Source: Oscillospiraceae bacterium | GTDB taxonomy: Bacteria > Bacillota > Clostridia > Oscillospirales > Ruminococcaceae | Direction of reading: 5' to 3' | DNA: 64,000 nt | Assembly (NCBI GenBank): GCA_045633415.1 | Contig: JAZQYH010000001.1 | Span: forward strand, 938 to 64,937 | Made by a program: the position numbers and the translations under genes | The notes under the pieces: generated by a model | Told to the model about the DNA's origin: nothing | What the model saw: the letters and a program-made list of their open reading frames with translations, nothing else | Databases searched by the model: none | Shown: piece after piece, positions 1 through 64,000 of the stretch | Numbering within the stretch: position 1 is the stretch's first letter | How the letters are laid out: each line of letters begins with the position of its first letter

Positions 1-355
1 TATCGTTTTCCACTCGATGTTTCAATGTATGAGGACTGCAGGTGATTGTAAAGCGCCATATTTTGCAATTATCTGTACCAAGTTTTGTGACAATACTGTC
101 ATATATGCTTTCATAATCCATCACCCAGCAAAAGATGATATTTTTATACTCACTACAGGCAATAAAGTTATTGAGCATATGGGAGATATTGTCAGTCACC
201 ATAGCTTTTGTCTCTTCAGTCACAACAAAAGGGTCAGCCATCCAGCACCAGTCTCCATCCAGATATACGCTGTTGTCAAGCAGTTTGTTCAGCTGTTTGG
301 AAACACTGCTTTTACCTACAGCCATTGTGCCATTTATAAAAATAATATTCTTCAT
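1..355 (-). CDS. P-loop NTPase / AAA-family kinase-like protein, N-terminal part (C-terminus lies beyond the left window edge)
   Basis: Reverse-strand ATG at 355 reads MKNIIFINGTMAVGKSSVSKQLNKLLDNSVYLDGDWCWMADPF... and stays open to position 1. Walker A is GTMAVGKS. The + ORF 17..376 in the track is its antisense shadow. Confidence 0.6.
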   Translation of the reverse strand, partial: MKNIIFINGTMAVGKSSVSKQLNKLLDNSVYLDGDWCWMADPFVVTEETKAMVTDNISHMLNNFIACSEYKNIIFCWVMDYESIYDSIVTKLGTDNCKIWRFTITCSPHTLKHRVEND

Positions 356-519
356 GCAAACACCCCGAAAAAATGAATTTTCTGTAAATTATTATATATT
401 TTATTTTGATTTTTTGCAATAAGGAGTAGAATAAGACAAATAAAAGTCTTTTTTCATTGATTATTATATGAAAATGTTGTAAAATATAATAGATTACATA
501 CGTATTTTAGGAGGCATAT

Positions 520-2391
520 ATGCCTAAACATATAACCAGATTACTTTCAAGTTATCGTCGCTTAATACTGTTCCTTATGGACCTGCTTGTTATTTGTGGC
601 GCATACCTTTTCACATGGATGGCAATAGGTGGCCGGCGCTCTGTTGATGACTATTTCAGCATCACTGTTGCAAGCTGTTTCCTGTTTGTATCCTGCTATG
701 GAATAATTTTCTATGCTACAGGTATGTACGACAGTTTGTGGCGATATGCAGAAATTGTGGAATTCTTCAGATGTGCGGCATCCAGTGTGTTGGCCGTTAT
801 TGCATTTATGGTAATTTCCATGATGATTTTTCAGGAAAAAAGAGTTCCGATTACAGTTTATGCACTTTCTGCAGCATTGGCATCTTCATTTACACTTTAT
901 ACCCGATTAAGTTACCGAATGTTCCGTAATACCAAAATTAACTCAATGGGGAAAAAACGACAGCGAGTACTTCTTGTTGGTGCAGGGGATGCGGCATCTA
1001 CACTGATTCATGAACTTAACAAGAATACATCAAAAGAGATGAACGTTATCTGCGCAGTCGATGACGATAAAAATAAACTTGGCCGCAGTATTATAGGTGT
1101 TGAAATCCTTGGCACAACAGAAGATATTCCTTCCCTTGTTACACAGTGCCAGATAGATACTATTCTTATCGCTATTCCTACCCTGGACAGTGAAAACAGA
1201 CGCAGAATTCTCAATATCTGCTCACAGACAAACTGCAATATCAAAACACTGCCTGACATTGTAAAAATTATTGCAGACGGCAAAGACCTTGCAAGCCGCA
1301 TTACAGATATTAAAGTTGAAGACCTTCTTGGTCGTGACCCTGTAGTTCTTCAGGATGAAGCTACAGCGCTTATTAAAGATAAAGTTGTTTTTGTTACAGG
1401 TGGCGGTGGCTCCATCGGTAGCGAGTTGTGTCGCCAGATAGCCAATATCGGTCCTAAAAAGCTGGTAATTATTGATATTTACGAAAACTCAGCATATGCA
1501 GTACAGCAGGAACTTAAACGTAAATACAACGGCAATCTTAATCTGGAAGTAAGGATTGCTTCTGTTCGTGACACAAAGAAAATGGATGCACTTTTTGATG
1601 AGTTCAGACCACAGGTTGTTTTCCATGCGGCGGCACACAAACATGTTCCACTTATGGAAGATGCACCTGAAGAAGCAGTTAAAAACAATGTTTTTGGTAC
1701 TTACAACTGTGCACTGTGCGCTGAAAAATATGGCGTTGAAAAATTTGTTCTTATTTCCACAGACAAAGCTGTTAATCCTACAAATGTAATGGGTGCAACA
1801 AAACGTATCTGTGAAATGATTGTTCAGAACATTGCCCAGAGCAGTGAAGGCAGCACCACATTTGTTGCTGTACGTTTTGGCAACGTTCTCGGTTCAAACG
1901 GTTCAGTTTTACCACTGTTCAAAGACCAGCTGGCTGAAGGTGGTCCGCTGACTGTTACACATCCGGATATCGTTCGTTACTTTATGACTATCCCAGAAGC
2001 TGTAAGCCTTGTGCTTGAAGCCGGTGCTATGGGCGAAAAGAGCGGCGAAATATTTGTTCTGGATATGGGCGACCCTGTAAAAATTGTAACACTTGCAGAA
2101 AATGTTATTAAAATGTCTGGCTTCATTCCATATAAAGACATTGATATTGTGTTTACAGGCCTGCGTCCAGGTGAAAAAATGTATGAAGAACTTCTTCAGG
2201 ACGAAGAAGGTGTACGTAAAACAGCCAACAGTAAAATCTTTATTGGTTCCCCACTTAAAATGGATGCTGGCAGATTCTTTACAGACCTTCTGGAGCTGAA
2301 AGCGGTTGCATACGAAAATGACGGGGAAGCATTGCTCAAGAAACTGAAAGTTATGGTTCCTACATTCAATCACGAAATAGCTGAATATTGA
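520..2391 (+). CDS. Membrane-anchored nucleotide-sugar 4,6-dehydratase/epimerase (CapD / PglF / WbpM family polysaccharide biosynthesis protein)
   Basis: 623 aa. N-terminal TM helices are followed by two Rossmann segments (LLVGAGDAAS; VTGGGGSIGSE) and the SDR-like STDKAVNPTNVMGATKR motif. SD is AGGAGG upstream of the ATG. Confidence 0.85.
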   Translation: MPKHITRLLSSYRRLILFLMDLLVICGAYLFTWMAIGGRRSVDDYFSITVASCFLFVSCYGIIFYATGMYDSLWRYAEIVEFFRCAASSVLAVIAFMVISMMIFQEKRVPITVYALSAALASSFTLYTRLSYRMFRNTKINSMGKKRQRVLLVGAGDAASTLIHELNKNTSKEMNVICAVDDDKNKLGRSIIGVEILGTTEDIPSLVTQCQIDTILIAIPTLDSENRRRILNICSQTNCNIKTLPDIVKIIADGKDLASRITDIKVEDLLGRDPVVLQDEATALIKDKVVFVTGGGGSIGSELCRQIANIGPKKLVIIDIYENSAYAVQQELKRKYNGNLNLEVRIASVRDTKKMDALFDEFRPQVVFHAAAHKHVPLMEDAPEEAVKNNVFGTYNCALCAEKYGVEKFVLISTDKAVNPTNVMGATKRICEMIVQNIAQSSEGSTTFVAVRFGNVLGSNGSVLPLFKDQLAEGGPLTVTHPDIVRYFMTIPEAVSLVLEAGAMGEKSGEIFVLDMGDPVKIVTLAENVIKMSGFIPYKDIDIVFTGLRPGEKMYEELLQDEEGVRKTANSKIFIGSPLKMDAGRFFTDLLELKAVAYENDGEALLKKLKVMVPTFNHEIAEY

Positions 2392-2401
2392 GAGATTAAA
2401 T

Positions 2402-2986
2402 ATGTATAAATATTTTAAAAGATTTTTAGATATAGTTCTGTCAGCCAGTGCACTGCTGGTGCTTTCACCGGTTTTGTTGGTAATTGCAATATTAATCAAG
2501 CTTGACTCAAAAGGTCCTGTTTTGTTTAAACAGAAACGTGTTGCCAAAGATAAAGAGCATTTCCAGATACTTAAATTCAGAACAATGTATGCGGACGTAC
2601 CAAAAGATGTTCCTACACATCTTCTGGCAGACCCAGAAAGTAAAATTACAAAAATTGGCCGTTTTCTGCGTAAATCCAGCCTTGATGAACTGCCACAAAT
2701 CTGGAATATTCTTGTAGGCGAAATGAGCATTATCGGTCCACGACCAGCTTTGTGGAATCAGTTTGACCTTATTGAAGAACGCGACAAATATGGTGCAAAT
2801 GATGTCCGCCCAGGTCTTACAGGTCTTGCACAGGTAATGGGCAGAGATGAATTGCCAATCGATGTAAAAGCGAAATACGATGGCGAGTATGCCCGGAATG
2901 TAACTTTTGCACACGATGTAAAAATCTTCTTTAAAACAATTACCAGTGTTTTAGGCGCTGAAGGTGTAAAAGAAGGCAAGCAGTAA
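2402..2986 (+). CDS. Small monotopic sugar-phosphate transferase (Bac_transf family, PglC/WbaP C-terminal type)
   Basis: 194 aa with one N-terminal hydrophobic helix. Motifs KFRTM, DELPQ and IGPRP are typical of undecaprenyl-phosphate sugar phosphotransferases. Confidence 0.85.
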   Translation: MYKYFKRFLDIVLSASALLVLSPVLLVIAILIKLDSKGPVLFKQKRVAKDKEHFQILKFRTMYADVPKDVPTHLLADPESKITKIGRFLRKSSLDELPQIWNILVGEMSIIGPRPALWNQFDLIEERDKYGANDVRPGLTGLAQVMGRDELPIDVKAKYDGEYARNVTFAHDVKIFFKTITSVLGAEGVKEGKQ

Positions 2987-3001
2987 TCCAATAAAATTGA
3001 G

Positions 3002-3031
3002 GCCTCCCTCAGATGAGGGAGGCTTATGTTT
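3002..3031 (+). terminator. Intrinsic terminator after the sugar transferase
   Basis: Hairpin GCCTCCCTC-agat-GAGGGAGGC followed by a T-rich tract. Confidence 0.7.
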
Positions 3032-3035
3032 TTAT

Positions 3036-3137
3036 TTATTTTTCATTTGAATTCTTTTTGTTTTCGTTTTTCTGCTGTTTCTGACCACGCTGTTCAGTTT
3101 TCTGCTTTGTCTGATTTTTGTTGTTTTCTTTTGCCAT
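3036..3137 (-). CDS. Unlisted 33-codon hydrophilic Lys/Asn/Gln-rich ORF (possible minor spore protein)
   Basis: Reads MAKENNKNQTKQKTEQRGQKQQKNENKKNSNEK*. GGGAG lies 10 nt upstream of the ATG. Upstream is TGAATA-N17-TATACTA (3190-3161, minus strand). The ORF is too short for the ORF track. Confidence 0.3.
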   Translation of the reverse strand: MAKENNKNQTKQKTEQRGQKQQKNENKKNSNEK

Positions 3138-3293
3138 TTTAAATCAACTCCCTTCGCAAATAGTATAAACATACTGAAGTTTTTTATTCACAGTAAAAAA
3201 TTACCGTGGTCGTCACCACTTGCAAATACTGTAAAACTATGGTAAAATATAGGTTAGCAAAATTATAGAAACTAATATAAATAGGAGATAAAT

Positions 3294-4037
3294 ATGTCAG
3301 GACATTCAAAATGGAGCACCATCAAAAGAAAAAAAGGTGCTAACGATGCCGCAAGAGCAAAAGTATTTACAAAACTGGCAAGAGAAATTTCTGTTGCAGT
3401 TAAAGAAGGCGGTGCAGACCCTAACAACAATGCACGTCTGAGAGACCTGCTTGCAAAAGGCCGCGCAGCAAACGTTCCACAGGACAACCTGATGCGTGCT
3501 ATTAAAAAAGCTGGTGATAACGATAAAGAAAACTACGAATCAATCACATACGAAGGTTACGGCAACGGTGGTATCGCTGTTATCGTTGAATGTCTTTCTG
3601 ATAACCGCAACCGTACAGCATCCAACATCCGTCACTACTTTGACAAATTTGGCGGTAACCTTGGTACAACAGGCTGTGTTTCCTTTATGTTTGAAAACAA
3701 AGGTGTTATTGTAATCGAACAGGAAGATTACGATGAAGAAAAAGTGCTGGAAGACTGCTTTGAAGCAGGTGCAGCTGACGTTTCTTTCGAAGATGAAGGC
3801 ATCATCGAAGTTACAACAGAACCAAGCGACCTGTCCAGTGTTGCAGACGCTCTGGAAGGCATGGGCTATGCTCTCAAACAGCGCGAAACAGCTATGGTAC
3901 CAAACAACTACACAAGAGTTGACGACCCAGACACACTGAAAAAACTGGCTCTCCTCTTCGACAACCTTGAAGAAGACGATGACGTACAGAACGTTTGGAA
4001 CAACCTTGAAAACTCTGAAGACCTGCCAGAACTGTAA
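3294..4037 (+). CDS. yebC: YebC/PmpR family DNA-binding transcriptional regulator
   Basis: 247 aa starting MSGHSKWSTIKRKKGANDAARAKVFTKLAREI, the canonical YebC N-terminus. Good SD. Confidence 0.93.
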   Translation: MSGHSKWSTIKRKKGANDAARAKVFTKLAREISVAVKEGGADPNNNARLRDLLAKGRAANVPQDNLMRAIKKAGDNDKENYESITYEGYGNGGIAVIVECLSDNRNRTASNIRHYFDKFGGNLGTTGCVSFMFENKGVIVIEQEDYDEEKVLEDCFEAGAADVSFEDEGIIEVTTEPSDLSSVADALEGMGYALKQRETAMVPNNYTRVDDPDTLKKLALLFDNLEEDDDVQNVWNNLENSEDLPEL

Positions 4038-4047
4038 TAAGAAAATA

Positions 4048-4084
4048 AATGCTATTCTACTTGTGTGGAATAGCATTTTTATTT
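4048..4084 (+). terminator. Intrinsic terminator after yebC
   Basis: Hairpin AATGCTATTC...GAATAGCATT followed by TTTT. Confidence 0.7.
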
Positions 4085-4230
4085 GAAGCACAATGTAATT
4101 CAGATAATGCAGATACACAGTATATTGCAATAATCTATAATTTATAATATAATTATACTGTTAAAGTATTGTTTTAAGACAATACTTAATAATCAATTGT
4201 TTTGTTTAATTTTACAGAAAGGAGTAGAGT

Positions 4231-5784
4231 ATGTCATCAGCTGAATGTAGATTCTGTGGCAGTGAAATCACAGGCGAAATCTGTGAATGGTGTGGTTTTC
4301 CACTGGATTCCCATCAGGAACTGGCAGGTGTGTTGCCATATGGTACAGATTTGAATGGATATGTTATAGGCGATGTAGTTGATATGGATGGCGAAAGTAC
4401 AACATATCAGGCTTACAACACTGCTACACAGACAAAAGTTCTGGTCAAGGAATTTTTACCTGTGTCCATGGTTGCACCACGAGCAGGTAATAATATTACT
4501 GTACAGCAGGGTAAAGAAGTTCTGTTTAAAAATCTGATGATGGACTTTACCGACCTTTATACTGCCCTTTCAAAAATTGAAAGCAAAAATATACAGAAGA
4601 TTTTTCGGATTTTCAGTGCCAACGGAACAGTATATGTTGTGATGGAAATGGTAAAAGGGGATAATCTTCGCCAGAATCTTATTAAACGTGGTAAGCCATA
4701 TACTTTTAAAGAAGCACGCTGGCTGTATCAGGAACTGTTTGAACTTCTTGAAATACTGGAGAAAAATAACATTGCCCATGGTGGTATCAGCGACGAAACT
4801 GTGCTGATTACACCGGATAATACAGTAGTGCTGACAAACTTTGCAATACGGGACCTTCGTGTTAAAAACGAGCATATAGTTTACAAACTGTACGACAATT
4901 TCTCTGCACCGGAACAGTACAGCCTTAACCGGTTTTCCGGTTTTTACACAGACATATACTCTGTGTCAGCTCTTTTCTACCATACAGTGACAGGTCGTCC
5001 ATTTATAGCTGAAAATCTGGCTTTAAAAGACCTTGCACGATATATGCCTAAGTATGCTATAGAAACTTTAAAATACGCTACAAAGCAAAATCCATTGGAT
5101 AGAATAGATAATATCGGCGACTTTGTGCTGATGCTGGATAATAAAGCCACAATAGCAAAACCAGAGAAGAAAAAGCAGGAAAAACATACTGAAAGTATGG
5201 ACCTTAACAAAAAGCTTACTTTGATTATAATTGCCCTTGTTATAGTGCTGTTTGCCGTAGGTATAATGGCGGTTTCATCCACAGCCGATTCTTCTTCATC
5301 CGGGGAGTCTTCATCAGTGGTTGAATCATTACCTGTTGTGGAAAAACTGGTTGTACCTGATTTGGTGGGAAAAAACTATAAAGATATAATGAATGACCCT
5401 GAAGTTGTAAATAATTTTTATATTTACACCACAGAAGAGTTTGCCAACCATCCGATAGGTCAGATTATCAGCCAGCAGCCACAGGCTAATATTTCTATTG
5501 AAAAAGGCGCATCTATTTACGTTACTATCAGTAAAGGTAAAGAAGTAATAAAAGTACAGGTGCCTTACGGTCTTGCAGGCAGACCGCTTGGAGAGGTAGA
5601 GGGATTGTTGAATACAATGGATATTCCGTTTGTTACAAAATATGTCCCACAGACTCGGCAGTATTCATTCGGCACAGTAACAGGCACAGATATTCCAGAA
5701 GGGGTAATGATAGACCCTGCTGAAACTTATATAATTGTTTATGTAGCTGATGATACACCTGTTGTGGAAATACCACAGAATTAA
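4231..5784 (+). CDS. Membrane protein: N-terminal zinc ribbon, degenerate Ser/Thr-kinase fold (pseudokinase), one TM helix, two PASTA-like extracellular repeats
   Basis: CRFCGSEITGEICEWCG forms CxxC...CxxC. VLVKEF and SAPEQ are retained, but HGGISDETV replaces HRDxKxxN and TNFA replaces DFG. TM helix is LTLIIIALVIVLFAVGIMAV. VVPDLVGKNYKDI...YVTISKG is PASTA-like. Confidence 0.7.
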   Translation: MSSAECRFCGSEITGEICEWCGFPLDSHQELAGVLPYGTDLNGYVIGDVVDMDGESTTYQAYNTATQTKVLVKEFLPVSMVAPRAGNNITVQQGKEVLFKNLMMDFTDLYTALSKIESKNIQKIFRIFSANGTVYVVMEMVKGDNLRQNLIKRGKPYTFKEARWLYQELFELLEILEKNNIAHGGISDETVLITPDNTVVLTNFAIRDLRVKNEHIVYKLYDNFSAPEQYSLNRFSGFYTDIYSVSALFYHTVTGRPFIAENLALKDLARYMPKYAIETLKYATKQNPLDRIDNIGDFVLMLDNKATIAKPEKKKQEKHTESMDLNKKLTLIIIALVIVLFAVGIMAVSSTADSSSSGESSSVVESLPVVEKLVVPDLVGKNYKDIMNDPEVVNNFYIYTTEEFANHPIGQIISQQPQANISIEKGASIYVTISKGKEVIKVQVPYGLAGRPLGEVEGLLNTMDIPFVTKYVPQTRQYSFGTVTGTDIPEGVMIDPAETYIIVYVADDTPVVEIPQN

Positions 5785-5789
5785 AATAT

Positions 5790-5818
5790 ACACCGCAGAT
5801 ATTTCTGCGGTGTTTTTT
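5790..5818 (+). terminator. Intrinsic terminator
   Basis: Hairpin ACACCGCAG-atatt-CTGCGGTGT followed by TTTTTT. Confidence 0.8.
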
Positions 5819-5825
5819 GTTGTAT

Positions 5826-5855
5826 GAAAAACGGACAGGTATATACCTGTCCGCC
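5826..5855 (-). terminator. Intrinsic terminator of the DUF362 gene
   Basis: On the minus strand, CGGACAGGTATATACCTGTCCG followed by TTTTT. Confidence 0.75.
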
Positions 5856-5891
5856 TTTCGTTGTATAGAGAGAGAAAGAAAATTGTTTAAT

Positions 5892-6761
5892 TTATTCAAC
5901 TTCCACCAGTTCATATTCTCTGCTGCCAAAGCCCAGAGCTGCAGAAGCTTCAATTGTGTAAACACCACGTCTGCTTTCGATTCTTTCCAGAAGATGTGCC
6001 TGACCAGGGTCGTCTGTAGCAGCATATACAAGGTCGATACATGCCTGGTCGATTGCGATAGGGTCTGTGGATACCAGAATACCGATGTCTTTCATACATG
6101 GGTCTTCAGCTTTTGCAACACAGTCACAGTCAACAGACATATTTTTCATAACGTTTACATATGCCGCATTTTCGCCAAAGTATTCCACTACACTGCCAGC
6201 GGCGTCAGCCATAGCTTCAAGGAATTTTGTTCTGTCCTGTGTCCAGATTTTTTCTGGTTCGCCAGCACCGTGGATGTATGCTTTGCCGAAGGAAGAACCA
6301 ATACCGATAGACAGCTGTTTCAGAGCGCCGCCATAGCCACCCATTGGATGACCTTTGAAATGGCTCAATACCAGCAGGCTGTCATAGTTTGCAAGATTTT
6401 TACCTACATAGTTTTTATCTATCTGTTTATAATTTTTTACTTCAAGTACCAAGTCTGGACCTTCTGCGTCCAGCAGGTCTACATCGTACATTTCGCTCCA
6501 GCCATGGTATTTAAACAGCTCCAGATGCTTTTCTGTAGTGTCACGCTGACCAGCATAAGCTGTGTTACATTCTACGATAGTACCGCCTGTAACATCAATC
6601 AGTGGTTTCCAGAAATCAGGACCAAGGAAGTTCTGGTTGCCTTTTTCACCACTGTGAACTTTCAGTGCTACTTTGCCAGGCAGCTCTTTGCCGAGAAGTT
6701 TATATAATTCCAATACTTTTTCAGGTGTAATAGTTCTGCTGAAATATACTTTTGGTTTCAT
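5892..6761 (-). CDS. DUF362 domain protein
   Basis: 289 aa starting MKPKVYFSRTITPEKVLELYKLL...KVHSGEKGN, with SHFKGHPMGGYGGALKQLSIG and a CDC motif. Recognised from memory as DUF362-like. SD is AAGGAG. Confidence 0.6.
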   Translation of the reverse strand: MKPKVYFSRTITPEKVLELYKLLGKELPGKVALKVHSGEKGNQNFLGPDFWKPLIDVTGGTIVECNTAYAGQRDTTEKHLELFKYHGWSEMYDVDLLDAEGPDLVLEVKNYKQIDKNYVGKNLANYDSLLVLSHFKGHPMGGYGGALKQLSIGIGSSFGKAYIHGAGEPEKIWTQDRTKFLEAMADAAGSVVEYFGENAAYVNVMKNMSVDCDCVAKAEDPCMKDIGILVSTDPIAIDQACIDLVYAATDDPGQAHLLERIESRRGVYTIEASAALGFGSREYELVEVE

Positions 6762-6857
6762 AGTTATTCTCCTTTACCATATACGTTCTTTATAATTATA
6801 TTATACCATCTGTACATGGTGAAAGGTCAAGTGTATTTTGTTGATAATCGTAAATTT

Positions 6858-7883
6858 TTATTCTGTCCGGCTTTCCAGAATGGTAAAAGTCATGTTTTCA
6901 CAGTCCAGCTGTGCCATTACTCCGTATGGAATAACACACATGGGTTCATTGTGGCCAAAACTGCCGTTGTAAAATACAGGTATATTGCTGTCGATTTCTT
7001 TCAGCACTTTCAGTATTTTTTCTTTGTATTCTTCGTAATATTTTTCCTGATATGGCTTGCCGAAGATAATACCATTCACTTTCTGCAGCACACCCATTGT
7101 GGCATAGTTTCTCAGCCACCATTCAATAAAATCAGGCGAAGGTGTGTCTTCGCTGGTTTCAAAGAAAAGGATAGCACCGTCAAAAAATTCTTTGGCAGGG
7201 AAAAGGTCTGTGCCTTTTACAAACTCCCATACATCAAGACATCCGCCAATCAGTCTGCCTTGTACCACACCACTGCCCTGCAACAGTTCATATCCTTTAT
7301 TTGGCTGCATTTTTTTATCAATATGCTGTGTTTCCACTGTCCATGGTACATAGTCTGCAGTAAATTCACTGTATGGTGCAATTTCGCCCAGTAGGGCAGG
7401 GGAGAACAGTGCTTTTTCCACCCACTGCTTCGTATAGTCAAACATTTTGTTGTTTTCTGCAAATTCAGCCAGTATGCTAGGACCGTAAAATGATGTAAAA
7501 CCAGCTTTATGGCATATAAGATGGGTAATGGTGCTGTCTGAATATCCCATATAAATTTTAGGATTTGCCTTTATAACATCCCAGTCAAGATATGGCAGCA
7601 TTCGCACGCTGTCAGACCCGCCGATACAGGAAAAAATAGCCTTGATATCTGGGCTTGCGAAGGCAGCATTCAGGTCTGCGGCACGTGCCTGTGGATTTTC
7701 GTACACAAACTGACTGCCTGCAAGGGTATGTGGCATTTCTACAACATTCAGGCCCATTTCTTCAAGACGCTTTTTGCCGATTTCATAACGGAATTTCAAG
7801 CTTTCATCACCAGCGCCACCCCATGAAGAAGAAACAGTACACACAGTATCGCCTTTTTTCAAAACCTTTGGTTTTTTTAGCAT
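6858..7883 (-). CDS. LD-carboxypeptidase (peptidase S66, MccF-like)
   Basis: 341 aa. Has LKKGDTVCTVSSSWGG, the nucleophile context GYSDSTITH and C-terminal SFGHNEP, typical of the S66 family. Confidence 0.85.
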   Translation of the reverse strand: MLKKPKVLKKGDTVCTVSSSWGGAGDESLKFRYEIGKKRLEEMGLNVVEMPHTLAGSQFVYENPQARAADLNAAFASPDIKAIFSCIGGSDSVRMLPYLDWDVIKANPKIYMGYSDSTITHLICHKAGFTSFYGPSILAEFAENNKMFDYTKQWVEKALFSPALLGEIAPYSEFTADYVPWTVETQHIDKKMQPNKGYELLQGSGVVQGRLIGGCLDVWEFVKGTDLFPAKEFFDGAILFFETSEDTPSPDFIEWWLRNYATMGVLQKVNGIIFGKPYQEKYYEEYKEKILKVLKEIDSNIPVFYNGSFGHNEPMCVIPYGVMAQLDCENMTFTILESRTE

Positions 7884-7933
7884 AATATCACCGCCTTTTC
7901 TTGATTTTACATTATATAAAATATTTTGTAAAC

Positions 7934-7966
7934 AAAAACAAAAGCCGTGGAATTATCCACGGCTTT
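7934..7966 (-). terminator. Intrinsic terminator of the rpsF-ssb-rpsR operon
   Basis: On the minus strand, AGCCGTGG-ataatt-CCACGGCT followed by TTTTGTTTTT. Confidence 0.8.
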
Positions 7967-7979
7967 AATTAACTAACAA

Positions 7980-8237
7980 TTAGTTGTTTGTGTATGGCAG
8001 CAGAGCAACTGTTCTAGCTCTTTTGATAGCTGTTGTCAGGTGTCTCTGGTGGTAAGCACATGTGCCTGTTACACGTCTTGGCACGATTTTGCCTCTTTCT
8101 GTGATGTATTTTCTCAGTTTGGAAACATCTTTGTAATCGATGTAGTCAACTTTTTCAACGCAGAAGCTGCATACTTTTTTGCGGCTTGTTCTTCTTACTG
8201 GACGGCCGCCTTTAAATTCTCTTTCATTTCTTTCCAT
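7980..8237 (-). CDS. rpsR: 30S ribosomal protein S18
   Basis: 85 aa with [53 protein letters not shown]. Confidence 0.97.
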
Positions 8238-8260
8238 GATAGAAATTCTCCTTTCTTAAA

Positions 8261-8734
8261 CTAAAACGGTAAATCTCCATCGTCTGTTGCGACTGTGGAG
8301 AAGCCATCCAAATCTCCTGTGGAGAATGTGGAGGCACTAAAATTATTTTCTGTCTGTCTTGCAGGCTGTGCATAGCCTGTAGAGTAATTCTGAGAGTAGT
8401 TTGATGTACCCTGTGAAGCGCCACCTGTAGCACCTGTGAAGTGGAATCTGTCTACCAGAACTTCAAAAGCTGTACGGTTTTTGCCAGTATCTTTATCCTG
8501 ATACTGTCTTGTCTGGATAGAACCGTTGATAGCAATCATACTGCCTTTTTTAAAGAAACGTGCAATATTATCTGCATTAGCTCTCCATGCAACACAGTTG
8601 ATAAAGTCTGCTCTTCTTTCGCCGTTAGCAAATCTGTCTACTGCGATTGAAAAGCTACATACGCTGATACCATTTGGTGTCTGGCGTACTTCAGGGTCGG
8701 CAGTAAGTCTGCCCATTAAACAAACAACATTCAT
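8261..8734 (-). CDS. ssb: Single-stranded DNA-binding protein
   Basis: 157 aa starting MNVVCLMGRLTADPEVRQTPNG (OB fold), with a Gly/Ser/Gln-rich linker and an acidic tail ending DDGDLPF. Confidence 0.95.
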   Translation of the reverse strand: MNVVCLMGRLTADPEVRQTPNGISVCSFSIAVDRFANGERRADFINCVAWRANADNIARFFKKGSMIAINGSIQTRQYQDKDTGKNRTAFEVLVDRFHFTGATGGASQGTSNYSQNYSTGYAQPARQTENNFSASTFSTGDLDGFSTVATDDGDLPF

Positions 8735-8751
8735 TTTAAAATCCTCTCAAA

Positions 8752-9030
8752 TTACAGAGCGATGATCATTGTGCGCAGAAGACCTTCTGTGATCTTGAAC
8801 ACACGACCAAGTTCTGCTGGGAAAGCAGCTTCACATTCAAATGTGAACAGAACATAATAACCTTCTGTTTCTTTGTTGATCATGTAAGCAAGTTTCTTTT
8901 TGCCCCATTCGTCAACAGAAACAAGAGTACCGTTAGCTGAGATAAGGTTTGAGAATTTTTCTACAAGACCTTTGATAGCTTCTTCATCCTGTTTTGTGCT
9001 GATAACAACCATTGATTCGTATTTCTGCAT
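8752..9030 (-). CDS. rpsF: 30S ribosomal protein S6
   Basis: 92 aa starting MQKYESMVVIS, with LAYMINKETEGYYVLFTFE. It holds the operon position before ssb and rpsR. Confidence 0.95.
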   Translation of the reverse strand: MQKYESMVVISTKQDEEAIKGLVEKFSNLISANGTLVSVDEWGKKKLAYMINKETEGYYVLFTFECEAAFPAELGRVFKITEGLLRTMIIAL

Positions 9031-9137
9031 GATTATTTACCTCCTTGTGGACTATAATGGCCCTGCCCCTCTGGCAGAGCAAGGATTGCTGTTTTTACAG
9101 CAAGAATAATTATATCAACAAAACCCCTTTAAGTCAA
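9031..9137 (-). promoter_or_regulatory. Promoter and structured leader of rpsF-ssb-rpsR (candidate autoregulatory leader)
   Basis: On the minus strand, TTGACT (9137-9132), 17 nt, TATAAT (9114-9109). In the roughly 70-nt leader, CCUUG (9084-9080) can pair with the CAAGG of the SD (9047-9043) around an inner CUGCC/GGCAG hairpin. Confidence 0.4.
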
Positions 9138-9202
9138 GGGGTTTATTGTTCAAAATATAGAATTTTTAAAAGAATTTTATAATGTTTACACAAAGTTTAA
9201 CA

Positions 9203-10126
9203 TTATAATGAGAAAATTGACATCATGTAGTAAATTGCAAAAAGAACAACTACAACTTTGCCTATTTTGCTTGGGCCAGCCTGCTCCAGAATACTGCGGT
9301 AGTATCTGTCCAGATTTTCGCCAGCATCTGATTTCATCTTTTTCAGACGTTTCACAGTGTCTGCTCTGTACATTGGTATAGCGAGGAAACCCCATACAAT
9401 ACCCACAGCCAGTACCAGTGTGGATGTGATAGCTGCCACTGTTTCAATACCAGGGAACAGCAGAGGGGAGCTTGCGCTGATAGCACCCATATTTGCGGCA
9501 AGAATAAAGAATGATGGCAGATTAAGCACAAAGTTGATTACAGCAGCAAGAATAGCATGTTTCCACAGCTTTCTGAACAGAAGCCAGATTGGTGGGAACA
9601 AGCAAGCAGCCCAGTTAAATGGTTTGTATTTAGGGTCCTGCCGCATTCTTTTGAATTTATAGATGTAGTATTGTGCATTCTGACCGATAAATACTGCAAT
9701 ATCTCTGTAAGAAATACCATCAATTTCGCCAGCCAGTTCTCTGTCTACCCGGGCTTTAAATTCTTCCTGACTCATTGTGTAGGCATTAGGAAACTGGTGC
9801 ACTTCCATTCTGCCACCTGGAACAGAATATACCTGTGTAGTTGGATCATTGGTTTTAAGTGCATGACCACAGTTTTCGCAGAACAGAGCGTCCTGTGGCA
9901 TAATGCTGTGACAGTCTGGACATTCGATGCTGCCTGCAGGAATTTCTTTTGCAGGTGCCTGCCATTCATAGCCTTCTTCATGTCTGATTTCGTTCACACA
10001 GTGACCCAATTCACGCCAGCATTCTCTGTGGTGTGGTGTGCCACAATCAGGGCAAACAACAATATCACTGTCTTTATCAAATGGTTTGCCGCATATGTCG
10101 CAAACCAGACCTTCAAATTTAAACAT
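9203..10126 (-). CDS. Membrane protein with an N-terminal RING/PHD-like cross-brace zinc finger, a second zinc ribbon and a DUF2628-like TM domain
   Basis: Start chosen at MFKFEG (AGGAG 7 nt upstream). Finger is CDICG-x12-CPDCGTPHHRECW-x4-HC. Second ribbon is CPDC-x11-CENCG. C-terminal TM helices follow (FNWAACLFPPIWLLF...). Confidence 0.75.
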   Translation of the reverse strand: MFKFEGLVCDICGKPFDKDSDIVVCPDCGTPHHRECWRELGHCVNEIRHEEGYEWQAPAKEIPAGSIECPDCHSIMPQDALFCENCGHALKTNDPTTQVYSVPGGRMEVHQFPNAYTMSQEEFKARVDRELAGEIDGISYRDIAVFIGQNAQYYIYKFKRMRQDPKYKPFNWAACLFPPIWLLFRKLWKHAILAAVINFVLNLPSFFILAANMGAISASSPLLFPGIETVAAITSTLVLAVGIVWGFLAIPMYRADTVKRLKKMKSDAGENLDRYYRSILEQAGPSKIGKVVVVLFAIYYMMSIFSL

Positions 10127-10313
10127 ATATATCTCCTGAAATTGCAAATTATTGCATTAAATGATATTATAGCATATCAACAATATAAATGTAAAGAAAA
10201 CATAACATTATTCACAAGAAAATCATATAATTGGGGGTAAAATATTTACTTTATTTTTAAAATATCTTGTTGTATAATAGTATACTAGATAAATGTGAAA
10301 TATTGGAGAAAAT

Positions 10314-11438
10314 ATGATTTTAATAGACGATTACAAGAAAATTTTAAATGATACAAAGCCACAGATTGCTGAACTTGAAATCAGCACAGGCTATGAAACA
10401 CTGTCTGGCCAGATTGAAGAGCTGGAAATGCACACACAGCAGCCAGATTTCTGGAATGACCAGGAACGTTCCACAAAAATCTTTGCACAGCTGAAAGTTC
10501 TCAAAGATAAAAAAGGTGGTGTGGATGACATCAAATCCACATTCTCTGACCTTGAAACAATGATTGAGCTGTATATCGAACTGGAAGATGAAGAAATGGA
10601 AGAAGAAATTGTTGCTACAGCTGCAGCACTGCAGACAAAGGTAGAACAGCTTCGTCTTACAACACTTCTCACTGGTGAATATGATGCAAACAATGCAATC
10701 ATCACACTTCATGCAGGTGCAGGCGGTACAGAAAGTCAGGACTGGTGTGAAATGCTGTTCAGAATGTACACACGTTACTGTACAAAAATGGGTTGGAAAA
10801 CACAGACTATCGACTATCAGGAAGGTGATGAGGCCGGTATCAAATCAGTTTCTTTCTCTATCGAAGGCAACAATGCCTACGGCTTCCTTAAATCTGAAAA
10901 CGGTGTTCATCGTCTGGTAAGAATTTCACCATTTGACTCTTCCGGCAGAAGACACACATCCTTCTCATCCTGTGAAGTTATGCCAGAAATCGAAAACGAC
11001 ACAGACATCGTTATCCGTGAAGAAGACATTAAAATGGATGTATTCCGTTCTTCTGGTGCAGGTGGTCAGCACGTTAACAAAACATCATCCGCTGTTCGTC
11101 TGACACATATTCCAACAGGTATTGTTGTAGCCTGTCAGAACGAAAGAAGCCAGTTCCAGAACAAAGATATGTGTATGAAAATGCTGAAAGCTAAACTGGC
11201 ACAGATTAAAGAAAGAGAACATCTGGAAAAAATCGAAGATATCAAAGGCGTTCAGAAAGAAATCGCTTGGGGCAGCCAGATTCGCAGCTATGTATTTATG
11301 CCATACACTCTGGTAAAGGACCACCGCACAGGTCATGAAGATGGCCGTGTTGATATGGTTATGGACGGCAACATACAGGCTTTCCTCAATGCTTATCTGT
11401 CAGCAGCTTCCAAAGGTGAACTGGAAAACAATCAATAA
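10314..11438 (+). CDS. prfB: Peptide chain release factor 2 (uninterrupted, no programmed frameshift)
   Basis: 374 aa. SPF tripeptide (RISPFDSSGRRHTSF) and GGQ (SSGAGGQHVNKTSSAVR). SD is GGAGA upstream of the ATG. Confidence 0.95.
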   Translation: MILIDDYKKILNDTKPQIAELEISTGYETLSGQIEELEMHTQQPDFWNDQERSTKIFAQLKVLKDKKGGVDDIKSTFSDLETMIELYIELEDEEMEEEIVATAAALQTKVEQLRLTTLLTGEYDANNAIITLHAGAGGTESQDWCEMLFRMYTRYCTKMGWKTQTIDYQEGDEAGIKSVSFSIEGNNAYGFLKSENGVHRLVRISPFDSSGRRHTSFSSCEVMPEIENDTDIVIREEDIKMDVFRSSGAGGQHVNKTSSAVRLTHIPTGIVVACQNERSQFQNKDMCMKMLKAKLAQIKEREHLEKIEDIKGVQKEIAWGSQIRSYVFMPYTLVKDHRTGHEDGRVDMVMDGNIQAFLNAYLSAASKGELENNQ

Positions 11439-11449
11439 TCAGATAAATC

Positions 11450-11479
11450 AAAAGACTGGTTTTATACCAGTCTTTTTTA
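11450..11479 (+). terminator. Intrinsic terminator after prfB
   Basis: AAAGACTGGT-tttat-ACCAGTCTTT followed by a T-run. Confidence 0.85.
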
Positions 11480-11554
11480 TTGTGGATTTACATCGGATGG
11501 TAATATATGGTAAAATAAAACCATAATAAAATCGTTATAAAAAGGAGAAATACT

Positions 11555-12040
11555 ATGGAATTTGAAAAAGTATTACTTTCCCGTAAATCATGTCGTAAAT
11601 TTACAGACAAACCTGTAGAAGAAGAAAAACTGGAAAAAGTTGTGGTTGCTGCCTCTCTTGCACCACTTGGTCTGCCAAAAATGTGTACACCAGTGCTGAC
11701 AGTTGTTACAGACCAAGATGCACTTGCAGGTCTTAAAGGTATTTATGATGCACCAGCTGTTATTATTGCATCACTGCCAGAATGTCCAGCACCAGGCCTT
11801 GGCGACCAGAACGCTGGCTGTGTTGTTGAAATGATGGCACTTATGGCTACAAGCCTTGGTCTTGGCAACATTTATCTTTATGGCGTTACTAAAAATCTGC
11901 AGGATGATGCAGAAATGATGAAAAAGCTGTCTATTCCAGAAGGCTACACACCACTGGCGGCACTGGCTCTGGGCTATGGCGAAGAGGATGTAGACATCTG
12001 CAAAGAATTTGTTGGTAAACTGAACGTTACAAGAATCTGA
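11555..12040 (+). CDS. Nitroreductase family protein
   Basis: 161 aa starting MEFEKVLLSRKSCRKFTDKPVEEEKLEKVV, the typical nitroreductase N-terminus. Confidence 0.8.
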   Translation: MEFEKVLLSRKSCRKFTDKPVEEEKLEKVVVAASLAPLGLPKMCTPVLTVVTDQDALAGLKGIYDAPAVIIASLPECPAPGLGDQNAGCVVEMMALMATSLGLGNIYLYGVTKNLQDDAEMMKKLSIPEGYTPLAALALGYGEEDVDICKEFVGKLNVTRI

Positions 12041-12047
12041 TTTATTT

Positions 12048-12077
12048 AAAAGAGGAGGCGAAAGCCTCCTCTTTTTT
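12048..12077 (+). terminator. Intrinsic terminator
   Basis: AAAGAGGAGGC-gaaa-GCCTCCTCTTT followed by TTT. Confidence 0.85.
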
Positions 12078-12166
12078 GCTGTATCACCATCACATAAAAT
12101 TCAATTTTAAACACAGGAAAATTGTGGTATAATATGTAAAGAGATTTGAATATAAGGAAATTATAT

Positions 12167-13465
12167 ATGCAAGAAGTTTTTTATAAAGACAGTGACTCCC
12201 CGAAAAGACAACATAATAAAGCAGGGCTGTTTGTAGCTCTGGCGGTTGTTTGCATATGTGCTTTTTCACTGCTGTATAAAAGTTATATTGGTGGTGACAA
12301 AACAGAAACACCATCAGCCAGTGTAAATGCAGATATTCAGAAGGCTTTACCACAGGTATCTGCCACAGTTGAAGACACAACAGGTAAACTTACATCACAG
12401 CAGGCAGAACTTTTGAAAAATTATGCCCAAAGTTATGCCACCACCCTTGCCTATATGGAAGCACAGGATATTTCCGCCTTTTATTCAGATACATCATCAC
12501 GGGAATATATTGTAAATAAAACAGCCTTTGAAGTACTTGCTTCCATACGCAGTATGCGAGAGGTGGATTTATTATTGGAATCAGCCACAGTTGAGTATGT
12601 TGTGGACTTGGTTGAAAACAAATCTGGCGATGTGGTTGTACATCTGAAAGAAAGAAACAGCCAGAAATTTCGCCATCTTCAGCAGTCCTCGGACTCAGCC
12701 AATCTGTACCATAAATTTATTTTGACAGACGTTGATGGCATATGGAAAATCAAAGAGCATTACCACGAAGAAGATTTCTATTTGCTTACAATTGAAGGCT
12801 GGGAAGATGCCACAGGTGAAGACAATGCCCAAAAAGGTGAAAATGCACTGCAGTTAATACTGAAAGATGCAAGGGAAAACATTTCTGACCTATCACAGTT
12901 CCAGCAAGGGACATATTATACAGATTTGAAAGTAGCTGACACCTCTTACAACAGACAGCGGGCAGTGGATTATGCACAGCAGTGGTGGAGTGAAAGAAAC
13001 TACACCACCAGCTATCTGGCATACGATGATTTTGGCGGCAACTGCCAGAACTTTGCCAGCCAGTGCCTTTATGCAGGCGGAATAAATATGGACCACACAG
13101 GCACCATAGACAACCAGTGGAAATTCTACAGCGAGACACTTAACAGCAAGCAGACTGCCAGTGGTCGTTCGTATTCATGGACAGGGGTGGATATGTTTTA
13201 TTCCTATGCTGTGGCAAGTTATAAAAGCGGTCTGGTGTCACTTACTGATATCGATTTTAAATATGCTGAAAAAGGGGATATTATCCATGTTGGTGCTTAC
13301 TATCAATGGCGCCATGCCCTTGTAATTACCGATGTAATGAAAAACGATGACGGCACAGTAAAAGATATTATTGTGGCATCCAACACAGCTGACAGATGGA
13401 ATTACCCACTGTCTGCCTATATCTACACAGCCCCAAGGCTGATACATATTTTAGGACAGAATTAA
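12167..13465 (+). CDS. Membrane-anchored protein with a C-terminal putative amidase domain (Amidase_6-like)
   Basis: Start moved to ATG 12167 (AAGGA 8 nt upstream); the track start at 12146 is TTG. N-terminal TM is GLFVALAVVCICAF. GGNCQNFASQCLYAGG matches the putative amidase domain signature. Confidence 0.7.
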   Translation: MQEVFYKDSDSPKRQHNKAGLFVALAVVCICAFSLLYKSYIGGDKTETPSASVNADIQKALPQVSATVEDTTGKLTSQQAELLKNYAQSYATTLAYMEAQDISAFYSDTSSREYIVNKTAFEVLASIRSMREVDLLLESATVEYVVDLVENKSGDVVVHLKERNSQKFRHLQQSSDSANLYHKFILTDVDGIWKIKEHYHEEDFYLLTIEGWEDATGEDNAQKGENALQLILKDARENISDLSQFQQGTYYTDLKVADTSYNRQRAVDYAQQWWSERNYTTSYLAYDDFGGNCQNFASQCLYAGGINMDHTGTIDNQWKFYSETLNSKQTASGRSYSWTGVDMFYSYAVASYKSGLVSLTDIDFKYAEKGDIIHVGAYYQWRHALVITDVMKNDDGTVKDIIVASNTADRWNYPLSAYIYTAPRLIHILGQN

Positions 13466-13470
13466 AATGA

Positions 13471-13497
13471 AAAGACAGAGCCAGAAGCTCTGTCTTT
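13471..13497. terminator. Bidirectional terminator hairpin
   Basis: AAAGACAGAGC-cagaa-GCTCTGTCTTT, flanked by A-rich and T-rich runs between convergent genes. Confidence 0.75.
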
Positions 13498-13693
13498 ATT
13501 TTACATCTTTAGGTTTGTTTGACCGGAAATCCCATGTTACTTTAAATTCTTTCCAGTTTACCCAGCATGGATGTGGGCAACCAGCACATGCACCGCTGCA
13601 ATCGTTCTGATGTTCGCAAGGATTTTTGCATTTAGTGCAAATGTGACAACAGGTATCATTCCCTTTTGGCAGGGTAAGCCACATTTTTATCAT
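13496..13693 (-). CDS. Small cysteine-rich protein (9 Cys in 65 aa), function unknown
   Basis: Reads MIKMWLTLPKGNDTCCHICTKCKNPCEHQNDCSGACAGCPHPCWVNWKEF... The SD is weak, so coding status is plausible but unproven. Confidence 0.45.
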   Translation of the reverse strand: MIKMWLTLPKGNDTCCHICTKCKNPCEHQNDCSGACAGCPHPCWVNWKEFKVTWDFRSNKPKDVK

Positions 13694-13791
13694 TGTTTAT
13701 TTTATTCCTTTATAGTATAATATAGTGTAGTTTAAATACAGTATATAATAAAATATAAAATAAATCAACAAGATTAAAGACAAGAGGAAAA

Positions 13792-14568
13792 ATGAATTAT
13801 TCAAAAGAAAAACTGCTGGACGTAGCCTGTAAATTGGGCAGAGGTCTATTGGAAAACGGCGGTGAAGTTTACCGTGTTGAACAGGCCATAGCATTTTTTA
13901 TGAAAGCCTATGGCATTGAAGATGCACAGATTTTTGCTATACCAGCTACAATTATTGTAACTATTCCGGGGGATGATGGTAAACCGCTTACACAGCTGGA
14001 ACGTGTTACTTCTATTGCACAGAATATGAGCCGTCTCCATCAGGTAAATGATTTGTCACGCTGGGTTTGTGAAAATACTCCTGACCCGGATGTAATATAT
14101 AAAAAACTGAGAGAAATCAACAATTACAAGCTTTATTCATTCCTTCAGGTTATGATAGCCTATGGTGTGGCATCTGCATTCTTCTGCTATTTCTGGGGTG
14201 GTAACACAGGCGATGCCATCGTGGCCTTTGTGGCAGGTCTTGGCACAGAATACTGCCTTAAATATATGTCAAAGGTAAAGTCAAACATATTTTTCTCAAA
14301 CCTTGTTTCCAGTATGGTAATCGCTGTTATCGCCATTCTGGGTATGGTTACAGGCATCGGCAACAGCATCGATATGATTATCATCGGTGCAATTATGACA
14401 TTGGTACCGGGTGTTGGTATCACCAACATCATGCGCGACATCATCAGTGGTGACGTTATTACAGGTACCAACAAAATTGCCGAAGTTTTACTTATCGCTG
14501 TTGCTATTGCAGTAGGCATTGCACTTCCACTTTCAGCCTTTACAAACATTATGGGAGGTGTATTATAA
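13792..14568 (+). CDS. Threonine/serine exporter family protein (ThrE / DUF1212 part)
   Basis: 258 aa. Cytoplasmic N-domain (LENGGEVYRVEQAI) followed by TM helices. The stop overlaps the start of the partner gene. Confidence 0.8.
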   Translation: MNYSKEKLLDVACKLGRGLLENGGEVYRVEQAIAFFMKAYGIEDAQIFAIPATIIVTIPGDDGKPLTQLERVTSIAQNMSRLHQVNDLSRWVCENTPDPDVIYKKLREINNYKLYSFLQVMIAYGVASAFFCYFWGGNTGDAIVAFVAGLGTEYCLKYMSKVKSNIFFSNLVSSMVIAVIAILGMVTGIGNSIDMIIIGAIMTLVPGVGITNIMRDIISGDVITGTNKIAEVLLIAVAIAVGIALPLSAFTNIMGGVL

Positions 14569-15017
14569 TGGAAATAATGACAGGTTATATTCTCCCGTTT
14601 ATCTATGCTGCAATGGCCTGTGCAGGCTTTTGTGTAATGTACAATCTGCATGATATCAAAATTGCAGTTGCTGCCTGTGTAGGTGGCGGCATTGCCTGGG
14701 TGGCATATCTGCTGTGTGCACCTACCGGCTCCGTAATGGTGCAGAACTTCGTATCTGCCGTTACAGTTGCCATTTTCAGCGAAATTATGGCACGCGTGTT
14801 CAAAACTCCATCCACAGTGTTCCTTATCGTTGGCATTCTGCCGATGGTACCTGGTGGTGGTATCTACTACACAATGAAATACTGCATCGAAGGCAACATG
14901 GATATGTTTGTTTCAAAACTTATCACTACTCTGGGCGTGGCAGGTGCTATCGCAGTAGGTGTTTCACTGGTAAGCAGCGTTGTGCGAATTATAAATGCAA
15001 ATAAATTTGAAAATTAA
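14568..15017 (+). CDS. Threonine/serine exporter family protein (DUF3815 part)
   Basis: 149 aa polytopic membrane protein, translationally coupled to the preceding gene. This is the typical two-gene ThrE arrangement. Confidence 0.75.
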   Translation: MEIMTGYILPFIYAAMACAGFCVMYNLHDIKIAVAACVGGGIAWVAYLLCAPTGSVMVQNFVSAVTVAIFSEIMARVFKTPSTVFLIVGILPMVPGGGIYYTMKYCIEGNMDMFVSKLITTLGVAGAIAVGVSLVSSVVRIINANKFEN

Positions 15018-15043
15018 ATTTTTAAATAAAGGAGATTACTAAA

Positions 15044-15760
15044 ATGAGCGACCACATTAATGCAAAAAAAGGCGATATCGCTGAAAGAATCCTGCTGCCA
15101 GGTGACCCACTGAGAGCTAAATATATCGCTGAAACTTATCTCGAAAACCCAGTATGCTTCAACGAAGTACGTGGCATGTATGGCTTCACAGGTACATACA
15201 AAGGCGTGCCTGTTTCTGTAATGGGTACAGGTATGGGTGTTCCATCCATCCACATCTACGCACGTGAACTGATGACAGAATACGATGTTAAAACACTTAT
15301 CCGTATCGGTACAGGCGGCAGCTACGACGAATCACTGAACGTTGGTGAACTTGTTATTTCCAAAGGTTGCTGCTACACATCTTCCTTTATGGATTATGCA
15401 GATCTGAAAGGAGTTTTCTCTGCTGTTGCTGACCACGGTCTCGTTTACAAAGCAGAAAAACTGGCAGAAGAAATGAACATCCCTGCACGTGTAGGCCTTA
15501 CAGTATGTAACGACCTGCTGTACTTTGACAACAAACCAGAAATCGCAAAACAGTGGAACAAATACGGTGTTATCGGTTCTGAACAGGAAGCTGTTGCTCT
15601 CTATGCACTGGGCAGCCAGTTCCGCACAAAAACACTTATGATTATGTCTGTTGCAGCAAACATCCTGAAGCCAGACCAGCCAGCACTTTCCAAAGAAGCA
15701 AGAGAAAGAGAACTGGACAATATGATCCGTCTTGCTCTGGAAACAGCTGTTGCAGAATAA
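15044..15760 (+). CDS. deoD: Purine-nucleoside phosphorylase, DeoD type
   Basis: 238 aa with HINAKKGDIAERILLPGDPLRAKYIAETYLENPVCFNEVRGMYGFTGTYKGVPVSVMGTGMGVPS. Confidence 0.93.
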   Translation: MSDHINAKKGDIAERILLPGDPLRAKYIAETYLENPVCFNEVRGMYGFTGTYKGVPVSVMGTGMGVPSIHIYARELMTEYDVKTLIRIGTGGSYDESLNVGELVISKGCCYTSSFMDYADLKGVFSAVADHGLVYKAEKLAEEMNIPARVGLTVCNDLLYFDNKPEIAKQWNKYGVIGSEQEAVALYALGSQFRTKTLMIMSVAANILKPDQPALSKEARERELDNMIRLALETAVAE

Positions 15761-15773
15761 TTTATACAAATTT

Positions 15774-15800
15774 AAAGAGAGGCATCTGCCTCTCTTTTTT
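15774..15800. terminator. Bidirectional terminator
   Basis: AAAGAGAGGC-atct-GCCTCTCTTT followed by TTT, between convergent deoD and the repressor gene. Confidence 0.85.
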
Positions 15801-15818
15801 ATTGCTGAATTTCAATAA

Positions 15819-16439
15819 TTACCATTTTGTTTTTGTTTCTACAACCTTACCTGCAATATATACATCATTAAGTTCTTCGCCTGTAATGATTTTTGCTTCA
15901 TAAGCAGGGTTGAAAGGCTGCAGAATAATCATATTGCCTCTTTTTACAAAGCGTTTCAGTGTGCCTTCGTTATCGCCATATACAATTACACCTAAATCAC
16001 CATCGTTTAAAGTGTTCTGTTTATGTACAAGGGCAAGGTCGCCATCTTTGATTCTTGGCTCCATACTGTCGCCTTTAACAATAAGGTAGAAATATTCTTC
16101 AGGGTTGCGTACGTTGGCATATTCCACACCATAGTCGTCGTTGTAAGCCAGTGCATTGTAGCCTGCCTTTACTGTACCGATAATAGGTATAGCATTTTCA
16201 CCACCAGTAATAGCTACTGCATTTTCCACCAGTTTAGAAACACCCAGTAAAAAGTCTACACTTGTACCAAAAAACTCTGCAATTCTGCGCAGTGTTTCGC
16301 TGTCTGGGGTACTTTTACCGGTTTCCCATTTACCTACAGCCTGCTGTGTTACCTGTAACTCCAGTGCAAGCCGGCTCTGGCTCAGTTTGTTTTCCTTACG
16401 CAATTTTTTTATATTTTGGCTGAACAAAATTTTCACCAC
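15819..16439 (-). CDS. XRE-family HTH repressor fused to an S24 (LexA/CI-like) self-cleaving peptidase domain
   Basis: 206 aa. HTH is NIKKLRKENKLSQSRLALELQVTQQAVGKWETG. Ala-Gly cleavage context is IIGTVKAGY. Ser is in KGDSMEP and Lys in AGKVVE. The start is non-ATG (GTG 16439, or TTG 16427), so it is uncertain. Confidence 0.85.
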   Translation of the reverse strand: MVKILFSQNIKKLRKENKLSQSRLALELQVTQQAVGKWETGKSTPDSETLRRIAEFFGTSVDFLLGVSKLVENAVAITGGENAIPIIGTVKAGYNALAYNDDYGVEYANVRNPEEYFYLIVKGDSMEPRIKDGDLALVHKQNTLNDGDLGVIVYGDNEGTLKRFVKRGNMIILQPFNPAYEAKIITGEELNDVYIAGKVVETKTKW

Positions 16440-16589
16440 TTTCAGTTGTAATTCTGACTATATTATACATTATAAAATCGCATTTGTAAACAACTAAAAG
16501 TAGTATTTTGCTCTATAAATTGTGAAATAGCTATTGACAACAACTTTTAGTTGTAGTAATATATAATCAAAGGAACAACTTGTAGTTGT
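16435..16589. promoter_or_regulatory. Divergent promoter region with four 15-bp operators, consensus ACAACT-N3-AGTTGT
   Basis: O1 is 16435-16449 (ACCACTttcAGTTGT), O2 is 16490-16504 (ACAACTaaaAGTAGT), O3 is 16540-16554 (ACAACTtttAGTTGT) and O4 is 16575-16589 (ACAACTtgtAGTTGT). The + promoter is TTGACA 16534-39, 17 nt, TAATAT 16557-62. The - promoter is TTTACA (16490-85), 17 nt, TATAAT (16467-62). Confidence 0.65.
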
Positions 16590-16603
16590 TAAAAGGTGAT
16601 GTT

Positions 16604-16864
16604 ATGAAAATACAGTCTAAAATTTATTTATATAATTTCCTCACAGTAGTTTTTGCTCTTATGACAGTTATCAGCCTTGGTTCTCTGGGTCAGCTGCCAC
16701 TTTATACAGTTGTATCCAACGTTGCACTTTTTGCAATGGCTACATATTTCTGTGTTAATAAAGAAAATCATTATCGTGCAGTAATCAAAAACCGTCGCAG
16801 ACATAAAAAGGTACAGCTTTCTGTTTACAGAGGCAATGGCAAACAGTCTGCCAAAGTTGCATAA
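16604..16864 (+). CDS. 86-aa two-TM membrane protein with a basic C-terminal tail, divergent from the S24 repressor
   Basis: ATG 16604 is preceded by AGGTGA. Reads MKIQSKIYLYNFLTVVFALMTVISLGSLGQLPLYTVVSNVALFAMATYFCV...KNRRRHKKVQL. No family recognised. Confidence 0.6.
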   Translation: MKIQSKIYLYNFLTVVFALMTVISLGSLGQLPLYTVVSNVALFAMATYFCVNKENHYRAVIKNRRRHKKVQLSVYRGNGKQSAKVA

Positions 16865-16927
16865 ACACTACTTTTCCTTTGGTTTTAAGGGCATTACCCT
16901 TATTTAATATTCCTAAACATATTTTAT

Positions 16928-16964
16928 AGCAAATAGACCTGTTTTACAGGTCTATTTGCTTTTA
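16928..16964 (+). terminator. Intrinsic terminator
   Basis: AGCAAATAGACCTG-tttta-CAGGTCTATTTGCT followed by TTT. Confidence 0.8.
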
Positions 16965-16983
16965 TACAGTCAATAATAACTGT

Positions 16984-18129
16984 ATGAAAAATAAATTGTT
17001 ATCTAAAAATTATATTTTAATAGTTGTATCTGCCACATTTTTTTACATCGCTTCCTTTATGCTGAACACAGTATGTGTCAAACATATTACAGACGGTGGT
17101 GATTCACAGTCTATGGCTGGCATAGTAGCGGCAGTGTTTACGCTAGCTTCTTTTTTTACACGTCCTTTGTGGGGATGGGTAACAGATAAAAAGGGGAGAA
17201 AGCTTGTATATATCACAGGCGGAATGTTAAGTATAGCATCTGTGGGAATTTTATTTATCAGCACAGGTGTAGTAATGCTGACTATATCCCGTATTTTGTT
17301 TGGCGCAGGATATTCAGCAGTGACTACATCAGGAGGTACTGTTGTATGTGATGTGGTACCAAAGGAAGATATGCAACAAGGGATAGCTATATATGGAGTT
17401 ACAAATGTTCTTTCGCAGGCAGTGGCACCAGTTGTAGCTTTGTGGCTTTATAAATTAGGTTTTTTCTGGATTGTTCTGGCTGTGACGGTAATTTGCGCCA
17501 TAGCTTTATTGACTGCTTTATTTATAAAATATTCAGAACAACAATTCATAAACCCAGACAGAAAATTTATGCTATACGAGAAATCAGCTATGCCAGCGGC
17601 ATATGTAATAATATTTTTCGCTATGGCAACAGCCTCTGTAAATTCTTTTATTCCCATTATGGCAAGCAAGCGACATCTTACTGCGGACAGCCTGTTTTTC
17701 CTTGTGTCAGCCCTGTTTTTGTTTCTCGCAAGGCTAGTAAACAAAAAGATAACATATACAATAGGCAATATAAAAACTTTCTGTCTGGGGGCAGTGGTGT
17801 ATATTACCTCTTTTCTCATATTGTCTTTTGCCTGCAACAATATTTTTCTGTTGTTATCTGCTGCCCTTTATGGTTGCGGTGCTGGCTTTATACACCCTGT
17901 AGTGAATACTGCGGCTGTAAAAAGCTGCACCGACTCTGCCAGAGGAATAGCCACTGGCACCTTTATGATGAGTCAGGATTTAGGCATGGCAACAGGTGCA
18001 TTTATATGGGGAGTAATCAGCCAGAATTCAGGCTTTGCCGTTGTGTATTTATCTGTTGTTGTTTTGCTGGTTTTTATGACATGGGTATTCAGAAAAGTAT
18101 TGTCTCCTCAGCTGGCTGATAAAATATAA
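16984..18129 (+). CDS. MFS transporter
   Basis: 381 aa with about 12 hydrophobic helices. The loop 2-3 motif WGWVTDKKGRK is typical of MFS. No clear SD. Confidence 0.8.
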   Translation: MKNKLLSKNYILIVVSATFFYIASFMLNTVCVKHITDGGDSQSMAGIVAAVFTLASFFTRPLWGWVTDKKGRKLVYITGGMLSIASVGILFISTGVVMLTISRILFGAGYSAVTTSGGTVVCDVVPKEDMQQGIAIYGVTNVLSQAVAPVVALWLYKLGFFWIVLAVTVICAIALLTALFIKYSEQQFINPDRKFMLYEKSAMPAAYVIIFFAMATASVNSFIPIMASKRHLTADSLFFLVSALFLFLARLVNKKITYTIGNIKTFCLGAVVYITSFLILSFACNNIFLLLSAALYGCGAGFIHPVVNTAAVKSCTDSARGIATGTFMMSQDLGMATGAFIWGVISQNSGFAVVYLSVVVLLVFMTWVFRKVLSPQLADKI

Positions 18130-18197
18130 TTTATACTGTACTATAGCCCTTTTTTGTGATATTATTGAATAAAATAACATTATAGAGAGGTAAAGTT

Positions 18198-19373
18198 ATG
18201 AATTTCAGAGAATTAGCAGAAAAAGCTGAAAGCTATATCATCGACAGAAGAAGATACTACCATCAGCATCCTGAACTTTCTGAACAGGAAAAAAATACAA
18301 CAGCAGCTATCATCAAAGACCTTGAAGCTATGGGTCTTGAAGTTAAAACTTATGAATCTGTAGGTGCATACGGCTGTACAGCAGATATCGTTGGCGGACA
18401 GCCAGGTAAAACAGTTGCTCTGCGTGCAGACATCGACGCACTGCCAGTATGTGAAGAAACAGGCCTTGAATTTGCATCAACAAACGGTTGCATGCACGCT
18501 TGTGGTCACGACTGCCATATTTCCATGCTTCTTGGCGCGGCAAAAATGCTGTCTGAAAACAAAGAACACCTTAAAGGTACAGTTCGCCTTATTTTCCAGC
18601 CAGCTGAAGAAACAGGCTTTGGCGCACCAGCATTTATCAAAGCAGGTGTTCTTGATGGTGTAGATGCTATCTATGGCGCACATATCTGGAATGCTCTTGC
18701 AGCACCTTATGTAAATATTGAAAGCGGCAACAGAATGGCTTCCACAGCTGAATTCCATGTTGAAATCGAAGGTATGTCTTCCCACGGCTCAGCACCAGAA
18801 GATGGTATCGATGCAATCGTTGCAATGAGCGCTATTATAATGAACCTGCAGACATTTGTTTCCAGAAACAACAGCCCACTTAACCCACTGGTTGTATCAG
18901 TAGGTAAAGTTGAAGCAGGCAGCCGTTGGAATGTTATCGCTGGTAAAGCAAAATTTGAAGGTACAGTAAGAACATTCTCCAAAGATATGCTGGAAGAAGC
19001 TCCAAAGGTTATTTCCAGAATCGTTGAAAACACAGCTGCAGCTTATGGTGCAAAAGCAAAATTGTCCAGCTTTAAATGGATGGTTGTACCAGTTATCAAC
19101 GACCACGAAAATCTGGTAAAAATCGGTCAGGAAGCAGTTAAAAAACTGTATGGCGAAGAAGGTCTGGCACCAATGCAGACACTTATGGGTGGTGAAGACT
19201 TTTCCTTCTATATGCAGAAAGTTCCTGGTGTATTCGGCTTTATCGGCAGCAATAACCCAGAAACAGGCAAAATCTATCCTAACCATCACGAAAAATACGA
19301 TATTGATGAAGAAGTTCTCAAACGTGGTGCAGCAGTTTATGCACAGTTTGCACACGACTTCCTTGCAGAATAA
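18198..19373 (+). CDS. M20 family amidohydrolase (N-acyl-amino-acid / hippurate hydrolase type)
   Basis: 391 aa with RRYYHQHPELSEQE, ALRADIDALP, HACGHD and FQPAEE. Confidence 0.88.
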   Translation: MNFRELAEKAESYIIDRRRYYHQHPELSEQEKNTTAAIIKDLEAMGLEVKTYESVGAYGCTADIVGGQPGKTVALRADIDALPVCEETGLEFASTNGCMHACGHDCHISMLLGAAKMLSENKEHLKGTVRLIFQPAEETGFGAPAFIKAGVLDGVDAIYGAHIWNALAAPYVNIESGNRMASTAEFHVEIEGMSSHGSAPEDGIDAIVAMSAIIMNLQTFVSRNNSPLNPLVVSVGKVEAGSRWNVIAGKAKFEGTVRTFSKDMLEEAPKVISRIVENTAAAYGAKAKLSSFKWMVVPVINDHENLVKIGQEAVKKLYGEEGLAPMQTLMGGEDFSFYMQKVPGVFGFIGSNNPETGKIYPNHHEKYDIDEEVLKRGAAVYAQFAHDFLAE

Positions 19374-19383
19374 TAATTAAAAT

Positions 19384-19417
19384 AAAAATCCCTGTATGGA
19401 TTCATACAGGGATTTTT
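19384..19417. terminator. Bidirectional terminator
   Basis: AAAAATCCCTGTATG-gattc-ATACAGGGATTTTT between convergent genes. Confidence 0.85.
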
Positions 19418-20538
19418 TATATGGAATTGTAGTAGTTGATAATATATTCAGCACCAGCTTGATTGCCACCATAAGCGGACATAGAGCTGTGGATAATATC
19501 CATATTGTTGCTGATATCAGTATTATCCAGCAGGGAATACACAGAGCTTTTGATAGAATTGGCACTAGCCTGTGAAAAATTTAAAACTATACCTGCACCG
19601 ATATCTTTGATTGTCTGTGCATTTCTTGGCTGGTCAGCATAGAAGGGAATAACAACCATAGGCACCTTATGTACAAGGGCTTCAGATATGCTGTTCATAC
19701 CACCATGGGTTATAAAAACATCAGCCATTTTAAGCACATGTAACTGGTCAACAAAATTGTATATATGAATATTGGAAGGTATGTTTTTCAGCTTGCCGGC
19801 ATCAAATTTTTTGCCGGCGGAAATAATCACATCAATATTTTCGTCCCTGAATGCATCTATACAGCTGTTAAAGAATTTTTTACCACCTTTAATTACAGTG
19901 CCCAGCGATATATAGACAAGGGGGCGGTCTGATTTATTAAAATTAAAATACTGTCCATTTCTTTCATATACAGACGGACCAATAAATTTAAACTTTGCTT
20001 TGTCAAACAGTTCAAAATACGGCTGGGTTTCCTTTGATGTGTAAACAAGGTTAAGCCGTGGTGTATTTTCTGTTATTTCATCCAGCCAGTTGTCTGTTTT
20101 TAAAGTAAAATCTTTTGCGATATCCTTTGTAAAAGCTTTGGCTATACATTTATAGCGAAATATGCCCAAGGCGCCGCCACTTTTTATAATTTCATCCATC
20201 AGATGTTTGTTTGTGGCGTAGGATGAAAAAATGCGCACAGCAGGCTTGCTATATTTTTCTGCCAGATGTTTGCCAAGAAAGAAAAACTGCTCGTAAACAA
20301 CCATGTCAAAACCAGTGATAATCTTCTGCGCTTCCAATATGGCATTTTTTATCTGTTCAGCCAGCTGTGGATGGTTTTTATACCCGTGAAATCTTGCGCC
20401 ACAGCCATCCAGTTGATTTTCCCAGCCAAAAGGCAACATATATGTTACATCACAGCCCAGATTTATCAGTTCGTTGACCAGACCTATTGTAGGCACAATA
20501 TGGCCGGTATATGGCAGATTGATAAACAGTATTTTCAT
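19417..20538 (-). CDS. MGT-family (macrolide-type, GT1) UDP-glycosyltransferase
   Basis: 373 aa starting MKILFINLPYTGHIVPTIGLVNELINLG, with the C-terminal donor motif THGGMNSISEAL...P...DQP. Confidence 0.8.
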   Translation of the reverse strand: MKILFINLPYTGHIVPTIGLVNELINLGCDVTYMLPFGWENQLDGCGARFHGYKNHPQLAEQIKNAILEAQKIITGFDMVVYEQFFFLGKHLAEKYSKPAVRIFSSYATNKHLMDEIIKSGGALGIFRYKCIAKAFTKDIAKDFTLKTDNWLDEITENTPRLNLVYTSKETQPYFELFDKAKFKFIGPSVYERNGQYFNFNKSDRPLVYISLGTVIKGGKKFFNSCIDAFRDENIDVIISAGKKFDAGKLKNIPSNIHIYNFVDQLHVLKMADVFITHGGMNSISEALVHKVPMVVIPFYADQPRNAQTIKDIGAGIVLNFSQASANSIKSSVYSLLDNTDISNNMDIIHSSMSAYGGNQAGAEYIINYYNSI

Positions 20539-20629
20539 ATTGCACCTCCTTTTAATATATTGCTATTTTATCATGTTGGGGGCATATAAACAATGGGTAC
20601 AGCTTTCACTGTACCCATTAAATATTTTA

Positions 20630-21985
20630 TTATTTATCAAGACCAACGATTGGCAGTTTTTCAGTTGTGAATGTTTCAGTTTTCTGCATGGAATCCTGGA
20701 ACTTGATGTAGCTTTCTTTAGTCATGATTGGTTTGTAGTCAGCGATGTTTTCTTTTGCAGCTGCAGCGCCATCTTTCATCAGACGGTAAGCTGTAAGAGC
20801 AAAGATTTTAGCTGTAACTACATAAGCAAGGTATGGGTCAGAAACTACAAGGTCAGGACCATGGATAGTACCTTCTACACCACCTGTGTTGAAGTGAACC
20901 AGCGGCATAAGGCAGGAAACATCACCGAAGTCATCTGAACCTGTGGAGTGACCTTCGCTGTCAACCTGGTTTGTGTATTTACCTTCTGCCTTGATATCAT
21001 CAAGAACAGACTGCAGAACTTCTGTATGTGGGTTAGCCATCTGTGACATGTAGCCAGCCATTGTTTCAATAACAACATCACAACCTGTTGCCATAGCAGC
21101 AGCTTTGAATGAACGGTCAACTTTGTCAGATGCATTTTTGTATGCTTCTGGTGTTTTACCACGTGTGCAGTACTGCATGATAACTTCGTCAGCGATAATG
21201 TTTACAGCGCTACCGCCGTTGGAGATAAAGCCGTGGCAACGAACAGAGTCTTCATCACGGAAAGATTCCTGCTGGAGAGCAATGTTTACAAGAGCAGCTG
21301 TTGCAGCGTTAAGAGCGTCGATACCGTGGTGTGGCATACCTGCAGCGTGTGCAGAACGACCTTTGAATGTAACAGTTTTGTTTACAAAGCCGTTGGATGT
21401 GGAGTTGATGATACCCATATCCAGACCTGTGGAGGAGTGGTGACCCATAGAGATGTCGATATCATCAAAAGCACCAATACGGATAAGTTCACACTTACCG
21501 CCACCGTAGCCAAGTTTGCCTTCTTTCATCATCTGGTTTTTCCACTGAATGTCAACAAATTCTTCAGCTGGTACTGCGAAGAAGCAGATGTTTCCACCCA
21601 TAGCTTCTTTAACTTCTGGGTCTGTCAGAGCCATTGCGGCACCTACAACACCTGTAATCTGTGCATGGTGACCACAGGAGTGGGAAACACCATTGTATGC
21701 ATCTGGATGGTTAGGAATTGGCAGACCATCCATTTCGCCGATAATAGCAAGTGTAGGACCTTCTACACTGCCTTTTTCATGCAGGTAAGATTTAACACCT
21801 GTGAAAGCCAGTCCAGTTTCGCTTTCAAGACCCAGTTTAGCCATTTCTTCTACGAATTTGCCAGAAGTTCTTACTTCTTTATAGCCCAGTTCAGCGTGGT
21901 TCCAGATGTCTGTACCGAAAGCCATGATTTCTTCGGCTTTCTTGTCAATAATGTCTACAATTTTTTGTTCGATTCTGTCTAACAT
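20630..21985 (-). CDS. M20 family peptidase/amidohydrolase (AbgB-like)
   Basis: 451 aa with WNHAELGYKEVRTS, SCGHHAQ, FAVPAEE and the dimerisation-domain pattern. Confidence 0.75.
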   Translation of the reverse strand: MLDRIEQKIVDIIDKKAEEIMAFGTDIWNHAELGYKEVRTSGKFVEEMAKLGLESETGLAFTGVKSYLHEKGSVEGPTLAIIGEMDGLPIPNHPDAYNGVSHSCGHHAQITGVVGAAMALTDPEVKEAMGGNICFFAVPAEEFVDIQWKNQMMKEGKLGYGGGKCELIRIGAFDDIDISMGHHSSTGLDMGIINSTSNGFVNKTVTFKGRSAHAAGMPHHGIDALNAATAALVNIALQQESFRDEDSVRCHGFISNGGSAVNIIADEVIMQYCTRGKTPEAYKNASDKVDRSFKAAAMATGCDVVIETMAGYMSQMANPHTEVLQSVLDDIKAEGKYTNQVDSEGHSTGSDDFGDVSCLMPLVHFNTGGVEGTIHGPDLVVSDPYLAYVVTAKIFALTAYRLMKDGAAAAKENIADYKPIMTKESYIKFQDSMQKTETFTTEKLPIVGLDK

Positions 21986-22145
21986 AATTTTTGCCTCTCT
22001 CTAATATTTATACAACGTTCGCTTATAAAAAGCAATTAATGTTTACAGTATACTACCATAATCAGTTTTTGTAAAGTATAAACTTGCATTTTACTATTAA
22101 AAAGTTTTATATTAAAACAATGGAATAAACACAGAACAGCCAACA

Positions 22146-22175
22146 AAAAAACGACCTTTTCACAGGTCGTTTTTA
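22146..22175 (-). terminator. Intrinsic terminator of the murD operon
   Basis: On the minus strand, AAAAACGACCT-gtgaaa-AGGTCGTTTTTTT. Confidence 0.85.
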
Positions 22176-22186
22176 TTATATTGATG

Positions 22187-23449
22187 TTATTTATTTCTTA
22201 TATTGGCAACATTCTGTGCAGATAGCAGAACAGCGGCACGGGATGCGTCAAATGTTGTGCCACCCTGCATATATGCAATGAATGGTTCACGCAGTGGGGC
22301 GTCACAGGAGAGTTCAATGGAAGAACCCATTGTAAATGCGCCAGCAGCCATAATAATCTGGCTGTCGTAACCTGGCATATCACCTGGTTCTGGTGCAGCA
22401 TAGCTGTCGATAGGACTGCCAGCCTGAATACCACGGCAGATTGCGATTACATTTTCTGCATTTTCGGCACAGATAGAAGTGATGATATCATTTCTGTCTT
22501 CCATGTATCTTGGCTCTGTTTCAAAGCCCATTTTTTCATACAGACAGGAAGCATAAATACTTGTTTTCAGTGCATTTGCAGTAATCATTGGTGCAAAGTA
22601 TACACCGAGATACATTTCTCGCATTACGTCCAGAGAACAGCCGATTTCCCTGCCTGTGCCAGGCGCAGACAGTCTGTGACCACACATTTCAACAAGGTCT
22701 TTTCTGCCTGCAATATAGCCGCCAGTTGGAGCAATGCCACCGCCTGGGTTTTTGATAAGTGAGCCCATAATCAGGTCTGCACCATAAGCCAGAGGTTCTT
22801 CTGTATGTGTGTATTCGCCATAGCAGTTATCTACCATAACGATAATATCTGGGTTATGAGTTCTTGCGGCATCAGAAATAGCTTTGATAGTTTCAAGACT
22901 CAGTGCTTTTCTTTTTGCATAGCCACGGCTGCGCTGAATGTAGCACACTTTTGCTGTGCGGCATTTTTCCCGTATTGTTTCAAGGTCAGGTTCGCTGTTT
23001 GCTAGCAGGTCACACTGGTCGTATTTTACACCATAGTCCATCAGGTTGCCAAAGTGACTGCCGTCAATACCGATTACACCGTGCAGTGTGTCATATGGAG
23101 TGCCTGTTGCACAGAACATAGTGTCGCCACTGCGCAGTACACCAAACAGAGCTACTGTAAGCGTGTGTGTGCCGCTCATAAAGTTGTAACGGCACAGTGC
23201 ATCCTCTGCACCCATAATATCAGCAAACAGTCTGTCCAGACCATCACGGCCTCTGTCGTCATAACCGTAGCCTGTTGTGCCTACCAGATGTGTTGCAGAA
23301 ATACCGTTGTCAATAAATGCTTTCAGCACTTTCATCTGGTTGTATGAAGCAACTTCATCCACTTTTTCAAAATATGGTTTGCAGATTTCCATTACTTCTT
23401 TATCAAGTGCCAGCATATCTGGCTTGATATCAAAAAATTTTCCTATCAT
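22187..23449 (-). CDS. YnbB / aluminium-resistance family PLP-dependent enzyme (methionine gamma-lyase fold)
   Basis: 420 aa with VLKAFIDNGISATHLVGTTGYGYDDRGRDGLDRLFADIMGAEDALCRYNFMSGTH and GSLIKNPGGGIAPTGGYIAG. Confidence 0.8.
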   Translation of the reverse strand: MIGKFFDIKPDMLALDKEVMEICKPYFEKVDEVASYNQMKVLKAFIDNGISATHLVGTTGYGYDDRGRDGLDRLFADIMGAEDALCRYNFMSGTHTLTVALFGVLRSGDTMFCATGTPYDTLHGVIGIDGSHFGNLMDYGVKYDQCDLLANSEPDLETIREKCRTAKVCYIQRSRGYAKRKALSLETIKAISDAARTHNPDIIVMVDNCYGEYTHTEEPLAYGADLIMGSLIKNPGGGIAPTGGYIAGRKDLVEMCGHRLSAPGTGREIGCSLDVMREMYLGVYFAPMITANALKTSIYASCLYEKMGFETEPRYMEDRNDIITSICAENAENVIAICRGIQAGSPIDSYAAPEPGDMPGYDSQIIMAAGAFTMGSSIELSCDAPLREPFIAYMQGGTTFDASRAAVLLSAQNVANIRNK

Positions 23450-24174
23450 ATATGTTCTTTCCTCAGTTGATATAAATATGTTTCTTTGGTTGTCTCAAAG
23501 CCCAGTTTGTTATAAAAAGGTATCAGTTCACTTTCACACATCAGTATTATATCCTGCTGATTGTTTTCGCTGATAATATGCCTGATAACCTTTCTGGCAA
23601 GTCCCTGATGTCTGCAGTTTTTTGCAGTGGATACAAATGTGAGATAAAGTGCATTGTCAAACTTTGTTGCCAGTGCACCGGAAACAATCTTTCCGTTTTG
23701 TTCCAGATAATAAATATCAGAAATCTGCCGGTTTACCTTTCGTGCAAAGTATGAATAAACAGTTTTAAAGGATACTCCCGAAAAATTTGAACAGCTGAAC
23801 TGTGAAAACTGATAAATATTTTCGTTTTTTATAATTTCATTACAGCTGTCTGCGGTGCCACCAGTGTAGTTCATCAGATACATGGTGTTTTTTGAATCCA
23901 GTGGCAAATCGTCATATCCGTATTCCAGACCATAAACTCCCAGAAACTGACAGAATGAAAGCAGTTCTTCCACATCATTCTCTGCCAGTTTGCCACACAC
24001 TGAAAGATTTTCACCCATCAGCATAAGATTGTTTTTACCAAAACAATAGAAATTGTTTAAAACGGAGTTTTTGTCAGAGAGATATTCACTTTTTATTTTC
24101 TGTGTGAGAAAGTCAGATTGTCTGTCTAGATTTTTTTCAAACTGTTCTGTCTGGCTGGAAGCTGTAGTAATCAT
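23446..24174 (-). CDS. Protein with a C-terminal GNAT acetyltransferase domain
   Basis: 242 aa. CRHQGLARKVIRHII matches the acetyl-CoA-binding motif. Has 4-nt overlaps with both neighbours. Confidence 0.65.
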   Translation of the reverse strand: MITTASSQTEQFEKNLDRQSDFLTQKIKSEYLSDKNSVLNNFYCFGKNNLMLMGENLSVCGKLAENDVEELLSFCQFLGVYGLEYGYDDLPLDSKNTMYLMNYTGGTADSCNEIIKNENIYQFSQFSCSNFSGVSFKTVYSYFARKVNRQISDIYYLEQNGKIVSGALATKFDNALYLTFVSTAKNCRHQGLARKVIRHIISENNQQDIILMCESELIPFYNKLGFETTKETYLYQLRKEHI

Positions 24175-25559
24175 AAGGCATTTACCAAATCTTTAAAGTG
24201 TCTGCCACGAACTTCAAAGTTAGGGTAGAAGTCAAAGCTGGCAGAAGCAGGGCTGAGGGAAACAATATCACCTTCAGATGTATTTTCGTACATCAGTTGT
24301 ACAGCGTGTTCCATATTGTCGGCACGGAGAATCTTAATACCGGATTTTTCAAAGTCTGGATGTTCTCTTACCACTTTTTCAATGGCTGGTCCTGTCTGAC
24401 CCATTACTACAAGCAGTTTTACATTGTCGATAACTGGCTGTGCCAGTGGTTCGTATGGTATTTTTTTGTCATAGCCACCTGCAATAATGCAGATTTTCTG
24501 TGGGAATGAACGCAGACCAGCAATAGTTCTTGTCGGGCTGGAAGCGATAGAGTCGTTAAACCACTGTACACCATTAAGTGTGCGCACAGGTTCGATTCTG
24601 TGTTCTACACCTTTGAATTCTTTTGCCACCTGTGTCATAACTTCAAATGGTACATCACCATTTACAGCGCAGAATGCTGCCAGCAGATTTTCAAGGTTGT
24701 GCTTGCCACGCAGACCTACTTCGTCCTGATGTACTATTTTTTCGCCGCCTACACACAGCATGCCGTTACTGTCGATATAGCCACAGTCAGGCAGGTTGCT
24801 GATATCTGTAAGTCTTGTGAAGAACAGGCATTTGCCTTTTACATCGTCTTCCATATTACGGCTTACATCGTTTTCAAAGCCCAGAACTGCTTTGCTGTCT
24901 CTGCCCTGATGAATAAGGATGTTGCGTTTTGCATCAATATATTCCTGCATATCTTTGTGGTGGTCCAGATGGTTTGGTGTAACGTTTGTAACCACAGCCA
25001 CATCAGGAGACTGCTTCATTGAAATCAGCTGGAAGCTGGACAGTTCAACCACCGCAACATCGCTTTCTTTAACTTCTCTCACGATTGGAAGCAGTGCCTT
25101 GCCGATATTACCGCCAAGATGCACAGTTTTACCGCTTTCTTTCAGCATTTCACTGATGAGTGTAGTGGTTGTTGTTTTGCCGTCAGAGCCTGTTACAGCA
25201 TAGATTTTACATGGGCACAGCTGGAAGAACAGTTCCATTTCACTGGTTACATCTACACCCAGTGCCAGCTGGTCCTGAAGTTCTTTTGTGAAAAATTCAA
25301 AACCAGGTGTTCTCATAATCATATCCTGATTTTTCAGGCCTTCAAGATAATTTTCCCCAAGAGAAAGGTTTACTCCCAGTTCTTTTAGTGTCTGGCCATA
25401 TTCGCCGAAACCTTCCAGTGTTTTTTTGTCACAGAGAGTTACAACAGCACCTTCCTGTGAAAAAATTTCTATAAGTTTTTTATGGCTTACACCAGCACCG
25501 ATAAAAGCCACTTTTTTTCCTTTTAAATTTTCAAAAAACAATTCTGCTTTGCTTTTCAT
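24171..25559 (-). CDS. murD: UDP-N-acetylmuramoylalanine--D-glutamate ligase
   Basis: Start trimmed to MKSKAELFFENLKGKKVAFIGAGVSH (GAGGTG SD). Has AVTGSDGKTTTTTL (P-loop) and NVTPNHLDHH. Confidence 0.92.
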   Translation of the reverse strand: MKSKAELFFENLKGKKVAFIGAGVSHKKLIEIFSQEGAVVTLCDKKTLEGFGEYGQTLKELGVNLSLGENYLEGLKNQDMIMRTPGFEFFTKELQDQLALGVDVTSEMELFFQLCPCKIYAVTGSDGKTTTTTLISEMLKESGKTVHLGGNIGKALLPIVREVKESDVAVVELSSFQLISMKQSPDVAVVTNVTPNHLDHHKDMQEYIDAKRNILIHQGRDSKAVLGFENDVSRNMEDDVKGKCLFFTRLTDISNLPDCGYIDSNGMLCVGGEKIVHQDEVGLRGKHNLENLLAAFCAVNGDVPFEVMTQVAKEFKGVEHRIEPVRTLNGVQWFNDSIASSPTRTIAGLRSFPQKICIIAGGYDKKIPYEPLAQPVIDNVKLLVVMGQTGPAIEKVVREHPDFEKSGIKILRADNMEHAVQLMYENTSEGDIVSLSPASASFDFYPNFEVRGRHFKDLVNAL

Positions 25560-25799
25560 AAAGCACCTCTTTCTTATTCGGGGTTGAAAAATCAATCCGG
25601 AAATAAAAATTATCATATACTTATTATAATGTCAAAAGCTGATTATATCAACCTTATCTGCAAAAAGTTACAAGATTATTTTATATTATATAGTCATAGT
25701 ACAGAAAACAGCCGATAATACAATTACCGCCTCCTAGAGAAATTCATAGGAGGCGGTAACTGTATTAGGAGACTAAATGTTTTATATAGTTATATTCTA

Positions 25800-28436
25800 T
25801 TATGCGTTGGCTTTATCCTGATTGATTTTTGCCTGTGCAGCTGCCAGTCTTGCGATTGGCACACGATATGGTGAGCAGGATACATAGTTCAGACCAGCTG
25901 ACTGGAAGAACTGGATGGAAACAGGGTCACCACCATGTTCACCACAAACACCCAGCTTGATTTCTGGTCTTGTTTCTTTTGCCCAGCCTGCAGCCATTCT
26001 GATAAGTTTACCAACACCTGTCTGGTCCAGTTTAGTTGTTGGGTCGTATTCAAAGATTCTGTTTTTGAAGTAGTCATCAAGAATCTGGCTTGCATCGTCA
26101 CGGGACAGACCATAAGTTGTCTGTGTCAGGTCGTTTGTACCAAAGCTGAAGAATTCAGCATATTTGGAAATTTCATCTGTCATAAGAGCAGCACGAGGAA
26201 TTTCAATCATAGCGCCCACTTTGTATCTCAGGTCCATACCCTGTTCAGCAAATACTTTTCTTGCTTCTTCATCAACAATGCCCTTTACAAAGTTAAGTTC
26301 AGCGGCATCACAAACCAGTGGAATCATGATTTCTGGTTCTACACGGATACCTTCTCTTGCTACATTGATAGCAGCCTGCATAACAGCTCTTGTCTGCATT
26401 CTTGCGATTTCTGGGTAAGAGATAGCCAGACGGCAGCCACGGTGACCAAGCATTGGGTTTGTTTCCTGCAGGCGTCTTACAGCCACTTTCAGTTCTGTAA
26501 AGGACATACCCATTTCGTATGCTGTTACAGATGTTTCGTCATCACCGTGTGGCAGGAATTCATGCAGTGGTGGGTCAAGGAAACGGATTGTAACTGGCAG
26601 GCCAGCCATTTCTCTGTACAGACCTTCAAAGTCCATCTGCTGCATTGGCAAGATTTTGTCCAGAGCAGCTACACGTTCAGCTGTGGATTTTGCCAGAATC
26701 ATCTGTCTCATTGCCAGAATTCTGTCTTTTTCAAAGAACATATGTTCTGTACGGCACAGACCGATACCTTCAGCACCAAACAGTCTTGCCTGACGTGCAT
26801 CTTTAGGTGTGTCAGCGTTTGTTCTTACGTTGAGTGTGCGAACCTGGTCTGCCCACTGCATAAATTTAGCAAAGTCACCAGACAGTGTAGCATCAACTGT
26901 AGGAATCATTTCAGCGTATACATTACCTGTGGAACCGTCTATGGAGATGTAGTCACCTTCGTTGATTCTTAAATCGCCAAAGTATGCTACTTTATTGTCA
27001 TTATCTACACGCAGAGTATGGCAACCGGATACACAGCATCTGCCCATACCACGTGCTACAACAGCTGCATGGCTTGTCATACCGCCACGTGCTGTAAGTA
27101 CACCTTTTGCAACAGCCATACCTTCAATATCTTCTGGGCTTGTTTCTACACGCACAAGGATAACTGCTTCGTTACGTTTGCTTGCAGCTTCTTTTGCATC
27201 TTCAGCATTGAAGTACACTCTGCCACATGCGGCACCAGGAGAAGCTGGCAGACCATGTGCCACAGCTTTTGCATTTTTCAGGCTTGTTGGTTCAAACTGT
27301 GGATGAAGCAGGGAATCCAGCTGGTTTGGTTCCACCTTCATCAGTGCCTCTTCTATTGTACACAGGCCCTGTTCTACCATATCTACAGCAATTTTGATAG
27401 CTGCCTGTGCTGTACGTTTACCGTTTCTTGTCTGCAGCATATACAGTTTGCCTTTTTCTATTGTGAACTCAAGGTCCTGCATATCCTGGTTGTGTTTTTC
27501 CAGAGTTTTGGCAATGTCCAGAATCTGTTCGTATGCCTTTGGCATTACCTGTGACAGCTGGTCGATTGTCTGTGGTGTTCTGATACCTGCAACAACGTCT
27601 TCGCCCTGTGCATTCATCAGGAATTCACCATAGAGTTTATTTTCACCTGTGGATGGGTTTCTTGTAAATGCAACACCTGTACCACAGTCATCACCCATGT
27701 TACCGAATACCATGGACTGAACTGTTACAGCAGTACCCCAGGAAGATGGAATATCATTCATACGTCTGTAGTAGATAGCACGAGGGTTTTCCCATGAGGA
27801 GAAAACAGCTTTAACAGCAGCCAGCAGCTGTGCACGGCTGTCTGTTGGGAAATCTTCACCGATTTCTTTTTTATATACTGCTTTAAAGTCAGCAACAGCT
27901 TTTTCAAGGTCTTCTACGTTGAGCTGATGGTCAAACTGAATACCTCTTGCTTCTTTGATAGCGTCCAGAGCATGGTCAAAATAATCTTTGGAGATGCCCA
28001 TTACAACATCTGAAAACATCTGGATAAAACGGCGGTATGCATCGTAAGCAAATCTTCTGTTGTTTGTCAGCTGTGCCAGACCTTCTACTACTTCATCGTT
28101 AAGACCAAGGTTCAGAACAGTGTCCATCATACCAGGCATAGATGCTCTGGCACCACTTCTTACAGAACAAAGCAGTGGATTTTCAGGGTCACCGAATTTT
28201 TTGCCAGTGATTTCTTCCAGTTTTTCAAGATATGTAAAAATCTGGTCTTGAATATCAGCAGAGATATTTTTGCCAGTTTCATAATAGTTTGTACAAGCTT
28301 CTGTTGTGATAGTAAAGCCCTGTGGAACAGGCATACCCAAGCTTGTCATTTCGGCAAGGTTTGCACCCTTACCACCAAGAAGCTCTCTCATAGAGCCATT
28401 GCCTTCACTGAAAAGATATACATATTTGTGTGTCAT
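25800..28436 (-). CDS. ppdK: Pyruvate, phosphate dikinase
   Basis: Start trimmed to MTHKYVYLFSEGNGSMRELLGGKGANLAEM (GGAGG SD). Has the phospho-His context GGMTSHAAVVARG and the C-terminal PEP-utilising domain CGEHGGDP. Confidence 0.95.
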   Translation of the reverse strand: MTHKYVYLFSEGNGSMRELLGGKGANLAEMTSLGMPVPQGFTITTEACTNYYETGKNISADIQDQIFTYLEKLEEITGKKFGDPENPLLCSVRSGARASMPGMMDTVLNLGLNDEVVEGLAQLTNNRRFAYDAYRRFIQMFSDVVMGISKDYFDHALDAIKEARGIQFDHQLNVEDLEKAVADFKAVYKKEIGEDFPTDSRAQLLAAVKAVFSSWENPRAIYYRRMNDIPSSWGTAVTVQSMVFGNMGDDCGTGVAFTRNPSTGENKLYGEFLMNAQGEDVVAGIRTPQTIDQLSQVMPKAYEQILDIAKTLEKHNQDMQDLEFTIEKGKLYMLQTRNGKRTAQAAIKIAVDMVEQGLCTIEEALMKVEPNQLDSLLHPQFEPTSLKNAKAVAHGLPASPGAACGRVYFNAEDAKEAASKRNEAVILVRVETSPEDIEGMAVAKGVLTARGGMTSHAAVVARGMGRCCVSGCHTLRVDNDNKVAYFGDLRINEGDYISIDGSTGNVYAEMIPTVDATLSGDFAKFMQWADQVRTLNVRTNADTPKDARQARLFGAEGIGLCRTEHMFFEKDRILAMRQMILAKSTAERVAALDKILPMQQMDFEGLYREMAGLPVTIRFLDPPLHEFLPHGDDETSVTAYEMGMSFTELKVAVRRLQETNPMLGHRGCRLAISYPEIARMQTRAVMQAAINVAREGIRVEPEIMIPLVCDAAELNFVKGIVDEEARKVFAEQGMDLRYKVGAMIEIPRAALMTDEISKYAEFFSFGTNDLTQTTYGLSRDDASQILDDYFKNRIFEYDPTTKLDQTGVGKLIRMAAGWAKETRPEIKLGVCGEHGGDPVSIQFFQSAGLNYVSCSPYRVPIARLAAAQAKINQDKANA

Positions 28437-28918
28437 AACACGCCTCCAAAAAATATATTTTAGTAATGGGATATTTGTTGATTTTATTATAACACAACAT
28501 TTATGCAAAAATATGACTTAATAGTACATAACAAAACAACTTTGTATAATTGTACAAATACCATATAAAGTGTTAAAACCTTTTGTATAAAATTTATATC
28601 TGTTTTTTAAAACCATTAATAAATTATTCATATTTTTCCAAAAATGTCAGTTACTTCGTTAAAACATTGACGTTTGTTACACAAACATGGATAAATATAT
28701 CCCGAAAAAGGGCTATAGTATCAGTTGAATAAATATGTGTAATATACAGGAATACAGTTGTATAAAATGGGTGGAATTACAGCCCGAAAACATTTTCGAA
28801 AATATCAAAAACAGCAGGTTTAACCCCGAAAATCATGAAAAACACACTGAAATATGTATAACTATACTAAAATGACAAATGTTTATTTATGGTTTTTTAC
28901 AAAGTTGTTGTTAAAACA

Positions 28919-28946
28919 TTGACATTTTTCGATGGCTGGCTATAAT
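28919..28946 (+). promoter_or_regulatory. SigmaA-type promoter of T-box leader 1
   Basis: TTGACA (28919-24), 16 nt, TATAAT (28941-46). Confidence 0.7.
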
Positions 28947-28952
28947 GAAATC

Positions 28953-29244
28953 AATGGCAATGACGATAAACTAGTAGAAAGCAAGGCTGTCATTCAGAGA
29001 GTCCTCGGATGGTGAAATGAGGATATGTTCAGTAGCTTTTGAATTCCTTATCCAGCTGACTGGTGAAATCTTTGTGATGTGTAGCCGGCTCCGGTACCGC
29101 CCGTTACAGCGGAGGGTATTAATCTGTACACCACAGCCGATACCTGTCAAGGTCAGTTTTGTGAGAAGCTGATGAATAGAGGTGGTAACACGGGATTTAT
29201 ACATCTCGTCCTCTGATTGATTAATCAGGGGACGGGATTTTTTG
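28953..29244 (+). promoter_or_regulatory. T-box riboswitch leader 1, specifier UUC (Phe, tentative)
   Basis: Has the GA motif TGACGA, S-turn AGTA/GAA, AGAGAG bulge and GGTGAAAT distal loop. The specifier loop GAA-TTC-C places TTC at 29044-46. T-box sequence is AATAGAGGTGGTAACACGGG (29175-94). Terminator is 29205-29244 plus a T-run. Confidence 0.85.
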
Positions 29245-29297
29245 TTTTTATTCCCCCTCTGAAATCAAAAAATACCAAAAGAGAGAGGCAAAAACAA

Positions 29298-30266
29298 ATG
29301 AAAAAACTTTTAGCATTAGTATTGGCAATGGCAATGACACTTTCACTTACAGCCTGTGGCAGTGACACAGAACAGGACAGCGAAGGAAAAATCAAAATAG
29401 GTATTCTTCAGCAACTGGAGCATTCATCCCTTGACCAGTCCAGAGAAGGCTTTATACAGGCACTGGCAGATAACGGTTATGTAGATGGTGAAAATATTAT
29501 TATCGACTACCAGAATGCACAGTCAGACCAATCCAATCTTTCAAATATGGCAGACAGACTTGTAAGTAATAAATCAGAACTTATTCTTGCCATTGCAACA
29601 GGTGCGGCGCAGACAGTAGCAGGCAAAACATCGGATATTCCAGTTTTTATCACAGCAGTTACAGACCCTGTGGATGCAGGTGTTGTAAACAGTATGGAAA
29701 AACCAGGCACAAACGTTTCCGGTACATCTGATGCCTCCCCGATGAAAGCACAGCTGGAACTACTTCTTCAGCTTAAATATGGTATAAAAACAGTTGGCCT
29801 TCTTTATACATCCAGCGAAGATAACTCCATTCTTCAGATAAGTCAGGCAAAAGCACTTCTTGACGATATGAATGTGAAATATACAGAACAGACTGTTACC
29901 AACTCCAACGATGTACAGCAGGCAGTACAGTCTCTTGTAAATAAATGTGATGCTATCTACATCCCTACAGACAATGTTCTGGCTTCTTCAATGGCACTTG
30001 TAGCAGATATTACATGGCAGGCAGGTATACCAGTAGTTACAGGCGCTGAAAGTATGGTAACAGACGGAGGTCTTGCAACTATTGGTCTTTCTTACTACAA
30101 CCTTGGTTATCAGACAGGGGAAATGGCAGTCAAAGTCCTGGAAGGTGCAGATATATCCACAATGCCTGTGGAAACACAGAAAGAATATAGCTATATTGTA
30201 AACGGTGATGCAGTAGCTGCAATGAACATCACTCTTCCACAGGAATTAGCACAGTATGTGCAGTAA
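29298..30266 (+). CDS. ABC transporter substrate-binding lipoprotein (ABC_sub_bind / TrpX family), paralogue 1
   Basis: Start trimmed to MKKLLALVLAMAMTLSLTACGS (lipobox). Has IKIGILQQLEHSSLDQSREGF and AIATGAAQ. The track's N-terminal extension runs through the T-box terminator. Confidence 0.85.
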   Translation: MKKLLALVLAMAMTLSLTACGSDTEQDSEGKIKIGILQQLEHSSLDQSREGFIQALADNGYVDGENIIIDYQNAQSDQSNLSNMADRLVSNKSELILAIATGAAQTVAGKTSDIPVFITAVTDPVDAGVVNSMEKPGTNVSGTSDASPMKAQLELLLQLKYGIKTVGLLYTSSEDNSILQISQAKALLDDMNVKYTEQTVTNSNDVQQAVQSLVNKCDAIYIPTDNVLASSMALVADITWQAGIPVVTGAESMVTDGGLATIGLSYYNLGYQTGEMAVKVLEGADISTMPVETQKEYSYIVNGDAVAAMNITLPQELAQYVQ

Positions 30267-30434
30267 GCTGTAACACAGCTGTCAGACGGATTTATGGGCC
30301 GGCAATAGTTGAATGTACGATATAGTATGGAGAGAGAAGAGCTATTGTAAAGTTGAGATTTTTGTAGGAAATGTACAAAAATTTTCAACGACGGCCCTTA
30401 AATTATGTAAATTAACAAAAAACCAAACTTGATA

Positions 30435-30462
30435 TTGACAAATAATTATCGATTGATATAAT
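30435..30462 (+). promoter_or_regulatory. SigmaA-type promoter of T-box leader 2
   Basis: TTGACA (30435-40), 16 nt, TATAAT (30457-62). Confidence 0.7.
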
Positions 30463-30468
30463 CAAAAT

Positions 30469-30765
30469 ATAACAGCTATGACGATAAACCAGTAAAAAGC
30501 AAGGTACACATTCAGAGAGCTCCCGGTTGCTGAAAGCGGAGTATGTTTACAGCTTTTGAATACATTATCCAGCTGACCGGTGAAGGCCTTTGCAGGTTGT
30601 GTAGTCGGCTCCGGGGTCGCCCGTTACAGCGAATGGTATTAACTTGTTCACCACAGGCGATACCTGCCGAGGTCGGTTTTGTGAAAAGCCGATAAATAGA
30701 GGTGGTAACACGGGATTTATTTATCTCGTCCTCTGATTTTATTAATCAGGGGACGGGATTTTTTA
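30469..30765 (+). promoter_or_regulatory. T-box riboswitch leader 2, specifier UAC (Tyr)
   Basis: Same architecture as leader 1. The specifier loop GAA-TAC-A places TAC at 30561-63, followed by the conserved purine. T-box sequence is 30695-30714. Terminator is 30725-30765. Confidence 0.88.
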
Positions 30766-30847
30766 TTTGTCGCAAAAGTGGCCACAGCGAATTTAAAAAA
30801 TCTTACCTCTGAAAACGGCACAAATTTAATCTAAAGAGGTAAAGAAA

Positions 30848-31831
30848 ATGAAAAAACTTACAGCATTATTACTCACATTGGTTATGGCGCTTTCACTTAC
30901 AGCATGCGGCGGCAACGCAGCGAATTCAGATGGCGAAGAAAAAATAAAAATCGGTGTTCTTCAGCAACTTGAACACGTTGCACTTGACCAGGCAAGAGAA
31001 GGCTTTATACAGGCACTGGAAGACAACGGCTTTAAAGACGGCGAAAATATGGTGCTGGATATTCAGAATGCACAGGCAGACCAGTCCAACCTGCAGACTA
31101 TGGCTGACAGATTGGTAAACGAGGGAAATGATGTTATCCTTGCCATTGCAACAGGTGCAGCGCAGACAGTAGCTGGCAAAACAAAAGACATTCCTATTCT
31201 TATTACAGCGGTTACAGACCCTGTGGATGCAGGTCTTGTAAACAGTATGGAAAACCCAGGGACAAATGTTTCGGGTACATCAGACGCTTCCCCGATGGAA
31301 GAACAGATAGATTTAATGCTTACACTTTGTCCACAAGTAAAAACAGTAGGTGTTCTCTACACCTCCAGCGAAGATAACTCAGTTCTTCAGGTTTCACAGC
31401 TTAAACCTATACTTAAAGCAAAAAATCTGAAAATAGTTGAACAGACGGTTACTAATTCCAACGATGTACAGCAGGCGGCACAGTCACTGGTAACTAAATG
31501 CGACGCTATCTACATTCCTACAGACAATGTTCTTGCTTCTTCAATAGCACTGGTTGCCAGCGAAGCAAACAACGCAAAAATACCGGTTATATGCGGTGAA
31601 TCAGGTCAGGTTACAGGCGGCGGCTTTGCAACAATCGGCATTGACTACTTTAATCTTGGCTACCAGACAGGCGAAATGGCTATTCGTATTCTGAATGGTG
31701 AAGATGTTTCTGCTATGGCGGTGGAAACACAGAAAGATTTTGCATACACAATCAACGGTGATGTGGCAGATATTCTGGGCATCACAATACCAGACAATCT
31801 TCAGGAGTTCGTAATCAAAACTGCTGAATAG
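30848..31831 (+). CDS. ABC transporter substrate-binding lipoprotein (ABC_sub_bind / TrpX family), paralogue 2
   Basis: 327 aa starting MKKLTALLLTLVMALSLTACGG (lipobox). Colinear with and highly similar to paralogue 1. Confidence 0.88.
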   Translation: MKKLTALLLTLVMALSLTACGGNAANSDGEEKIKIGVLQQLEHVALDQAREGFIQALEDNGFKDGENMVLDIQNAQADQSNLQTMADRLVNEGNDVILAIATGAAQTVAGKTKDIPILITAVTDPVDAGLVNSMENPGTNVSGTSDASPMEEQIDLMLTLCPQVKTVGVLYTSSEDNSVLQVSQLKPILKAKNLKIVEQTVTNSNDVQQAAQSLVTKCDAIYIPTDNVLASSIALVASEANNAKIPVICGESGQVTGGGFATIGIDYFNLGYQTGEMAIRILNGEDVSAMAVETQKDFAYTINGDVADILGITIPDNLQEFVIKTAE

Positions 31832-31864
31832 TCGAAATATATATAATTCAGGAGTATATCAGAA

Positions 31865-32791
31865 ATGTTAAACGTAATCACAGGCGCAATTTCATTAGGT
31901 TTATTATGGTCAGTTACAGCTTTGGGCGTATACCTTACATTCCGTATGCTGGACTTTGCAGATATGACAGTTGACGGCAGTATCGTTACAGGTGCCGCTA
32001 TTGTTGCCACTCTGCTGAAAAACGGTATCACAAATCCATTGGTGGCTACACTGCTGGCTTTTGTTGGTGGTATGGTTGCCGGTGCTGTTACAGGCATTCT
32101 CCATACTAAACTGAAAATACCTGCTATTCTTTCTGGTATACTTACACAGATAGGTCTTTATTCAGTCAATATTAAAATCATGGGTAGTGCCAACGTTAAC
32201 CTGCTTAAAGTAGACACTCTGTTTGACATTATTCCTATCTCTAAAAATGCTGTTCTTATAGGCGGTGGTGTTTCCGCCATAGCTCTGGTAGCTATCCTTT
32301 ATGCATTCCTTACTACATCTCTTGGCAGTGCATTGCGTGCTACAGGTAACAACGAAAAAATGGCAAATGCAATGGGCATCAATACAGACAACATGAAAAT
32401 CATGGGTCTAGCATTGGGTAACGGTCTTGTGGCGCTTTCAGGTGCACTTATTGCACAGAGTCAGCAGTACTCCGATATGGGTATGGGTCAGGGCTCTATC
32501 GTTATAGGTCTTGCCAGCATATTCATTGGTGAAGTTCTGTGGCAGCGCAGAAGCATCCTTGGCAAACTGTCAGCAGTTGTTGTTGGTGCTGTAACATACA
32601 GAGTAATTATCGCTCTGGTTATTGATATGGGTATGGACCCACTCAATCTCAAACTGTTCACAGCTATCACAGTTACATTGGCACTTTCAATGCCAAGAAT
32701 CAGATGTTTTGCAGTTTCAAAAATCAAATCATTGAAAAAATCTGTAAAACACCCAGTAAAAATCAGAGAGAAGAAGGAAACAACAGTATGA
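31865..32791 (+). CDS. ABC transporter permease (TrpY-like, COG4120 type)
   Basis: 308 aa polytopic protein starting MLNVITGAISLGLLWSVTALGVYLTFRMLDFADMTVDGS. Confidence 0.85.
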   Translation: MLNVITGAISLGLLWSVTALGVYLTFRMLDFADMTVDGSIVTGAAIVATLLKNGITNPLVATLLAFVGGMVAGAVTGILHTKLKIPAILSGILTQIGLYSVNIKIMGSANVNLLKVDTLFDIIPISKNAVLIGGGVSAIALVAILYAFLTTSLGSALRATGNNEKMANAMGINTDNMKIMGLALGNGLVALSGALIAQSQQYSDMGMGQGSIVIGLASIFIGEVLWQRRSILGKLSAVVVGAVTYRVIIALVIDMGMDPLNLKLFTAITVTLALSMPRIRCFAVSKIKSLKKSVKHPVKIREKKETTV

Positions 32792-33591
32792 TACCGGCAC
32801 TTGTAGTAAAAGGAATAGAAAAGACCTTCAATCCAGGTACAATTACAGAAAACTATGTTTTGAAAGGTGTGGACCTTGTACTTGAAGAAGGAGATTATGT
32901 TACAGTCATCGGTGGTAACGGTGCAGGTAAATCCACATTGCTCAACTCCATCGCAGGCACTTACCCTGTAGATGAAGGGCAGATTTTTATCAAAGATGCG
33001 GAAGTTACCCATCTGCCTGAACACAAACGTGCGCACCATCTTGGTCGTGTGTTTCAGGACCCTATGGTAGGCACAGCGGCTGGCATGACAATAGCAGAAA
33101 ATCTTTCCCTTGCACTCCACCGAGGCGAAAAACGTGGTCTTGGTAAAGCTATCACACAGACAGAAAGAGAATTATTCTACAACGAACTTAAACAACTGGA
33201 CCTTGACCTCGAAAACAGACTGGATGATGTTATCGGCTTATTGTCTGGCGGTCAGAGACAGGCTATAACACTGCTGATGGCTACAATCAAAAAACCTGAC
33301 CTATTGCTTCTGGATGAACACACAGCGGCGCTGGACCCTAAAACAGCAGAAAAGGTTTTACAGCTTACAGATAATATAATAAAAGAAAACAATCTTACCA
33401 CTTTGATGATTACACACAATATGCGTGATGCCATAAACCACGGCAACCGCCTTATTATGATGAACAATGGTAAAATTGTGTTTGATGTAAAAGGTGAAGA
33501 AAAGAAAAATCTTACAGTAGAAATCCTGCTGGAAAAATTTACACAGTCATATTCACAGGGCGTATTATCAGACAGATTGGTCCTTGGATAA
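32788..33591 (+). CDS. ABC transporter ATP-binding protein (TrpZ-like, COG1101 type)
   Basis: The ATG overlaps the permease stop (ATGA). Walker A is GGNGAGKST, the signature is LSGGQRQ and Walker B is LLLLDEHT. Confidence 0.9.
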   Translation: MIPALVVKGIEKTFNPGTITENYVLKGVDLVLEEGDYVTVIGGNGAGKSTLLNSIAGTYPVDEGQIFIKDAEVTHLPEHKRAHHLGRVFQDPMVGTAAGMTIAENLSLALHRGEKRGLGKAITQTERELFYNELKQLDLDLENRLDDVIGLLSGGQRQAITLLMATIKKPDLLLLDEHTAALDPKTAEKVLQLTDNIIKENNLTTLMITHNMRDAINHGNRLIMMNNGKIVFDVKGEEKKNLTVEILLEKFTQSYSQGVLSDRLVLG

Positions 33592-33613
33592 AATATACTT
33601 CTGAAAAGCAATC

Positions 33614-33638
33614 AAGCCGGCCAGCCACCGGCTTTTTT
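33614..33638 (+). terminator. Intrinsic terminator of the ABC operon
   Basis: AAGCCGG-ccagcca-CCGGCTT followed by TTTT. Confidence 0.8.
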
Positions 33639-33663
33639 GCTGAAAAATTTTTTCAAAAAAGTG

Positions 33664-33691
33664 TTGACAAATCGAAATTCAGTGGTATAAT
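33664..33691 (+). promoter_or_regulatory. Promoter of the tRNA-Ser pair
   Basis: TTGACA (33664-69), 16 nt, TATAAT (33686-91). Confidence 0.7.
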
Positions 33692-33713
33692 AATGTTCGT
33701 AACTCAAGGATAC

Positions 33714-33800
<87 letters not shown>

Positions 33801-33859
33801 TATCTTTTAGTTGTGCGGTTTCAAACCGCTTTTTTTCATAATAATACCAAACTTCGTCT

Positions 33860-33951
33860 GGAGATTTACTCAAGTTGGCCGAAGAGGCGCCCCTGCTAAG
33901 GGCGTAGGGCGGGTAACCGTCGCGAGGGTTCAAATCCCTCAATCTCCGCCA
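33860..33951 (+). tRNA. tRNA-Ser (anticodon GCU), CCA encoded
   Basis: Acceptor is GGAGATT/AATCTCC. Anticodon arm is CGCCC-CTGCTAA-GGGCG. Has a long variable arm, T-loop TTCAAATC and ends GCCA. Confidence 0.92.
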
Positions 33952-33954
33952 GGA

Positions 33955-33983
33955 AAAGCACCCAAGTAATTGGGTGCTTTTTG
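33955..33983 (+). terminator. Intrinsic terminator after the tRNA-Ser pair
   Basis: AAGCACCCA-agtaa-TTGGGTGCTT followed by TTT. Confidence 0.8.
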
Positions 33984-34244
33984 CTTTTCTCAAAGGGATT
34001 TTAACCCGGGAGGGTTTCGCCGTGAAGAAAACAGTGTGGTACACTGTTTTCAGGCGAAAGAGCCGAGCGCACCAAGCGAGGCCAGATAGTATTTGCCGAA
34101 GGCAAAGACGGCAAATCAGCCCTGAAAAGTTTTTGTCGCGCACGGCGACGGGCTAAAGCCCCTCTTGTTCGCTCGTAACTTTCCCTTCCTCCGCCTTCCT
34201 TCATCTGCCACTGGCAGCGGTCGGCTCCGTCACCCAATCTCCGC

Positions 34245-34256
34245 CAAGAAAAAGAG
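34245..34256 (+). repeat. Second copy of the tRNA-Ser(GCU) 3' end (CAATCTCCGCCA), followed by its own terminator hairpin (34261-34292)
   Basis: Exact 12-nt match to 33940-33951, with similar flanks (gaaaag after each copy). Hairpin is GAGCTATCACAtaTGTGATAGTTC followed by TTTTT. Confidence 0.7.
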
Positions 34257-34514
34257 CTATCACATATGTGATAGTTCTTTTTCATTTGTATGTAAAAGTT
34301 AAGTAGGATTTGAGCCTGCAAGAGTTTCGGGCATATAAATCACCTGTGCAACTGATTTGTACATCTATCTGCCACTATATTTTTCTTGACAATTTTGTAT
34401 TTATAATATTATTATAATGTATATATAATAAAGGCTGTGGAAAATTGTTTTTTTAAATAAAAACAACGTTCCACATCTTAAGGTTTGTAAATTGAGAACA
34501 GGAAGGGGTTCTAT

Positions 34515-34796
34515 ATGGATATTAAAACACTGGAAAGATTACAGAAACTTAACCAGCTTAACCTTACTGAAGAAGAAACTGCAAAACTCATCGGCTTTTT
34601 CGAAACAGCTGAAAAAGATGCAGAAATTCTTTCTACAGTAAACACAGACAATGTTGAAAGAATGGTATATGTAATGCCTATGACAAACATTATCCGTGAA
34701 GATATTGCAAAAAAATTATTTACACGTGACCAGCTGCAGGAACAGGCACCAGAAGCTATGGATGGCTACTGGCAGGTTCCACGTCTTGTAGACTAA
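34515..34796 (+). CDS. gatC: Asp-tRNA(Asn)/Glu-tRNA(Gln) amidotransferase subunit C
   Basis: 93 aa with LQKLNQLNLTEEETAKL and a C-terminus ending GYWQVPRLVD. First gene of a gatC-A-B arrangement. Confidence 0.88.
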   Translation: MDIKTLERLQKLNQLNLTEEETAKLIGFFETAEKDAEILSTVNTDNVERMVYVMPMTNIIREDIAKKLFTRDQLQEQAPEAMDGYWQVPRLVD

Positions 34797-34814
34797 AGGA
34801 AAGGATGAAGAGAT

Positions 34815-35978
34815 ATGAAAATGTATATTGCTGAAACTGAAAAATCAGTTAAAAACATTGTTGTTGACGATATGATTCTCACAACAGATATGCCTACATC
34901 CGCAGGTTCCAGAATGCTGGATGGTTATATGAGCCTTTTTGAAGCTGAAGCAGTTTCAAAACTGACAGAAGCTGGCTATAAAGTATATGCAAAAGCAAAC
35001 ACAGGTGAATTTGGTCTTGACCTCATGGGTGAAACATCCTACTATGGTGCAGTAGAAGCTGACGGCATGCTGACAACAGCTGTTGCACAGGCTGTTAAAA
35101 CAGGCGAAGCTATGGCCGGCGTTACTCTGGAAGTAAACGGTGCATCTGCACGTGGTGCTGCACTGGCTGGTCTTACATTTGTAAAACCTACTTACGGCAC
35201 AGTTTCACGTTTCGGTACAATCCCAGCAGTTTGCTCTGGCGAAACAGTATCTGTAACAGCTGCTGATGCAAACACAGCAAAAGAAGTTCTGTGGGCTGTA
35301 AAAGGTCACAGCGACAAAGATGGCACATCTCTGCCAGAAGAAAAATGCGTAATGGCTGATGTGAAAGAAATCAAAAAAGTAGCGGTTGCAAAATCTCTGA
35401 TGGTTGGCGAAGGCGTTGCTAAAGTGGAAGAAATGAAAGCAAAACTTTCCGCACAGGGTATCGAAGTTGTTGAAATTGACGGCGAAGAATTGCTGCTGGC
35501 AAAATCTGCATGGAATGTTCTTATGTCTGCAGAACTTTGCAATAACGTTTCCAAATATGACGGTGTAAAATACGGCTATCGCACAACAAACTACGAAACA
35601 ATTGACCAGCTGTATACAAACAGCCGTACAGAAGCATTTGGTTATCTGACAAAATCAGTTGTTCTCTTTGGTTCCGAAGCTCTGTCCGAAGACAACTACT
35701 ACAAAGTATACGACAAATCACAGAGAATCCGCCGTGTTATCAGCGAAGCAATGGCAAAAGTATTTGGCGAATTTGATGCTATCCTTGCACCTGTTTCTTC
35801 AAAACTGTCCTACACAACAGAAGAAGCAATTGCAAATCCATATATGGCTTATGAAGAAAGCCTTTACATCGCACCAGCTATGATTACAGGTCTGCCTGTA
35901 GTTGTGACAAACGGTGTACAGCTTGTTGGTCCTGCATTCAGCGAAAGCAGTCTGCTGGCTCTGGCTGAAAAACTTTAA
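34815..35978 (+). CDS. GatA-position amidase-fold protein that is shortened and lacks the amidase signature / catalytic triad
   Basis: 387 aa. Colinear with GatA (TFVKPTYGTVSRFG; YDGVKYGYRT; RTEAFG). However VVDDM replaces the GVKDN Lys, there is no GGSSGGS motif and EVNGASARG replaces SDTGGSIRQ. Confidence 0.7.
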   Translation: MKMYIAETEKSVKNIVVDDMILTTDMPTSAGSRMLDGYMSLFEAEAVSKLTEAGYKVYAKANTGEFGLDLMGETSYYGAVEADGMLTTAVAQAVKTGEAMAGVTLEVNGASARGAALAGLTFVKPTYGTVSRFGTIPAVCSGETVSVTAADANTAKEVLWAVKGHSDKDGTSLPEEKCVMADVKEIKKVAVAKSLMVGEGVAKVEEMKAKLSAQGIEVVEIDGEELLLAKSAWNVLMSAELCNNVSKYDGVKYGYRTTNYETIDQLYTNSRTEAFGYLTKSVVLFGSEALSEDNYYKVYDKSQRIRRVISEAMAKVFGEFDAILAPVSSKLSYTTEEAIANPYMAYEESLYIAPAMITGLPVVVTNGVQLVGPAFSESSLLALAEKL

Positions 35979-35993
35979 GAGGAGGTTGGGATA

Positions 35994-37427
35994 ATGAAAT
36001 ACGAAACAGTCATTGGTCTTGAAGTTCATGTTGAACTTGCCACAAAATCTAAAATTTTCTGTTCCTGTTCTGCTGAATTTGGCGGCGAACAGAACGACCA
36101 TGTATGTCCAGCATGTGCTGGTATGCCTGGTATGCTGCCAATCGTTAACAAAAAAGTTGTTGACCTCGGCATGACAGCTGGTCTTATGCTGAACTGTGAC
36201 ATCAACCGTGTTACAACATTTGACAAAAAAAGCTACTACTACCCAGACCTTCCAAACGCTTACCAGACAACACAGTGGTTTGCACCTATCTGTGTAAATG
36301 GTCGTGTTGACATCGAAACATCCAACGGTCCTAAATCCATCAGAATCAAACAGATTCATATGGAAGAAGACGCTGGTAAACTGGTACACGACGACTGGTC
36401 AGATACAACTCTGGTTGACTTTAACAGAACATCTGTTCCACTTATCGAAATCGTTTCACAGCCAGATATCTCTTCTGCTGAAGAAGCTATCGCTTATCTG
36501 GAAAGACTCCGTGACCTTCTGCGTTTTGCAAAAGTATCTGACTGCCGTTGGGAACAGGGCTCTATGCGTTGCGACGTTAACCTTTCAGTTCGTCCTGTTG
36601 GCAGTGACAAACTGGGTGTAAGAAGTGAAATGAAAAATATGAACTCACTTTCTGCTATTTCCAGAGCTATCAAATATGAAATTACACGTCATACACGTGC
36701 TATCGAAAACGGTGAAACACTTATTCAGGATACACGTCGCTGGGACGACAACGAAGGTAAGAGCTATGCAATGAGAAGCAAAGAAACAGCTGGCGACTAC
36801 CGTTACTTCCCAGACCCTAACATTATGCCTGTTGTTATTGATGATGAATGGTTCGGCAGAATTGAAGAATCCCTGCCAGAACTGCCAGAAATCAAACGTG
36901 CACGCTACATTGATGAACTGGGCCTGTCTGAATACGATGCAGACCAGCTGGTTTCCAGCCGTGCTCTGTGTGATGTATTTGAAGGTGCTCTGGCTGTATG
37001 TGGCAATGCAAAAGAAGTTGCAAACTGGCTGATTACAGACTGTATGCAGGTTCTCAACAAAAAGAAAATGACAGCTGATATGCTGAATATCAACGGCACA
37101 TCCCTTGGCCAGATGATTAAACTGGTTATGGAAGACAAAGTAAGCCGTGGTAATGCAAAACGTATTCTGGCTGCTCTCTTTGACCAGGAAATCGCTGATG
37201 TAGAAGCATATGCTAAAGAATTTGGTTTTATCGTTTCCAACGATACATCTGCTATCGAAGCTATCGTAAAAGAAGCTATCGCTGCAGACCCTAAATCCGT
37301 TGCAGACTTTAAAGGTGGCAAGGAAAAAGCCCTTATGGCTCTCTTCGGCAAATGTATGAAGCAGCTGAAAGGCAACGCAAACCCACAGGTTCTGCGCGAA
37401 ATTCTGATTGCTGAAATCAACAAATAA
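35994..37427 (+). CDS. gatB: Asp-tRNA(Asn)/Glu-tRNA(Gln) amidotransferase subunit B
   Basis: 477 aa starting MKYETVIGLEVHVELATKSKIFCSC, with YYYPDLPNAYQTTQ, HMEEDAGK and a C-terminal YqeY-like tail. Confidence 0.95.
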   Translation: MKYETVIGLEVHVELATKSKIFCSCSAEFGGEQNDHVCPACAGMPGMLPIVNKKVVDLGMTAGLMLNCDINRVTTFDKKSYYYPDLPNAYQTTQWFAPICVNGRVDIETSNGPKSIRIKQIHMEEDAGKLVHDDWSDTTLVDFNRTSVPLIEIVSQPDISSAEEAIAYLERLRDLLRFAKVSDCRWEQGSMRCDVNLSVRPVGSDKLGVRSEMKNMNSLSAISRAIKYEITRHTRAIENGETLIQDTRRWDDNEGKSYAMRSKETAGDYRYFPDPNIMPVVIDDEWFGRIEESLPELPEIKRARYIDELGLSEYDADQLVSSRALCDVFEGALAVCGNAKEVANWLITDCMQVLNKKKMTADMLNINGTSLGQMIKLVMEDKVSRGNAKRILAALFDQEIADVEAYAKEFGFIVSNDTSAIEAIVKEAIAADPKSVADFKGGKEKALMALFGKCMKQLKGNANPQVLREILIAEINK

Positions 37428-37447
37428 TTAAATACTAATTGAATTAT

Positions 37448-37480
37448 AAAAGTGTAGCAATTGTTGCTACACTTTTATTT
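37448..37480 (+). terminator. Intrinsic terminator after gatB
   Basis: AAAGTGTAGCAA-ttg-TTGCTACACTTT followed by a T-rich tract. Confidence 0.85.
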
Positions 37481-37617
37481 TATTTAAACATATATATACC
37501 GGTTTATAAGTACTGTACTAATAGGATAGGTGGCGATGTTACAGATTTGATTCAGGCAATTTCAACTATGAATAAAAGAAATTTCTAGAATGAACTGATA
37601 AGTATACCATCCATAAA

Positions 37618-37651
37618 ATAAAAAGACTGTTGCACCGCAACAGTCTTTTTA
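37618..37651. terminator. Hairpin A (AAAAAGACTGTTGC-acc-GCAACAGTCTTTTT), near-identical to hairpin B at 40478-40512
   Basis: Perfect 11-bp stem flanked by A and T runs. No ORF ends next to it. Confidence 0.6.
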
Positions 37652-37790
37652 TATAAAAATTACTATCTAGTAAAAAAACTGGTTTACCTTACTGAAAATA
37701 TTCTTCGAAAAAATTTTGACAAAAGCTGAAATATTTTGTAACCTTTTGTGGATGCATTACGAATAATATAATGAAAGGGAATATTAAATT

Positions 37791-38330
37791 ATGTTGTTAG
37801 TATATTTATCGTCTATAGAAGACAGTCGGGAAAAAAGCAGATTCAGGCTGTTTTATGAAAAATACATAGGGTTAATCAACTATGGGGCAGGACAGCTGAC
37901 GTCGAATCCTGCTGAAAGAGAAGACATTGTCCACGAGACTTTTTTACGAATTATTTCACAGTTTGGTTCTATAAGAACTGATAATGAAAAAGAGACTGTA
38001 TCCTTGGTGTATACCATTACAAAATATTGCGGTATTGACTATTTGCGTAAAAACAGAAAAGAACTGTATCTTGAAGATTTGACACAGGAAGAAATACCTG
38101 AACAGATTGCCAACGAAGAATTTATGGTGGACAAAGTGTACATAAATAATATTGTGGAAGCCATCGACAGAATGGACCCAATGTACTCCATACCACTGCA
38201 GCTAAAAACAGATGGGTACACAATTGATGAAATAGCTGTTTTTCTTGGCATAACACAACAAAGTGCAAAGGTGCGTATACATCGAGCAAGAAAAATATTG
38301 AAACAGGAATTGGGGTGTGAAAATGGCTGA
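37791..38330 (+). CDS. ECF-type sigma-70 family RNA polymerase sigma factor
   Basis: 179 aa. Region 2 is EDIVHETFLRI...DYLRKNRK. Region 4 HTH is YTIDEIAVFLGITQQSAKVRIHRARKIL. Confidence 0.85.
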   Translation: MLLVYLSSIEDSREKSRFRLFYEKYIGLINYGAGQLTSNPAEREDIVHETFLRIISQFGSIRTDNEKETVSLVYTITKYCGIDYLRKNRKELYLEDLTQEEIPEQIANEEFMVDKVYINNIVEAIDRMDPMYSIPLQLKTDGYTIDEIAVFLGITQQSAKVRIHRARKILKQELGCENG

Positions 38331-39006
38331 TAAAATATCATTTGAAAATGCTTTGTCCATAGCGATAGGGCAATACAAATGTAAACAGTTGGACACAATT
38401 CCTGATTTACAACAGCTGGCAAGCGAGTTTGTCCCATCATCTGACTTTATAGAAAAAGCAGAAAAAATAATCAGAAATGCTGAAAGCAGACATAAAAAAT
38501 CTGGCTTGGATAATCTTAAAAAGATTGCTGTAATAGTAGTGCTGTCTTTTGTGTTGCTGTCAAACTCTACAGTGGCAACCGCCATAAAAAATGCGTTGCC
38601 TAGTTTTATTATCGAATGGTATGACAAATACACTGCAATATCAACTGTATCGGACATAGAGGGCTTTTATGTGATTGATTTTGTCTTGAACTATGTTCCT
38701 GATGGATATTATATGATAGATGGTGATAAGTATGACAAAACATATGTAAATGGAGATTTGCGTTTCAGAGTAAGCGTTAATTTAGAAAGTAACTATTCTT
38801 CATATAATGTTGACAATGAATATACTACTTTTTATGAAATAGAAATTGATGGTATAAAAGGTGTCAAACATGTTCACGAAGATGGCTATAACGGATTAAT
38901 TATGTCTGCTGACGGTGTAAGGTATCATATCACAGGCACAGCAGCACAGGAGGAAATGGTGAAAATATACCAAGGTGTTGAAGTTATACTGGGTGAGCTG
39001 GAGTAA
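38323..39006 (+). CDS. Anti-sigma factor-like membrane protein with a DUF4367-like C-terminal domain
   Basis: ATG 38323 overlaps the sigma gene end. Has a single TM (IAVIVVLSFVLLS). The C-terminus NGLIMSADGVRYHITGTAAQEEMVKI is typical of DUF4367. Confidence 0.65.
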   Translation: MADKISFENALSIAIGQYKCKQLDTIPDLQQLASEFVPSSDFIEKAEKIIRNAESRHKKSGLDNLKKIAVIVVLSFVLLSNSTVATAIKNALPSFIIEWYDKYTAISTVSDIEGFYVIDFVLNYVPDGYYMIDGDKYDKTYVNGDLRFRVSVNLESNYSSYNVDNEYTTFYEIEIDGIKGVKHVHEDGYNGLIMSADGVRYHITGTAAQEEMVKIYQGVEVILGELE

Positions 39007-39009
39007 TAT

Positions 39010-39411
39010 ATGGACTTGATTATGAAAAATAAACTGTTGGTTGCTGTCGGCACAGCTATAGCAGTGGTGTTTATGCACATAGGTAAAAAGAAAAAAGTCA
39101 CTGACAATGTGTCATACACAGATATTACCGGTACATATTGCATGGAAGATACCCATGGTAAAACAGATAAAACCTATTTTGTAATCAATAAAAATGGTAA
39201 CTTTGTCCTGTATAGCAAAAATGCTGTTTTGGCACAGGGAAAAATGGTGAATAATGCAAGACAAAAGAAATTGTCAGCAAAAGATGGATACACAGTTTAT
39301 TACAGAGACAATTATAAAAATATACTGATTGAAAAAAACAACAAGCAATCTTTATTTGAAAAAATATCAGACATACCTATATATATAAATGTAAACACTA
39401 ACTACAACTGA
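39010..39411 (+). CDS. Hypothetical membrane-anchored protein
   Basis: 133 aa with an N-terminal TM (LLVAVGTAIAVVFMHI). GGAG lies upstream. No family recognised. Confidence 0.5.
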   Translation: MDLIMKNKLLVAVGTAIAVVFMHIGKKKKVTDNVSYTDITGTYCMEDTHGKTDKTYFVINKNGNFVLYSKNAVLAQGKMVNNARQKKLSAKDGYTVYYRDNYKNILIEKNNKQSLFEKISDIPIYINVNTNYN

Positions 39412-39478
39412 ATCTATCACAATTTTGACAAAAGTGAATTATATACTATAATTAAGACAAGGTATCGGAGGTGTGTTT

Positions 39479-40474
39479 ATGAACTTTTCAAATTGGGATA
39501 ATAAAGGTTCTGGCAAAATACTGGAAAAACTGAAATCCAAATCAAAGAATTTTTCTGTAGATAATTATGGACTTTTGATTGTGGTACTTTGTGCGGCAAT
39601 TTTTATGGGGCGTACCATCTGGACTTTTGGCGGGGTGCATAACCCTATTACTGCCAAAAAAGTGGAAAAGCGGGGCAGGGAATATCTTGATACCAATTAT
39701 CCTGGAGTTTATGAACAGGTGAAAACCCAGAATTCCGGCACAGCAAATCAAAATCAGGATGGTAACTGGGGTATTTACTATTTTCAACGTGAAAAAAACA
39801 ATGATATGTTCAGCAAAAACACAAACCTGTCTTTTACCCTTGTATTTGATGATGAGTTAAATATAGTTTCTGATGGATACAGAGACGTTTACTTGAAAGG
39901 TGGCACTGTTTACAGTAATTGTTCATCCCAGTTTTACCGTAATGTGCGGGATTTGCTTTACCCAGACTACAGCAATAACCCTATTCCCCTTGATGGTACT
40001 TTTATAGAAAAACTGTATGATTATGATTTGGAAAACACTCATTTTTATGAAGCAGGTGACTACACCAATTATACAGGTGATTATTTTGACCCTGCTGTGG
40101 AATATGACCAACGGGAAATGGAAGCGAAATACGGCAGGATAGACATCAAAATGGCAATAGAGGACGGCACCTATGATGACTATGTGCAGGCTGTAAAATC
40201 AGTGGTTAAAAAGCTGGATGAAAATAATCAGCCATATCATTCCTTGCACCTGTATATGTATTTCAGAGACAATGAAATTCTGTTCTGCGATGCTGATTTT
40301 ACCAAAGAGCAGATAGATTCAGGTCTGGACAGCCTTATAGGAAATGAATCCTTTGTGTACACACGCACAGATGAAGCTAATCTGAAAGCACAGGGGTTAG
40401 AAGTCCCAATGGTTGAAGTAGGCTCTTTTTCGGATTTAATAAGGGAATTATATAAAGAATCAAAAGAAAAATAA
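39479..40474 (+). CDS. Hypothetical membrane-anchored protein
   Basis: ATG 39479 has GGAGG 7 nt upstream; the track start at 39473 is GTG. Has a single TM (GLLIVVLCAAIFMG) and an Asp/Tyr-rich ectodomain. No family recognised. Confidence 0.55.
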   Translation: MNFSNWDNKGSGKILEKLKSKSKNFSVDNYGLLIVVLCAAIFMGRTIWTFGGVHNPITAKKVEKRGREYLDTNYPGVYEQVKTQNSGTANQNQDGNWGIYYFQREKNNDMFSKNTNLSFTLVFDDELNIVSDGYRDVYLKGGTVYSNCSSQFYRNVRDLLYPDYSNNPIPLDGTFIEKLYDYDLENTHFYEAGDYTNYTGDYFDPAVEYDQREMEAKYGRIDIKMAIEDGTYDDYVQAVKSVVKKLDENNQPYHSLHLYMYFRDNEILFCDADFTKEQIDSGLDSLIGNESFVYTRTDEANLKAQGLEVPMVEVGSFSDLIRELYKESKEK

Positions 40475-40477
40475 ATA

Positions 40478-40512
40478 AAAAAAGACTGTTGCCTTTGCAA
40501 CAGTCTTTTCTT
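40478..40512. terminator. Hairpin B (AAAAAAGACTGTTGC-cttt-GCAACAGTCTTTTC), bidirectional terminator
   Basis: Same stem sequence as hairpin A. Lies between convergent genes. Confidence 0.8.
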
Positions 40513-40513
40513 T

Positions 40514-41449
40514 TTATAATCCTAATTCTTCTGGTGTTCTTAATTTCTGGTGTTTGAAAATCGGCACATTGTAGTGTGCTCCCAGTTTTCTTACCAAATC
40601 TTTGTAACAGCCCTTCATTTTGTCGTGGAAGAAAATACCCTCGATACCGCCTTCAATGGCGTCTACACACCTGCATGCACGGTCAAAGCCGTCTTCATTT
40701 TCATAAGCGCCAGAAACCAGCCACTGATTTGCAATGATATGTGTTACACCAAAGGTTTCGTTTTCACCCCACTGTGTAAAAACAGCCTGTGCAAAGTTTG
40801 GCTCAAAGTGTACGCCACCAACACAGAGAATATTGTGTACTTTCATACCATCGTCATTGAATATCTTTGTAAGACTGCGCGCCAATGCACGGCAGGCTTC
40901 CATATTCTGCCAGCAATTTTCGCTGGAGCCTACTTCAATATCCATCATAGGCACAGGGAACTGGAGGAGTTCCTCTGGGTTGCCTACACCTGCATGTACA
41001 CCAGACCAGTGTGTAGCTTCTGTCACCACACTGTACTCTGTAAGACCAAGTTCAACCCTGTTTGTTTCAAATGCCATCATCAGATTTCTCATCAGTCTTG
41101 GCTTTGCACCACCGTAGTTTCCACTGTCCACATCACCAAGAGAATGTACTGTCAGCACATTATCAGGTGCATTTGTACCTTCGTGCCATGTAACCATAGC
41201 AGAAATATCACAGTCAGCAAAATATTTGTTCATAAGCGGCAGATAGCGTGGGTAGGCAAGACACACAGCGATATCAGTTGGTGCAAAATAAAATTCGTTT
41301 TCACCCTCGGTGTATTTCATTATTTCCTGACCATCAAAATCCCAGCCAGTATTTTCAGCCAGATAGCCTTCTTCTTTAAGTATATCCCACACGTTATGGG
41401 ATACATGACCGTAGCCTCTGTTTGTGTTGATAAAGTAAACAGCCTTCAT
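40514..41449 (-). CDS. D-aminoacyl-tRNA deacylase, DTD2 (archaeal/plant type, tRNA_deacylase fold) homologue
   Basis: Start chosen at MKAVYF (GGGGGA SD). Motifs TEATHWSG, IEVGSSENCW and CVGGVHFEP match from memory the YEATHHGP, IEIGSSEEEW and GIGGGHYAP motifs of Pyrococcus DTD2. Confidence 0.6.
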   Translation of the reverse strand: MKAVYFINTNRGYGHVSHNVWDILKEEGYLAENTGWDFDGQEIMKYTEGENEFYFAPTDIAVCLAYPRYLPLMNKYFADCDISAMVTWHEGTNAPDNVLTVHSLGDVDSGNYGGAKPRLMRNLMMAFETNRVELGLTEYSVVTEATHWSGVHAGVGNPEELLQFPVPMMDIEVGSSENCWQNMEACRALARSLTKIFNDDGMKVHNILCVGGVHFEPNFAQAVFTQWGENETFGVTHIIANQWLVSGAYENEDGFDRACRCVDAIEGGIEGIFFHDKMKGCYKDLVRKLGAHYNVPIFKHQKLRTPEELGL

Positions 41450-41538
41450 AAAACGTTCCCCCATAAATATATTATATACATTATATTATCAACAGGATTT
41501 TTAATCAATAAAAAAGAGCGGTTTTGCCGCTCTTTTAA

Positions 41539-42513
41539 TTATTTTATTCTGTTTTTGATTATTCTTATATCGTCACCGACAAAGAACAGTGTATCACAGC
41601 TACCCAGAAGTCTTGATGAAATTTTTTCACCGTATTTTTTCTGCAGTGCATTTTGTGAAGTAATGTTTGAAGTGTAAATACAAGGCTTACCTTCAATCAT
41701 TCTGGTGTTTACAATGTTGTAAAGCACGCTTAAAGAATAATTTGTCAGACTTTCAGCACCAAGGTCATCCAGAATAAACAAATCACAGTGGATAATATCA
41801 CTTACCACATCTTCATCAGTATATCTGCTTTGTTCGATTTTGCTGAAAAGACTCTGTGCAGAGGAGTACATTACTGTATAGCCATAGCTCATTACCACAT
41901 TTGCTATGGAGCAAGCCAGATGGGTTTTGCCCAGCCCGGCACTGCCCAGCATCAATATGCTTTTGTTTTTTTGTGAAAAATTCTCTGCATAAGAAACACA
42001 GTATTCATATATCTGCTTCATCTGGCTATATGGTACTACCATTGTGCCGTTGGACAATTCTTTGGCTGTTTTTGGGTACATATCCAGATTGAATGTTTCA
42101 AAGCTGGCCTGTGGTGCAGGTGAAAGGACTGTCAGGAATTTTTGTCTTTGTCTTGTGATTTCTTCTTTAAGACACTGGCAGGCCTTGCCTTTTATAAATC
42201 CTGTATCTTTGCATACAGGGCAGAAATATTCCATTTCCAAGTCTTTTTTGGAAAAACCGTGTTCTTTCAGTAACTGGGTGCGTTTTTCATCCAGCTGGTC
42301 CATTTCTGCACGCAATTTGTCAGCTTCTGGCTGGTTTTTACCAATTACGGCCAAAGTATAGCTGGCGCCCAGACTGGTGATTTCATCAGTCAGCTGGCTG
42401 ACCATAGGCACTTTATTATTTATTTCTTCCATTTTGGCAAAATATTTTGCTTTCATGGCAAGCCTGCGGTTTTCCAATACAGAATAGGCGTTGTTATAGC
42501 TTTCACCGCTCAT
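41539..42513 (-). CDS. DnaI/DnaC-like helicase loader ATPase
   Basis: 324 aa. Zinc motif is CPVCKDTGF...CQC. Walker A is GSAGLGKTHL and Walker B is LFILDDLG. Confidence 0.8.
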   Translation of the reverse strand: MSGESYNNAYSVLENRRLAMKAKYFAKMEEINNKVPMVSQLTDEITSLGASYTLAVIGKNQPEADKLRAEMDQLDEKRTQLLKEHGFSKKDLEMEYFCPVCKDTGFIKGKACQCLKEEITRQRQKFLTVLSPAPQASFETFNLDMYPKTAKELSNGTMVVPYSQMKQIYEYCVSYAENFSQKNKSILMLGSAGLGKTHLACSIANVVMSYGYTVMYSSAQSLFSKIEQSRYTDEDVVSDIIHCDLFILDDLGAESLTNYSLSVLYNIVNTRMIEGKPCIYTSNITSQNALQKKYGEKISSRLLGSCDTLFFVGDDIRIIKNRIK

Positions 42514-42516
42514 TAA

Positions 42517-43404
42517 TTATTCTCCTTTGTTGAATACAGGTACGATGTTCATGCCCTGAAGAATCAGGTCATCGTCATCGTCAATGTTTTTACCAGATAG
42601 ATTTTTAAAGCTGAACTCTCGCTGGATATCATCCGGATTTTTATAGCCTTTCTGTGCCCAGGATTTCAGTATGCCGTTACAATATCTGATATTGGCATTG
42701 GTGCCGGCAGACTCAAATGCGCTTTTTATCATATCGCCAGACATATTAAGTGTTTCATACCAGCCGTTGATAATTGTTTTTTCGCTGGTTGTCAGTTTAT
42801 CTTTGTTTAAGCTGAAAATTGTGCAAACTTCGCTGTAGGCTTTTTCTCTTGCTTCCATGGTAAGAATGTAGCTTTCAGCTTTATCAGCAGATGTAATGCC
42901 CTTCTTTTCAAAAAGGTTCAGTATTACTCTGGCTGTATATGCAGGGCCCTTGCTTGCTGGGGCGAGATACATTGTCAGCACTAAAATAACATCCACAGGC
43001 ACATTGTTTTCCAGATACAGGTTAATAAATGTGTTTGTACCTTTTTCGTTGATGGCCTGTCCATATATTTTCTGAAGCTGATTAACCAAAATTTCAATTT
43101 CCGGGTGACTTTCTGAAATTTTCAGAATATCAGTTGCAGACAACAGCTTTTTCTTTTTAGGTTTTGCATTGTCTTCATCTTCAGCCATTATAATGCCTTT
43201 GTCCGCCCAGAACAGTAAGCTGGACTGAACACTGGACATAGAAATATCCAGATTTCTGGCAATATCCATTGGGTCAGCCTGGCCTTTCTGCAGTGCATAA
43301 AGGATAACTTTCAAATCATTATCCCTTGTATTATATAAATTTTCAAAAACAGCCATAGGAACTTCCGGTCCTATGACTGCCTGTTTGAGAAGATGAAACT
43401 TCAT
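42517..43404 (-). CDS. DnaD-domain replication initiation protein
   Basis: 295 aa. Winged-helix N-terminus; C-terminal DnaD repeat with IINGWYE...IRYCNGILKSWAQKG. Confidence 0.8.
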   Translation of the reverse strand: MKFHLLKQAVIGPEVPMAVFENLYNTRDNDLKVILYALQKGQADPMDIARNLDISMSSVQSSLLFWADKGIIMAEDEDNAKPKKKKLLSATDILKISESHPEIEILVNQLQKIYGQAINEKGTNTFINLYLENNVPVDVILVLTMYLAPASKGPAYTARVILNLFEKKGITSADKAESYILTMEAREKAYSEVCTIFSLNKDKLTTSEKTIINGWYETLNMSGDMIKSAFESAGTNANIRYCNGILKSWAQKGYKNPDDIQREFSFKNLSGKNIDDDDDLILQGMNIVPVFNKGE

Positions 43405-43406
43405 AA

Positions 43407-43730
43407 TTATTTTTTACCTTTTTTGCCAGCTGCTGCTTTTTCACCGAGTGCGCTTCTTTCAAAGAAAACGTAAACGAGGATGCATGCACAGATACCGCCT
43501 GCACAGTAGAACAGGAAAAGTACCAGGTTGAATACTTCCATGTTAATGTTCAGAAGACCTTCGCCACCTGCACACATAACAAATGCCAACAGTACATAGA
43601 TTGCATATGTAATTGCAACTTTTACAATAGACTTTTTAAAGCCCCATTTGTTTACAAGAAATGCAATAGCAGAACAGCAGAACAGTGCATTCAGCGGTGC
43701 TGCAATAGCATACTGAGTAATTGCGTTCAT
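43407..43730 (-). CDS. Small membrane protein, unknown function
   Basis: 107 aa with 3 predicted TM helices and a Lys-rich tail. SD is GGAGG. Confidence 0.55.
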   Translation of the reverse strand: MNAITQYAIAAPLNALFCCSAIAFLVNKWGFKKSIVKVAITYAIYVLLAFVMCAGGEGLLNINMEVFNLVLFLFYCAGGICACILVYVFFERSALGEKAAAGKKGKK

Positions 43731-43964
43731 AATAACCTCCGAATATATATAATATACTTATTTATAAGATAACACCTATAAAATCAATTTTATAATTTTT
43801 TTGATAATATGTCAATCAAAACCCGTCAATATTTTGTGAATATTTACTATAGTCAAAAATAGTACTAAACTAATTGTGATTAAATCACAAAAAACTTGAA
43901 AATTTTTGTAATATTTGCTAATATGATATCATAGTTAATATGAATTAATGGAGGATTTAATATC

Positions 43965-44243
43965 ATGGAATATACAAGAAGACACAAAGGCGTTTGCTCA
44001 AGAGCATCAATGGTTGAAATCAACGAAGATGGTGTTATCACAGCAGCTAAAATTATTGGTGGTTGCGATGGTAACACAAGAGGTCTGTCACAGATTGTAA
44101 TTGGTCTGCCAGCAACATTTGTTATCGAAAAATGGAAAGGCACACCATGTATGTTCAAAGCAACATCATGCCCAGACCAGTTTGCTATCACAATCGAAGA
44201 AGCACTGGCAAAAATGGAAGAAGAAAAAGCAGCTAAAGCTTAA
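43965..44243 (+). CDS. TIGR03905-type TSCPD-domain small protein (4 conserved Cys)
   Basis: 92 aa with GVCSRA, GGCDGNTRG and ATSCPDQ. Confidence 0.65.
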   Translation: MEYTRRHKGVCSRASMVEINEDGVITAAKIIGGCDGNTRGLSQIVIGLPATFVIEKWKGTPCMFKATSCPDQFAITIEEALAKMEEEKAAKA

Positions 44244-44252
44244 TTGATATTT

Positions 44253-44279
44253 AAAGGTGGTCACTGACCACCTTTTTTA
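44253..44279 (+). terminator. Intrinsic terminator
   Basis: AAAGGTGGTC-actg-ACCACCTTT followed by TTT. Confidence 0.85.
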
Positions 44280-44341
44280 TTTGTAAAAATTCTGATATTG
44301 ATGTATTATAAAATAAAAGTATTTTTTTAAAGAGGGTAATT

Positions 44342-44929
44342 ATGGATAATCGTCTTAAACAGCAGCTGGAATTTTCTCTGGAAATAGATAAAGAAAAAAA
44401 TATATTCAGACAGACACATTTATCAGGTTATGGCAGACAGGAAAATGATGCAGAACACGCATGGCATATGGCTATTATGGCTTATTTGTTGCGAGAACAT
44501 TCAAATGTGCCTGTGGATATAAGCAAGGTAATGCTGATGTGCCTTATTCACGATATAGTTGAAATAGATGCAGGTGACACCTATGCCTATGACGAGGTAA
44601 GCCTTAAAACTCAGAAAGCAAGGGAAGATGCCGCCAAAGAGCGCATATTCTCTTTATTGCCACGGGACCAGAAAGAAGAACTGATAGCACTGTTTGACGA
44701 ATTTGAAGCGTATGAAACACCAGAATCAAAATTTGCTCATGCTATGGACAACATACAGCCACTTATACTGAACAATTCCAATGGTGGCGGTGACTGGAAA
44801 GAGCATGGTGTGTCAGCGTCACAGGTGTATGGCAGACAAAGTAAAACAAAGCTTGGTTCAGAAAAGATTTTTCAGGTGGCAGATGCCATTATTCAGGAAA
44901 ATATCAGAAAAGGTAATATAAAAGAATAA
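44342..44929 (+). CDS. HD-domain phosphohydrolase (YfbR-like 5'-nucleotidase type)
   Basis: 195 aa with ENDAEHAWHMA and HDIVEIDAGD. Confidence 0.8.
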   Translation: MDNRLKQQLEFSLEIDKEKNIFRQTHLSGYGRQENDAEHAWHMAIMAYLLREHSNVPVDISKVMLMCLIHDIVEIDAGDTYAYDEVSLKTQKAREDAAKERIFSLLPRDQKEELIALFDEFEAYETPESKFAHAMDNIQPLILNNSNGGGDWKEHGVSASQVYGRQSKTKLGSEKIFQVADAIIQENIRKGNIKE

Positions 44930-44970
44930 AAAACAGGGTACTGCATTTGCAGTAACCTGTAGTATTTAAA

Positions 44971-45549
44971 TTATTTAGCAATTGTAAGTTTGCCGTCGAT
45001 GTATGCGCCGTGGTTGATTGTGATGTATTTTGTTGTGATGTTACCTTCAACATAGGACAGTTCATCAAAGCTGGAGTCGCCGGAGATAACCATATCACCA
45101 GTGATTTTACCAGAGCAAACAATGCTTTCTGCGCTGATGTTACCTCTGATTTCAGAACCAGCAGCAACAGTGATTTTGCCAGCAACAGTTACATTACCTG
45201 TAACAACGTCAGAGATGATTTCCAGATTTTTAGCTTTAATGTTACCTTCTACTTTAGAGTGGATGATTACATTGCCGTCAGATACGATGTCACCTTTGAA
45301 AATACCGCCGATTTCTACATCGCCTTTGCTGTTAAGTGTGCCTTCAAAGTAAGTGCCTTCGCCCAGAACAGTTTTCTGGTAAACAACTTTTTCTGGAGCA
45401 GCTGCTTTAACTTCAGGTTTTTTTGCTTCAGCTTTAGTTTCTTTCTTTGGTTCTACTTTTGCTGCAGCTTCTTCCTTTTTTTCGTTAGGGTCTTTGCCGA
45501 TACCAAACATTTCAAACATTGCCTGGTTAAAGTTTTCTTTAGAGCTCAT
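44971..45549 (-). CDS. Bactofilin family cytoskeletal protein
   Basis: 192 aa. Lys/Glu/Ala-rich N-terminus, then repeated beta-helix segments (GDIVSDGNVIIHSKVEGNIKAKNLEI...GNVTVAGKITV). Confidence 0.8.
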   Translation of the reverse strand: MSSKENFNQAMFEMFGIGKDPNEKKEEAAAKVEPKKETKAEAKKPEVKAAAPEKVVYQKTVLGEGTYFEGTLNSKGDVEIGGIFKGDIVSDGNVIIHSKVEGNIKAKNLEIISDVVTGNVTVAGKITVAAGSEIRGNISAESIVCSGKITGDMVISGDSSFDELSYVEGNITTKYITINHGAYIDGKLTIAK

Positions 45550-45569
45550 ATTTTTTCTCCTTATTTTGG

Positions 45570-46466
45570 TTAATTATATGCGAACAACACAGGCTTAGTC
45601 TGCGGTGTCAATCTATCAAAAGAGTATCCCTGCTCTTTTAATTTCTGAATAATAATTGGTAATGCCTGAACAGTTGTTGTTCTGGAGTGGGAGTCGTGCA
45701 TCAGAACAATAGGTCTGTCTGTTTTTGCAACCCCTGACATTACGTTGTTAACAATATCATTTGTGGACAACAGCACAGCGCTGGCATCACCTGAAGAAAC
45801 GTTCCAGTCATATGGAATAAATCCTCTGCGCAGCATTTCGCTGATAATATCCTGATAAACCCGATAGTTATAGCTGTTTACACTACCACCGGCAAACCTG
45901 AAGTGTGTTGGTGTCACACCGGTGGTTTCTTTTATAAGTGTAAAGATTTTATACATATCGTCCAGATAGTCGTCTACTGAATTATAAATCTTTCTGTACT
46001 GATGGCTGTATGTATGCATTGCCAGTGTATGACCCTGGTCTACAATGTCTCTCATCAGCTGTTTTGATGTGGCATCTGTAGCACCAACCACAAAGAATGT
46101 GGCTTTTACTTCTTCTTCTGCCAGTATTCTCAGAACTTCCGGAGTTCTGGCTGATGGGCCGTCGTCGAAAGTAAAGTAAACAGTCTGCACTGAAAAATCT
46201 GTGGCGTCAAGTTCCTGTGGAGCGTAAAAATCCGGATATTTGTTTTGATATTCTGGAATTTCAGGTTCAATTTTCACATCGGAATAATCGTTGTAATAGT
46301 CATAGGAGTCAAGCAGTATTTTTGACATTGGAATCAGTTCAGTTTCAGCAAGAAGGTTTTCATACTTTTCCTTGTAATGCAATGTGGTATGCACAGGAAT
46401 CAATATGGATATGATTACTACAAGTAAAATCATATTTTTGAAAAATCTTACACTACCAAAATACAT
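45570..46466 (-). CDS. Polysaccharide deacetylase (NodB homology domain), membrane anchored
   Basis: Start chosen at MYFGSV (AGGAG upstream); the track start is TTG. Has FTFDDGPS, ATFFVVG, HTYSH and LMHD. Confidence 0.85.
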   Translation of the reverse strand: MYFGSVRFFKNMILLVVIISILIPVHTTLHYKEKYENLLAETELIPMSKILLDSYDYYNDYSDVKIEPEIPEYQNKYPDFYAPQELDATDFSVQTVYFTFDDGPSARTPEVLRILAEEEVKATFFVVGATDATSKQLMRDIVDQGHTLAMHTYSHQYRKIYNSVDDYLDDMYKIFTLIKETTGVTPTHFRFAGGSVNSYNYRVYQDIISEMLRRGFIPYDWNVSSGDASAVLLSTNDIVNNVMSGVAKTDRPIVLMHDSHSRTTTVQALPIIIQKLKEQGYSFDRLTPQTKPVLFAYN

Positions 46467-46744
46467 TAAAACTGAACTCCTGCTATTGACTGGATCTATT
46501 TGCGATGGGGGCAAAAATAGTTACCTGTCGCAAACACATATAGAATTATTCTATAATAAAAGCCTTATTTTGTCAAATATTAGCTATCATATTTAATAAA
46601 TATGCAAATAAATGGATTATATGCATATATCAAATGCATAAAATTAAATGTGACTGAATTGTAATATTCGCAAAATATGTAGAATATTGATATTGAAACA
46701 TATAAATTGTATAATGGTATATATAGATTGGAGAAGGATTGATT

Positions 46745-47569
46745 ATGAAATATGCGCAGGATTTCAGAGGAATAGCAAGAAACGCATTAAAGGGCAAATG
46801 GCGTCTGGCGGCATTTGTAGGTTTTCTGGCAACACTTATGGGCGGAGGCATTGGAGTAAGATCTGTTTCATCAAACTGGAGCTCAAGCAGTGAATCATCC
46901 AGCAGTATTTTTGAACAACTGCCATCAATAGACATCAGCCCACGGGCTATGAAAATCATACTGATTGCACTGCTTCTTTTACTGGTTTGGATGATAGTGC
47001 TTATCGTTATCAGCGGCGCCGCCACATTGGGCTATGCAGTTTTCAACCTTAAGATTATAGATGGCGAAGACGTTTCCACACACGACCTTTTCTCACGGTT
47101 CAATCGCTTAGGCGACGGCTTCTGGATGAACTTTGGGGTAGGATTGTACATTACTTTGTGGTCGCTTCTGTTTGTAATCCCTGGTATAATCAAAAGCTAC
47201 AGCTATTCTATGACACCGTTTATTATGGCTGAAAATCCTGATATGAAAGTGGATGCCGCCATTACAGAATCCCGCCGTATAATGGATGGCAATAAATGGC
47301 GTCTGTTCTGCCTTAACTTCAGTTTTATCGGCTGGCAGTTTTTATGTCTGATACCTGATATAATAGGTCTTTTAATATCGCTTTATTTAGTGATGACTAC
47401 TGGCAACTATGTATTTTTGCTCCTGCTTATTCCTTGCGGTATCCCATCATTTATAGGTGGTCTGTTCCTGCGTCCGTATATGTCGGCGTCTATGACTGCT
47501 TTTTACAGAGAAATTTGCTTTGCAAAAGCTGCACCTGAATTTATCCCAACACTGGACAATATAGATTAA
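46745..47569 (+). CDS. DUF975 family membrane protein
   Basis: Starts MKYAQDFRGIARNALKGKWRLAA, followed by a polytopic membrane protein. The track start at 46739 is TTG. Confidence 0.7.
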   Translation: MKYAQDFRGIARNALKGKWRLAAFVGFLATLMGGGIGVRSVSSNWSSSSESSSSIFEQLPSIDISPRAMKIILIALLLLLVWMIVLIVISGAATLGYAVFNLKIIDGEDVSTHDLFSRFNRLGDGFWMNFGVGLYITLWSLLFVIPGIIKSYSYSMTPFIMAENPDMKVDAAITESRRIMDGNKWRLFCLNFSFIGWQFLCLIPDIIGLLISLYLVMTTGNYVFLLLLIPCGIPSFIGGLFLRPYMSASMTAFYREICFAKAAPEFIPTLDNID

Positions 47570-47582
47570 AAGGAATGAATAT

Positions 47583-48053
47583 ATGATAAATATAATGTTT
47601 GTATGCCATGGTAATATCTGCAGAAGTCCTATGGCAGAGTTTATTATGAAAGATATGGTGGCTAAGCAGGGACTGGCAGGCAGTTTTTGCATAGCTTCAT
47701 CTGCTACCAGCACAGAAGAAATCTGGCGTGGTATAGGTAACCCAGTGTACCCACCTGCAAAGGCAGAGCTGGCAAAACACGGCATTTCCTGTGATGGAAA
47801 ACGCGCAGTGCAGATAAATGTGGAAGACTATGAAAAATACGACATAATTCTCTGTATGGATACAAACAACATGAGAAATATTAAAAGAATTATTCCATCT
47901 GACCCACAGAAGAAGATACACAAGCTTATGGATTTCGCCTATGGCGGAGATGTGGCAGACCCATGGTATACAGGCGATTTTACCACCACATACAAAGATG
48001 TAACTGCTGGTTGCAGCGGTTTGCTGGAATATTTAAAAGAGAATTATTTATAA
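47583..48053 (+). CDS. Low-molecular-weight protein-tyrosine phosphatase
   Basis: 156 aa with the CX5R(S) loop VCHGNICRSP and the C-terminal DPWY motif. Confidence 0.9.
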   Translation: MINIMFVCHGNICRSPMAEFIMKDMVAKQGLAGSFCIASSATSTEEIWRGIGNPVYPPAKAELAKHGISCDGKRAVQINVEDYEKYDIILCMDTNNMRNIKRIIPSDPQKKIHKLMDFAYGGDVADPWYTGDFTTTYKDVTAGCSGLLEYLKENYL

Positions 48054-48057
48054 TTAC

Positions 48058-48085
48058 AGGCAGTGCTGTTGCACTGCCTTTTTTC
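48058..48085 (+). terminator. Intrinsic terminator
   Basis: AGGCAGTGC-tgtt-GCACTGCCT followed by TTTTT. Confidence 0.85.
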
Positions 48086-48217
48086 TGCGGCAATTTAACC
48101 AAATTTTGTATATCTTTTTCTATGGTAAATAAATTTAAGCTTAATTGACACCTATAGTTTAAAATGTTAACATTATATATAAATATTTAATTATCGAAAA
48201 CTTTCGAGGAGGACGGA

Positions 48218-49486
48218 ATGGCTAGATATGGAATAGTCGGTTTTGGCTGTGCAGGATACTTTGCGGCAAAAACCATACGAGAAAATGATAAAACTGGCGA
48301 AATTATAGTTTTTTCTGAACACGACAGTTCGCCATATAATCCTATGCTGACTACATACTATGTTGCTGGGAAAATTCCTTTTGAAGGACAATTTCCTTTT
48401 GGCAGTATGGAAAAAATAAAAGAAGAGTTGTCTTTGTGTGTATACACAGGTGTGGCTGTAAAAAAAGTTTATGGGGAAGAAAAAGTTATAGAACTTTCAG
48501 ATGGCAGTCAGCAGAAATTTGACAAAATTCTTATAGCTACAGGTGCACGTGCAGTAATGCCTGAAATTCCGGGGCTTGCCAAAGAAGAGGCGTTTTATAT
48601 GCGTACTCTTGATGATGCAATCAGACTTCGCACAGCGCTGGAAACAGAAAGCTATAAATCCGCCCTTGTGGTAGGTGCTTCAATGGTAGGTATCAAGGTT
48701 GTTGAACTACTTAACAAAAGAGGTATCGACACAACACTGGCAGATATGGCAGACAGAATTTTCCCTCTGGCGGCATATAAAAATGTGTCAGACGAAATCG
48801 AAAAACGTGTAACAGAAAAAGGTGTAAAATTAAGTCTTGGCAGTGCATTGAGCTATGTGGAAAAAACAGACAATGGCTACAGATGTATTATGTCAGACGG
48901 AAAAGAAATTCTGGCGGATATGATTGTGCTGTGCATAGGTACAAAAGCTACTGTTGATATTGCTGACCAGACAATATCTGTAAACCGTGGTATTGTCGTG
49001 GATGAAAATATGGAAACTTCTGCAAAGGATATTTATGCCGCAGGTGACTGCAGTGAAGGCAAAGAACTGCAGAGTAAACAAAATATGATTATCGGTCTGT
49101 GGGCAAATGCCGCATATCAGGGTATGACTGCAGGTGCCAATATGGCAGGTGCTTCAGCCTGCTTTGATGGTAACTTTATGCACAACATCACTCATTTTAT
49201 GGGTATGGACTTTATAGGCTTTGGCGATAACCGTAAAACAGGGCAGGTTATTACATCTGGCAATATCAATGGCGGTCTTTATGTAGAAGCTGTAATTGAT
49301 GAAACTGGTCTTGCAGGTGTCAATATTCTTGATAATTACCGCATCAGCGGTGCTGTTAAAAACTATCTCTACCGCCTTATGACAGAAGGCAAGGCAGATA
49401 TCTCACCAATACAGCGTGGTGTGTTGATTAAAGAAGGCTTGCGCCCATCATTTATAGAAAAACTGGAGGGAAGATACAATGGCTGA
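48218..49486 (+). CDS. FAD/NAD(P)-dependent pyridine-nucleotide oxidoreductase (ferredoxin/rubredoxin-reductase-like)
   Basis: 422 aa. Dinucleotide folds are IVGFGCAG and VVGASMVGIK, with AAGDC near the C-terminal FAD segment. Confidence 0.8.
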   Translation: MARYGIVGFGCAGYFAAKTIRENDKTGEIIVFSEHDSSPYNPMLTTYYVAGKIPFEGQFPFGSMEKIKEELSLCVYTGVAVKKVYGEEKVIELSDGSQQKFDKILIATGARAVMPEIPGLAKEEAFYMRTLDDAIRLRTALETESYKSALVVGASMVGIKVVELLNKRGIDTTLADMADRIFPLAAYKNVSDEIEKRVTEKGVKLSLGSALSYVEKTDNGYRCIMSDGKEILADMIVLCIGTKATVDIADQTISVNRGIVVDENMETSAKDIYAAGDCSEGKELQSKQNMIIGLWANAAYQGMTAGANMAGASACFDGNFMHNITHFMGMDFIGFGDNRKTGQVITSGNINGGLYVEAVIDETGLAGVNILDNYRISGAVKNYLYRLMTEGKADISPIQRGVLIKEGLRPSFIEKLEGRYNG

Positions 49487-51605
49487 ATTTGATGCTCTTA
49501 AAGCCAAAATACCGGGTGAAGACACTGGTATACAGGTTAAAAATACAATATGTGCTATCTGTTCACCAGCACCACACTGTGGTCTTACCTGTTATGTAAA
49601 AGATGACAAGGTTATTAAAGTTGAGGGCTGGAAAGGTCACCCAGACTCAAATGGTGGTATATGCACAAAAGGTTTGTCCAACAAAGAGTTCCTTTACCGT
49701 GAAGACAGAATTCTTTACCCAATGCGTCGTATCGGTGAAAGAGGTGAAGGTAAATTTGAACGAATCACCTGGGAAGAAGCATATAAAGAAATTGCTGAAA
49801 AACTCAATGGTATAAAAGACACATATGGTGCTGACAAGGTGGCGTTCTATTCTGGCTATAACAAATGGTACCGCAGTATGCTGGCACGTTTTGCTCATTC
49901 CTTTGGTACACAGAGTTACGGCACAGAACATTCATCCTGCTTTGCCTCTGGTCTTATGGCATGGCAGTGTGCTACTGGTATGGAAATGGGTATGAACCTT
50001 ATGGCAAAGCTGTTTATCGGCTGGGCCGCCAATGGTTACTATTCAATGTACAAACTGCCTATGGGTATTGAAAAACTGAAAGCCCTGACAGGTATGAAAT
50101 ATATTGTGGTTGACCCACGTATCACACCTGCATCACGGCGCTTTGCTGATTTACATCTGCGCCCACGCCTTGGCACAGATGGTGCTCTGGCACTTACAAT
50201 GGCAAATGCGCTTATCCAGAATGGCTGGATTAATAAAGAATACATAGACAAATATGTTCATGGTTTTGACGCCTACGCTGAAAGTGTAAAGGAATACACT
50301 CTGGAAAAAGGTGAAGAGCTGACAGGTGTTCCAAAAGAACAAATCTGGCAGGCTGTTGAGATGATTCGTGATGCAGCAACAATGTCTATATCCGAAAGCT
50401 CTGCTCCGCTGGCACACCACCATAACGGTATGCAGAATTACCGCTGTATCATGTCACTGCTGGCTATTACTGGCAACATCGGCACACCTGGCGGCCAGAA
50501 CCCAAGCGAATCTTCTTTCGCTGAAAGAACCACAGGTTACTATACAGGCGAACACGACTTTATGAAGGAAACATACCCACATAATGCTGACAAAGCTGTA
50601 GGTGCTGATGTACACCCACTGTGGTATGAACTGCGTAAAGATATGCAGGCAAATGACCTTGCACAGAATATCCTCAACAACGATGAAAAATCCATCAAGG
50701 CATTGTATGCCCACGGCATGAACTACCGTATGTTCGCAGAAGATGGCAAATTACTGGAAGCCTTTAAACAGCTGGATTTCTTTGTGGATGTAGACCTGTT
50801 TATGACAGACAGCGCAAAATGGGCAGACATAGTACTGCCTTGCTGTACATCACTTGAAAGAAGCGAGTTCAAAGGCTATCCTAACAACCTTATTGTTTAC
50901 ACACAGCCTGTTGTAAAACCACTTGGCGAAAGCAAACGAGATGTTGATATCATTACAGAACTGGCAAATGTAATGGGTATTGATGACCCTATACTTTGCT
51001 CTGGCTATGAAAATGCAGTTAAATATATCTTCCGTGACCTGCCAGTTGATTTGGACAAGGTAATGGAATCAGGTGAATTTGTAAAAATCGAAGGTGTAAG
51101 CACAAATTCAGGTGCTTATTATCTGGAAAACGGCTGGCGTACACCAACTGGTAAAATCGAACTTTACAGCGAAGTTATCGGTGCACATCCAGAATGGGGG
51201 CTGAATCCACTGCCAAGCTATACACCACCAATTAACCCAGACCCAGAAAAATATCCGTTTATGCTGTGTTCTGGTGCAAGACTGCCAAATGTACTGCACT
51301 CCCGTCTCCATGGTTCACCATGGCAGAGAAGTCTTCTGCCAGACCCATTGGTTGAAATAAACCCAGTAGACTGTGAAAAAATGGGTATTGAAACAGGTGA
51401 TGAAATTGAAATCATCACTTCCATCGGAAGTCTTACATTCAATGCAAACCCTACACACACAGTAAATCCTGGTCAGCTGTTTGTTTACCATGGCTACCCA
51501 GAAAAAGACATAAACAGCATTATCCCATACAGAGAACTCTGCGACCCATATTCAGGTTATCCGGCATATCGCAGTGTTTATTGCGCAGTAAGGAGGGTTG
51601 ACTGA
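49479..51605 (+). CDS. Molybdopterin (bis-MGD) oxidoreductase catalytic subunit, cytoplasmic, substrate unknown
   Basis: 708 aa. N-terminal Cys cluster is CAICSPAPHCGLTC...GGICTKG. No twin-arginine signal. C-terminal beta-barrel segment is INPVDCEKMGIETGDEIEI. Confidence 0.85.
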   Translation: MAEFDALKAKIPGEDTGIQVKNTICAICSPAPHCGLTCYVKDDKVIKVEGWKGHPDSNGGICTKGLSNKEFLYREDRILYPMRRIGERGEGKFERITWEEAYKEIAEKLNGIKDTYGADKVAFYSGYNKWYRSMLARFAHSFGTQSYGTEHSSCFASGLMAWQCATGMEMGMNLMAKLFIGWAANGYYSMYKLPMGIEKLKALTGMKYIVVDPRITPASRRFADLHLRPRLGTDGALALTMANALIQNGWINKEYIDKYVHGFDAYAESVKEYTLEKGEELTGVPKEQIWQAVEMIRDAATMSISESSAPLAHHHNGMQNYRCIMSLLAITGNIGTPGGQNPSESSFAERTTGYYTGEHDFMKETYPHNADKAVGADVHPLWYELRKDMQANDLAQNILNNDEKSIKALYAHGMNYRMFAEDGKLLEAFKQLDFFVDVDLFMTDSAKWADIVLPCCTSLERSEFKGYPNNLIVYTQPVVKPLGESKRDVDIITELANVMGIDDPILCSGYENAVKYIFRDLPVDLDKVMESGEFVKIEGVSTNSGAYYLENGWRTPTGKIELYSEVIGAHPEWGLNPLPSYTPPINPDPEKYPFMLCSGARLPNVLHSRLHGSPWQRSLLPDPLVEINPVDCEKMGIETGDEIEIITSIGSLTFNANPTHTVNPGQLFVYHGYPEKDINSIIPYRELCDPYSGYPAYRSVYCAVRRVD

Positions 51606-52111
51606 TGGCTAAAAGAGTAGAACTGGATATTTCACGTTGCTGTGCCTGTGGTGCGTGTTCAATCGCATGTATGGACCAGAACGATATAGACCTTAAAACA
51701 GGGGTGCGCCCTTTCAGAACTGTTTTCAGACAGGAATTCAACAAAGGCAAAAGCATAGAATATTATTCAATTGCCTGTATGCACTGCGAAAATGCACCTT
51801 GTGTAACAGCTTGCCCATCTGGTGTACTATACAAAGACAAAGAAACAGGTCTTACACTGTATGACAACACCAACTGTATCGGTTGCCACAGCTGTGCTAT
51901 GGCTTGTCCGTTTGGCGCCCCAACCTTTGGCGAAGACGACAAGATGACTAAATGCGACGGCTGTTACGACAGAATCAAAGCTGGTCTCCAGCCAGCCTGT
52001 GTATCTGCGTGTTTCTTCCGTGCGCTGAAAGTGGTTGACGACGAAAACCCTGTTACAGCAGAAAATTCACTGATTTATCAGTGTGATGAACTTGTAAAAA
52101 GTCAGAAATAA
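51605..52111 (+). CDS. 4Fe-4S dicluster electron-transfer subunit (DmsB-like)
   Basis: 168 aa with CCACGACSIAC, CMHCENAPC, CIGCHSCAMACP and CDGC. Confidence 0.85.
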   Translation: MAKRVELDISRCCACGACSIACMDQNDIDLKTGVRPFRTVFRQEFNKGKSIEYYSIACMHCENAPCVTACPSGVLYKDKETGLTLYDNTNCIGCHSCAMACPFGAPTFGEDDKMTKCDGCYDRIKAGLQPACVSACFFRALKVVDDENPVTAENSLIYQCDELVKSQK

Positions 52112-52128
52112 AACAAAGAGGACAAGAT

Positions 52129-52611
52129 TTATTCTTGTCCTCTTGTATATGTCATTCTGTAAAATTTACCTTCGCCCAGTGGTGTGTTGAGTGTGTACTC
52201 ATCACCATCAATTTCAAAACCAGCCTTTTTATAGCAGTTTATTGCTCTTTTGTTCCAGCTTCGCACCTGTAACGATATTGGTTTAATGCTTTTTTCTTCC
52301 GCTATTTTAACAGCGGTTTTAAGTATCTGTTGACCATAGCCTTTGGAACAAAGCTGTGGATTGACCGCAATACCTACAGAGAATTTGTTGTTTCTCTCTA
52401 TAAGGTTTATGTAACCAACCAGAGTGTCATTTTCATAAAAGCTGTAAAAATTCTGCTGGTTATCTGGGTTGGCAAAACCTGTTTTCTTTTCTGTCAGCTG
52501 GCTGTATGGCGGCAGATTGTATATTGCATATTCGTCAGGGTATTTCCAGCTGCACAGCTGTTTCTTTTCATCCTCTGTCAGCCCACAACGGTATATAAGT
52601 GTATTCATCAT
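52129..52611 (-). CDS. GNAT family N-acetyltransferase
   Basis: Start trimmed to MMNTLIY, giving an ATGA overlap with the PAP2 gene stop. Has the acetyl-CoA motif QLCSKGYGQQILK. Confidence 0.75.
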   Translation of the reverse strand: MMNTLIYRCGLTEDEKKQLCSWKYPDEYAIYNLPPYSQLTEKKTGFANPDNQQNFYSFYENDTLVGYINLIERNNKFSVGIAVNPQLCSKGYGQQILKTAVKIAEEKSIKPISLQVRSWNKRAINCYKKAGFEIDGDEYTLNTPLGEGKFYRMTYTRGQE

Positions 52612-53105
52612 GGCAGTATATTGTACAGAACACTGCCCCAGATAACTGCACTTAAAAAACCTGCGGCAACATCTGACGGATAGTGTACCCCACCAATAAC
52701 TCTTACGAAGCACAGAATAATGCTCAGGGCAATCAACACACCACCTACAAAACCGTTTACAAAAAAGCCTGTTACAGCTATAACTGTCATACTGAAAACG
52801 TGGCGTGAAGGCATACTGTTGCCTCGGGTGTCTTTTTTTATCAATGGCACAATATCCAGTGTTTCATAAGGTCTTGGGCGGTTTATTGCTTTTCGCACAA
52901 ATGTCAGCAGAATAAACCCTGATGCAGGTACAATAGTGGCATACAGTGCAGTTACAGGAAATCTTGTAAAAAACAGGTATACAAGCATTAAAGGGTAGCA
53001 GGCATAACCTATGGATGTTATAGCTGTGTTTACTATATTCAGCCATTTTGTAGCCTTTTCATTGCGGAATGGCTGGCTGATTTTTTCGTATTGTTGTTTT
53101 GTCAT
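52608..53105 (-). CDS. PAP2 family phosphatase (membrane)
   Basis: 165 aa with KKAINRPRP, PSRH and GGVHYPSDV. Confidence 0.85.
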   Translation of the reverse strand: MTKQQYEKISQPFRNEKATKWLNIVNTAITSIGYACYPLMLVYLFFTRFPVTALYATIVPASGFILLTFVRKAINRPRPYETLDIVPLIKKDTRGNSMPSRHVFSMTVIAVTGFFVNGFVGGVLIALSIILCFVRVIGGVHYPSDVAAGFLSAVIWGSVLYNILP

Positions 53106-53229
53106 AATATTCTCTCTGTGGTTTTACTATGATTTAATTTTAAATGATAGCATGGGGAATGTCAAACACTGGCAGACACCAGAAAAAACAAAACAGCCGT
53201 TTATCACGGCTGTTTTTGTTTACATTTAA

Positions 53230-53796
53230 TTATTTGCCATCACGCTGTTTCAGATATTCTGCAACACCTGTCTGGTACAGGTTTTCACCATAGCTGTCGA
53301 TAACAACTGTCAGTGGCATATCTTTAACTTCCAGTCTGCGAAGAGCTTCTGCACCTAAATCTTCGTATGCAACGATTTCAGATTTAACTACACTCTGGCT
53401 CAGCAGTGCACCTGCACCACCAATAGCACCAAAGTATACAGCGCCGTACTCTTTCATAGCATTGATAACATCGTCATTACGTTTACCTTTGCCAATCATA
53501 CCTGTAAGACCACATTCTTTGATAAGATATGGTGAATATGCGTCCATACGGTAGCTTGTTGTAGGACCGCAAGAGCCCAGTGCCTGACCTGGTTTTGCAG
53601 GTGTAGGACCTACAAAGTAGATTGTAGCATCTTTCAGGTCTGCTGGCAGCTGTTCACCTCTCTGGTGTGCTTCTACCAGTCTTTTGTGGCCAGCGTCACG
53701 GCTTGTGTAGATAACACCGCTCAGCAGTACTTCGTCACCACTGTGCAGTTCTCTCAGTTTTTCCTGTGTCAATGGGGTAGTAATATATTTTTTCAT
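53230..53796 (-). CDS. Fe-S hydro-lyase beta subunit (class I fumarate hydratase / tartrate dehydratase C-terminal domain type)
   Basis: 188 aa with GVIYTSRDAGHKRL, VGPTPAKPG and IGKGKR. Confidence 0.88.
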   Translation of the reverse strand: MKKYITTPLTQEKLRELHSGDEVLLSGVIYTSRDAGHKRLVEAHQRGEQLPADLKDATIYFVGPTPAKPGQALGSCGPTTSYRMDAYSPYLIKECGLTGMIGKGKRNDDVINAMKEYGAVYFGAIGGAGALLSQSVVKSEIVAYEDLGAEALRRLEVKDMPLTVVIDSYGENLYQTGVAEYLKQRDGK

Positions 53797-53798
53797 AA

Positions 53799-54638
53799 CT
53801 AAATCTCCTTTGACTTATGTCTTGTAACATGACAGTTGATGTTTACAGCACATGGCATACCTGCAATATGTGTTGGCATAGCAAGAATGTTTACGCCAAG
53901 AGCTGTTGTTCTGCCGCCAAAGCCCTGTGGGCCGATGCCCAGAGCATTGATTTCTTCCAGCAGTTCTTTTTCCATCTGTTCATAGAATGGGTCTGGGTTA
54001 ACTTCGTCCACGTTTTTCAGCAGAGCTTTTTTAGCCATCAGTGCAGCCTTGTCAAATGTACCGCCGATACCTACACCAACTACGATTGGTGGGCATGGGT
54101 TTGGACCAGCATTACGAACTGTATCAACAACAAATTTTTTCACGCCTTCAACGCCATCTGCTGGTACCAGCATTTTGATAGCAGACATGTTTTCACTGCC
54201 GAAGCCTTTTGGTGCAACTGTGATTTTAAGGCCATCACCTTTAACGATTTCATAATAAATCATAGCTGGTGTGTTGTCGCCTGTGTTTACACGGCGCAGT
54301 GGGTCAGCAACACAGCTTTTACGCAGGAAGCCGTCAGCATAACCCTGACGTACACCTTCGTTGATAGCATCTTCAATGCTGCCTTCAACATAAACTTCCT
54401 GACCGATTTCAATAAATACACATGCCAGACCTGTGTCCTGACAGATAGCAATCTGGTTTTTGTTTGCCAGTTTATAGTTGTCTACCAGCAGCTCCAGTGT
54501 GTTTTTTGCAGGCAGATAATCTTCTGCTTTGATAGCCATGTCGATTGCGCCGCAAACATCCTGTGGAAGATTAATGTTTGCATCGATGCACAGCTCTCTT
54601 ACCACTTTAGTAATTTCATCCCGATGAACTGTTCTCAT
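53799..54638 (-). CDS. Fe-S hydro-lyase alpha subunit (class I fumarate hydratase N-terminal domain type)
   Basis: 279 aa with [11 protein letters not shown] and [12 protein letters not shown]. Adjacent to the beta subunit. Confidence 0.88.
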
Positions 54639-54851
54639 GGTAAAATATCCTTTCTGTTTTTATAAAATCCTTCTACGCTTTTTCTTATATATATTAAGCT
54701 TTGATTTTATTGTAATATTGTAAAAACAAGTTGTCAATAAATTTCACTTTTATTAGACATTTACATAAAAAAGGTGTATAATATATATGCAATTTTATGA
54801 AAGCCACGGCTTTAGTGTTTTAAATTAAAGATTTATATAGAGGTATTCAAT

Positions 54852-55433
54852 ATGCAGAACAGTATTTTAGTTACTCTTATCAACGCTGTTATGAGCAGAA
54901 CAGACAAAGAACATGTTATCATTGCCATCGATGGCCCAAGTGCTACAGGCAAATCAACATTTGCAAAAAACATCAAAAAACACTTTGACTGCAATGTTTT
55001 CCACATGGATGATTTCTTTCTGCCACCAGAAAAGAAAACACCAGAAAGACTGGCTACACCAGGCGGCAATGTAGACTGGGAAAGATTTAAAGAACAGGTA
55101 CTGGACAAAATCCGGACAAACGAACCTTTCACTTACGACATTTACCACTGCGGTACAGGTGACGTTACAAAATCAAAGGTTATCACACCTAAACGCCTTA
55201 ACATCGTGGAAGGTGTATACTCCATGCACCCAGAACTGAGAGAAGTTTACGAATATGAACTTTTCTTTGATGTAGCACGTCCAAAACAGCTGGACAGAAT
55301 CAAAAAACGCTCCAGCGAAAAAATGCTGAAACGTTTTGTAGAAGAATGGATTCCACTGGAAGACCTTTACTTCAAAACCTTCAACACAAAAAAAGAAGCA
55401 GACTTCTGCTTTGACACAACAAGAGCATTCTAA
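54852..55433 (+). CDS. Uridine-kinase-like P-loop kinase
   Basis: 193 aa with IIAIDGPSATGKST and HMDDFF. Confidence 0.65.
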   Translation: MQNSILVTLINAVMSRTDKEHVIIAIDGPSATGKSTFAKNIKKHFDCNVFHMDDFFLPPEKKTPERLATPGGNVDWERFKEQVLDKIRTNEPFTYDIYHCGTGDVTKSKVITPKRLNIVEGVYSMHPELREVYEYELFFDVARPKQLDRIKKRSSEKMLKRFVEEWIPLEDLYFKTFNTKKEADFCFDTTRAF

Positions 55434-55493
55434 ATTGCAAAAGTCGGCGAAGAAACACCTTCGCCGGCTTTTTATGTTAAAAGGGGGAACAGT

Positions 55494-55889
55494 ATGCAGT
55501 TTAACAGACTTTTGCCGGAATTATCCGTAACAGATATAAATAAAACCAAGGCCTTTTATATAGATTTGCTTGGTTTCAAGCTGGAATATGAAAGAGAAGA
55601 AAATAAATTTATGTTTCTCTCTTTTGAGGGCAGTCAGTTTATGTTTGAACAAATTCACGAGGATGGCTGGAATACAGCAGACCTTGAATATCCGCTGGGC
55701 AGAGGGATAAACTTTTCCATAGAAACTGATAACATAGACATCCTTTATCAGAAACTTCTGGATGCAAATTATCCGCTGTTCCGCCCTATGATGACCAGCC
55801 AGTACAGAATGAACGATGAATGGCTACAGCAAAAACAGTTTCTGGTGCAGGACCCAGATGGATATCTGTTAAGGTTTAATCAGGAGTAA
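55494..55889 (+). CDS. VOC (glyoxalase/bleomycin-resistance) family protein
   Basis: 131 aa with VTDINKTKAFYIDLLGFKL and DPDGYLLRF. Confidence 0.8.
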   Translation: MQFNRLLPELSVTDINKTKAFYIDLLGFKLEYEREENKFMFLSFEGSQFMFEQIHEDGWNTADLEYPLGRGINFSIETDNIDILYQKLLDANYPLFRPMMTSQYRMNDEWLQQKQFLVQDPDGYLLRFNQE

Positions 55890-55898
55890 ATACAAATA

Positions 55899-55931
55899 AA
55901 AAAGCCACAGTCATTTGACTGTGGCTTTTTT
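55899..55931. terminator. Bidirectional terminator (VOC gene / tRNA cluster)
   Basis: AAAAAAGCCACAGTCA-tt-TGACTGTGGCTTTTTT. Confidence 0.85.
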
Positions 55932-55932
55932 C

Positions 55933-56008
55933 TGGAGCTGCTAAGCAGATTCGAACTGCCGACCTCTTCCTTACCAAGGAAGTGCTCTGCCTGCTGAGCT
56001 ATAGCAGC
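55933..56008 (-). tRNA. tRNA-Thr (anticodon GGU), CCA encoded
   Basis: The reverse complement starts GCTGCTATAGCTCAGCAGG. Anticodon arm is CTTCC-TTGGTAA-GGAAG. Has GTTCGAATC and ends AGCAGCTCCA. Confidence 0.9.
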
Positions 56009-56052
56009 GCTAATACACAAAAAGCAACCTTTACGGTTGCTTTTTGTTTTTA

Positions 56053-56129
56053 TGGCGACCCGAATGGGGCTCGAACCCACGACCTCTAGCGTGACAGGCT
56101 AGCGTTCTAACCAACTGAACTACCGGGCC
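56053..56129 (-). tRNA. tRNA-Asp (anticodon GUC), CCA encoded
   Basis: The reverse complement starts GGCCCGGTAGTTCAGTTGGTTAGAAC. Anticodon arm is CTAGC-CTGTCAC-GCTAG. Has GGTTCGAGCC and ends GGGTCGCCA. Confidence 0.9.
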
Positions 56130-56154
56130 AGGTAAACAGTTCTAAAAGAACTGT

Positions 56155-56230
56155 TGGCAGGGGCAGTAAGAATCGAACTCACGACACGCGGTTTTGGAGA
56201 CCGCTGCTCTACCTGCTGAGCTATACCCCT
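56155..56230 (-). tRNA. tRNA-Trp (anticodon CCA), CCA encoded
   Basis: The reverse complement starts AGGGGTATAGCTCAGCAGGTAGAGC. Anticodon arm is GCGGT-CTCCAAA-ACCGC. Has GTTCGATTC and ends CCCCTGCCA. Confidence 0.9.
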
Positions 56231-56247
56231 AAGTAAGTTGCTTGATT

Positions 56248-56276
56248 ATAATAGCACATACTTTTTAAATTGTCAA
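56248..56276 (-). promoter_or_regulatory. Promoter of the tRNA-Trp/Asp/Thr cluster
   Basis: On the minus strand, TTGACA (56276-71), 17 nt, TATTAT (56253-48), about 15 nt before the tRNA-Trp 5' end. Confidence 0.5.
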
Positions 56277-56361
56277 CAAAAATATTGCAAAAATTTAAAA
56301 ATGGTGATAAAATTGTGACCGTTGGTTAAATTTTACATATTTAATATATAAAGGAGTTATT

Positions 56362-57597
56362 ATGGAAAATAAAAAAGGCATTCACTATGGCTGGTTCATA
56401 GTGTTCTCATGTTTTATGATTATGTCACTGTACCTGTGCATCGTTATGAACTGCCCTGGTCTGTTCCTTATCAGCGTAACAGAAGAATTCGGCATTTCCA
56501 GAAGCCAGTACACACTTAACACTACAGTTATTTCTGCAGCAATGATGGTAGTATCAATGAATGCAGGTAGAATTTTCTCTAAATTCAGTGTTAAAAAAGT
56601 TATGATGGTTTCTTCCATCATTCTTCCAATCGCATATTTCTTCTTCTCAAAAGCTTCAAACATCTACATGTTCTACGCAATCAGCGCAGTTGTAGGTCTT
56701 TGCCTTGGTCTTTGTGGTATGGTACCAATGAGTACACTTATCACACGCTGGTTCAATGAAAAGAAAGGTCTGGCAACAGGTCTGGCTTTCACAGGCAGTG
56801 GTCTTGGTGGTATGATTCTGCAGCCAATCATTGGTAAACTTATTGTAAATATAGGCTGGAGAAATACATATGCTATCCTTGCACTGCTTATGTTTGTTCT
56901 GGTTGTACCATGTACAGTGTTCATTCTTAAAGATGACCCAGCTGAAAAAGGTCTGGAACCTGTTGGCGGCAAACCAAAACAGGTTGCAAATACACCTGTA
57001 GCAGATGACGGTATGACACTGGCAGAAGCAAGAAAAAAATCTTACTTCTGGATTTTCCTGCCACTGGTTACAATCTCTTCCGCAGCAGCATGTTCCATGG
57101 TTCAGAACGTTTCACCATACGTTACAGACCTTGGCTTTGACCCAACAGTTGCAGCAAGCCTTTCTGCTCTCAGCCTTGGCATTCTGGCTGCATGTAAAGT
57201 TCTGCTTGGTCAGATTTATGACAAAAAAGGTTCTCTGTTTACAACTGTAATGAGCCTTACATGTCTTGCAGCAGCTGCAGCTTGCTACGGCTCTGCTGTA
57301 AACTCTACATTCCTGTATGCAGGTATTGTTATCAGCGGTCTGGGTATTGCATACACAACAGTAGGCTACCCAATCAACACACAGTCCATGTTTGGCAAAA
57401 AAGATTACAGTGCTATTTACGGTAACGTTGCCAGCTTCTCTTCAATCGGTACAGCTATCGGCTCTCCAATCACATCCATGATTTACGATGCTACAGGCAG
57501 CTACCGTATGGCTTGGTTTATGTGGGCAGCAGTAAATGCTGTTGCAGTAGCAGTATTCATCGTTCTGCACAAAATGGCGGAGAAAGACAAAAAATAA
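56362..57597 (+). CDS. MFS transporter, oxalate/formate antiporter (OFA)-like
   Basis: 411 aa with 12 TM helices. Starts GIHYGWFIVFSCFMIM, with a central loop and a C-terminal six-helix half. Confidence 0.75.
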   Translation: MENKKGIHYGWFIVFSCFMIMSLYLCIVMNCPGLFLISVTEEFGISRSQYTLNTTVISAAMMVVSMNAGRIFSKFSVKKVMMVSSIILPIAYFFFSKASNIYMFYAISAVVGLCLGLCGMVPMSTLITRWFNEKKGLATGLAFTGSGLGGMILQPIIGKLIVNIGWRNTYAILALLMFVLVVPCTVFILKDDPAEKGLEPVGGKPKQVANTPVADDGMTLAEARKKSYFWIFLPLVTISSAAACSMVQNVSPYVTDLGFDPTVAASLSALSLGILAACKVLLGQIYDKKGSLFTTVMSLTCLAAAAACYGSAVNSTFLYAGIVISGLGIAYTTVGYPINTQSMFGKKDYSAIYGNVASFSSIGTAIGSPITSMIYDATGSYRMAWFMWAAVNAVAVAVFIVLHKMAEKDKK

Positions 57598-57607
57598 ACA
57601 AAGTTTT

Positions 57608-57640
57608 AAACACCTGCAGTGTAAATGCAGGTGTTTTTTA
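57608..57640 (+). terminator. Intrinsic terminator after the MFS gene
   Basis: AAACACCTGCA-gtgtaaa-TGCAGGTGTTT followed by TTT. Confidence 0.85.
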
Positions 57641-57852
57641 TTTAAGTATGGTATATATTGATAATATTTTGTGATAAATGCACATAAATTTTAATTAAAA
57701 TTTGTGCGAAAATATGTATATGGTAGAACTTTGTGACTTGCTCACAGTTAGCTTGTGCTAATTGCACTTTTTAGTGTATAATGTAAGCGTAATAAAATAT
57801 ATTATTACATATTCAATTATTAAACATATTTATATATAAAGGAGACAATATT

Positions 57853-59961
57853 ATGCCTCAGATGCACGAAAACTGGTATGGCTTCAAACCAGCTACTTGG
57901 ACAACATCAGTAAATGTAAGAAGCTTTATCAAACACAACTACACACCATATGATGGTGATGAAAGCTTCCTGGCAGGCCCAACAAGAAATACTCTTGACC
58001 TGTGGCTGCAGGTAAGAGAACTGTCCAAAGAAGAAATCGCAGCAGGCGGTGTTCTTGATATGGACACAGAAGTTATTTCTACAATCACTTCCCATGGTCC
58101 TGGTTATCTGAACAAAGAAACTGAAACAATCGTTGGTTTCCAGACAGATAAACCATTCAAACGTGCACTTATGCCTTATGGCGGTATCAGAATGGCTGAA
58201 AAAGCATGTTCTGACAACGGCTATAAAGTTGACGAAAAAATCAGCGAATTCTTCTCAGTTCACAGAAAAACACACAACGCTGGTGTTTTCGATGCTTACA
58301 CACCAGAAATGAGAGCTTGTCGTTCATCTCACATCATCACAGGTCTTCCAGATGCTTACGGTCGCGGCCGTATCATCGGTGACTACCGCAGAATTGCTCT
58401 GTATGGTATCGACAGACTGATTGAAGACAAAAATGAACAGAAAGCTACAACAGAAAAAGTTATGAGCGAAGACAACATCCGTCTGCGTGAAGAACTTTCT
58501 GAACAGATCCGCGCTCTGCAGGAACTGAAAAAAATGGCTGCAAGCTACGGCTTTGATATTTCCCAGCCATCTAAAGACGTTAAGGAAGCAATCCAGTGGA
58601 CATACTTCGGCTACCTTGCTGCTGTAAAAGAACAGAACGGTGCTGCTATGTCTCTTGGCCGTACATCCACATTCCTTGACATCTATGCAAAACGCGACCT
58701 TGATAACGGTGTTTACACAGAAGAACAGATTCAGGAATTTGTTGACCACTTCATTATGAAACTGCGTATGGTTAAATTCGCACGTACACCTGAATACAAT
58801 GCACTGTTCTCCGGTGACCCACAGTGGGTAACAGAATCCATTGGTGGTGTTGGTATCGACGGCAGACACATGGTTACAAAAATGTCCTACCGTTTCCTCC
58901 ACACACTTGACAACCTTGGTTCTTCTCCAGAACCAAACCTGACAGTTCTGTGGTCTGTACAGCTGCCAGAAAACTTCAAACGCTACTGTGCAAAAATGTC
59001 CATCGAAACATCTTCCATCCAGTATGAAAACGATGACCTGATGAGAATGACACACGGTGACGACTACGCTATCGCTTGCTGCGTATCTTCAATGAGAGTT
59101 GGTAAAGAAATGCAGTTCTTCGGCGCACGTGCAAACCTTGCAAAATGTCTGCTGTACGCTATCAACGGTGGTGTTGATGAAGTTTCCAGAAAACAGGTTG
59201 GTCCTAAATACAGAGCAATCGAAGGCGACTACCTTGAATACAACGATGTAATGGAAAAATACGATGCTATGATGAAATGGCTGGCTGAAGTTTATGTAAA
59301 CGCACTGAACATCATCCACTACATGCACGACAAATACTGCTACGAAAAAGTACAGATGGCTCTCCATGACAGAGATGTAACAAGATGGTTTGCTACAGGT
59401 ATCGCAGGTCTGTCAGTAGTTGCTGACTCCCTGTCTGCTATCAAATATGCAAAAGTAAAAATCGTTCGTGACGAAACAGGTTTCCCAGTAGACTATGTTG
59501 TTGAAGGCGAATTCCCTAAATACGGTAACGATGATGACAGAGTTGACAACCTCGCTAAAGAAATCGTTCACAGATTTATGGAACACATCCGCAAAATCCC
59601 AACATACAGAAACGGTATTCCTACAACATCTATCCTGACAATCACATCCAACGTTGTTTACGGTAAAGCTACAGGTTCTACACCAGACGGCCGTAAACGT
59701 GGTGAAGCATTTGCTCCAGGTGCTAACCCAATGCACCGCCGTGATACAAATGGTGCTGTTGCATCCATGGCTTCTGTTGCAAAACTGCCATTCATCGATG
59801 CACAGGATGGTATTTCCAACACATTCTCCATCATTCCAGGCGCACTGGGTAAAGAAGACAGAATCTTCATGGGCGACCTTGATATCGACCTTGACTGCTC
59901 TACAGGCGCTTGTGCAACACCAACACTGTTCGAAGGCCTCGATGCTGAAGACGCTGAATAA
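57853..59961 (+). CDS. pflB: Pyruvate formate-lyase (formate C-acetyltransferase) catalytic chain lacking the glycyl-radical domain
   Basis: 702 aa. Has [16 protein letters not shown] and the active-site [28 protein letters not shown]. Aligns to ...[12 protein letters not shown], then a non-homologous acidic tail and TAA (59959-61). There is no RVSGY motif. Confidence 0.9.
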
Positions 59962-59983
59962 TATATAACAGGAGGAACATACG

Positions 59984-60226
59984 ATGATTGCATCTAAATC
60001 CCAGATTGACAACCTTGTAGGTCTGCTTGACGGCTACATGGCAAAAGGTGGTCACCACCTCAACGTTAACGTATTCACAAGAGAAACACTGCTGGACGCT
60101 CAGGCTCATCCAGAAAACTATCCACAGTTGACAGTTCGTGTTTCCGGTTACGCAGTTAACTTCATCAAACTGACAAAAGAACAGCAGGACGAAGTTATCT
60201 CCAGAACATTCCACGATCAGATCTAA
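59984..60226 (+). CDS. Stand-alone glycyl-radical domain protein (GrcA/YfiD-like; equals the missing PflB C-terminus)
   Basis: 80 aa. AGGAGG (59970-75) lies 8 nt before the ATG. Reads [68 protein letters not shown]. Confidence 0.85.
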
Positions 60227-60234
60227 TTAAAGCT

Positions 60235-60984
60235 ATGAAGGGTTATATTCACTCAATAGAAAGCTTTGGCACAGTTGATGGTCCTGGTCTGCGCTTTGTG
60301 GTATTCTTTCAGGGATGTCCTATGCGTTGCCAGTATTGTCACAATCCTGATACCTGGCAGCCAAATACAGGGGAACAAATGTCAGCCGAAGAAATAATGG
60401 AAAAGTTCCGCAGGAATAAAAGCTTTTATTCCACAGGCGGCATCACAGTAACAGGGGGCGAGCCTTTGTTACAGATAGATTTTCTTACTGAACTGTTCCG
60501 CATCGCCAAAAGCGAAGGTGTACACACCTGTATTGACACATCCGGTATCACATACAAACCAGACAATGGGGAGTATATGAAAAAGCTGGATACGCTGATG
60601 GAATATACCGACCTGATAATGCTGGACATCAAACATATAGACGAGGAAAAACATCGTGCTCTTACAGCACACAGCAATAAAAACATTTTGGAATTTGTAA
60701 AATATCTTGATAGTAAAAAAATTCCATTATGGATAAGACATGTTGTGGTTCCTACAGTTACAGATGACCCGCTTTATTGGGAAAAGCTGGGCAGATTTAT
60801 GGCCACAGTTTCAAATATCAAAGCCTTGGATGTTTTGCCATACCACACAATGGGTGTTAAAAAATATCACGAGCTTGGTATTGAATATCCTCTTGAAGGA
60901 GTTCCATCCCGGGATAAAGAACTTGCACGCAAGGCAAGGGAAGTTATTATCAACGGTATGAAGCTGGCCAGAGCTGGCAAATAA
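60235..60984 (+). CDS. pflA: Pyruvate formate-lyase activating enzyme (radical SAM)
   Basis: 249 aa with GYIHSIESFGTVDGPGLRFVVFFQGCPMRCQYCHNPDTW. Confidence 0.95.
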   Translation: MKGYIHSIESFGTVDGPGLRFVVFFQGCPMRCQYCHNPDTWQPNTGEQMSAEEIMEKFRRNKSFYSTGGITVTGGEPLLQIDFLTELFRIAKSEGVHTCIDTSGITYKPDNGEYMKKLDTLMEYTDLIMLDIKHIDEEKHRALTAHSNKNILEFVKYLDSKKIPLWIRHVVVPTVTDDPLYWEKLGRFMATVSNIKALDVLPYHTMGVKKYHELGIEYPLEGVPSRDKELARKAREVIINGMKLARAGK

Positions 60985-60992
60985 ATAAAAAT

Positions 60993-61024
60993 AAACACTG
61001 CAGAATTTGGTTTCTGCAGTGTTT
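60993..61024. terminator. Bidirectional terminator
   Basis: AAACACTGCAGAA-tttggt-TTCTGCAGTGTTT, flanked by A and T runs. Confidence 0.85.
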
Positions 61025-61029
61025 TTATT

Positions 61030-61797
61030 TTAGCCGAATATTTTATTTATCATATATTCTGCAAACTCTGTAAGCTGGCAATGGCTGAATTCAGTCTCTG
61101 TATTATATACATACATATTATATGCTTTTGCAATGGTGTCTTTAAAATTACTTATGTTTTCAATACCCCATTCGCCGCCAGCTTTTTTGGATAAAACCAG
61201 ATTTTCCTGCATATATGCATATACCCTGCATAAATTCAGTATTATATACATTGGATTATCCAGTATATCTTCCTTAGCACTTTCTATATCAAATTTGATG
61301 CTGTCCAGATAATATTCTTTCGGCACAGGAGAGAACACCAGTTCTTTATCTTTTCCATACCATGTTATCCCCACATGGTTTATTACTGTGAAATGTGCCG
61401 CAAGGTCTTTGTCTGTTCCTTGCAGTTTATTTAGATGACCATCCATATCATTTATATAGAAAGGCCTGTGATAGTTGGAAAAATGCAGCTGATATGGGGT
61501 AGGGTATACAAAGCTGGTGCAGTCTTTCTCAAGAACAAAGCTCATTTCTATGCCTTTTACACATACTTTATCATTTGTATCCAGAATAAAGGATATTATT
61601 TCCTGCTTTTGTGCAAACTCTGGCGCTGTTTTTGTAACTACAATAAAATCGATATCACTCATAAGGGGATTATAACAGCTGAAAGCCACGGAACCATGCA
61701 GATAAATACCAACAAGATTATCTCCAAGTATGTCCAGAAACTTATTTGTTATGCTATCCAAGGTGGTTTTTACTTTAAAATCTATAGTCTGGTGCAT
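61030..61797 (-). CDS. Aminoglycoside nucleotidyltransferase-like protein (ANT(9)/AadA-type NTase domain plus DUF4111-like C-terminus)
   Basis: Start chosen at MHQTIDF (GGAG upstream). NTase motif is GIYLHGSVAFSCYNPLMSDIDFIVV. Confidence 0.7.
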   Translation of the reverse strand: MHQTIDFKVKTTLDSITNKFLDILGDNLVGIYLHGSVAFSCYNPLMSDIDFIVVTKTAPEFAQKQEIISFILDTNDKVCVKGIEMSFVLEKDCTSFVYPTPYQLHFSNYHRPFYINDMDGHLNKLQGTDKDLAAHFTVINHVGITWYGKDKELVFSPVPKEYYLDSIKFDIESAKEDILDNPMYIILNLCRVYAYMQENLVLSKKAGGEWGIENISNFKDTIAKAYNMYVYNTETEFSHCQLTEFAEYMINKIFG

Positions 61798-62175
61798 TAT
61801 ATTTAACTCCATAACTTACTTTATTTAATAATATCACATTAAAAAGACGGTTACAACAAATAGTTTGATGTGTATAACAATACGAATATCAAATAAATGT
61901 TAAATAAATAACTCGTATAAACTTAATATCTGTTGCTTGAATAAATATGTTGAAAATATGCATAAAAATAATAAAAACACGACAATAGTACATAGTATGG
62001 TGAAATAATATAAACATATCGATGAAAAACGATTAATATTATATTCGTTGTTTGTCAATATGTACAAAAATAGAATATTTAATAAAAATGCATTGACAAT
62101 GCATAAAAATAAGCGTACAATACAGCCATAATAAAAAACAACCGAAAAACGGTTATATAGAGAGAGGTAAACACT

Positions 62176-63030
62176 ATGAAAAAATTATTAGCTTTAGTAT
62201 TGGCAGTAGTTATGGCAATTTCAATGGTAGCTTGTGGCGGCGGTGATGAAGAACCAAAATCAGCAATTGACAAAATTCTTGAGCAGGGTTATATCACAGT
62301 TGCAATTTCCCCAGACTTTGCACCAAGCGAATTCAAAGCCCCGGTTTCCGGTGAAGTAATGGGCATCGACGTTGAATATGCAAAATATGTTGCAAAATAC
62401 ATCAGCGACAAATATGGTGTTCCTGTAGAACTGAAAATTGAAGAAATGGATTTCAAATCCTGTCAGGCAGCAGTAGCTACAAACTCTGTTAACTTCTCAG
62501 TTAACGGCTATGCTAAGACAGATGAACGTGCAGCTAACTACAACTGTGTAGGTCCATACGCTGTATTTGGCACAGATGATGACAGCTACCATGGCGCACT
62601 TGTTAAAAAAGGTCTTAAACTTGAAACAGCTGAAGACTTCAAAGGTCTTAAAATCGGTTGTCAGCAGGCTTCTCTCCAGTACAATCTGGCAGTAGCACAG
62701 CTTCCAGTTGATGAAATGCAGGAAATCGAATACATCACAAACCTGAAAATGGGCGCAACAATGGTTGCAACAGGCAAAATTGATGCTCTTATCACAGCTT
62801 CAGGTGCAGGCGAACTGCTTATGGTTAATAATGCTGACCTTGAAATGGCTGGTTTCCATTTTGAATACTCATCAGAAGGCAACTACGGTCTTGTAAACAT
62901 CAACGAAACAGAACTTGCTGAACTGGTAACAGAAGCTCTTCTGGAAGCAGACCAGGTGCTGAACTATGACGATATCAAAAATGATATGACAAACAAAGCA
63001 AGAGCAATGGGGCTTGAAGTAAACGATTAA
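62176..63030 (+). CDS. Family-3 (amino-acid type) ABC substrate-binding lipoprotein, copy 1
   Basis: 284 aa starting MKKLLALVLAVVMAISMVACGG (lipobox), with YITVAISPDFAPSEF. Promoter is TTGACA 62093-98, 17 nt, TACAAT 62116-21. Confidence 0.8.
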   Translation: MKKLLALVLAVVMAISMVACGGGDEEPKSAIDKILEQGYITVAISPDFAPSEFKAPVSGEVMGIDVEYAKYVAKYISDKYGVPVELKIEEMDFKSCQAAVATNSVNFSVNGYAKTDERAANYNCVGPYAVFGTDDDSYHGALVKKGLKLETAEDFKGLKIGCQQASLQYNLAVAQLPVDEMQEIEYITNLKMGATMVATGKIDALITASGAGELLMVNNADLEMAGFHFEYSSEGNYGLVNINETELAELVTEALLEADQVLNYDDIKNDMTNKARAMGLEVND

Positions 63031-63118
63031 TAAAAAATTAACAAATCAGATGTATTTATACATCAAATGTATGAATATTAATTCCATTCCATAGGTTATT
63101 TAATGAATATTTAATACA

Positions 63119-63160
63119 AAGCAGTGATTATTGAACAGTAAAATCACTGCTTTTGTATTT
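63119..63160 (+). terminator. Intrinsic terminator between the two binding-protein genes
   Basis: AGCAGTGATT...AATCACTGCT followed by TTTTGTATTTT. Confidence 0.75.
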
Positions 63161-63381
63161 TCTGAAAATACTTTTTATCCTATAACTACAGTAGATGTGT
63201 ACATAGTTGACATAATCTTTAAACAATATGTTAAAAAATTGTCTATTTTCACAAATATTTGATTTTCTATAAATATACATTGACAATGGATAAAAATAAG
63301 AGTACAATACACACATACCAAAAAAGACTGCTGATGGTTACAGCAGCTTACTAAAAATTTTATTAAGAGAAGGAAATGATT

Positions 63382-64000
63382 ATGAAAAAATTACTCGCAC
63401 TCGTTCTCGCTATGGCAATGGCAATGTCTATGGTTGCTTGCGGTGGTGCAGAAGACGAAACAAAATCTACTATCGATAAAATCCTTGAACAGGGTTATAT
63501 CACAATGGCAACATCACCAGACTTTGCTCCATCAGAATTTAAAGATCCTGTTACAGGCGAAGTTATGGGTACAGATATTGAATATGGCAAATATGTTGCA
63601 AAATACATCAGCGACAAATACGGTGTTCCAGTAGAACTGAAAATCGAAGAAATGGATTTCAAATCCTGTCAGGCTGCTGTATCTACAAACTCTGTACATT
63701 TCTCACTTTCCGGTTATGCAGAAACACCTGAACGTGCAGAAAACTACAACCTCGTAGGTCCATACGCAACAATTTCTTCTGACGAAGATACATACCATGG
63801 CGCACTTGTTAAAAAAGGTCTGAAACTGGAAACAGCTGAAGACTTCAAAGGCATCAAAATCGGTGCACAGCAGGCTTCTCTGCAGTACAACCTGGCAACA
63901 GAACAGCTGCCAATCAGCGAAATGCCAGAAATCGAATTTATCACAAACCTGAACATGGGCGCAACAATGGTTGCAACAGGCAAAATTGATGCTCTCATCA
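63382..64000 (+). CDS. Family-3 ABC substrate-binding lipoprotein, copy 2 (3' end beyond the window)
   Basis: Starts MKKLLALVLAMAMAMSMVACGG and is colinear with copy 1. Open to the window end. Promoter is TTGACA 63280-85, 17 nt, TACAAT 63303-08. Confidence 0.8.
   Translation, partial: MKKLLALVLAMAMAMSMVACGGAEDETKSTIDKILEQGYITMATSPDFAPSEFKDPVTGEVMGTDIEYGKYVAKYISDKYGVPVELKIEEMDFKSCQAAVSTNSVHFSLSGYAETPERAENYNLVGPYATISSDEDTYHGALVKKGLKLETAEDFKGIKIGAQQASLQYNLATEQLPISEMPEIEFITNLNMGATMVATGKIDALI

Follow-up and report, generated by a model that had tools for sequence, protein, structure and literature searches.

In the genome of an Oscillospiraceae bacterium from the ruminant gut, a gene for a phage-type, putatively self-cleaving repressor lies back to back with a gene for an 86-aa membrane protein, raising the question of whether this pair constitutes a local damage-responsive switch or the core of a genome-wide SOS system. 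The window, i.e., the whole 64-kb stretch of DNA that was analyzed, holds the following features of the locus:

15819..16427, minus strand: gene of the CI-type XRE-HTH/Peptidase S24 repressor, 202 aa from TTG 16427
16435..16449, unstranded: predicted operator O4, ACCACTTTCAGTTGT, one mismatch, 3' of the repressor -10 and over the GGTGA ribosome-binding site
16462..16490, minus strand: repressor promoter TTTACA-17-TATAAT, 11/12 consensus positions
16490..16504, unstranded: predicted operator O3, ACAACTAAAAGTAGT, one mismatch, adjoining the repressor -35
16534..16562, plus strand: small-gene promoter TTGACA-17-TAATAT, its TTGACA invariant across the genus
16540..16554, unstranded: predicted operator O2, ACAACTTTTAGTTGT, perfect, occupying the spacer of the small-gene promoter
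16575..16589, unstranded: predicted operator O1, ACAACTTGTAGTTGT, perfect, 13 nt 3' of the small-gene -10
16604..16864, plus strand: gene of the two-TM hairpin protein, 86 aa and C-terminal KVA, preceded by its AAGGTGA ribosome-binding site at 16593-16599
16928..16967, plus strand: intrinsic terminator, 15-bp stem at 16928-16960 with a 3-nt loop, then CUUUUAU

The repressor joins an XRE-type helix-turn-helix to an S24 peptidase module, as stated in the original prediction and borne out by Pfam matches to HTH_3 (residues 10-64, 62 bits) and Peptidase_S24 (residues 85-200, 90.5 bits); residue numbers count from GTG 16439, to which the open frame extends (15819-16439, minus strand, 206 aa). This combination places the protein in the CI-type group (COG2932/phrog_4), which includes HdiR and FddR; the match to the CI-like family phrog_4 is found at 1.5e-45 over residues 5-203, and identity to phage repressors amounts to 33-40%. 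Canonical LexA (COG1974), on the other hand, would require an N-terminal winged-helix LexA_DNA_bind domain (PF01726), whereas the N-terminus here is HTH_3 and the alignment with the canonical LexA model TIGR00498 covers positions 77-196 only, with 73.9 bits falling short of the 110.95 cut-off. The S24 domain nevertheless possesses both the Ala-Gly site and the Ser/Lys dyad of LexA, with A92-G93, S125 and K162 aligning with A84-G85, S119 and K156 of the E. coli protein. From these determinants, we infer RecA-stimulated self-cleavage of the repressor at Ala-Gly. The earlier assignment of the catalytic residues was correct for Ala-Gly and Ser, but the Lys had been sought at K198 in AGKVV, while the alignment with E. 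coli LexA identifies K162 in GTLKRF. Regarding the translational start, the codon equivalent to TTG 16427 is ATG in two loci of the genus (L027 and L029), and 1-nt indels are present between GTG and the TTG-equivalent codon in L024 and L029; per this genus alignment, the true start is TTG 16427. Hence, the box at 16435-16449 covers the GGTGA ribosome-binding site and the 5' leader and not the start codon, with which an operator had been claimed to overlap.

Allowing up to one mismatch, the motif ACAACT-N3-AGTTGT is found four times in the 64-kb window, with all copies confined to 16435-16589 and thus between the divergent genes as originally described; this number was reached in none of 100 shuffles. 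Placement of the three remaining boxes, one abutting the repressor -35, one in the spacer of the opposing promoter and one just downstream of it, likewise agrees with the original prediction, as does the strong terminator following the small gene, for which folding of the 16928-16960 stem gives -28.9 kcal/mol (z = -5.6). Alignment of the genus loci revealed invariant -10 and -35 elements of the repressor promoter, an unchanged TCACCAC of the O4 region in 12 loci and, in O2, invariant arms flanking variable central bases. In the mechanism envisaged, a repressor dimer would bind the 15-bp palindrome ACAAC-N5-GTTGT, whose half-site centers are one helical turn apart, thereby repressing its own promoter via the two boxes with a mismatch and the small gene opposite via the two perfect ones.

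Throughout the genome, eight perfect boxes are present, seven of which are intergenic and in promoter position, namely two at the own locus and the others at recA, radA, a Y-family polymerase gene, a radical-SAM (rSAM) operon and a YpsA-like gene. The remaining one resides inside a gene encoding an EF-G-like/NYN fusion and was taken as a chance occurrence. While the total of eight is not much above the values obtained with control palindromes, the signal is in the location, as controls of equal composition were intergenic in 10 out of 50 cases. Within the genus, 22 of 23 species keep the perfect box 5' of recA, the corresponding figures being 25 of 27 for the rSAM operon and 9 of 13 for the polymerase gene, and the regulon boxes combine invariant arms with variable centers. 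In seven other families of the order, a perfect box 5' of recA was not found. In silico, the operator is thus associated with the repressor's own gene, with recA and with repair and mutagenesis genes, corresponding to the functional role of LexA. Beyond the reading as a local switch only, to which the original prediction was confined, these sites point to an apparent SOS master repressor. It would silence recA, radA, the Y-family polymerase, the radical-SAM/DUF4130 repair operon and the YpsA-like gene until RecA filaments formed upon DNA damage trigger Ala-Gly self-cleavage via the Ser/Lys dyad, and the whole regulon would then be derepressed.

Canonical LexA was not found in the source genome (99.7% complete; best PF01726 match at E = 0.02) nor in 23 out of 24 genomes of the genus, and the repressor is the only LexA-like protein of the source genome. 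A second S24 match in this genome (C61), adjoining rplS and ylqF, is signal peptidase I and not a regulator. Of the 32 repressor-holding genomes in the family sample, 28 are without LexA, whereas 116 of 169 non-holders possess it, with the related genomes counted here not being independent samples. Holders in culture are Allofournierella massiliensis DSM 100451, Gemmiger sp. An87, An194 and An50, and Anaerotruncus sp. G3. The box was detected at recA in four of six LexA-less holders tested. Four genomes encode both regulators; in three of these, the recA box is GAAC-N4-GTTC-like, and in none is it the ACAAC box. In light of operator distribution and LexA occurrence, the CI-type protein is very likely the SOS master repressor, and would have taken over the role of LexA in this lineage.

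The repressor-small gene pair occurs together with its boxes in all 12 genus loci and in most loci of the family. Conserved pairing, which the original prediction had suggested looking for in related genomes, applies to about 37 of the 41 loci from genus and family, and the association with the repressor is strict over approximately 25 genera, even where LexA persists. In the order's other families, no divergent two-TM gene was detected beside canonical lexA by a script that also missed LexA boxes and, hence, provides a weak check. In the literature, no paper on this repressor-small protein module was found. Neighbors of the locus encode a nitroreductase, an amidase, ThrE, PNP, an MFS protein, M20 peptidases and a glycosyltransferase. 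These flanks are housekeeping genes, in agreement with the earlier statement that prophage genes are not nearby, and synteny with the downstream MFS gene extends to 9 of the 11 other loci of the genus (L019-L029); a prophage remnant was rejected on these grounds. The gene is therefore chromosomal, vertically inherited and non-prophage in a LexA-less genome, which is the setting of an SOS-co-opted CI-type repressor. In the phage database, the repressor is matched best (57.5% identity) by an unverified 4.6-kb fragment. Having rSAM and DUF4130 genes behind the ortholog and no phage genes, this fragment is very probably bacterial DNA.

Two other readings concern the repressor itself. The module might be a local switch or a domesticated remnant of prophage immunity, in which case the recA box and those of the remaining genes would be coincidental or belong to another factor, and SOS genes would be expressed constitutively or controlled otherwise. 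Affiliation of the repressor with the phage CI-like family phrog_4, the small number of boxes in the genome overall and the purely local appearance of the module in three of the four genomes also holding LexA are compatible with this view, which is, however, rendered highly improbable by retention of the box at recA, the rSAM operon and the polymerase gene within the genus at the above frequencies as well as by the lack of flanking phage genes and of any other LexA-like protein. Inactivation of an SOS master repressor, in turn, might depend not on RecA-stimulated autocleavage but on a different signal, such as Clp proteolysis, heat or envelope stress. Precedents are IrvR, a LexA-like protein that is RecA-independent (PMC7101444), and, in part, HdiR, which, according to the summary in PMC8565304, requires ClpP besides RecA and responds to heat, too. 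With cleavage site and catalytic dyad being complete and the regulon consisting of DNA-repair genes including recA itself, such a different trigger seems rather improbable, and RecA-stimulated self-cleavage of the repressor is the preferred reading.

For the product of the divergent gene, two TM helices and a basic tail had been predicted, and both are confirmed by helices at residues 3-26 and 33-82 and a 35-aa tail with a net charge of about +9 to +10. A two-TM hairpin with such a tail should have both ends in the cytoplasm. Modeling of the protein alone with AlphaFold2 resulted only in a helical hairpin (pLDDT 70), and dN/dS values of 0.12-0.45 indicate purifying selection on the gene. Searches in Pfam, NCBIfam and PHROGs gave no match, the ESM Atlas yielded unnamed clusters only (scores of 0.86 or less), and a word-based protein search returned close relatives only, with "hypothetical protein" as sole source name. 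The unnamed family comprises at least 158 clusters with proteins of 75-120 aa. In public RNA libraries, all contigs are short, stem from 90-95% relatives and share their breakpoints with a DNA run, so that the libraries are uninformative on transcription or induction. As a small membrane protein encoded under an SOS-type operator and divergently from the repressor, it resembles members of the YneA/SosA/ChiZ/SidA group, although showing neither homology to YneA/ChiZ (LysM) nor their bitopic N-in/C-out topology. The proposed similarity to the lexA-yneA and lexA-sosA layouts holds, with a divergent small membrane gene under boxes, a conserved pair and no prophage, and it is quite likely that the small protein is damage-induced.

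A complex model of the small protein with FtsW encoded in the dcw cluster reached an ipSAE of 0.68, compared to 0.01 for the best control, the controls being unrelated proteins and perhaps not membrane proteins; among 80 solved complexes, 55 attain this mark, as do 3 of 110 mismatched pairs. Predicted contacts on FtsW involve TM2, TM3, an extracellular loop and TM10, not the TM7 site of YneA, and any polytopic protein, for example, the RodA paralogue, may accommodate a hydrophobic hairpin of this kind. YneA is known to bind FtsW via its TM helix, and AlphaFold 3 models have placed SosA, ChiZ and SidA on FtsW as well (PMC13396833). In Acinetobacter, which lacks LexA, the ddrR gene transcribed divergently from umuDAb encodes an inhibitor of division (PMC13689564). 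Judging from the complex model, chances are about even that the small protein is a division inhibitor acting on FtsW. After insertion as a helical hairpin with both ends cytoplasmic, it would most likely bind this divisome peptidoglycan polymerase in the membrane and pause septation.

Removal of such a brake might be encoded in the C-terminus. Among 30 orthologs, 18 end in AA, compared to 0.95 expected, and AA or VA is the terminus in 108 of 150 family representatives (72%). The tmRNA tag of the genome is ANRNTLVAA, and ClpX is encoded. Due to its similarity to this tag, an Ala-Ala or Val-Ala end may act as a ClpXP or FtsH degron, clearing the brake once the repressor returns. The ssrA-like character, i.e., a cytoplasmic, non-polar Ala-Ala end similar to the tmRNA tag, applies at the family level, whereas the source-genome copy terminates with KVA, not AA; a degron function of the C-terminus might equally turn out right or wrong.

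Alternatively, the small protein could be an SOS-induced toxin of the TisB/DinQ or holin-like type, oligomerizing and dissipating the membrane potential with dormancy or death as outcome instead of a specific division arrest. It is short, very hydrophobic, located behind two perfect boxes and devoid of a recognizable domain, and LexA-controlled membrane peptides exist in E. coli. However, a length of 75-120 aa plus a long basic cytoplasmic tail is unlike type I toxins of about 30 aa with one TM, the protein of the source genome having 86 aa, two helices and the 35-aa tail, and an antisense RNA partner was not noticed. Moreover, the conserved degron-like end and the vertical conservation beside a master repressor suit a reversible checkpoint, and the predicted complex favors FtsW over the controls, so that a toxin appears unlikely. 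A modulator of the repressor or RecA, i.e., a membrane-tethered co-repressor or anti-repressor like DdrR not acting on the divisome, would account for the strict pairing over about 25 genera including LexA-holding genomes, and DNA or acidic surfaces are conceivable partners of the basic tail; DdrR of Acinetobacter is both co-repressor and division inhibitor (PMC13689564, PMC11332147). The other promoters of the regulon, though, show the same simple palindrome and no additional conserved element, making a modulator function improbable. FtsW remains the preferred target, and for the entire explanation, in which a CI-type repressor replaced LexA and runs a recA-containing SOS regulon plus an FtsW-directed small protein with a degron, we see slightly better than even prospects.

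Phage CI-type S24 damage regulators in lineages without canonical LexA are also known from HdiR of Lactococcus and Streptococcus, FddR of Francisella (PMC13148647) and the non-canonical LexA of Bacteroidetes (PMC8565304), with which the present system shares autoregulation, a palindromic operator and a divergently transcribed unit. It differs from these by its occurrence in a clade of Oscillospiraceae, Clostridia, and by its operator, ACAAC-N5-GTTGT versus GTG-N11-CAC, GGA-N5-TCC or CTAA-N5-TTAG. Furthermore, with recA, radA and a repair operon included, the predicted regulon exceeds the minimal networks of HdiR and FddR in breadth, and some relatives holding both LexA and the module represent an intermediate stage. 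If correct, a phage-type S24 repressor would have replaced LexA independently once more, as far as found for the first time in Clostridia, and here with recA inside the regulon, unlike the HdiR and FddR networks. Relatives with both regulators would then illustrate how an SOS network is rebuilt step by step out of a self-contained divergent unit, a route proposed in PMC13148647.

The layout with a divergent small gene under the repressor operator is the same in lexA-yneA (Bacillus, Listeria), lexA-sosA (Staphylococcus), lexA-chiZ (Mycobacterium) and umuDAb-ddrR (Acinetobacter, PMC13689564). YneA, SosA, ChiZ and DdrR are small membrane-associated checkpoint proteins, to which the protein described here shows no sequence similarity. 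Unlike YneA, SosA and ChiZ, it has two TMs, predicted cytoplasmic ends and no LysM or other extracellular part, and its basic cytoplasmic tail ending in AA or VA distinguishes it from YneA-type inhibitors, as does the modeled contact at TM2/TM3/TM10 of FtsW instead of TM7. Turnover would depend on a cytoplasmic AAA+ protease, whereas YneA-type inhibitors are degraded by the extracellular CtpA and DdcP. SidA of Caulobacter crescentus has 29 aa and a single TM, is controlled by canonical LexA and is not known to be encoded divergently from lexA or to have a basic tail. Common to SidA and the small protein are a small size, SOS induction (predicted here), an intramembrane location on FtsW (modeled here) and the lack of an extracellular domain (PMC4211646, PMC13396833). 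TisB and DinQ of E. coli are likewise small, hydrophobic and LexA-controlled membrane peptides, but these type I toxins of about 30 aa are controlled by antisense RNA, lack a cytoplasmic tail and function in depolarization.

More tentatively, and with somewhat less than an even chance, a gut Oscillospiraceae clade may have rebuilt its SOS response on a captured phage-type repressor, with living intermediates keeping LexA for recA and using the module locally and with the partner representing a new class of division inhibitors, a purely intramembrane/cytoplasmic hairpin binding FtsW off TM7 and timed by a tmRNA-tag-like degron. More generally, the analysis defines a putative operator and a predicted SOS regulon for abundant, poorly studied gut anaerobes, with bearing on prophage induction, mutagenesis under antibiotics and effects of chemotherapy in the gut, and names an unannotated protein family as a candidate brake on division that would target FtsW and carry its own degron. 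The clade in this wider sense includes relatives of Gemmiger, Allofournierella and Anaerotruncus.

Domains and catalytic residues, boxes and promoters with their conservation, LexA absence, boxes at repair genes, co-distribution with LexA loss, the effector family with its C-terminal signature, and purifying selection were all computed here, and they support reading the locus as a variant that joins two established types, the S24 repressor co-opted for SOS control and the small membrane checkpoint protein encoded divergently from it. Its features in the window, including the four proposed operators O1 to O4, are as follows:

15819-16439, minus strand: repressor ORF, with HTH_3 (residues 10-64) and Peptidase_S24 (residues 85-200)
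16435: O4, downstream of the repressor -10, covering the GGTGA ribosome-binding site
16490: O3, abutting the -35 of the repressor promoter TTTACA-17-TATAAT
16540: O2, filling the spacer of the small-gene promoter TTGACA-17-TAATAT
16575: O1, 13 nt downstream of the small-gene promoter -10
16604-16864, plus strand: small gene encoding 86 aa, with an upstream AAGGTGA ribosome-binding site

In line with the original prediction, the repressor matches both an XRE helix-turn-helix and a complete S24 module (90.5 bits, residues 85-200, by domain search). The NCBIfam LexA model aligns to its C-terminal half only (positions 77-196) with a score under the cut-off, and PHROGs assigns it to the CI-like repressor family phrog_4 (1.5e-45). 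Alignment to the E. coli and Thermotoga LexA structures places the cleavage site at A92-G93 within IIGTVKAGY and the nucleophile at S125 in GDSMEP, both as predicted, while the general base is K162 in GTLKRF and not the lysine proposed in AGKVV; on sequence grounds, the repressor would undergo RecA-dependent cleavage. An intergenic alignment of 12 species of the genus sets the translation start at TTG 16427: the two most divergent species have ATG at this position, and indels of one base occur after the upstream GTG and before the TTG. The mechanical ORF start (GTG 16439) lies 12 nt upstream of the conserved start, from which a repressor of 202 aa follows.

Allowing one mismatch, ACAACT-N3-AGTTGT occurs four times in the whole window, every site within 16435-16589, and none of 100 shuffled sequences reached four. 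The predicted four copies and the placement of O1-O3 hold, and only O4, believed to overlap the repressor start, covers the ribosome-binding site instead. Across the 12 species, neither promoter varies, nor do the ACAAC/GTTGT arms, whereas central bases and inter-element spacers drift; this reads as a clear phylogenetic footprint. The small-gene boxes (O1 and O2) are both perfect, whereas the autoregulatory boxes (O3 and O4) carry mismatches (GTAGT and ACCAC) that are themselves conserved; the graded SOS boxes of E. coli offer an analogy, on which the small gene would be derepressed tightly and late and the repressor controlled more loosely. The conserved O4 mismatch is explained by a GTGGTGA stretch (16427-16439 region) doubling as operator half-site and ribosome-binding site. 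The boxes are predicted to be bound by the repressor, and the small gene and the wider regulon would be induced by DNA damage.

The original reading of a repressor-effector switch is supported and widened by boxes at repair genes elsewhere in the genome, and the repressor is very probably the SOS regulator of its source genome rather than only a local switch. In this assembly (2.15 Mb, 129 contigs, 99.7% complete), a LexA DNA-binding domain was not found (best E = 0.02), and the sole S24 match besides the repressor was rejected as a regulator, being signal peptidase I. Perfect ACAAC-N5-GTTGT boxes number eight, seven of them intergenic and in promoter position: two at the repressor/small-gene locus and one each 35 nt upstream of recA and upstream of radA/sms, a Y-family polymerase, a radical-SAM gene followed by DUF4130, and a YpsA/SLOG-like gene. 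For nine control palindromes of the same half-site composition, only 10 of 50 sites are intergenic. Within the genus, a perfect box precedes recA in 22 of 23 genomes, the radical-SAM operon in 25 of 27 and the polymerase gene in 9 of 13; in seven genomes of the order that belong to other families, recA has none. The radical-SAM gene (TIGR03916, 'DNA modification/repair', 653 bits) and DUF4130 form a pair (C115:4133-6302) behind two boxes 31-32 nt apart, the second with one mismatch. As this two-box arrangement is kept in the 25 of 27 genomes, there is strong in-silico support for the uncharacterised cassette being a DNA-damage gene set.

Outside the family, 9 of 16 genomes of the order have a canonical LexA above the model cut-off; within the genus, one of 24 other genomes does (G016, C255:36008-36568, 125 bits). 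As this assembly measures 2.8 Mb and is 5% contaminated, its lexA may be a contaminant, a copy on a mobile element or a gene kept from before. Of 200 genomes sampled evenly across the family, 32 (the source genome among them) hold a repressor ortholog (54-84% identity, full length); LexA is absent from 28 of these and present in 116 of 169 non-holders. Because related genomes are not independent, no test statistic is given for these counts. Holders include Allofournierella massiliensis DSM 100451, Gemmiger sp. An50/An87/An194 and Anaerotruncus sp. G3(2012), the source genus itself consisting of ruminant-gut MAGs labelled Oscillospiraceae. Among the four genomes with both regulators, none has an ACAAC box at recA, three have a GAAC-N4-GTTC-like box there and the fourth has neither type, whereas four of six LexA-less holders tested have a perfect ACAAC box. 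This pattern agrees with the path suggested for Francisella FddR, in which a self-contained divergent unit grows into a regulon after LexA loss (PMC13148647). The literature search turned up HdiR, UmuDAb, Bacteroidetes regulators and FddR as related regulators, and nothing on SOS control in Oscillospiraceae or the Faecalibacterium group.

A 57.5%-identical repressor ortholog is also encoded on MT839076.1 (1-4600), filed as 'UNVERIFIED: Bacteriophage sp.' from human faeces. This stretch is devoid of phage genes and probably bacterial DNA; the radical-SAM repair gene and DUF4130 directly follow on the same strand, possibly in one operon with the repressor.

As predicted, a strong terminator (15-bp stem, -28.9 kcal/mol, z = -5.6) follows the small gene, and pairwise dN/dS values of 0.12-0.45 within the genus mark it as a real gene. 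AlphaFold2 with 29 homologues gives helices at 3-26 and 33-82 joined by a short loop (pLDDT 70), and the final 35 residues are strongly basic (net charge about +10), so that the positive-inside rule predicts a cytoplasmic location for both termini. Pfam, NCBIfam and PHROGs gave no family match. The suggested search for conserved pairing found a divergent small ORF of like architecture (basic N-terminus, TM1, short Gly/Glu loop, TM2, Arg/Lys-rich tail) beside the repressor ortholog in about 37 of 41 loci; in most other genera its product shares less than 25% identity with the protein in the window. Searching 1.84 billion representatives with a profile returned 158 clusters at E <= 0.001, nearly all of 70-110 aa. 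The most conserved feature is the C-terminus: Ala-Ala closes the sequence in 18 of 30 positional orthologs, where tail composition predicts 0.95 (0/20,000 shuffles), an ending found in only 0.16% of long ORFs of the source genome. Among 150 representatives, the ending is AA in 61 and VA in 47. Since the source genome also encodes ClpX (614 bits) and a tmRNA (C15:11600-11945) with the tag ANRNTLVAA, reported by ARAGORN as 'tag not identified', the tail may be an ssrA-like degron for rapid clearance, comparable to turnover of SulA by Lon and of YneA by CtpA and DdcP (PMC6051672).

A structural model supports binding of the small protein to FtsW, here a SEDS protein whose gene shares a contig with ftsZ, some 2 kb away, and which is taken as that of the division (dcw) cluster. 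Median ipSAE was 0.68; three controls, unrelated proteins that may not be membrane proteins, gave 0.01 at best. In the tool's calibration, 55 of 80 solved complexes attained this mark of 0.68, as did 3 of 110 mismatched pairs. The modelled contacts join residues 8-39 of the small protein to FtsW residues 69-76, 94-102, 125-136 and 367-372, which hydropathy assigns to TM2, TM3, the extracellular loop after it and TM10. YneA binds FtsW and AlphaFold 3 puts SosA, ChiZ and SidA on it (PMC13396833), and LexA-less Acinetobacter encodes a division inhibitor divergently from umuDAb (PMC13689564), recent precedents that give this idea a good prior. The small protein would accordingly be a candidate inhibitor of division through FtsW.

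The YpsA/SLOG-like gene (PF06908, C70:20682-21206), with its perfect box 10 nt upstream, lies at the edge of an integrated mobilisable element encoding a serine recombinase, ParB and a MobA/VirD2 relaxase. B. subtilis YpsA inhibits division when overproduced, and the gene may encode a further division factor induced by damage, or the element may use it to hijack the SOS signal of its host. Elsewhere in the genome, C67:894-3458 encodes an 854-aa EF-G/TetM-like translational GTPase (GTP_EFTU, EFG_III, IV, C) fused to a C-terminal YacP-like NYN nuclease domain, an architecture that looks unusual.

What the first reader, a model, noticed from the sequence alone, without database searches (positions are those of the whole stretch)
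28919..33591. Two tandem T-box leaders with different specifier codons (UUC / UAC) gate paralogous binding proteins that share one permease/ATPase
Two roughly 290-nt leaders (28953-29244 and 30469-30765) are clear paralogues. They share the GA motif, AGTA/GAA S-turn, AGAGAG bulge, an identical T-box AATAGAGGTGGTAACACGGG and near-identical terminators. Each has its own TTGACA-16-TATAAT promoter. In the specifier loop they differ exactly at the codon: GAA-TTC-C (29044-46) versus GAA-TAC-A (30561-63). The UGGU bulge fits an A73 discriminator, which both tRNA-Phe and tRNA-Tyr carry. Each leader precedes a TrpX-family (ABC_sub_bind) lipoprotein. The two proteins look roughly three-quarters identical by eye. 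Only the second is followed by the permease and ATPase. This family is known as a T-box-controlled tryptophan importer (trpXYZ). Here it appears to have been duplicated and retargeted to Phe and Tyr. Transcripts started at leader 1 must also pass leader 2 to reach the permease, which makes a built-in two-input logic.
Basis: partly seen in the sequence, partly recalled or inferred. Interest (0 to 1): 0.62.

Follow-up and report, generated by a model that had tools for sequence, protein, structure and literature searches.

The report
Phe- and Tyr-sensing T-boxes gate one importer
A gut Oscillospiraceae bacterium has an aromatic amino-acid ABC importer with two alternative binding proteins, one behind a phenylalanine-tRNA-sensing T-box leader and one behind a tyrosine-tRNA-sensing T-box leader; this is a tidy new arrangement of well-known parts, not a new mechanism.

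Summary
Two full-length T-box leaders are at the stated coordinates. Rfam RF00230 gives 95 bits for leader 2 and 87.7 bits for leader 1, which is just under the gathering score of 93. Each has a 12/12 sigma-70 promoter and an intrinsic terminator that overlaps its antiterminator. They are 84% identical and differ at the specifier: GAA-UUC-C versus GAA-UAC-A. In 20 related leaders the helices on both sides of the specifier loop covary, which fixes the reading register. The UUC-then-UAC order is conserved in syntenic Oscillospiraceae genomes.

The proteins agree independently. Their closest solved relative is the tyrosine binder CD0873 of C. difficile, not TrpX. Every UAC-gated protein keeps the Glu that bonds the tyrosine hydroxyl. 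UUC-gated proteins usually carry Ala there, as in the Phe-binding VC_1101. All carry the Tyr that excludes tryptophan.

"Retargeted from a Trp importer" is not supported. The two proteins are 67% identical, not about 75%.

The "two-input logic" is only inferred. P2 feeds the permease on its own, so the Tyr leader gates the translocator and the Phe leader can only add to it. No canonical terminator lies between the units, but a conserved structured spacer does.

Verdict: a new variant of a known kind, of moderate interest.

The parts
28919..28946 (+). Promoter P1 (TTGACA-16-TATAAT)
   Evidence: 12/12 consensus match. A near-consensus promoter lies at the same place before leader 1 in L001, L002, L004, L006, L007, L011, L086-L090.
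28951..29245 (+). Leader 1, a T-box riboswitch with specifier UUC (Phe). K-turn AUGA 28960-63. Lower Stem I helix 28965-69 with 29048-52. S-turn AGUA 28973-76 and GAA 29041-43. Codon UUC 29044-46 followed by C 29047. AG bulge 28996-29001. T-box bulge UGGUAAC 29183-89 (UGGU 29183-86). Antiterminator 3' strands 29205-13. Terminator 29203-29238 plus U-tract.
   Evidence: RF00230 at 87.7 bits, E 3.6e-19, model 1-219, below gathering score 93. Terminator. Covariation of the flanking helices. Coordinates.
29298..30266 (+). SBP1, a 322-aa PF04392 lipoprotein (lipobox LTAC). Predicted Phe-preferring receptor; Ala250 sits at the CD0873 Glu-263 position.
   Evidence: Pfam 263.9 bits. TrpX HMM 335.5, below cutoff 390. 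PDB hits 6HNI, 3LFT, 3LKV. Ungapped alignment of the pocket segment. Specificity rule from PMC6816091.
30288..30412 (+). Conserved structured spacer, a predicted three-way junction. Outer stem GGAUUUAUGGGCCGG with CCGGCCCUUAAAUU, two inner hairpins, and conserved UAUAGAGAGAGAAGAG and UGUAAAG. Function unknown. It lies on any P1 read-through transcript.
   Evidence: Fold z-score -3.98. Same fold in 7 relatives. RNAalifold gives 36 pairs, 11 with compensatory changes. No Rfam family at E<=0.01. No hairpin-plus-U terminator here.
30435..30462 (+). Promoter P2 (TTGACA-16-TATAAT, with TG upstream of the -10)
   Evidence: 12/12 match. Conserved before leader 2 in L002, L004, L006, L007, L011, L086, L088, L089. 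Absent in L001 and L090.
30469..30765 (+). Leader 2, a T-box riboswitch with specifier UAC (Tyr). GAA 30558-60, UAC 30561-63, A 30564. T-box sequence 30695-30714 (UGGU 30703-06). Terminator 30723-30759 plus U-tract.
   Evidence: RF00230 at 95.0 bits, gathering score 93. Terminator. Covariation. Coordinates.
30848..31831 (+). SBP2, a 327-aa PF04392 lipoprotein. Predicted Tyr receptor; it keeps Glu at the CD0873 Glu-263 position (motif PVICGESG) and Tyr at the 279 position.
   Evidence: Pfam 297.4 bits. TrpX HMM 346.1, below 390. Alignment.
31865..32791 (+). Permease (BPD_transp_2, 308 aa)
   Evidence: PF02653 at 85 bits. Same position in all syntenic loci.
32788..33591 (+). ABC ATPase (267 aa). 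Its start overlaps the permease stop in ATGA.
   Evidence: PF00005 at 95.6 bits. ATGA overlap seen directly. The orthologues are also 267 aa.
33614..33640 (+). Terminator at the end of the operon
   Evidence: GC-rich hairpin AAGCCGGCCAGCCACCGGCTT followed by TTTTTG.

Best explanation
This is an aromatic amino-acid ABC importer with two alternative receptors. Each receptor is switched on by starvation for its own amino acid, through its own T-box transcription attenuator.

Unit A is P1, then leader 1, then SBP1. Leader 1 presents UUC to the anticodon of tRNA-Phe and UGGU to the 3' ACCA end. Uncharged tRNA-Phe holds the antiterminator in place (29179-29213) and blocks formation of the terminator (29203-29238), so SBP1 is made.

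Unit B is P2, then leader 2, then SBP2, the permease and the ATPase. It works the same way with UAC and tRNA-Tyr.

SBP2 keeps the Glu that bonds the tyrosine hydroxyl, so it most likely delivers Tyr. SBP1 has Ala there, so it most likely delivers Phe. Both would dock on the single permease/ATPase.

The translocator is therefore gated by the Tyr leader. The Phe leader controls only how much of its receptor is made. If P1 transcripts run through the spacer, they add to Unit B only when leader 2 is also open.

Shown here: the RNA anatomy, the reading register, conservation across relatives, and the match between codon and pocket residue. Inferred: which tRNA each leader responds to, which ligand each protein binds, that the two proteins share the translocator, and that read-through occurs.
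For: - Rfam T-box matches over the full model for both leaders.
- Promoters and terminators. The terminator's 5' arm overlaps the antiterminator's 3' strands.
- On 20 related leaders the named Stem I structure is 88.9% paired. 17 of 21 pairs change on both sides. No shuffle out of 500 reaches the observed values, and sliding the partners drops pairing to 39-48%.
- The helix that abuts the codon is 100% paired, with all 5 pairs compensatory (GAUAA/UUAUC, AAAGA/UCUUU, AAGGA/UCCUU, AGGGG/CCCCU, GAGGA/UCCUC, GCGGA/UCCGC). This fixes the 3' side of the loop as GAA-NNN-N.
- UUC comes first and UAC second in every syntenic two-leader locus: L001, L002, L004, L006, L007, L011, L086, L088, L089, L090.
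- The base after UUC is C in most relatives but A in L086, L012, L014, L015 and L018, while UUC itself stays constant.
- UGGU implies A73. The window's tRNA-Trp and tRNA-Ser end in G73 and its tRNA-Thr in U73.
- UUC and UAC are the specifiers of 99% of Phe and Tyr T-boxes in TBDB (PMC7778990).
- CD0873 (Tyr), VC_1101 (Phe) and SP1069 (Trp) are the solved relatives. Their specificity residues are Glu-263 versus Ala, and Tyr-279 versus Gln (PMC6816091).
- All UAC-gated proteins have Glu at that position. The first protein after a UUC leader has Ala in 12 distinct sequences, Phe in the L001/L090 type, and Glu in two exceptions.
- L087, L012 and L013 have a UUC leader followed directly by an Ala-type SBP, a permease and an ATPase. 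A Phe-gated complete importer of this family therefore exists.
Against: - Leader 1 scores below Rfam's gathering score.
- The base after UUC is C rather than the usual purine.
- Two relatives break the residue rule. L018 has a UUC leader before a Glu-type SBP. L015 has UAC and UUC leaders before one Glu-type SBP. The Glu/Ala position is therefore not a strict predictor, and the proteins may bind both amino acids.
- SBP1 has a Glu at the next position (Glu251).
- Under Phe starvation alone the design raises a receptor without raising its translocator. That works only if basal translocator levels are enough.
- No tRNA-Phe or tRNA-Tyr gene of this organism could be examined.
- No usable RNA-seq data exist. 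Only low-identity metatranscriptome contigs of relatives were found.
Confidence: 0.72

Rival explanations
1. Both binding proteins take both Phe and Tyr. The two leaders then only make one broad aromatic importer respond to shortage of either amino acid. The Glu/Ala difference would tune affinity but would not separate the ligands.
For: - L018 pairs a UUC leader with a Glu-type SBP.
- L015 puts UAC and UUC leaders before a single Glu-type SBP.
- L016 (UAC) and L018 (UUC) proteins are 80% identical and both have Glu.
- In L001 and L090 the second leader has lost its promoter and terminator, so a Glu-type SBP sits under the Phe leader alone.
- Phe and Tyr differ by one hydroxyl.
Against: - In three of four independent Phe/Tyr contrasts the residue changes together with the codon: the window clade, the L011 pair, and L009 against L010/L012/L013.
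- CD0873, with Glu-263, was stabilised by Tyr alone among the 20 amino acids (PMC6816091).
- Keeping two paralogues at only 67% identity argues that their roles have diverged.
Confidence: 0.2
2. The two units are insulated from each other. P1 transcripts end or are processed at the conserved structured spacer (30288-30412). No transcript then passes both leaders and there is no combinatorial logic. SBP1 would simply use whatever translocator Unit B supplies.
For: - The spacer folds far better than shuffled sequence (z -3.98). Its three-way junction is conserved with compensatory changes in 7 relatives.
- P2 is a perfect promoter and is conserved, which suggests Unit B does not rely on upstream transcription.
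Against: - The element is not followed by a U-tract. Its 3' UUAAAUU is paired within the outer stem, and the terminator scan finds nothing between 30267 and 30434.
- Metatranscriptome contigs of relatives run from about 30324 into leader 2 (records 4, 11 and 25). These could be DNA carry-over.
Confidence: 0.35
3. The specifier is read in another register. At -1 the codons are AUU and AUA, both Ile. At +1 they are UCC and ACA, Ser and Thr. The leaders would then not sense Phe and Tyr.
For: - The base after UUC is C, not the usual purine.
- The -1 reading would make both leaders Ile.
- UCC and UCA, the +1 readings in relatives, are both Ser.
Against: - Covariation fixes a 7-nt 3' loop, GAA-NNN-N, directly against the lower helix. 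This is the canonical layout.
- Relatives have UUC-A, with the canonical purine.
- The Ser and Thr tRNAs in the window have G73 and U73, but the T-box bulge needs A73.
- The gated proteins belong to an aromatic amino-acid binding family, and their pocket residue tracks UAC versus UUC.
- The one consistent difference between the paralogous leaders would be synonymous under the -1 reading.
Confidence: 0.04

Closest known systems
T-box riboswitch of B. subtilis tyrS, and the Grundy & Henkin UAC-to-UUC specifier switch
   Same: Same class of transcriptional attenuator: long Stem I with K-turn, S-turn and specifier loop, Stem II, IIA/B and III, a UGGN bulge, and competing antiterminator and terminator. 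The natural difference between leaders 1 and 2 is the same single-base change, UAC versus UUC, that switched tyrS from Tyr to Phe control in the laboratory (cited in PMC2494555). Natural Tyr-to-Phe T-box divergence after duplication has been described for the B. cereus group (same paper).
   Different: Here the pair controls transport receptors rather than a tRNA synthetase. Both versions sit in one locus, and most Phe copies have C rather than a purine after the codon.
TrpXYZ, the T-box(Trp)-controlled tryptophan ABC importer (S. suis, S. pneumoniae SP1069/3LFT)
   Same: Same Pfam family of binding protein (PF04392), the same permease and ATPase families, the same gene order of SBP, permease and ATPase, and T-box control (PMC9382623).
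   Different: The specifier is UGG there. The window proteins score below the TrpX equivalog cutoff and have Tyr where the Trp binder has Gln-284. The window has two receptors and two leaders.
C. difficile CD0873 (6HNI), the tyrosine-binding lipoprotein of an ABC importer, and its paralogue CD0876
   Same: Closest solved relative (E 4.9e-77, 46-50% identity). SBP2 shares Glu-263 and Tyr-279. C. difficile also carries neighbouring paralogous SBPs about 70% identical.
   Different: No T-box reaches the Rfam gathering score in the C. difficile locus (L061). The paralogues there are proposed to share Tyr specificity rather than split Phe and Tyr.
argT-hisJQMP of Salmonella and E. coli: two paralogous binding proteins, LAO and HisJ, that share one translocator (my own knowledge, not checked here)
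   Same: Two tandem paralogous receptors about 70% identical. Each has its own promoter. Only the second is co-transcribed with the membrane and ATPase subunits. The receptors differ in ligand preference.
   Different: Regulation there is by protein factors (nitrogen control), not by two tRNA-sensing RNAs.
Tandem T-boxes (trp operon, thrS/thrZ) and tandem riboswitch logic gates
   Same: Successive attenuators on one transcript can multiply their effects (PMC12452182, PMC7583486).
   Different: Described tandem T-boxes are contiguous and are treated as sensing the same tRNA. In the window a gene and a second promoter separate the leaders. A truly contiguous UAC-plus-UUC pair exists only in the relative L015.

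Membership tests
T-box leader (Rfam RF00230) | Covariance-model score at or above the gathering score (93 bits) over the full model | tested here: met
   Leader 2 scores 95.0 bits over model 1-219. Leader 1 scores 87.7 bits, E 3.6e-19, also over 1-219, which is below the gathering score. Leader 1 is accepted because it is paralogous to leader 2 (84% identity) and shows the features in the rows below.
T-box leader (Rfam RF00230) | Stem I with K-turn, specifier loop with S-turn (AGUA and GAA), and the codon at the 3' side next to the lower helix | tested here: met
   Named structure on 20 leaders: 88.9% paired, 17 of 21 pairs with changes on both sides, 0 of 500 shuffles as high, slid controls 39-48% paired. 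The 3' loop is GAA-UUC-C or GAA-UAC-A.
T-box leader (Rfam RF00230) | T-box bulge UGGN within an antiterminator that competes with an intrinsic terminator | tested here: met
   UGGUAAC bulge at 29183-89 and 30703-09. Antiterminator 3' strands at 29205-13 lie inside the terminator 5' arm 29203-18. Terminators have 16 pairs plus a U-tract.
T-box leader (Rfam RF00230) | Antitermination induced by the cognate uncharged tRNA | not testable with these tools
   Needs in vitro transcription or reporter assays. No suitable RNA-seq data were found.
TrpX tryptophan-binding protein (NCBIfam NF041285, equivalog) | HMM score at or above the curated cutoff of 390 bits | tested here: not met
   SBP1 scores 335.5 and SBP2 346.1.
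TrpX tryptophan-binding protein (NCBIfam NF041285, equivalog) | Gln at the SP1069 Gln-284 position, which makes room for the indole and bonds it | tested here: not met
   Both proteins and all their Oscillospiraceae relatives have Tyr there. Rule from PMC6816091.
TrpX tryptophan-binding protein (NCBIfam NF041285, equivalog) | T-box with a UGG specifier upstream | tested here: not met
   The specifiers are UUC and UAC. UGG leaders were seen only in Desulfitobacterium loci L035 and L054.
PF04392 aromatic amino-acid binding proteins (CD0873, VC_1101, SP1069) | Pfam ABC_sub_bind domain over the full length, and sequence similarity to the solved aromatic amino-acid binders | tested here: met
   263.9 and 297.4 bits against a cutoff of 25.9. 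6HNI E 4.9e-77, 3LFT 1.9e-58, 3LKV 1e-51.
PF04392 aromatic amino-acid binding proteins (CD0873, VC_1101, SP1069) | Tyr-specific signature: Glu at CD0873 position 263 plus Tyr at 279 | tested here: met
   SBP2 has both (PVICGESG, GIDYF). SBP1 has Ala250 plus Tyr, which is the VC_1101 Phe-type signature. The segment between the invariant Pro and Val has no gaps.
PF04392 aromatic amino-acid binding proteins (CD0873, VC_1101, SP1069) | Measured binding of Phe or Tyr | not testable with these tools
   Needs DSF or ITC on purified protein.
Multi-receptor ABC importer (argT-hisJQMP type) | Two or more paralogous receptors and one set of membrane and ATPase genes in the locus | tested here: met
   Two SBPs, one permease and one ATPase in the window. 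Relatives have 1, 2 or 3 SBPs with one translocator. Docking of both receptors on the translocator was not testable.
Contiguous tandem T-boxes | Two complete T-box leaders in series with no gene between them | tested here: not met
   In the window SBP1 and promoter P2 lie between the leaders. The feature is met only in relative L015, at 752-1022 (UAC) and 1244-1517 (UUC). Even there each copy has its own promoter.

The most novel reading that the evidence does not exclude
In this Oscillospiraceae clade the RNA sensor and the protein pocket may have switched specificity together, more than once. The sensor change is UAC to or from UUC, one base. The pocket change is Glu to or from Ala at the residue that contacts the tyrosine hydroxyl. 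That would give a natural series of matched switch pairs.

The window type would also encode a hierarchy: the Tyr leader gates the translocator and the Phe leader gates only a receptor. The relative L015 carries contiguous T-boxes for two different tRNAs. On transcripts that start at the upstream promoter these would act as a true two-tRNA AND gate.

The conserved three-way-junction RNA in the spacer would be a new element that sets how strongly the two units are coupled.
Probability: 0.3. Interest if true: 0.6.

Novelty: new variant of a known kind. Interest (0 to 1): 0.4.

Why it matters
- **A predicted importer.** It points to a Phe/Tyr importer in abundant but uncultured gut Oscillospiraceae. 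It also suggests how they ration a shared translocator between two very similar amino acids.
- **A natural specificity pair.** The two leaders are 84% identical and must tell tRNA-Phe from tRNA-Tyr. Those tRNAs have anticodons that differ by one base and share A73, yet belong to different structural classes. The pair is a ready-made test case for T-box specificity and for the role of the base after the codon.
- **A testable annotation rule.** The link between the specifier and the Glu/Ala pocket residue could be used to annotate the large PF04392 family, if it holds up.
- **No new mechanism.** All the parts are already known.

Tried and rejected
- **RNA evidence.** Only DNA gut metagenomes and four RNA or RNA-labelled (metatranscriptome-type) runs held related sequence, at no more than 14% of sampled words. 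When laid on the window, contigs pile up on the leaders and thin out over the ORFs, and three contigs run from about 30324 into leader 2. They come from relatives at 85-95% identity, have no strand, and may include DNA, so I treat them as a hint only.
- **tRNA-Phe and tRNA-Tyr of the organism.** Neither is in the window or in 19 related loci. The A73 argument therefore rests on general knowledge.
- **Vitreschak 2008 (PMC2271356).** The paper is not held. Searches for tyrXYZ and COG2984 gave nothing useful.
- **A T-box in C. difficile.** No T-box reaches the Rfam gathering score in the CD0873 locus, so that system is not a regulatory precedent.
- **My regex-based specifier caller.** It gave unreliable calls outside the clade (L016, L035, L054, L073). 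Those were replaced by Rfam alignments. L073 (GAA-G-UUC-U) stays ambiguous.
- **The spacer as an intrinsic terminator.** Rejected as a canonical one, because there is no free U-tract.
- **Spacer motif elsewhere.** A metagenome scan found one more copy, in the same context.
- **MFE folds of whole leaders.** These do not reproduce the T-box fold and were not used.

Full report
**1. What is in the sequence**

The region 28919-33640 holds two transcription units on the + strand.

Unit A:
- A 12/12 sigma-70 promoter at 28919-28946.
- A leader of about 295 nt.
- A 322-aa lipoprotein gene, SBP1, at 29298-30266.

Unit B:
- A second 12/12 promoter at 30435-30462.
- A second leader.
- A 327-aa lipoprotein gene, SBP2, at 30848-31831.
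- A BPD_transp_2 permease at 31865-32791.
- An ABC ATPase at 32788-33591, whose start overlaps the permease stop in ATGA.
- A terminator at 33614-33634.

Rfam's T-box model (RF00230) matches both leaders over its whole length. Leader 2 (30469-30736) scores 95.0 bits, above the gathering score of 93. Leader 1 (28951-29216) scores 87.7 bits, E 3.6e-19, just below it. The leaders are 84% identical. They share an identical T-box sequence (29175-29194 and 30695-30714) and identical terminator arms. In each leader the antiterminator's 3' strands lie inside the terminator's 5' arm, so the two structures exclude each other. The one numerical slip is protein identity, which is 67% rather than about 75%.

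**2. The reading register of the specifier**

I aligned 20 Stem I sequences from the window and from related Oscillospiraceae and Clostridia loci. I then counted pairs for the structure taken from the Rfam alignment.
- 88.9% of cells are paired, against 73% in shuffles and 39-48% when the partners are slid.
- 17 of 21 pairs show changes on both sides.
- No shuffle out of 500 reaches the observed values.
- The helix just below the specifier loop is 100% paired, and all five of its pairs are compensatory (GAUAA/UUAUC, AAAGA/UCUUU, AAGGA/UCCUU, AGGGG/CCCCU, GAGGA/UCCUC, GCGGA/UCCGC).
- The helix above the loop has compensatory changes in 5 of 6 pairs.

The 3' side of the loop is therefore exactly seven bases, GAA-NNN-N. 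This is the canonical layout: S-turn, then codon, then one base, then helix. The codon is UUC in leader 1 and UAC in leader 2.

The base after UUC is C in the window and most relatives. It is A, the usual purine, in L086 (whose SBP1 is 88% identical), L012, L014, L015 and L018. UUC itself never changes.

The bulge UGGU calls for an A73 discriminator. The window's own tRNA-Trp and both tRNA-Ser end in G73, and its tRNA-Thr ends in U73. This argues against the +1 reading (UCC/ACA) and against Trp. That bacterial tRNA-Phe and tRNA-Tyr carry A73 is established knowledge. I could not check it in this organism. UUC and UAC make up 99% of Phe and Tyr specifiers in TBDB (PMC7778990).

**3. Conservation and variation of the locus**

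The locus is syntenic in many ruminant and gut Oscillospiraceae MAGs. The order is PPDK on the minus strand, the importer locus, two tRNA-Ser genes, then gatCAB. Wherever two leaders are present, the UUC leader comes first and the UAC leader second. In most of these loci each has a near-consensus promoter.

The layout varies:
- L087 has a UUC leader, one SBP, the permease and the ATPase.
- The window, L004-L007, L088 and L089 have two SBPs. So does L086, but its second SBP gene is called in two pieces.
- L001, L002 and L090 have three SBPs, with two behind the UUC leader.
- In L001 and L090 the second leader has lost both its promoter and the 3' half of its terminator. The whole locus there is probably under the Phe leader.
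- More distant genomes have complete, separate operons of UUC leader, SBP, permease and ATPase (L012, L013). One of them also has a separate UAC-gated SBP and permease about 7 kb away on the same contig (L009).

**4. The proteins**

Both are PF04392 (ABC_sub_bind) lipoproteins. Both fall below NCBIfam's TrpX equivalog cutoff, at 335.5 and 346.1 against 390. The solved relatives are C. difficile CD0873 (6HNI, E 4.9e-77), S. pneumoniae SP1069 (3LFT) and V. cholerae VC_1101 (3LKV).

Bradshaw et al. (PMC6816091) showed that these bind Tyr, Trp and Phe respectively. They attribute specificity to two positions. Glu-263 of CD0873 bonds the tyrosine hydroxyl and is Ala in the Phe and Trp binders. Tyr-279 blocks tryptophan and is Gln in the Trp binder.

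The segment between an invariant Pro and Val aligns without gaps.
- SBP2 reads PVICGESGQV, with Glu at the 263 position.
- SBP1 reads PVVTGAESMV, with Ala there and a Glu one residue later.
- Both have Tyr at the 279 position.

Across the loci I collected, every UAC-gated protein has Glu. The first protein after a UUC leader has Ala in 12 distinct sequences and Phe in the L001/L090 type.

There are two exceptions. L018 has a UUC leader before a Glu-type protein. L015 has both leaders before one Glu-type protein. A neighbour-joining tree, not bootstrapped, places SBP1-type and SBP2-type proteins of the window clade as sisters. It makes the L011 pair sisters of each other, and puts L016 (UAC) next to L018 (UUC) at 80% identity. 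This suggests several independent Phe/Tyr switches, three of four accompanied by the Glu/Ala change.

This is independent support for Tyr and Phe as the ligands. It is not proof, and broad Phe-plus-Tyr binding remains possible.

**5. Mechanism and logic**

The best-supported reading is a two-receptor importer. The Phe leader controls the supply of SBP1. The Tyr leader controls SBP2 together with the only permease and ATPase.

Because P2 is a perfect and conserved promoter, translocator output is roughly f(Tyr) x (P2 + P1 x f(Phe)). The Tyr leader is the obligatory gate. Phe starvation can only amplify. Phe starvation alone raises a receptor without raising its translocator. That is workable if receptors are needed in excess and basal read-through supplies enough translocator. 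This last point is inference.

Whether P1 transcripts reach leader 2 at all is open. No hairpin-plus-U terminator lies between 30267 and 30434. The spacer does, however, hold a stable and conserved three-way-junction structure (z -3.98; 11 of 36 pairs compensatory in 7 relatives). It has no Rfam match. It could be a processing or stabilising element. Metatranscriptome contigs of relatives run from about 30324 into leader 2 and are denser over the leaders than over the ORFs. This fits attenuation and read-through, but the data are too weak to rely on.

**6. Comparison with what is known**

- T-box attenuation is a textbook mechanism.
- The natural UAC/UUC difference mirrors the classic laboratory switch of B. 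subtilis tyrS from Tyr to Phe control. It also mirrors the described Tyr-to-Phe T-box divergence in the B. cereus group (PMC2494555).
- T-box(Trp)-controlled TrpXYZ uses the same protein families (PMC9382623).
- CD0873 is a characterised Tyr receptor of the same family, but its locus has no T-box at the gathering score.
- Two paralogous receptors that share one translocator, each with its own promoter, is the argT-hisJQMP design (my own knowledge).
- In the 2008 survey of T-box-regulated transporters, Phe and Tyr T-boxes controlled NSS and NhaC carriers, and only Trp T-boxes controlled this kind of ABC system.
- Described tandem T-boxes are treated as sensing one tRNA.
- In the papers I could search, I found no description of two differently specified T-boxes that gate alternative receptors of one ABC translocator.

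I therefore rate this a new variant of a known kind. The idea that a Trp importer was retargeted is not supported. The clade is of the Tyr/Phe type, and the family already spans all three aromatic ligands.

**7. Verdict**

- Confidence in the Phe/Tyr dual-receptor importer is about 0.7.
- Interest is about 0.4. It is a neat natural specificity pair and an unusual regulatory layout, built entirely from familiar parts.

Noticed in passing
window 30288-30412 (also L004 ~8990-9110, L007 ~5005-5130, L002 ~10000-10120, L086, L088, L089, L091 80-205): A conserved structured RNA of about 120 nt lies between the SBP1 stop codon and promoter P2. It is predicted to form a three-way junction: an outer stem GGAUUUAUGGGCCGG with CCGGCCCUUAAAUU, and two inner hairpins. 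UAUAGAGAGAGAAGAG and UGUAAAG are invariant. Fold z-score is -3.98, and 11 of 36 pairs are compensatory in 7 sequences. It has no Rfam family and no free U-tract. Its function is unknown.
   Followed up: partly
L015 (JAUNBN010000045.1) 640-1625: An Oscillospiraceae MAG carries a tandem duplication of promoter plus T-box leader. The copies are about 90% identical, and identical through the promoter. There is no gene between them. The first copy has UAC and the second UUC, and both precede a single Glu-type SBP. These are contiguous T-boxes for two different tRNAs, and a snapshot of specifier switching after duplication.
   Followed up: partly
L001 9027-9382 and L090 ~6140-6440: In the three-SBP relatives the second (UAC) leader has no promoter in front, only a 48-nt spacer. 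The 3' arm and U-tract of its terminator are eroded. It looks like a relic, which leaves the whole locus under the Phe leader.
   Followed up: partly
window 33952-34514; L001 12734-12955; L002 14226-14444: L001 and L002 have a strong T-box (118-122 bits) in front of gatCAB. The window and L004 lack it (no hit at E<=1). They keep a similar promoter followed by a short hairpin leader, and they share an extra GC-rich stretch of roughly 300 nt after the second tRNA-Ser.
   Followed up: partly
window 29047 against 30564, and relatives: The base 3' of the specifier is C in most UUC leaders of this clade. It is A in every UAC leader and in some UUC leaders (L086, L012, L014, L015, L018). A pyrimidine at this normally purine position is unexplained.
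   Followed up: partly
window 29006-29020 against 30524-30538 (Stem I distal loop): The two leader types differ consistently in the distal loop: CGG(A/G)(U/C)GGUG in UUC leaders against CGGUUGCUG in most UAC leaders of the window clade (the L002 UAC leader has CGGAUGCUG). This might contribute to telling the tRNA-Phe elbow from the tRNA-Tyr elbow. It was not analysed further.
   Followed up: no
L086 5553-6530: In GCA_054281635.1 the SBP2 gene is called in two pieces, 37 aa and 260 aa. This is either a frameshift or pseudogene, or an assembly error.
   Followed up: no
L001 6885-7859 and L002 9005-9982: Extra SBP paralogues behind the UUC leader carry Phe or Ser, and the motif SVN, at the Glu-263 position. 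They may bind other ligands.
   Followed up: no
L016 3980-4054: There is an Rfam Gut-1 RNA hit (52.7 bits, gathering score 50) next to a tRNA-Ser, downstream of the importer in a Bacillota MAG.
   Followed up: no

Follow-up and report, generated by a model that had tools for sequence, protein, structure and literature searches.

The pfl locus of this Oscillospiraceae bacterium, a member of the Clostridia of the gut, most likely encodes a two-subunit pyruvate formate-lyase (PFL), organized as one pflB'-grcA3-pflA unit in which the glycyl-radical domain would be supplied in trans by a small separate protein. This genome shares the split arrangement itself with at least 77 related species. Its reading as a two-subunit glycyl-radical enzyme, advanced in a preliminary description of the same DNA, is supported by that conservation, by the fit of the large and small open reading frames (ORFs) to complementary halves of one PFL profile, and by experimental precedent in E. 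coli, in which an in-trans glycyl radical donor works on PflB (PMC8683613, PMC12338860). Among glycyl-radical enzymes PFL has the widest distribution, and it is central to the fermentation of gut anaerobes (PMC13450708). Full-text searches of the literature recovered no description of a split PFL and no publication using the name GrcA3. The preliminary description knew of no PFL that is obligately split in this way; the small protein family, though, had already been catalogued as NCBIfam GrcA3.

The two halves of one PFL profile

The features of the locus are listed below by their positions in the window, by which we mean the whole 64-kb stretch of DNA that was analyzed.

57608 to 57636, + strand: terminator-like hairpin (11-pair stem, then a T run) at the end of the upstream transporter gene, the 5' boundary of the pfl unit
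57853 to 59961, + strand: PFL large (catalytic) chain, 702 aa, without the glycyl-radical loop (PF02901, 735 bits)
59077 to 59082, + strand: active-site Cys409/Cys410 within IACCVSSM (59071-59094), equivalent to the C418/C419 pair of E. coli PflB
59860 to 59895, + strand: tail element E1, an acidic alternating segment located at the end of the split large chains of the genome loci and degenerate in a few
59896 to 59943, + strand: tail element E3, a conserved two-cysteine motif homologous to the C-terminus of the middle ORF of related loci
59959 to 59983, + strand: junction, comprising TAA (59959-61), a 22-nt spacer, and AGGAGG (59970-59975) 8 nt before ATG 59984
59984 to 60226, + strand: 80-aa glycyl-radical small subunit of the GrcA3 type, in the +1 frame with respect to the large ORF
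60137 to 60151, + strand: RVSGY glycyl-radical motif, with Gly55 at 60146-60148, equivalent to Gly734 of E. coli PflB
60235 to 60984, + strand: pflA, radical-SAM activating enzyme, 249 aa (TIGR02493, 305.3 bits against a cut-off of 231.75)
60993 to 61024, both strands: bidirectional terminator-like hairpin (13-pair stem, T runs on both strands) closing the operon

All of the coordinates previously given for this locus proved correct, from the 702-aa ORF with its IACCVSSM, the TAA at 59959-61, the AGGAGG at 59970-75 and the ATG at 59984 to the 80-aa ORF and the pflA that comes next. The large chain scores 1106.7 bits against the PFL model TIGR01255 and exceeds its trusted cut-off (994.2) despite the absent C-terminus, while covering only profile positions 2-665 of 744. 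It thus has the PFL-type barrel and the adjacent catalytic cysteines that mark members of that family, and IACCVSSM is invariant across all related large chains that we inspected. The RVSGY domain, which TIGR01255 members carry on the same polypeptide, is instead on a separate ORF that takes up profile positions 664-743, confirming that the 80-aa ORF resumes the PFL alignment where the large chain leaves it. The Pfam Gly_radical model is likewise halved: the large chain matches its positions 1-51 and the small ORF its positions 50-106.

Three NCBI models of stand-alone glycyl-radical proteins allow the small ORF to be placed. It is a full-length member of GrcA3 (NF038360; 165.3 bits, cut-off 158, E = 2.4e-49, profile positions 2-78 of 78), a model that is itself only an annotation rule. 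It falls below the cut-offs of both GrcA2 (NF008341; 103.5 bits against 145) and GrcA (TIGR04365; 92.6 bits against 170), aligning with the latter only at profile positions 66-125 of 126; an N-terminal half equivalent to the ~60-residue N-terminal region of GrcA/YfiD is absent. Residues 9-77 of the small ORF align with E. coli PflB 683-756 and residues 20-78 with YfiD 67-125, and in the alignment Gly55 falls at Gly734 of PflB. The family alignment shows no variation at R52, S54, G55, and Y56 and hardly any at V53.

The three genes most likely form one transcription unit, bracketed by predicted terminators. On the + strand, between the hairpin at 57608-57636 and position 60993, we found no further terminator-like site of comparable stem; two weak 5-pair matches lie inside the large ORF, and none lies between the large and small ORFs. 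A GlmZ match on the upstream terminator was treated as chance (Rfam scan, 23.7 bits against a gathering score of 60). The cognate activase expected of a PFL is at hand, PflA being encoded 8 nt 3' of the small ORF, and in most related loci, too, pflA is the next gene after the small ORF.

Conservation and selection across relatives

The comparison of orthologous loci that the preliminary description had proposed was carried out on the 80 closest loci from species-representative genomes. The small ORF stands alone in 78 of these 80 (2/80 are fused), a Shine-Dalgarno-like sequence precedes it in most, and pN is low in both ORFs. Wherever the upstream gene could be checked, it encodes a truncated PFL large chain (77/77 loci). 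The carriers include the cultured Sellimonas caecigallum, Ruminococcus callidus ATCC 27760, and R. flavefaciens, as well as Lacrimispora saccharolytica, Blautia, and Dorea. The 120 large-chain homologues listed are 684-710 aa long and 83-100% identical, apart from two longer sequences, P0186 (805 aa) and P0188 (821 aa), which we considered as fusions and rejected; both are internal tandem duplications in large chains and are probably assembly artefacts. The best-scoring 120 homologues listed for the small ORF are 86-100% identical and almost all 80 aa long, and the protein database as a whole holds hundreds of 696- to 710-aa large chains and 80-aa small proteins. When a representative library was searched with the 80-aa ORF, most of the matches were gene fragments of irregular length, uninformative on split versus fused genes.

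The closest database matches of the large chain are MAGs, and the window itself is apparently MAG-derived, which might invite the suspicion that a frameshift error in assembly or sequencing has broken a single continuous gene of ~750 aa. We regard this as the most improbable of the explanations considered, to the point of being negligible. Six metagenome assemblies from different samples agree independently on the junction, each with an identical 80-aa ORF 22 nt after the large-chain gene, and complete isolate genomes have the same architecture. The junction, moreover, is more than a single indel: 34 residues are inserted before the stop, and a spacer of 22 nt that contains AGGAGG leads to a new ATG. 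Upstream of this ATG (59984) the frame is open for only 5 codons. The earlier claim that this is no simple frameshift is therefore upheld by the conserved arrangement (78/80 loci), the six assemblies, and purifying selection. Nor is the fused protein restored by a programmed frameshift or readthrough, a candidate that we rejected: the spacers of two-gene loci run from 0 to 90 nt and occupy all three relative frames, which rules out a conserved recoding event.

Synonymous sites are saturated among these relatives (pS 0.6-1.0), whereas pN stays low: the core has values of about 0.07-0.18, the small ORF of 0.08-0.13, and the tail of 0.13-0.38 (tail pS 0.67-1.0). Purifying selection acts on core, tail, and small ORF alike. 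These values bear on a second alternative, in which the large chain would be the decaying remnant of a pseudogene and the 80-aa ORF a classical spare part for another, intact PFL. An inactivating mutation would indeed yield a PFL truncated just before its radical domain, but such a history is very improbable for a large chain that has kept its catalytic cysteine pair and passes the trusted cut-off of TIGR01255, with pN about 0.1 against saturated pS across lineages 71-84% identical, and with a stop position, an E1 extension, and a Shine-Dalgarno sequence conserved in dozens of species.

The large-chain tail and a third open reading frame

The preliminary description had found no counterpart for the tail of the large chain, a claim that the related loci overturn, since this tail is homologous to the C-terminus of a separate ORF. 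Its first element, E1, is absent from canonical fused PFL, whereas most large chains of types I and II conform there to the pattern [IV]F.GD[IL][DE][IV][DE]L; the fused PFL of a close relative (locus L072) carries ALGRDEKNREDNLIALLDGY at that place. Its second element, E3, is a conserved module that reads C-x4-C-x2-PTLFEGLD, the conservation of which is visible at 83% identity. In 30 of the 80 loci, which have three genes, the same cysteine motif lies on a third, unannotated small ORF (the middle ORF). E3 scores 20.1 bits against the middle-ORF profile over positions 53-76, compared with a maximum of 2.6 bits in 200 shuffles.

The N-terminus of the middle ORF copies that of GrcA3. Homology of the cysteine motif to the glycine loop was also considered and is unsupported, as the hhalign pairing of the middle ORF with GrcA3 is confined to residues 1-33. 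Because this N-terminus resembles the radical subunit in its helix and beta10 strand, the third protein may be a non-radical placeholder or plug.

Could the large chain, through the cysteines of its tail, do more than dock, for instance bind a metal or an Fe-S cluster across the dimer or gate its redox state, with regulation unlike that of canonical PFL? Cys682, Cys687, and the proline that follows are conserved in the tail, the middle-ORF family has an invariant C62 and P65, and small Cys-rich accessory subunits occur in other glycyl-radical enzymes. There are, however, only two such cysteines per chain (three in the Blautia-type tail), and the homologous middle ORFs, scanned against Pfam and NCBIfam, gave no match to any Fe-S or metal-binding family. 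The motif is missing, too, from the viral split PFL L096 and from the genomic locus L055, both of which are split without it, so E3 is not strictly required for the split. On balance, we consider a function of this kind rather unlikely.

Proposed assembly and comparison with known systems

In the two-subunit PFL that we favor, the 702-aa chain would contain the Cys-Cys active site and all of the ten-stranded barrel except the last strand, and the 80-aa GrcA3 would contribute a helix, the last strand beta10 (GGHHLNVNV), the finger loop of Gly55, and the C-terminal helix (E. coli PflB ~683-759). GrcA3 would dock in the vacant slot of the large chain, PflA would take a hydrogen from Gly55, and the Gly55 radical would then generate a thiyl radical on the cysteine pair across the subunit interface, much as E. 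coli GrcA does on PflB. The large-chain extension, composed of the acidic strand E1 and of E3, is our proposed docking or recognition element for the small subunit, a possible analogue of PflB residues 696-733, the segment required for YfiD to bind. How the subunits dock and where the tail lies are proposed from homology; AlphaFold2 models of the concatenated large and small chains were unusable, whether computed from the single sequence (mean pLDDT 33.7) or from a 71-row alignment in which all rows are at least 83% identical (mean pLDDT 41.4).

Oxygen cleavage of glycyl-radical enzymes occurs at the radical glycine. Oxygen damage would cost the split enzyme no more than its 9-kDa subunit, which could be renewed while the 79-kDa chain is kept; we infer from this that the radical subunit may be the "exchangeable cartridge" of the preliminary description.

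The closest known system is GrcA/YfiD, the radical of which acts intermolecularly on C419 of PflB (PMC12338860). Like GrcA3 as we would interpret it, YfiD is a small homologue of the PFL C-terminus with an RVSGY glycine that is activated by PflA and passes its radical to the Cys pair of a separate chain. It differs in being a 127-aa protein with a disordered 60-residue N-terminal half, encoded by a gene unlinked to pflB, whereas the genes described here are adjacent in one operon and the 80-aa protein also has the helix before beta10. Further, the partner of a spare-part GrcA such as YfiD has, or had, a radical domain of its own and the spare-part gene lies outside the pfl operon; the adjacent partner of GrcA3 never encodes that domain. 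The name GrcA3 implies a spare part, but the genomic evidence points to a constitutive subunit.

It is nonetheless conceivable, although in our judgment unlikely, that the split enzyme is functional without being the sole PFL of the cell. A full-length pflB elsewhere would then do the bulk of the work, and the split enzyme would be a specialized paralogue (e.g., for microaerobic stress), or GrcA3 would also repair the full-length enzyme. The NCBI family name "autonomous glycyl radical cofactor" implies a spare part, pflB, tdcE, and grcA occur together in E. coli (PMC12338860), and close relatives have canonical fused PFLs, that of L072 among them. We found no second PFL or RVSGY-type motif in the 64-kb window, however, and in the 77 testable genome loci GrcA3 never occurs apart from a truncated large chain, a linkage that would be unexpected for a free-standing repair factor and that contrasts with the unlinked grcA of E. 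coli.

Engineered PflB(1-695) complemented by YfiD (Andorfer et al. 2021, PMC8683613) is a close experimental counterpart of the two-subunit PFL, likewise a barrel without beta10 and the Gly loop that is complemented in trans. Once activated, this pair has wild-type activity (PMC8683613), but the truncated PflB binds YfiD poorly in E. coli (PMC8683613), and the artificial pair, which is also poorly activated, lacks the conserved extension of the natural large chain. The natural split lies ~15 residues earlier, after residue ~678. Efficient assembly here must depend on further, putative features.

Stand-alone PFL-type glycyl-radical mini-proteins are also known from phages, as T4 Y06I and the phage family phrog_1209. 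Viral contigs carry stand-alone GrcA3-like ORFs that match phrog_1209 and are 56-83% identical (all but one 70-83%), in one case (L097) between nrdD and nrdG. These phage genes differ from the bacterial ones in that an adjacent PFL large chain is mostly absent, an arrangement that is sensible only if the small subunit can act in trans.

Benzylsuccinate synthase and 4-hydroxyphenylacetate decarboxylase have small Cys-rich accessory subunits (partly reflected in PMC12590467). The split PFL resembles benzylsuccinate synthase, with its alpha, beta, and gamma chains, and 4-hydroxyphenylacetate decarboxylase in having a large catalytic chain with small polypeptides encoded alongside. In both of those enzymes, however, it is the large chain that carries the glycine, and Fe-S clusters are bound by the small subunits, whereas the small subunit of the split PFL is nothing other than the radical domain.

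Taken jointly, these comparisons allow a broader proposal that we put forward tentatively, as one whose parts may well not all hold: that split PFL is modular, with a consumable radical subunit that docks and is exchanged via the C-x4-C-x2-PT(L) motif, on the large chain or on a third small protein that is possibly a plug, and that phages of these hosts exploit this by bringing cartridges of their own.

If the two-subunit reading is true for the Lachnospiraceae and Ruminococcaceae (as the genome records label these carriers), their PFL would consist of two or three polypeptides. Current models of how PFL is activated and how oxygen damages it, which are based on the single-chain PflB of E. coli and an occasional spare part, would need a constitutive in-trans variant. 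The natural pair would be a naturally optimized counterpart of the weakly associating tPFL:YfiD complex, one that could show how a radical domain is recognized, how it flips out to be activated, and how it is replaced. Microbiome surveys of glycyl-radical enzymes that filter by length or rely on single genes may miscount or misannotate such PFLs, and in strict anaerobes the GrcA3 genes may be mistaken for oxygen-repair factors. The conserved cysteine motif and the unannotated third ORF would, finally, be a new element beside a very well-studied enzyme.

An operon for a divided pyruvate formate-lyase

The preliminary description of this locus, in which a 702-aa pyruvate formate-lyase (PFL) chain ends at a TAA and is followed by an AGGAGG, an 80-aa ORF and pflA, is borne out by the window:

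57608-57636, terminator-like hairpin
57853-59961 (+), PFL large chain, 702 aa, with IACCVSSM and a TAA stop
59077-59082, Cys-Cys pair within IACCVSSM
59860-59895, acidic segment E1 of the C-terminal tail
59896-59943, two-Cys motif E3 of the tail
59970-75, AGGAGG, inside the 22-nt spacer between the large and small ORFs
59984, ATG of the small ORF, 80 aa, in frame +1 relative to the large ORF
60235-60984, pflA, next after the small ORF
60993-61024, terminator-like hairpin

Because the hairpins bracket the three genes and none was found between the large and small ORFs, we infer a single transcription unit. No second, full-length pflB was found within the 64-kb window. The upstream neighbor (56362-57597, +) is an apparent transporter of 411 aa that crosses the membrane multiple times; the downstream neighbor (61030-61812, -), on the strand opposite to the operon, is a 260-aa ORF indicated to be a nucleotidyltransferase of the aminoglycoside-adenylyltransferase type by the NTP_transf_2/AadA_C domains of its counterpart in the related locus L082. 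A GlmZ_SraJ Rfam match (57532-57640, +), sub-threshold with 23.7 bits where the gathering score is 60, and lying on the upstream terminator hairpin, was judged to be chance.

The large chain scores 1106.7 bits against the PFL equivalog TIGR01255, of whose 744 positions it covers only 2-665; positions 664-743 are matched by the small ORF. The Pfam Gly_radical model splits at its midpoint, with one half in each protein. In alignments to solved structures, small-ORF residues 9-77 correspond to E. coli PflB 683-756 (Gly55 to Gly734) and residues 20-78 to YfiD 67-125. The former places the break between E. coli residues ~678 and 683, ~15 residues earlier than the 695/696 cut of the engineered tPFL (Andorfer et al., PMC8683613). 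At 165.3 bits against a curated cut-off of 158, the small ORF qualifies for NCBIfam NF038360, "autonomous glycyl radical cofactor GrcA3"; it falls below the cut-offs for GrcA (92.6 versus 170 bits) and GrcA2 (103.5 versus 145 bits).

Conservation and architecture of the split

Six independent metagenome assemblies carry the identical 80-aa ORF 22 nt past the PFL gene end. Database searches returned hundreds of small-protein relatives (80 aa, 86-100% identity) and large-chain relatives of 684-710 aa (83-100% identity); two candidate large-small fusions, P0186 (805 aa) and P0188 (821 aa), instead contain exact internal tandem duplications of ~110-120 residues and are probably metagenome assembly artefacts. 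A scan with one genome per GTDB species yielded at least 597 related stretches, and we examined the best 80 (78-90% identity), among them Sellimonas caecigallum JCM 35759, Ruminococcus callidus ATCC 27760, and MAGs with the labels R. flavefaciens, Blautia, Dorea, Hungatella, Enterocloster, and Faecousia. Of these 80 loci, 78 encode the match as a separate ORF of 78-83 codons, with a Shine-Dalgarno-like sequence ahead of it in nearly every case, and two are fused. All 77 loci whose contigs permit a check have a PFL large chain immediately 5' of the match; in most loci pflA comes directly after it. Spacers place the two ORFs in each of the three possible relative frames, so that conserved recoding is excluded.

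In comparisons of the window with 23 relatives that share its architecture, synonymous differences have reached saturation (pS 0.54-1.0), whereas non-synonymous differences are low in the core (0.07-0.18), the small ORF (0.08-0.13), and the tail (0.13-0.38). Core, small ORF, and tail alike are under purifying selection. The preliminary description had named a conserved stop, Shine-Dalgarno sequence and new start, and purifying selection on both ORFs, as checks on the split; both were found among the relatives.

In the Ruminococcus-type loci L020, L049, L050, L061, L062, L063, and L065, the ~4 kb beyond the small ORF contain no pflA, and these genomes must encode the activase at another site.

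Two main architectures, two-gene and three-gene, characterize the best 80 loci. In 46 of them, the window included, the large chain bears a Cys-containing tail and the spacer is 0-149 nt; other tail variants end in ...EPDCACCEPN (Blautia, Sellimonas) or ...C.SCANIPN. In 30 others, the large chain stops soon after E1 (...VFAGDLDLDKLRGE), and a "spacer" of 200-400 nt holds a third, middle ORF of 60-90 aa. L055 is another two-gene locus, with a tail lacking cysteines, and one locus is unclassifiable. In Lacrimispora saccharolytica, among others, the middle ORF is annotated "hypothetical protein"; Pfam and NCBIfam scans assigned it to no family. Two examples are:

L034 3717-3970, middle ORF beginning MADSKERQIDDIVSMLDQFMSGNGGHMNISV
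L087 5001-5270, middle ORF of a Lacrimispora-type three-gene locus

The N-terminal 33 residues of the middle ORF show homology to residues 1-32 of GrcA3, a helix plus the beta10 strand (hhalign probability 96%, E = 4e-9), and its C-terminus carries the C...AC..PT(L) motif of the window tail. The tail had been described as lacking any PFL counterpart, a claim that no longer stands: against the middle-ORF profile the tail reaches 20.1 bits, and the best of 200 shuffles 2.6 bits. From this shared motif, the window tail equates to E1 plus the middle protein's C-terminal motif E3, with the beta10-like segment missing. The pattern [RKQ][IV]F.GD[IL][DE][IV][DE] onward is kept at 83% overall identity, and the tail, as judged from its sequence, is a module rather than debris. 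Directly 3' of pflA in L087 lies a 56-aa ferredoxin gene (6431-6601), whose product could be the electron donor for the activase.

Origins and viral relatives

In a neighbor-joining tree of the large chain, rooted on L072, the canonical fused PFL of a close relative, the three-gene loci are basal and paraphyletic and the two-gene forms arose from within on more than one occasion, an ordering that is tentative because it depends on a single outgroup and a distance method. L039 (1880-4237), from a Treponemataceae-labelled MAG, is a 786-aa single-chain PFL in which an insert of ~40 residues (SIDLASMKNYGNCMSCDTATIMAAPTVAETLANPV) sits precisely where the other chains are split; its position within the split forms of the tree points to secondary re-fusion, with horizontal transfer or a binning error also possible.

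Eighteen GrcA3-like small ORFs (56-83% identity, all but one 70-83%) occur on IMG/VR viral contigs L088-L105. They are stand-alone proteins of ~77-86 aa, and the contigs, predicted to be phage, span 4-333 kb (most 40-333 kb). As a rule, no PFL large chain is found within 4 kb of the small ORF:

L095 3995-4228, GrcA3-like ORF
L097 3992-4225, GrcA3-like ORF between full-length nrdD and nrdG
L096 1920-3977, PFL large chain of a split PFL
L096 4001-4225, small ORF of the same split PFL

The L095 and L097 ORFs, the two checked, match phrog_1209, a family of unknown function. The L096 large chain ends ...ASLGKDED (...NTFSITPASLGKDED), without an E1 or E3 tail, 20 nt ahead of the small ORF. In L094 and L104, the small ORF precedes a large-chain match with an apparently interrupted reading frame.

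A radical domain probably supplied in trans

PflA activates GrcA/YfiD, whose glycyl radical takes hydrogen from PflB C419 intermolecularly (PMC12338860). PflB(1-695) with YfiD reaches wild-type activity once activated, yet binds poorly; YfiD binding requires PflB residues 696-733, and YfiD without its partner is not activated (PMC8683613). By homology, GrcA3 would give the large chain beta10, the Gly loop, and the terminal helix, with docking first and activation after. The conserved extension E1 plus E3 would assume the recognition role of PflB 696-733, a role that in three-gene loci would fall to the middle protein. As the middle protein repeats the GrcA3 beta10 segment, the two could compete for one slot, and we speculate that the middle protein may be a placeholder.

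The predicted working principle is that of PflB with GrcA. Unlike in that pair, the radical domain here would be constitutively in trans; its gene is operon-linked, and a conserved Cys element comes with it. Full-text literature searches returned no description of a split PFL or of GrcA3. In a June 2026 review of the glycyl-radical enzymes, the spare-part YfiD is the only such protein to be mentioned (PMC13450708), Andorfer et al. give only YfiD and T4 Y06I as validated cases (PMC8683613), and a 2025 review ascribes proteins of this kind to "some facultative anaerobes" (PMC12288474). The existence of an NCBIfam model means that the small-protein family is already recognized by annotators. The split PFL is widespread in strict anaerobes, and a replaceable oxygen-sensitive part would be a plausible selective advantage of the predicted split enzyme.
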